DNA of 10,782 nucleotides. Origin: Candidatus Rifleibacteriota bacterium (GTDB lineage Bacteria > Muiribacteriota > Ozemobacteria > Ozemobacterales > Ozemobacteraceae). The notes under the pieces were generated by a model. The model ran no database searches. It was given only the letters and a program-made list of their open reading frames with translations, and was not told the DNA's origin. The stretch is taken from the NCBI GenBank assembly GCA_051747585.1, contig JBNJGH010000108.1, positions 1 through 10,782 of the forward strand. Reading direction: 5' to 3'. Below, one piece after another: positions 1 through 10,782 of this stretch (the stretch's first letter is position 1; every line of letters starts with the position of its first letter). The position numbers were made by a program, and so were the translations under genes.

Positions 1-114
1 AAAGAATACAAGAAAGCCAAAGAAGCCTATACCGAAGCTATAAAGGCGAATACCGATCTGGATATAATTAAACTTGCTTCTGAAAGCAAAAAACTTCTTA
101 GCAAATACAAGTGA
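1..114 (+). CDS. 3' end of a probable tetratricopeptide-repeat protein (5'-truncated by the window edge)
   Basis: Frame 1 is open from base 1: KEYKKAKEAYTEAIKANTDLDIIKLASESKKLLSKYK*. YKKAKEAYTEAI matches the TPR helix-B pattern (Y..A...Y..A). The TGA at 112-114 overlaps the next GTG start (GTGA at 111-114). Confidence 0.65.
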   Translation, partial: KEYKKAKEAYTEAIKANTDLDIIKLASESKKLLSKYK

Positions 115-1073
115 CCGAAACTAATCGAAATTTTAAAGGTTCGACTCTTATAACCGCCATCGTTGGCTGGGTTTGTTTTTTTCTTATTTTTCGCCTTGCC
201 GGGCAGCAAATAACCATAGACAGCAAGGCTGCAGCCTATTTTTTATCTGCATCCATGCTGGTTATTCTATCTGTATGGGTTGTTAAAGGTTTTTCAAAAC
301 TTGATTTAAGCAGACAGATATATCTTTTAATTGGAGTAGCAGGCCTTGTAATAGTTTTTACTGCAGCAGGCCCTCTGGTTAGACGTGCAGAACTGATAAA
401 CCAGACTTCTGCAGCACCTGGCGAACTTTTGTTTCTAACATGTCGCTACAATATTCTCCAACCCGGCGTCGAAAAAATAGTTTTACCGATTAGAAACAAA
501 ATTTTCGAAGAAATCTCAGAGTTTGGCTCAGGATTATTTAAAGAAGCTGTTCACTTGATAATAATTTTATCGATCGCTCAGCTTGTTCTGGCATCAGGGG
601 TAGGCCTCTGGATAGCAAAAGGAATAGACAAACTGAGCCATCTGATTCCAATTGCTCTGGTTGCCACAATCGCCGATATCTGGAGTGTATCTGCCGGGGC
701 AACTGCCAAAATAATAATTTCTCCTCATATTAACTATTTTCTTTTACGTTTTCCTCTAATTACTGACAATGAAATTCCGTATCTTATAGGTCTTACAGAT
801 TTTCTCTTTTTTGCCATATTCTTTCAGGCATCAATAAGATACGGGCTGGGAACATTGAAAAACACATTGTTACTTTCTGCTTCTTTTGTTATTGCTTTCT
901 CTGCAGCAATCATAACTTCAAAAGGGCTGCCGGTATTGCCATTCATGGCGATTATTTTTGTAGCAGGCAATTACAAAAATCTTGAAATCGACAAGAAAGA
1001 AATGAAACTGGTTTTTGTATTTTTGCTTGTTGTACTGGCAATTTTTGCTGCTATTACATATATTATACACTGA
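111..1073 (+). CDS. Polytopic membrane protein, putative presenilin/signal peptide peptidase-like (A22-type) intramembrane aspartyl protease
   Basis: 320-aa ORF with many hydrophobic segments. Membrane-embedded Asp motifs IADIWSV (D189) and IGLTDFLF (D230), followed by LPVLP (273-277), occur in the same order as the YD / GxGD / PALP motifs. The CDS is well supported; the function is inferred. Confidence 0.6.
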   Translation: MTETNRNFKGSTLITAIVGWVCFFLIFRLAGQQITIDSKAAAYFLSASMLVILSVWVVKGFSKLDLSRQIYLLIGVAGLVIVFTAAGPLVRRAELINQTSAAPGELLFLTCRYNILQPGVEKIVLPIRNKIFEEISEFGSGLFKEAVHLIIILSIAQLVLASGVGLWIAKGIDKLSHLIPIALVATIADIWSVSAGATAKIIISPHINYFLLRFPLITDNEIPYLIGLTDFLFFAIFFQASIRYGLGTLKNTLLLSASFVIAFSAAIITSKGLPVLPFMAIIFVAGNYKNLEIDKKEMKLVFVFLLVVLAIFAAITYIIH

Positions 1074-1080
1074 CTAGAAA

Positions 1081-1087
1081 AGGGAGG
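1081..1087 (+). promoter_or_regulatory. Shine-Dalgarno site of dapF
   Basis: AGGGAGG lies 5 nt upstream of the ATG at 1093. Confidence 0.8.
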
Positions 1088-1092
1088 CGCTT

Positions 1093-1959
1093 ATGATTGG
1101 ATTTCGCAAACTGCATGGCCTTGGCAATTGTTTCATTTTCTTTGATGAATGCTTTCAACAGCTGGAATTTTTGAAAGAATCAAAATCGGTCCAACTGCTT
1201 TGTGACCCTGCCAGAGGTCTTGGTGCCGATGGCCTGGTATTTGTCCAGAATCCAATTAATCTCCAGCACCACTGTCGCATGCAAATATTTAATTCAGATG
1301 GTAGCGAAGCCGAAATGTGCGGCAATGCGATTCGAGGTGTTGCTCATATTTTCAATAAATTGCAGCTCGGCGTAAATCCGGTCTTAATTGAAACAACGAA
1401 GGGTACAACCGAAGTAAATTTCATCGGCGTAAGACATGGAGAATCATTCTACCGGGCAGAGATTGGAAAGCCTGATTTTGATCTGGTTGCCAGTGGCGAA
1501 CTTGTCAAACAGGAATACCGGAAAGAATTGAAATTTAAAGACCAGATTTTCACTCCGGTTTACGTGAATGTGGGAAACCCACATGCAGTTATTTTCTGTA
1601 AATCCCCTATGAGTAGCGATGATATGAGAAAGGCGGGCGCATGGCTCGAATCTCATCCCAATCACCCCCGCAATATCAATGTCGAATTTGTAGAGGTAAT
1701 TTCTAAAAACGAAGCAAAAGTAAATGTCTGGGAACGGGGTTGCGGCATGACCCAGGCCTGTGGCACCGGCGCCTGCGCAGTAGCAGCAGCTGGAATTTCA
1801 CACAACATCTTTAATGATTCGGTCAGTATCAACATGCCCGGCGGCAATTTAAAAATCGAGCAGAGCAAAAACGGAGAAATTTCCATGACCGGACCTGTTC
1901 AGGAAGTTGCCATCGGAAACATCAGCTCAAGCTTTATAAGCAGACTCTACCAGGATTAA
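1093..1959 (+). CDS. dapF: Diaminopimelate epimerase
   Basis: Motifs KLHGLGN, GADG, FNSDGSEAEMCGNAIR (first catalytic Cys), VGNPH, NVEFV, WERG and TQACGTGACA (second catalytic Cys). The length of 288 aa is typical. Confidence 0.96.
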   Translation: MIGFRKLHGLGNCFIFFDECFQQLEFLKESKSVQLLCDPARGLGADGLVFVQNPINLQHHCRMQIFNSDGSEAEMCGNAIRGVAHIFNKLQLGVNPVLIETTKGTTEVNFIGVRHGESFYRAEIGKPDFDLVASGELVKQEYRKELKFKDQIFTPVYVNVGNPHAVIFCKSPMSSDDMRKAGAWLESHPNHPRNINVEFVEVISKNEAKVNVWERGCGMTQACGTGACAVAAAGISHNIFNDSVSINMPGGNLKIEQSKNGEISMTGPVQEVAIGNISSSFISRLYQD

Positions 1960-1965
1960 CTTACA

Positions 1966-3438
1966 ATGCATAGCAAAAGATTTTCTTTATTATTTTTGTT
2001 TTTATTTTTGTTCAACTACAGCGCAGTATTCGCTGCCGATCGCCTGCCGGTGATTGCCGGATCTTTTTATCCAGCAGATAAAGCAGAAATCAATCAGCAA
2101 ATCAAGAGTTTTTTGTCAGAAATATCGACAAAAACTCAAATAGAACCCGACGCAGACTTGATTACTATAATTGTACCCCATGCCGGCTGGATTTATTCAG
2201 GCAAAACCGCGGCAAGAGCGTTTAAAGCTATTAAAGATATTAAATTTAGTGATTGTATTTTTGTCGGAGTAGACCACAGAGTTGGCCTTGCAGCTATTGG
2301 ATTATGGCCCGATGGGAATTACTTAACCCCGATAGGGAAAACACCTGTTTCTGAGTTTTTAACGGCAAAACTAATAGAAAAGTCAGAAAAAATAATTTCA
2401 TCCCCCCCGCTGCACAGCAAAGAACACAGCCTTGAAGTGCTGTTGCCTTTTTTTCAGCATTTTTTTCCCGAAAAACCCGCTGTTTTTTCTGTTTGTTCCG
2501 GCCCGACCGATAACGGAATCATTTTTGCTGATGCTCTGGCAGAAATACTGCCTGATCGCCCCGGCAAAACTTTATTGATTGTTTCTACTGACTGGTCCCA
2601 TTATCATTCAGAGGCTAAAGCAGAAAAACTTGATAAAAACGCAATAAAATCGGTACTTAATTTTGACAAAAAAACTCTGCTAAAGGATTGCCACAATAAG
2701 AAGGCCGAGCTATGCGGCCTTAATGGCGTTATTTGCGCCATGCATCTTATGAAACAAGCCTCGTCTACTGCCCGGCTACTTGAATATACTGATTCTTCAA
2801 AGGCTTCCGGCGACGCAAGCCGGGTGGTTGGTTACGCTGCTATTTTAATGCAGGGTTACAAGAATAGTATTTCAGGGAAACTCCCAACTACAAAGGAGAA
2901 CAAAAAAATGACTTTTGAACAGGAAGCACTGCAAACTGTGAGAAGAACTCTCGAAGCCCATCTTCAAGGCAAACCGATTCCGGATTTCAAGTTCAACCAT
3001 GAAAAATTCCAGCAAAAATACGGAGTTTTCGTAACCTTGAAAAAGGGTGACGAACTGCGCGGTTGTATCGGGTTTATAAAAGGCATTGAACCGCTTGCTG
3101 ATGCAATTCCTGAAATGGCTATTTCTGCCGCAACAAAAGACCCCAGATTCAATCCGATAACCTATGAAGAATTAAAAGATATTAAAATCGAAATATCTGT
3201 TTTGACACCAATGACACCAGTTGAAAAGATAGATGAAATAGAAATAGGCAAACACGGTCTAATGCTCCAACTCGGGCCAAATTCCGGTTTATTGCTGCCC
3301 CAGGTTCCCGTAGAATGGGACTGGGATGTAAAAGAATTTCTCGACAATCTCTGCCTCAAAGCAGGGTTGCCACCTGGCGCTCACAAACATCCCCAGGCAA
3401 AGCTCGAAAAATTTTCCGCCCAGGTCTTTTCCGAATAA
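1966..3438 (+). CDS. amrB/amrA: AmmeMemoRadiSam system protein B (Memo-like) fused to protein A (AMMECR1 domain), with a predicted N-terminal signal peptide
   Basis: Memo motifs: AGSFYP, PHAGWIYSG, EHSLEV, STDWSHY, LCG, SGDASRVVGY. AMMECR1 motifs: GVFVTL, LRGCIG, AATKDPRF, IEISVL, GLLLPQV, LCLKAG. The N-terminus MHSKRFSLLFLFLFLFNYSAVFA looks like a Sec signal peptide. Confidence 0.9.
   Translation: MHSKRFSLLFLFLFLFNYSAVFAADRLPVIAGSFYPADKAEINQQIKSFLSEISTKTQIEPDADLITIIVPHAGWIYSGKTAARAFKAIKDIKFSDCIFVGVDHRVGLAAIGLWPDGNYLTPIGKTPVSEFLTAKLIEKSEKIISSPPLHSKEHSLEVLLPFFQHFFPEKPAVFSVCSGPTDNGIIFADALAEILPDRPGKTLLIVSTDWSHYHSEAKAEKLDKNAIKSVLNFDKKTLLKDCHNKKAELCGLNGVICAMHLMKQASSTARLLEYTDSSKASGDASRVVGYAAILMQGYKNSISGKLPTTKENKKMTFEQEALQTVRRTLEAHLQGKPIPDFKFNHEKFQQKYGVFVTLKKGDELRGCIGFIKGIEPLADAIPEMAISAATKDPRFNPITYEELKDIKIEISVLTPMTPVEKIDEIEIGKHGLMLQLGPNSGLLLPQVPVEWDWDVKEFLDNLCLKAGLPPGAHKHPQAKLEKFSAQVFSE
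2893..2910 (+). promoter_or_regulatory. Internal Shine-Dalgarno plus in-frame ATG at the start of the AMMECR1 domain
   Basis: AAGGAG (2893-2898), a 9-nt A-rich spacer, then ATG at 2908-2910, which is codon 315 of the fusion. Confidence 0.55.
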
Positions 3439-3460
3439 ATTTCCGGGGGCTACTCCTTAT

Positions 3461-3490
3461 TTGACGCTTTTTAAAAGCCTGTGTTAAACT
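3461..3490 (+). promoter_or_regulatory. Putative sigma70-type promoter of the pilin cassette
   Basis: -35 TTGACG (3461-3466), 18-bp spacer, extended -10 TGnTAAACT (3482-3490). It lies in the only sizeable intergenic gap of the + strand run. Confidence 0.65.
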
Positions 3491-3535
3491 TAATAATTAG
3501 ATTTGAGTTTCCCTTTACAAGGGTGGGAGAAAAGA

Positions 3536-5947
3536 ATGAACAGAAGAGGGTTTGCCTATGTAGTGGCCGTTCTTATTCTTGGTCTGCTTGCTTTTATGGG
3601 AATGTTTTTAATGCAGAGCAGTACTGCCGAATACTCCCAGTCAGCTATTTCTGTCTACAGAACAATGGCGCGGCAACTCGCCGAAGCAGCAGCCGATGAG
3701 GCATTTGTAATGCTGGAAGAACGCTTTCAGGACAAATCAACCGATGGGCCCTTTCAACTGCTTCTCCATCAGGCAGCCTCGTCACAGATGCCAGCAGATG
3801 GCGGAGTAACCGGCTTGAACCCGACTTTGCTCGGTGATTTTTCCGATATGAAAGATAAAGTCACTCAAGCTTTAACCCTCAAAGACTACCACATGACCAG
3901 GGCCGGTTTTGAGATCGAAAAAATCATTCCAAATATCAAAGACCTCAGACCTATAGATCAAGGTCCTTTAAATGATCGGGACAACTATTACCGTTCACCC
4001 GATCGCACCGAACCATTTGATAACGCCTATTCGAGAGACTGGTATTTAACTTTAAAGCTTGATGTTACCATTGCCCTTCATAAAAAGCGTACTCTTAAGA
4101 TTGATTACACTATTTCAAAAGATGTTAAGTTACTTAACTTAGGCCCTATTGGGCGTAACTTCAGTTTGTTCAGCATTCTAACTCATCGCATTCCTTCGGC
4201 AGATGCAGCTACAGTTCAAAACGTCATCAGAAATGAGATGAATTCACCCGACACCCGTGGCGGAAGACTTGTTTTGTGGAACCAACCTTTTCAATCAAGG
4301 GTTTATCTGCACGGGCCATCTATTATCGCCCTCGAAAACCCGGAACTTGCACGAGACAGACAAGGTTACGGTGCTTACAACCTTTTCGGAGAAGATAACT
4401 CCAGGCCAGGGCCCAACAGCGCATTTCAATATTCAGATACTTTTTATGGTTTTTCATATTATCCCACCCTCGGACGCGCTTTGTTTCCACCGGATAATGC
4501 CCGCCACACTCTTGGGCTGATTTTTGGCCTTTCCGAACCCAAACCCGATAAAGCTGACAGCGCAGACATGGCGGCAAACTACCCTAACTTTGGCGCCCAT
4601 TCTACTATAAAAGGCGGACTTCTGCCCAGTCGTGACATCAGCTTCTGGGAGAAGCTGGGAAATATCGACTCAAACGGCATTCAAGATACCTACTTCAGAG
4701 GAACAAATGTTAATCAAAAATTTCTGCCGGCAGGGCCTTTCTGCCGAACACCATGGAAGTATGTTTCGCCCCTTTTTGACGGCGAAGACAGATATCTGCC
4801 CAACAGCACCGTTGATTATTCCGAAGCCTATCGCAAGGAATTCCCCGAAGATGATGAATATCTAAGACTTGAACACCGTTGGCTCGAAGACGATTCTGAT
4901 GTTGCCAAAGCCACACAAATTTATGCAAGGGCCTATAAGGTCGAACTTAACAACGTAACCAACAGCATTAAAACTCCTCCTTCTGAAGAGCTGCTTGAAT
5001 TTTCTTTGAGCTACTACAATGATCCCGAACCTGAAACTTTACTTGGTAAAATCGGCGGCGTGTTCTCAAATCTCGGCTCAAAGCTATGGAATCGTTTAAC
5101 TTTACCTTTTCAGGCTGTTGGCGTTCTTGCCAGTCCACTTATTGGCCGGATTTTCGGTGAGGGGGAAGACAGCTACCTTGATGCGTCAACCGAACAGAAC
5201 TTTGAAAATCTTTTCCCCGAAAATTTTAAGTTTAACATGCGTAAAGTTGTCACCAGAAAAATTAAAGACCAGGCCGACATACCCACTGATGAAAAAGGCA
5301 GATGGGTCTTGAACGGAGTTTACTGGCTCGACAGTTTACAAGTTGATTTACCTGTTACTTATGTAGGAACCGGAACCATTCTAGTTACTAAATATGACCC
5401 TGCGAAACCAATGACAATTAAAGAGAGTATCGTAGCTCTTAAAGCCGAAGATAACTTTACTCCTCTTGGCCATTTAAATATTATCTATCACCCTTACAGT
5501 TCTTCGGCCACAGATATAAGCGACCGACTACTTAATATCGAGGGTTCGGGAATAACTATCGAAGCCAGCCTTTATTCATGTTACGGAATTAAATCCAGTG
5601 AGGGAAATATTCTTGACCCGACTACTCTTGGAATGGATCCAAGCCAGACTCTGGACCAGTGGAAGGAAAACGGCTTCTTTACCCGCCTGAATTCTATTAC
5701 CAATATTATTATGGGTAATTATGTAAATTTTTACATGAGTAAGGATCACCAGAGAGGTGATATCTGGGTTGTCCATAATATAAACAGCCCGGTTTATTTC
5801 AATCAACCCAGTACAAATAATTACGAGATAGTTCAAAAAGAAATAGACGCTTCCGAAGCCGGAAGAAACAAATACGAAATGATGGTTCACGAATTTTTCA
5901 TGAGTCCCAAAATTCAACATGTTGCAACAATTGGCGGTTCTGACTAA
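3536..5947 (+). CDS. Large (803 aa) PilX/GspK-like minor pilin with an uncharacterised C-terminal region
   Basis: ATG 3536 is preferred over TTG 3503 because of the SD GGGAGA at 3525-3530. MNRRG|FAYVVAVLILGLLAFMG is a class III signal peptide without E5, followed by the PilX-type helix ARQLAEAAADEA. Confidence 0.75.
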   Translation: MNRRGFAYVVAVLILGLLAFMGMFLMQSSTAEYSQSAISVYRTMARQLAEAAADEAFVMLEERFQDKSTDGPFQLLLHQAASSQMPADGGVTGLNPTLLGDFSDMKDKVTQALTLKDYHMTRAGFEIEKIIPNIKDLRPIDQGPLNDRDNYYRSPDRTEPFDNAYSRDWYLTLKLDVTIALHKKRTLKIDYTISKDVKLLNLGPIGRNFSLFSILTHRIPSADAATVQNVIRNEMNSPDTRGGRLVLWNQPFQSRVYLHGPSIIALENPELARDRQGYGAYNLFGEDNSRPGPNSAFQYSDTFYGFSYYPTLGRALFPPDNARHTLGLIFGLSEPKPDKADSADMAANYPNFGAHSTIKGGLLPSRDISFWEKLGNIDSNGIQDTYFRGTNVNQKFLPAGPFCRTPWKYVSPLFDGEDRYLPNSTVDYSEAYRKEFPEDDEYLRLEHRWLEDDSDVAKATQIYARAYKVELNNVTNSIKTPPSEELLEFSLSYYNDPEPETLLGKIGGVFSNLGSKLWNRLTLPFQAVGVLASPLIGRIFGEGEDSYLDASTEQNFENLFPENFKFNMRKVVTRKIKDQADIPTDEKGRWVLNGVYWLDSLQVDLPVTYVGTGTILVTKYDPAKPMTIKESIVALKAEDNFTPLGHLNIIYHPYSSSATDISDRLLNIEGSGITIEASLYSCYGIKSSEGNILDPTTLGMDPSQTLDQWKENGFFTRLNSITNIIMGNYVNFYMSKDHQRGDIWVVHNINSPVYFNQPSTNNYEIVQKEIDASEAGRNKYEMMVHEFFMSPKIQHVATIGGSD

Positions 5948-6414
5948 TGACAATAAATTTTAACAAAAAAACAGGGTTTACTACCCCCGAACTTTTAATG
6001 ACATTGGTAGTTTTTTCTTTTGGTCTTTTGCCGCTTATAGTTTTATTTCAAAGTAGTCACAAACAGACAGCTCAGGCAAAAAACCTGATGATAGCTCAGA
6101 GTCTGGGTAGAACAATCATAAGTGAGGTAAAAGCGCTCGGGTTTAAAAAACTCGAGAAGGAGATGACAAATCCCGAGCTTGATATAGTTCATGTCGGAAG
6201 ACGTGTCGAAGGACCGCTGGTTGAAAGTGATCCTGAAACAATAATGTACCCCGATTATTACAAAAGATTTTTTACAAGTATTAAACTCGAGAAAGCCAGT
6301 ACCGATGACAATAAAAAAATTCGTGTCGAACTGGATATTGAATGGCAGGAACCTGATCGTAAATTCAATCTTGGTTTTGGAACTGTAGTGGTAAAATATG
6401 CAACTCAAAGCTGA
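5947..6414 (+). CDS. Prepilin-type N-terminal cleavage/methylation protein (PilV/GspI-like minor pilin)
   Basis: KKTG|FTTPELLMTLVVFSFGLLPL carries E5. The C-terminal KKIRVELDIEW strand resembles PilV-like pilins. The start overlaps the upstream stop (TAATG). Confidence 0.8.
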   Translation: MTINFNKKTGFTTPELLMTLVVFSFGLLPLIVLFQSSHKQTAQAKNLMIAQSLGRTIISEVKALGFKKLEKEMTNPELDIVHVGRRVEGPLVESDPETIMYPDYYKRFFTSIKLEKASTDDNKKIRVELDIEWQEPDRKFNLGFGTVVVKYATQS

Positions 6415-7165
6415 AAATACTAAAAAAGGGTTTACCCTTGTAGAAGCAATGGTTGTTATGGCAATACTCACCCTGTTAATGGGATTCGCCTGGCGCTTTT
6501 ATTTCGGTGGCCGAGAAACCATGCGCCACACTGTCAGTCAAAGTCAGGTTCAGGCAGATACCAGAATTTTTCTTGACCATCTCGAAGAAGAGATGGCTTC
6601 CTGTTATCGCTTTTCTGAGGTAAACAACGAAGAGAATAAATTCAGCTTTTACTCATTTGCCTATGGTAGAACCCCTCTAGATGAAGTTCTTTACGATTCA
6701 ACCGGGAAACCAAGAACAACCGGAGCCGATAGTGATGCTCAGATCAAAGCAGTCAAATATGAATACAGCTGGGCAGACAACAAGGTCACCAAGAAGCGAA
6801 CTCCCGGATGGCTCTTGTTTTTGCGAGATCCGATGGAATTTCGCGAAGGAGATCCGGATCATTTTATCAACCGCTATAACAAAATGGAAAAAACAGTCTT
6901 AAGAAACATCGAAGACTTCGAAGTAAAGGGTTATTCACAGATAACCGACCCGACAACTCTTACTGTTACAACGACCCCCGTAACCGAAGACAACCATGAC
7001 GAAACGGCTTTTGTCGTCCTTAGAATTCACACCCGTAAAGCTGAAGCAAAAAATCAACGTGACGAAGAACTCGATATAGTTACCAAATTTTACAGTCAAA
7101 CCAGACTGGCAGAAATTTCTAATCCAGATTTCTTCTGCACGACAGACCAACAGGGACGTTTCTGA
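6398..7165 (+). CDS. Prepilin-type N-terminal cleavage/methylation protein (PilW/GspJ-like minor pilin)
   Basis: Canonical KKG|FTLVEAMVVMAILTLLMG, followed by a long helix (QVQADTRIFLDHLEEEM). 17-nt overlap with the upstream gene. Confidence 0.85.
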   Translation: MQLKAENTKKGFTLVEAMVVMAILTLLMGFAWRFYFGGRETMRHTVSQSQVQADTRIFLDHLEEEMASCYRFSEVNNEENKFSFYSFAYGRTPLDEVLYDSTGKPRTTGADSDAQIKAVKYEYSWADNKVTKKRTPGWLLFLRDPMEFREGDPDHFINRYNKMEKTVLRNIEDFEVKGYSQITDPTTLTVTTTPVTEDNHDETAFVVLRIHTRKAEAKNQRDEELDIVTKFYSQTRLAEISNPDFFCTTDQQGRF

Positions 7166-7965
7166 TGGATAAAAAATGGCCGGTAATTGCAATAACGCTC
7201 ATTCTTATTCTTTTAATTTATAACTTTGTCTCCAGCATTTTCAAATCTGATCAAAAAAGATTCGATCATAACCGTATCTATGTTGATTATTCTGATTACC
7301 GCCATACCAAAAAGAAACCTAAAAAATCCGCTTTTAAAACTTCTACCAGAAGAAATCCAAATGCTTATAAAGCTGCCAGAGAAGCAAAAGAAATTCAGAG
7401 AAAAATGTTTTCTAATGTTATGACTGCTACCATAAGCTCATATAATGACTATATGGATAAAGCACTTAAAAACGTGCCTTCGCCTGTAGAAAAACTGCCC
7501 AAACCTAAAGCATCCCAGCAATACAAAAAATTTGTAAAATTAGCTAGAGAGCCGGTTATAGAATACGAGTCGGGACTCTCATATTTCGTATCGGGAAACT
7601 ATGATCAAGCTCTGGTTAAGTTCCAGGAAGCTTTACAAAATGTCGATCCCCTCGACGTTAAACATCGCATAGATATTTTTGGCATGATTGCCGAATGCTA
7701 TATGAAACTTAACAACGACAGAGGTTACGTTCAATATAAGGTTAAACAGGTTCGCATGAAACGAAAAATGCAACGTGTTCTAAAACAAGCATTTCCCGGC
7801 AAAAAGGATCTGATTGAAAAAGTTGACTGGGAAACTACCCAGCAGGCTTCAAAAAATCTTTTAAGAGTTAGATCTATGGCCACGAGAGTTAATTCGGCGG
7901 CTATGCAGAAAATGCTCAAAAGAGCCGAACTCGATCTGGAAGTAGCTCGCAAAGTAACTTATTAG
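7165..7965 (+). CDS. Membrane-anchored, basic TPR-containing protein
   Basis: N-terminal hydrophobic helix WPVIAITLILILLIYNFV. TPR-like segments YESGLSYFVSGNYDQALVKFQEAL and IFGMIAECYMKL. TGATG coupling at 7163-7167. Confidence 0.75.
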   Translation: MDKKWPVIAITLILILLIYNFVSSIFKSDQKRFDHNRIYVDYSDYRHTKKKPKKSAFKTSTRRNPNAYKAAREAKEIQRKMFSNVMTATISSYNDYMDKALKNVPSPVEKLPKPKASQQYKKFVKLAREPVIEYESGLSYFVSGNYDQALVKFQEALQNVDPLDVKHRIDIFGMIAECYMKLNNDRGYVQYKVKQVRMKRKMQRVLKQAFPGKKDLIEKVDWETTQQASKNLLRVRSMATRVNSAAMQKMLKRAELDLEVARKVTY

Positions 7966-7989
7966 ATTTCACCCAAATGCGTGGCATTT

Positions 7990-8165
7990 AGATTGCTTCT
8001 TCCCTTCGACTCCACTCAGCACAAGCGCTACGCTCATCGCAATGAAGCCCTATTGCGGTCCCTGAGCGGAGTCGAAGGGGCCAGGAAACTGTTCAACTGG
8101 TGGTTTCGACTACGCTCAACCACCAAATTTGGAGTGTGTCATTGCGAGCGGAGGCGAAGCAATCT
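7990..8165. repeat. Composite cluster of REP-like palindromic repeats
   Basis: Inverted pairs: 7990-7999/8156-8165 (10/10), 8002-8019/8062-8079 (17/18), 8037-8045/8139-8147 (9/9) and 8098-8105/8118-8125 (8/8). The core TTCGACTmCrCTCA occurs three times (8005-8018 +, 8063-8076 -, 8105-8118 +). Confidence 0.8.
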
Positions 8166-8215
8166 CTATTATTTTACAAAGTTTTGTAATTGTTTTTTAG
8201 CTAAACTCAACCATT

Positions 8216-8250
8216 AAAAAAAAGAGCCGCTTAATTTAAGCGGCTCTTTT
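8216..8250. terminator. Bidirectional rho-independent terminator
   Basis: Perfect inverted repeat AAAAGAGCCGCTTAA-T-TTAAGCGGCTCTTTT (8220-8250). It gives a U8 tail on the - strand (pnp side, about 20 nt after the stop) and UUUUGUUAUUU on the + strand. Confidence 0.92.
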
Positions 8251-8270
8251 GTTATTTAAGTCTGGAGAGG

Positions 8271-10376
8271 TCAGGAATCTGACAATACAGCTTTTCTGGA
8301 AAGATTTACTCTTCCCTGGCCGTCTATTTCGATTACTTTAACCTTAACTTCGTCACCGATATTGACCACATCTTCAACTTTGTTAACTCTATTGTTATCA
8401 AGTTGGCTGATGTGGATCATGCCTTCGATTCCGGGAAGAATTTCGACAAAAGCACCGAATTTCATAATTCTTTTTACTTTGCCGTTGTAAACTTGTCCGA
8501 CTTCTGCATCTTCGGTAACCTGTTTTACCATGAAGATAGCCTTGTCATTAGCCTGAGAGTCAGGGCTGATAATAAGAACTCTGCCATCATCGTTAGTTTC
8601 AATCTGGACGCCGGTTTCTTCGGTAATCTTGCGGATTGTTTTTCCACCGGGGCCAATCAGGTTGCGAATTTTCTCCGGATCAATATCCATTGAAATGATT
8701 CTTGGCGCATATTCTGAAAGCTCTTTTTCTGGTTCCTGGATAGTGTTTTTCATTTCATTCAAAATGTGTAATCTACCATCCTTAGCCTGATTCAGAGCTT
8801 GCTTCATTATATCGAGAGTAACACCGGTAATTTTGATATCCATTTGCAGGGCATTGACACCCTTTTCGGTACCGGCAACTTTGAAATCCATATCGCCGAA
8901 ATGATCTTCGTCACCAAGAATATCACTAAGAACTTTATAGTTTTCGCCTTCTTTAATCAGACCCATGGCAATACCGGCAACCGGAGCCTTTAAAGGAACT
9001 CCTGCATTCATCATTGCCATACTGCCGGAGCAAACAGAAGCCATAGAAGAGCTACCATTGCTCGCAAGAATTTCACTTACAACTCTTACAGTGTAAGGGA
9101 ACTCTTCAGGAGTAGGCATAACTTTACTCAAGGATCTTTCGGCTAACGCACCATGACCGATCTCACGACGACCCGGGCCACGCATTGGTCTTGCTTCACC
9201 AACCGAGAACGGTGGGAAATTATAATGAAGTAGAAATTTTTTCTTGTATCCTTCATCGAGACCATCGACTATCTGAGAATCACCACTTGCTCCCAGAGTA
9301 ACCACTCCCAGGGATTGTGTTTGTCCACGGGTAAACAATGCCGAGCCGTGAGTTCTGGGCAAGAAGCCTACGGCACACGAGATTGGTCTGATTTCTTCAA
9401 GTCTTCTACCATCAATTCTATAGCTATCCTCAAGAATCATTCTTCGCATTTCATGTGAAGTTGTTTCTTTAAGAATTCTGCCGGCAGCTTCAGATTTTTC
9501 TTCAGCAGTTTCTTCGCCGAATTTTTCTATCAGAAGCTCGTCAAGCCTGGTTTTAATAACTGAGAATTTTTGATTTCTTTCGCTTTTTTCTGCAATAGTT
9601 AAAGCGTCTTTGATTTCAGGCATCAGAGAAACTTTAACAAGCTCTTCTAATTCGGGTTCAGAAGGAAGTTCTGGAACCTGCTGTTTTTCCTTGCCAGCTT
9701 TTGCTGCAAGCTCTTTTTGTGAAGCACAGAGCTTTTTAATATTTTCATGGGCAAATGCCAGTGCTTCAAGCAGTTCGTCTTCAGAAACTTCGTCAGATCC
9801 GGATTCTACCATACTAATGGCTTCTTCAGTTCCGGCTACGATCATGTCTATGGTGCTGTTTTCGAGCTGATCGCTTGAAGGATTCAAGATCAACTGACCA
9901 TCACATTTTCCTACTCTAACTGAGCCAATTGCCTTCAACAATGGAATTTCTGAAACCATTACTGCGCAAGAAGCTGCATTCATAGCAAGGACATCAACCT
10001 GGTTAACCTTATCATAAGATAAAACATAGCTTACAAGCTGAATATCATTATGATAAGTATCCGGGAACATTGGTCTCAAAGGCCTGTCAATCAATCTACA
10101 AGTTAGAATTTCTTTGGTAGTAGGACGGCCTTCACGTTTGAAAAAACCACCGGGAATTTTACCTGCCGAATAGGTTTTTTCAGTATAATCTACGGTTAGC
10201 GGCAAAAAATCACAGCCCTCGCGCGGTTCTTTACTGCATACCACAGTCGAGAGAACGACAGAATCGCCACAACGGGCAACCACGGCACCAGATGCCTGGC
10301 CGGCCAATAAGCCTGTTTCAAAAGTTACTGTTTGATTATTTAATTCACATGCTACTATTTCTAGTTTATTCTCCAT
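8271..10376 (-). CDS. pnp: Polyribonucleotide nucleotidyltransferase (PNPase)
   Basis: Motifs DFLPLTVDY, GKIPGGFFKREGRP, RLIDRPLRP, HGSALFTRGQTQ, RREIGHG, SNGSSSMAS and GDMDFKVAG, plus KH (IGPGGKTIR) and S1 (FGAFVEI) domains. 701 aa, directly downstream of rpsO. Confidence 0.99.
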   Translation of the reverse strand: MENKLEIVACELNNQTVTFETGLLAGQASGAVVARCGDSVVLSTVVCSKEPREGCDFLPLTVDYTEKTYSAGKIPGGFFKREGRPTTKEILTCRLIDRPLRPMFPDTYHNDIQLVSYVLSYDKVNQVDVLAMNAASCAVMVSEIPLLKAIGSVRVGKCDGQLILNPSSDQLENSTIDMIVAGTEEAISMVESGSDEVSEDELLEALAFAHENIKKLCASQKELAAKAGKEKQQVPELPSEPELEELVKVSLMPEIKDALTIAEKSERNQKFSVIKTRLDELLIEKFGEETAEEKSEAAGRILKETTSHEMRRMILEDSYRIDGRRLEEIRPISCAVGFLPRTHGSALFTRGQTQSLGVVTLGASGDSQIVDGLDEGYKKKFLLHYNFPPFSVGEARPMRGPGRREIGHGALAERSLSKVMPTPEEFPYTVRVVSEILASNGSSSMASVCSGSMAMMNAGVPLKAPVAGIAMGLIKEGENYKVLSDILGDEDHFGDMDFKVAGTEKGVNALQMDIKITGVTLDIMKQALNQAKDGRLHILNEMKNTIQEPEKELSEYAPRIISMDIDPEKIRNLIGPGGKTIRKITEETGVQIETNDDGRVLIISPDSQANDKAIFMVKQVTEDAEVGQVYNGKVKRIMKFGAFVEILPGIEGMIHISQLDNNRVNKVEDVVNIGDEVKVKVIEIDGQGRVNLSRKAVLSDS

Positions 10377-10385
10377 TATTTCCCC

Positions 10386-10655
10386 TTAACGACGCAGACC
10401 TAATCTCTTGATTAACGAGAGATAGCGTTCAGAATCTTTGCGCTTGAGATATGACAGATGTCTTTTTCTCGCGCCAATCATCTTGAGTAATCCGCGTCTG
10501 GAATGATGATCTTTCGGGTTAGCTGCAAAATGAGCTGAAAGGTTATTGATTCTATTGGTAAGAATCGCAACCTGTACTTCCGGTGATCCGGTATCTTTGT
10601 CAGACAGTTTGAAATCTTCAATTACCTGACCTTTAGCATCTTTGCTGATAGACAT
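10386..10655 (-). CDS. rpsO: 30S ribosomal protein S15
   Basis: Motifs [25 protein letters not shown] and LIKRLGLRR. Starting at 10655 (MSISKD) gives the standard 89 aa, with SD AAGGAG at 10668-10663. Confidence 0.99.
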
Positions 10656-10734
10656 TTCTTTTCTCCTTAATTTGAATTGAACATCCAAGCCTCGACCTCC
10701 TGGGTTCAGAACCTAGACATACATCATGTTCGCG

Positions 10735-10763
10735 ATTATAGCACAGTTTTAACAGGATTTAAA
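10735..10763 (-). promoter_or_regulatory. Sigma70-type promoter of rpsO-pnp
   Basis: On the - strand: TTTAAA (10763-10758), 17-bp spacer, perfect extended -10 TGcTATAAT (10743-10735). Confidence 0.8.
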
Positions 10764-10782
10764 CCGCTATTTTTTAATATTC

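Follow-up and report, generated by a model that had tools for sequence, protein, structure and literature searches.

The locus raises the question whether a bacterium encodes an intramembrane protease of the presenilin type. The window, i.e. the whole stretch of DNA analysed, comprises 10,782 nucleotides of contig JBNJGH010000108.1 from a Candidatus Rifleibacteriota bacterium, and an earlier note, made from the letters alone, had read the open reading frame at 111..1073 as an A22-like enzyme with AD, GxTD and PVLP as variants of the motifs YD, GxGD and PAL. To our knowledge, the presenilin-type proteases studied are eukaryotic and archaeal. In MEROPS, presenilin is placed in A22A (PF01080), signal peptide peptidase (SPP) in A22B (PF04258), and the prepilin peptidases PilD, TadV and FlaK, which lack a PAL motif, in A24 (PF01478).

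Gene and predicted features

The reading frame 111..1073 on the forward strand is open, begins with GTG and encodes 320 amino acids. By eye, no obvious Shine-Dalgarno sequence precedes the start, and the alignments with homologues begin at about residue 3. When contigs from three RNA-library sets were compared with window positions 1-3500, one contig of 171 bases spanned 919-1087 and no other touched the gene. The protein sequence as a query gave no match in Pfam, NCBIfam or the PDB sequences. The features of the gene and its direct neighbours are as follows:

1..114, + strand: 3' end of a TPR gene (470 aa, N-terminus resembling a signal peptide), the remainder of which lies on contig C38, joined by an exact overlap of 99 bases
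111..1073, + strand: putative presenilin/SPP-like core, polytopic membrane protein of 320 aa; no Pfam/NCBIfam match
138..536, + strand: variable N-terminal portion (residues 10-142) with three TM helices predicted, the last of which is prolonged as a long helix and followed by an amphipathic one
549..623, + strand: helix 147-171, predicted TM5 equivalent, with which the conserved core begins (models)
633..692, + strand: helix 175-194, predicted TM6 equivalent, bearing A-D189-I-W-S-V (models and alignment)
675..677, + strand: D189, first putative catalytic Asp (87/87 close and 145/145 covered distant rows)
699..791, + strand: putative catalytic loop with helix 197-203 (TM6a-like) and strands 211-213 and 224-227 (beta1/beta2-like); K/R-poor, predicted to face outward
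789..800, + strand: G227-L-T229-D230, GxGD equivalent with Thr as third residue; D230 (798-800) is the second putative catalytic Asp (alignment, profiles)
852..917, + strand: helix 248-269, predicted TM8 equivalent (models)
927..968, + strand: L-P274-V-L-P277, PAL-P equivalent (LPVLP = 927-941), and helix 275-286, predicted TM9 equivalent (alignment, profiles, model)
993..1067, + strand: extra C-terminal hydrophobic helix 295-319, beyond all structural alignments to presenilin, SPPL2a and PSH
1093..1959, + strand: dapF, which usually follows the gene in Riflebacteria, here after 19 bases (Pfam/NCBIfam matches); context only

The positions of D189 (675-677), D230 (798-800) and LPVLP (927-941) in the earlier note were found to be right, and the spacing of the two aspartates, given there as about 40, amounts to 41 residues. 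Both lie within hydrophobic stretches. In the AlphaFold models, D189 is located in helix 175-194 and D230 heads helix 228-243, which agrees with the claim that they reside inside hydrophobic helices.

As a control, 243 stop-to-stop frames of the genome with at least five hydrophobic windows were inspected. Two of them showed two membrane Asp together with G-x-[GASTMV]-D, and after addition of a downstream P-x-L-P the frame 111-1073 was the only one of the 243 with the full pattern, which had been composed with this protein already in view. The Asp/Asp/PxLP pattern exceeds chance.

Conservation within Riflebacteria

The first homologue search yielded 88 proteins including the query, and those with a lineage name were Riflebacteria; the matches of the word-indexed searches, too, were almost all from this group. 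The close alignment comprised 87 of the 88 sequences, P0087 (427 aa, with a different C-terminus) being left out. D189, W191, S192, V193, G227, D230 and PVLP were invariant in 87/87 rows and position 188 was Ala in 86, while position 229 showed Thr in 82, Ser in four, Val in one and Gly in none. Columns conserved to at least 95% were concentrated in the segment TM6-loop-TM7 (31 of 69) and in PVLP-TM9 (9 of 17); the N-terminal part with 8 of 136 such columns and a mean majority frequency of 0.47 was poorly conserved.

Within the phylum, the gene was matched in 55 of 87 genomes (33 of the 44 of high quality), nearly always as a single copy and with a patchy distribution by family. A wider profile raised the number to 56 of 87, the additional genome being marginal. 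In the phylum of the genome that carries the Desulfococcaceae locus L035 (G087), a match was obtained in only 1 of 251 sampled genomes, and canonical PF04258 genes were over the cut-off in none of 301 genomes of that phylum.

A wide bacterial family

The family profile reached 628 clusters (50% identity) at E<=0.001 and 221 at E<=1e-10. The following motif counts refer to the best 150 of the 628 clusters and, at each site, to the rows covering it. The first Asp was retained in 145/145, G227 and the second Asp each in 147/147, and P274 in 145/146 rows, so that the invariance of the aspartates, whose examination the earlier note had proposed, holds for close and distant homologues alike. The third position of the second motif was Gly in 80 of 147 representatives (GxGD), Thr in 25, Ala in 18, Ser in 18 and another residue in 6. 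PALP was present in 83 and PVLP in 32 of 146 rows. Since the wide family thus mostly comprises GxGD and PALP, the motifs of the query are variants inside that family. This part of the earlier reading stood for GxTD and PVLP; AD, in contrast, is the norm family-wide, with Ala before the first Asp in 83, Val in 35 and Tyr in 0 of 145 rows. The spacing from the second Asp to the Pro was 44 in 99 of 122 family rows, compared to 48 in presenilin-1 (PS1).

Named members of the wide family include Armatimonadota and Sandaracinus amylolyticus (P0254: AD, GIGD, PALP). The ESM Atlas contributed Armatimonadota-rich clusters without names (0.92-0.94), and its A22B matches (0.84, 0.80) were taken as leads and not counted as evidence.

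Several distant homologues combine the core with further domains. Homologues of about 600 aa (L043-L047 and L054, family f11; P0107, P0116, P0142) carry an N-terminal HisKA_7TM domain (PF16927) followed by the core with GISD and PAIP; of four scanned locus proteins of the f11 type, two were over the PF16927 cut-off, one was below it and one gave no hit. These fusion genes sit upstream of a RecD2 helicase gene. P0130 (1076 aa), a single-member cluster and unconfirmed, comprises an N-terminal core (GVSD/PAIP), HAMP and a class III adenylate/guanylate cyclase. In P0127, P0129, P0137, P0158, P0176, P0198 and P0211 (about 950-1000 aa), a CarboxypepD_reg-like domain precedes the core, and three fusions of this type showed weak alpha/beta-hydrolase matches after it. 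Short homologues of about 260 aa with GTSD (L049, L050 and L052, family f8) face, in convergent orientation, a gene for a Ser/Thr kinase and one resembling tsaD. As far as domain composition goes, the fusions hint that the wide family may act in signalling or at the envelope.

Relation to presenilin by sequence

The profile of the 87 close rows matched neither Pfam nor the PDB sequences. With distant rows added, presenilin was retrieved from the PDB at E 0.0044, and profile A3 retrieved PS2 at 2.4e-6, PS1 at 3.9e-6 to 6.1e-5 and SPPL2a at 9.3e-5. In these profile alignments GxxD is matched with GLGD and PxLP with PALP. Because the GABA-A receptor gamma-2 scored 0.01 and 4.8e-4 with the family profiles, the E-values are regarded as inflated, as the proteins compared are membrane proteins. 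PSH was not retrieved by any of the family's sequence-profile searches of the PDB. The helix of the first Asp was aligned to PS1 248-276 with D189 in register with D257, contributing about 0 bits by itself. Among 123 members, 17 matched PF01080 and 3 matched PF04258 at E<=0.05; single relatives matched PF01080/A22 at 7.7e-5 (L045, PF01080, the clearest case) and 9e-4, both under the curated cut-offs. The protein itself showed no match to PF01080, PF04258 or PF06550 at E<=1, and no PF06550 match was found in the genome.

With regard to the features of A22 proteases, two conserved Asp on consecutive TM helices (TM6, TM7) were present in both models, and the PAL(P) before TM9 was present as the variant PVLP, in register with PALP of PS1. 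At the first Asp, AD was found instead of YD or a large hydrophobic residue plus D, and at the second GLTD instead of the GxGD that 80 of the 147 wide-family rows show. Judged from its sequence, the protein likely works like A22, and it is not classed as A22A or A22B because YD, GxGD and the Pfam cut-offs are not reached.

Predicted structure

AlphaFold models were obtained for the full protein (pLDDT 88.8) and for the core of residues 144-320 (pLDDT 95.3). Both showed the same order of elements: the helix with D189, a short helix, two strands, the helix with D230, a helix, PVLP and a further helix. The available text of PMC10290658 and PMC12745688 describes the corresponding layout TM6-TM6a-beta1-beta2-TM7-TM8-PAL-TM9 for PS1 and SPPL2a. 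Thus, all elements of the core fold, TM5-TM9 with TM6a and beta1/beta2, are present in the predicted model.

In Foldseek searches with both models, the first 16 rows were gamma-secretase or SPPL2a, with no row reaching E<=0.001; the full model gave TM-scores of 0.25-0.37 at an rmsd near 20 A, and the best value for the core was 0.52. VIA-align was run against 48,161 chains, a comparison in which helical bundles can score Z 13 by chance, and yielded for the full model SPPL2a at Z 13.6 (3.4 A, 188 aligned residues, model 40-291), PS2 at 10.1, PSH at 9.2 and the first unrelated chain at 6.8. The core showed the same leading families with SPPL2a at 11.8 (2.5 A, 144 aligned), PSH at 7.9, PS2 at 7.3 and the next chain at 6.2, and it matched residues 308-487 of the SPPL2a chain, which contain D351, D412 and PAL. 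FlaK was absent among the fold matches listed by VIA-align for the full and the core model. The structural alignments comprise 10-15% identity, and presenilin can be superposed on the N-terminal half in part only: the interval from the TM1-like to the TM6-like helix contains two helices only, extra helices are present at the termini, and the whole-chain TM-score does not exceed 0.37.

The comparison with presenilin and PSH structures that had been suggested therefore ranked presenilin-family proteins ahead of transporters. With SPPL2a, presenilin and PSH as the top folds, and with the motif of the second Asp and PVLP in register with presenilin, the A22-like reading was upheld.

Orientation in the membrane

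According to the positive-inside rule, loops rich in K and R are cytoplasmic. In the 87 close rows, the TM7-8 loop contained on average 2.8 K+R and the stretch following TM9 4.2, compared to 1.8 for the catalytic loop with its 33 residues and 0.2 for the segment ahead of PVLP, and 114 distant rows showed the same pattern. The loop before TM6 (169-177) is a misfit in the close rows with a K+R of 0.3, whereas the value of 1.3 in the distant rows fits. Based on this bias, the catalytic loop and PVLP are predicted to face the periplasm in an SPP-like orientation; the non-cytoplasmic TM6-TM7 loop typical of A22B is thereby predicted as well, with one loop of the close set in disagreement. For SPPL2a, the accessible part of PMC12745688 describes TM6a on the extracellular side, cleavage of type II substrates and an orientation inverted relative to presenilin. 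An enzyme in the predicted SPP orientation would cut membrane helices with a cytoplasmic N-terminus, and since the catalytic loop and PVLP would face outward, signal-peptide remnants or type II membrane anchors are the likely substrates.

Threonine at position 229

Published effects of this glycine differ between enzymes. In the portion of PMC10290658 at hand, gamma-secretase activity is described as virtually abolished by larger residues at G382/G384; in that of PMC2947513, PSH G219A was considerably slower, and in that of PMC5669866, human SPP G264A kept a high activity on HCV core. Thr is bulkier than Ala.

The distribution of the variants was followed on a quick unrooted tree of 123 core sequences, from which the fusions and the majority of both the short fragments and the near-identical rows from Riflebacteria were omitted. 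The Gly label required 10 changes, at least four of which were forced by starred branches. A single clade for the 51 non-Gly rows was rejected by the AU test (p 0.00014), for which the grouping was set by motif before the tree and the test was run after the tree had been seen. Non-Gly variants arose more than once. Since these repeated changes took place without loss of either Asp, they suggest tolerance of Thr and not decay, and Thr229 is probably a tolerated residue. The earlier note had also considered that the change from Gly to Thr could reduce activity. This is possible but not indicated by the sequences, in which several independent changes from Gly to Thr, Ser or Ala all retain both Asp.

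Genomic context

The TGA of the TPR gene (112-114) overlaps the GTG (111-113). This 4-base stop/start overlap was found in 16 of 28 loci checked and partly reflects mechanical first-start calling, for which reason it was not taken as proof of coupling. The usual order in Riflebacteria is a 185-aa protein, the TPR protein, the gene at 111-1073, dapF, Memo/AMMECR1 and a pilin-like cluster, with Tad genes upstream. The protein of about 185 aa (L011:3862-4422; L064:1450-1992) looks secreted and has no Pfam match; 45 of 51 family genomes encode it, usually at the second position ahead of the homologue. At window positions 1966-3438, a single ORF combines Memo and AMMECR1 (AmmeMemoRadiSam proteins B and A), and several relatives possess a ~180-aa ORF only. 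Positions 3503-7965 encode, in an order conserved in Riflebacteria, a PilX/GspK-like protein of 814 aa, two proteins of the pilin-like kind, of which one bears the N-methylation motif, and a TPR membrane protein. The rpsO-pnp pair at 8271-10688 on the reverse strand is ordinary.

Two cases of absence were observed. In a genome of 96% completeness (G020; locus L057, G020:C2:128000-138500), the homologue and Memo/AMMECR1 are both absent, dapF follows about 260 bases past the TPR gene, and the pilin-like cluster is kept. In genus g14, the gene occurs in 0/7 genomes, while the TPR, 185-aa and Tad genes are kept; in 5 of 6 fetched loci (L058-L063) the TPR gene abuts the Tad cluster. The dapF of the window was unmatched at E<=1e-40 in all seven g14 genomes, and the lysine/DAP route of this genus may differ. 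These losses characterise the gene as accessory and dispensable.

The neighbours were considered as substrates and rejected: the TPR and 185-aa proteins are kept in 7/7 g14 genomes without the gene, and the neighbours of distant relatives are unrelated, so the context yields no substrate. Among the neighbours there was no sign of the partners nicastrin, APH-1 and PEN-2. A role as substitute for a missing RseP or SppA was likewise rejected, since the genome shows three M50 matches and one S49 match.

Proposed function and alternatives

Altogether, we assume with a probability of roughly 0.62 that the gene encodes a stand-alone di-aspartyl intramembrane protease in SPP orientation, a homologue of presenilin and signal peptide peptidase; the assumption draws on sequence, models and analogy. 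Sequence and models show a core resembling TM5-TM9, in which the TM6-like helix bears D189, the TM7-like helix starts with D230 right behind the pair of beta-strands, and PVLP opens the TM9-like helix. By analogy with presenilin, SPPL2a and PSH, a substrate helix would enter the core, unwind and pair with the two strands and the PVLP loop, whereupon D189 and D230 would activate water for hydrolysis. From its charge bias, the site would cleave signal-peptide remnants or type II anchors from the periplasmic face. Thr229 likely narrows or reshapes the pocket beside D230 and likely does not abolish catalysis. The distribution is consistent with an accessory, single-copy and non-essential role in membrane proteolysis or signalling beside RseP-type and SppA-type proteases.

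The alternative that survives best, although we consider it unlikely, is a pseudo-protease, or a very slow enzyme, with the presenilin fold, which senses or binds a membrane helix, a peptide or an ion via its Asp pair and serves as sensor or scaffold. Such a function would fit a Thr at the site where bulky residues cripple gamma-secretase, a dispensable gene, and non-Gly relatives fused to HisKA_7TM or, in P0130 (GVSD), to HAMP and adenylate cyclase. Pseudo-enzymes usually lose catalytic residues, whereas the loss of an Asp was observed in no covered row, including all 67 non-Gly representatives whose rows extend over the second Asp. Furthermore, the strand pair, the TM6a-like helix and PxLP are all retained as the most conserved part, and cleavage by SPPL2a requires the strand pair, TM6a and a PxLP-type motif according to the available section of PMC12745688.

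Considerably less probable is a fold homologue that uses the Asp pair for non-peptide hydrolysis or for ion or solute passage, or a mere convergence of helical bundles. The identity of 10-15%, the moderate Z-scores, the Foldseek E-values above 0.001, the different N-terminal half and the alpha/beta-hydrolase-like domains of some relatives would be in line with it, but sequence profiles, Foldseek and VIA-align all rank the presenilin family first with transporters behind, and GxGD and PALP dominate the wide family at a presenilin-like spacing of second Asp and Pro. A prepilin or pseudopilin peptidase of the A24 type serving the flanking genes, as the pilin-like genes at window positions 3503-7165, the Tad genes upstream in relatives and the two Asp with GxGD of A24 enzymes could suggest, was rejected as highly improbable, since there is no PF01478 match, the genome's own A24 protein is dissimilar (hhalign probability 0.5%), two A24 genes are present in the genome and at least one in 51/51 family genomes, the pilin-like or Tad genes are kept in G020 and g14 without the gene, and the predicted outward site would lie on the wrong side for prepilin cleavage.

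Comparison with known systems

For the protease proposed here, SPPL2a/SPP (A22B; PDB 9K92, 9K93) comes closest in structure (Z 13.6 for the full model, 11.8 for the core). Both share two membrane Asp, a strand pair ahead of the second Asp, a PAL-like motif ahead of the last core helix and the predicted orientation, and presumably no cofactor subunits are needed. In contrast to SPPL2a/SPP, the query shows AD (versus a large hydrophobic residue plus D), GxTD (versus GxGD), PVLP (versus PAL) and a spacing of the aspartates of 41 (versus 61); it comprises fewer helices between the TM1 and TM6 equivalents, is extended by one helix at either end, and has neither a PA domain nor a PF04258 match.

Presenilin-1/-2 is the top sequence-profile match with TM7-TM8-PALP in register (E 2.4e-6 to 6e-5; VIA Z 10-13.4). 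Compared to it, the query is predicted in the opposite orientation, lacks the long autoproteolysed loop, and shows Thr at the G384 and Ala at the Y256 equivalent. PSH/MCMJR1 (PDB 4HYG, 4HYC, 4Y6K; PF06550) is also prokaryotic, stand-alone and of similar size (VIA Z 7.9-11.6), and PAL is non-canonical in both (PPL in PSH, PVLP in the query); PSH differs in having kept YD and GxGD, with a slow G219A variant, and it is missed by the query profile. The A24 prepilin peptidases resemble the query in being bacterial, with two Asp, a GxGD-type motif and, for the query, pilin-like genes nearby, and differ in the absence of sequence similarity, in the PAL-like motif of the query and in the predicted side of the active site.

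Significance

Raut et al. are said to have reported YD/GxGD homologues in CPR bacteria in 2021, so the presence of the clan in bacteria is not itself new. New are the Riflebacteria clade with GxTD, its predicted topology and the sensor-domain fusions of its relatives. No characterised bacterial presenilin-type enzyme was found in the literature searched, as far as its text was accessible. The expression 'bacterial presenilin homologue', which occurs in the available part of a review (PMC8396450), probably means the archaeal PSH. That the 628 clusters represent a large and unannotated third, bacterial branch of the presenilin clan, containing active proteases which repeatedly dropped the Gly of GxGD and were wired to signalling via fusions with 7TM sensors and adenylate cyclase, is a tentative and rather doubtful proposal.

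The value of the finding is tempered by the dispensability of the gene and by the bacterial homologues of the clan noted before. Nonetheless, a long-held rule from mutagenesis, according to which gamma-secretase is crippled by any residue bigger than Gly or Ala before the second Asp, would become naturally testable; Thr, Ser or Ala occurs there in 61 of 147 representatives (best 150 of 628 clusters) with both Asp intact. A direct comparison of the role of the motif is feasible between the GxTD protein and P0254, the GxGD/PALP relative from Sandaracinus amylolyticus, a species in culture. The range of intramembrane proteases in bacteria (rhomboid, S2P, A24) would be widened by a compact enzyme of this type. 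If the proposal is true, bacteria would possess a system of regulated proteolysis built on a presenilin core, and the GxTD enzyme of Riflebacteria would be a natural experiment on the role of G384.
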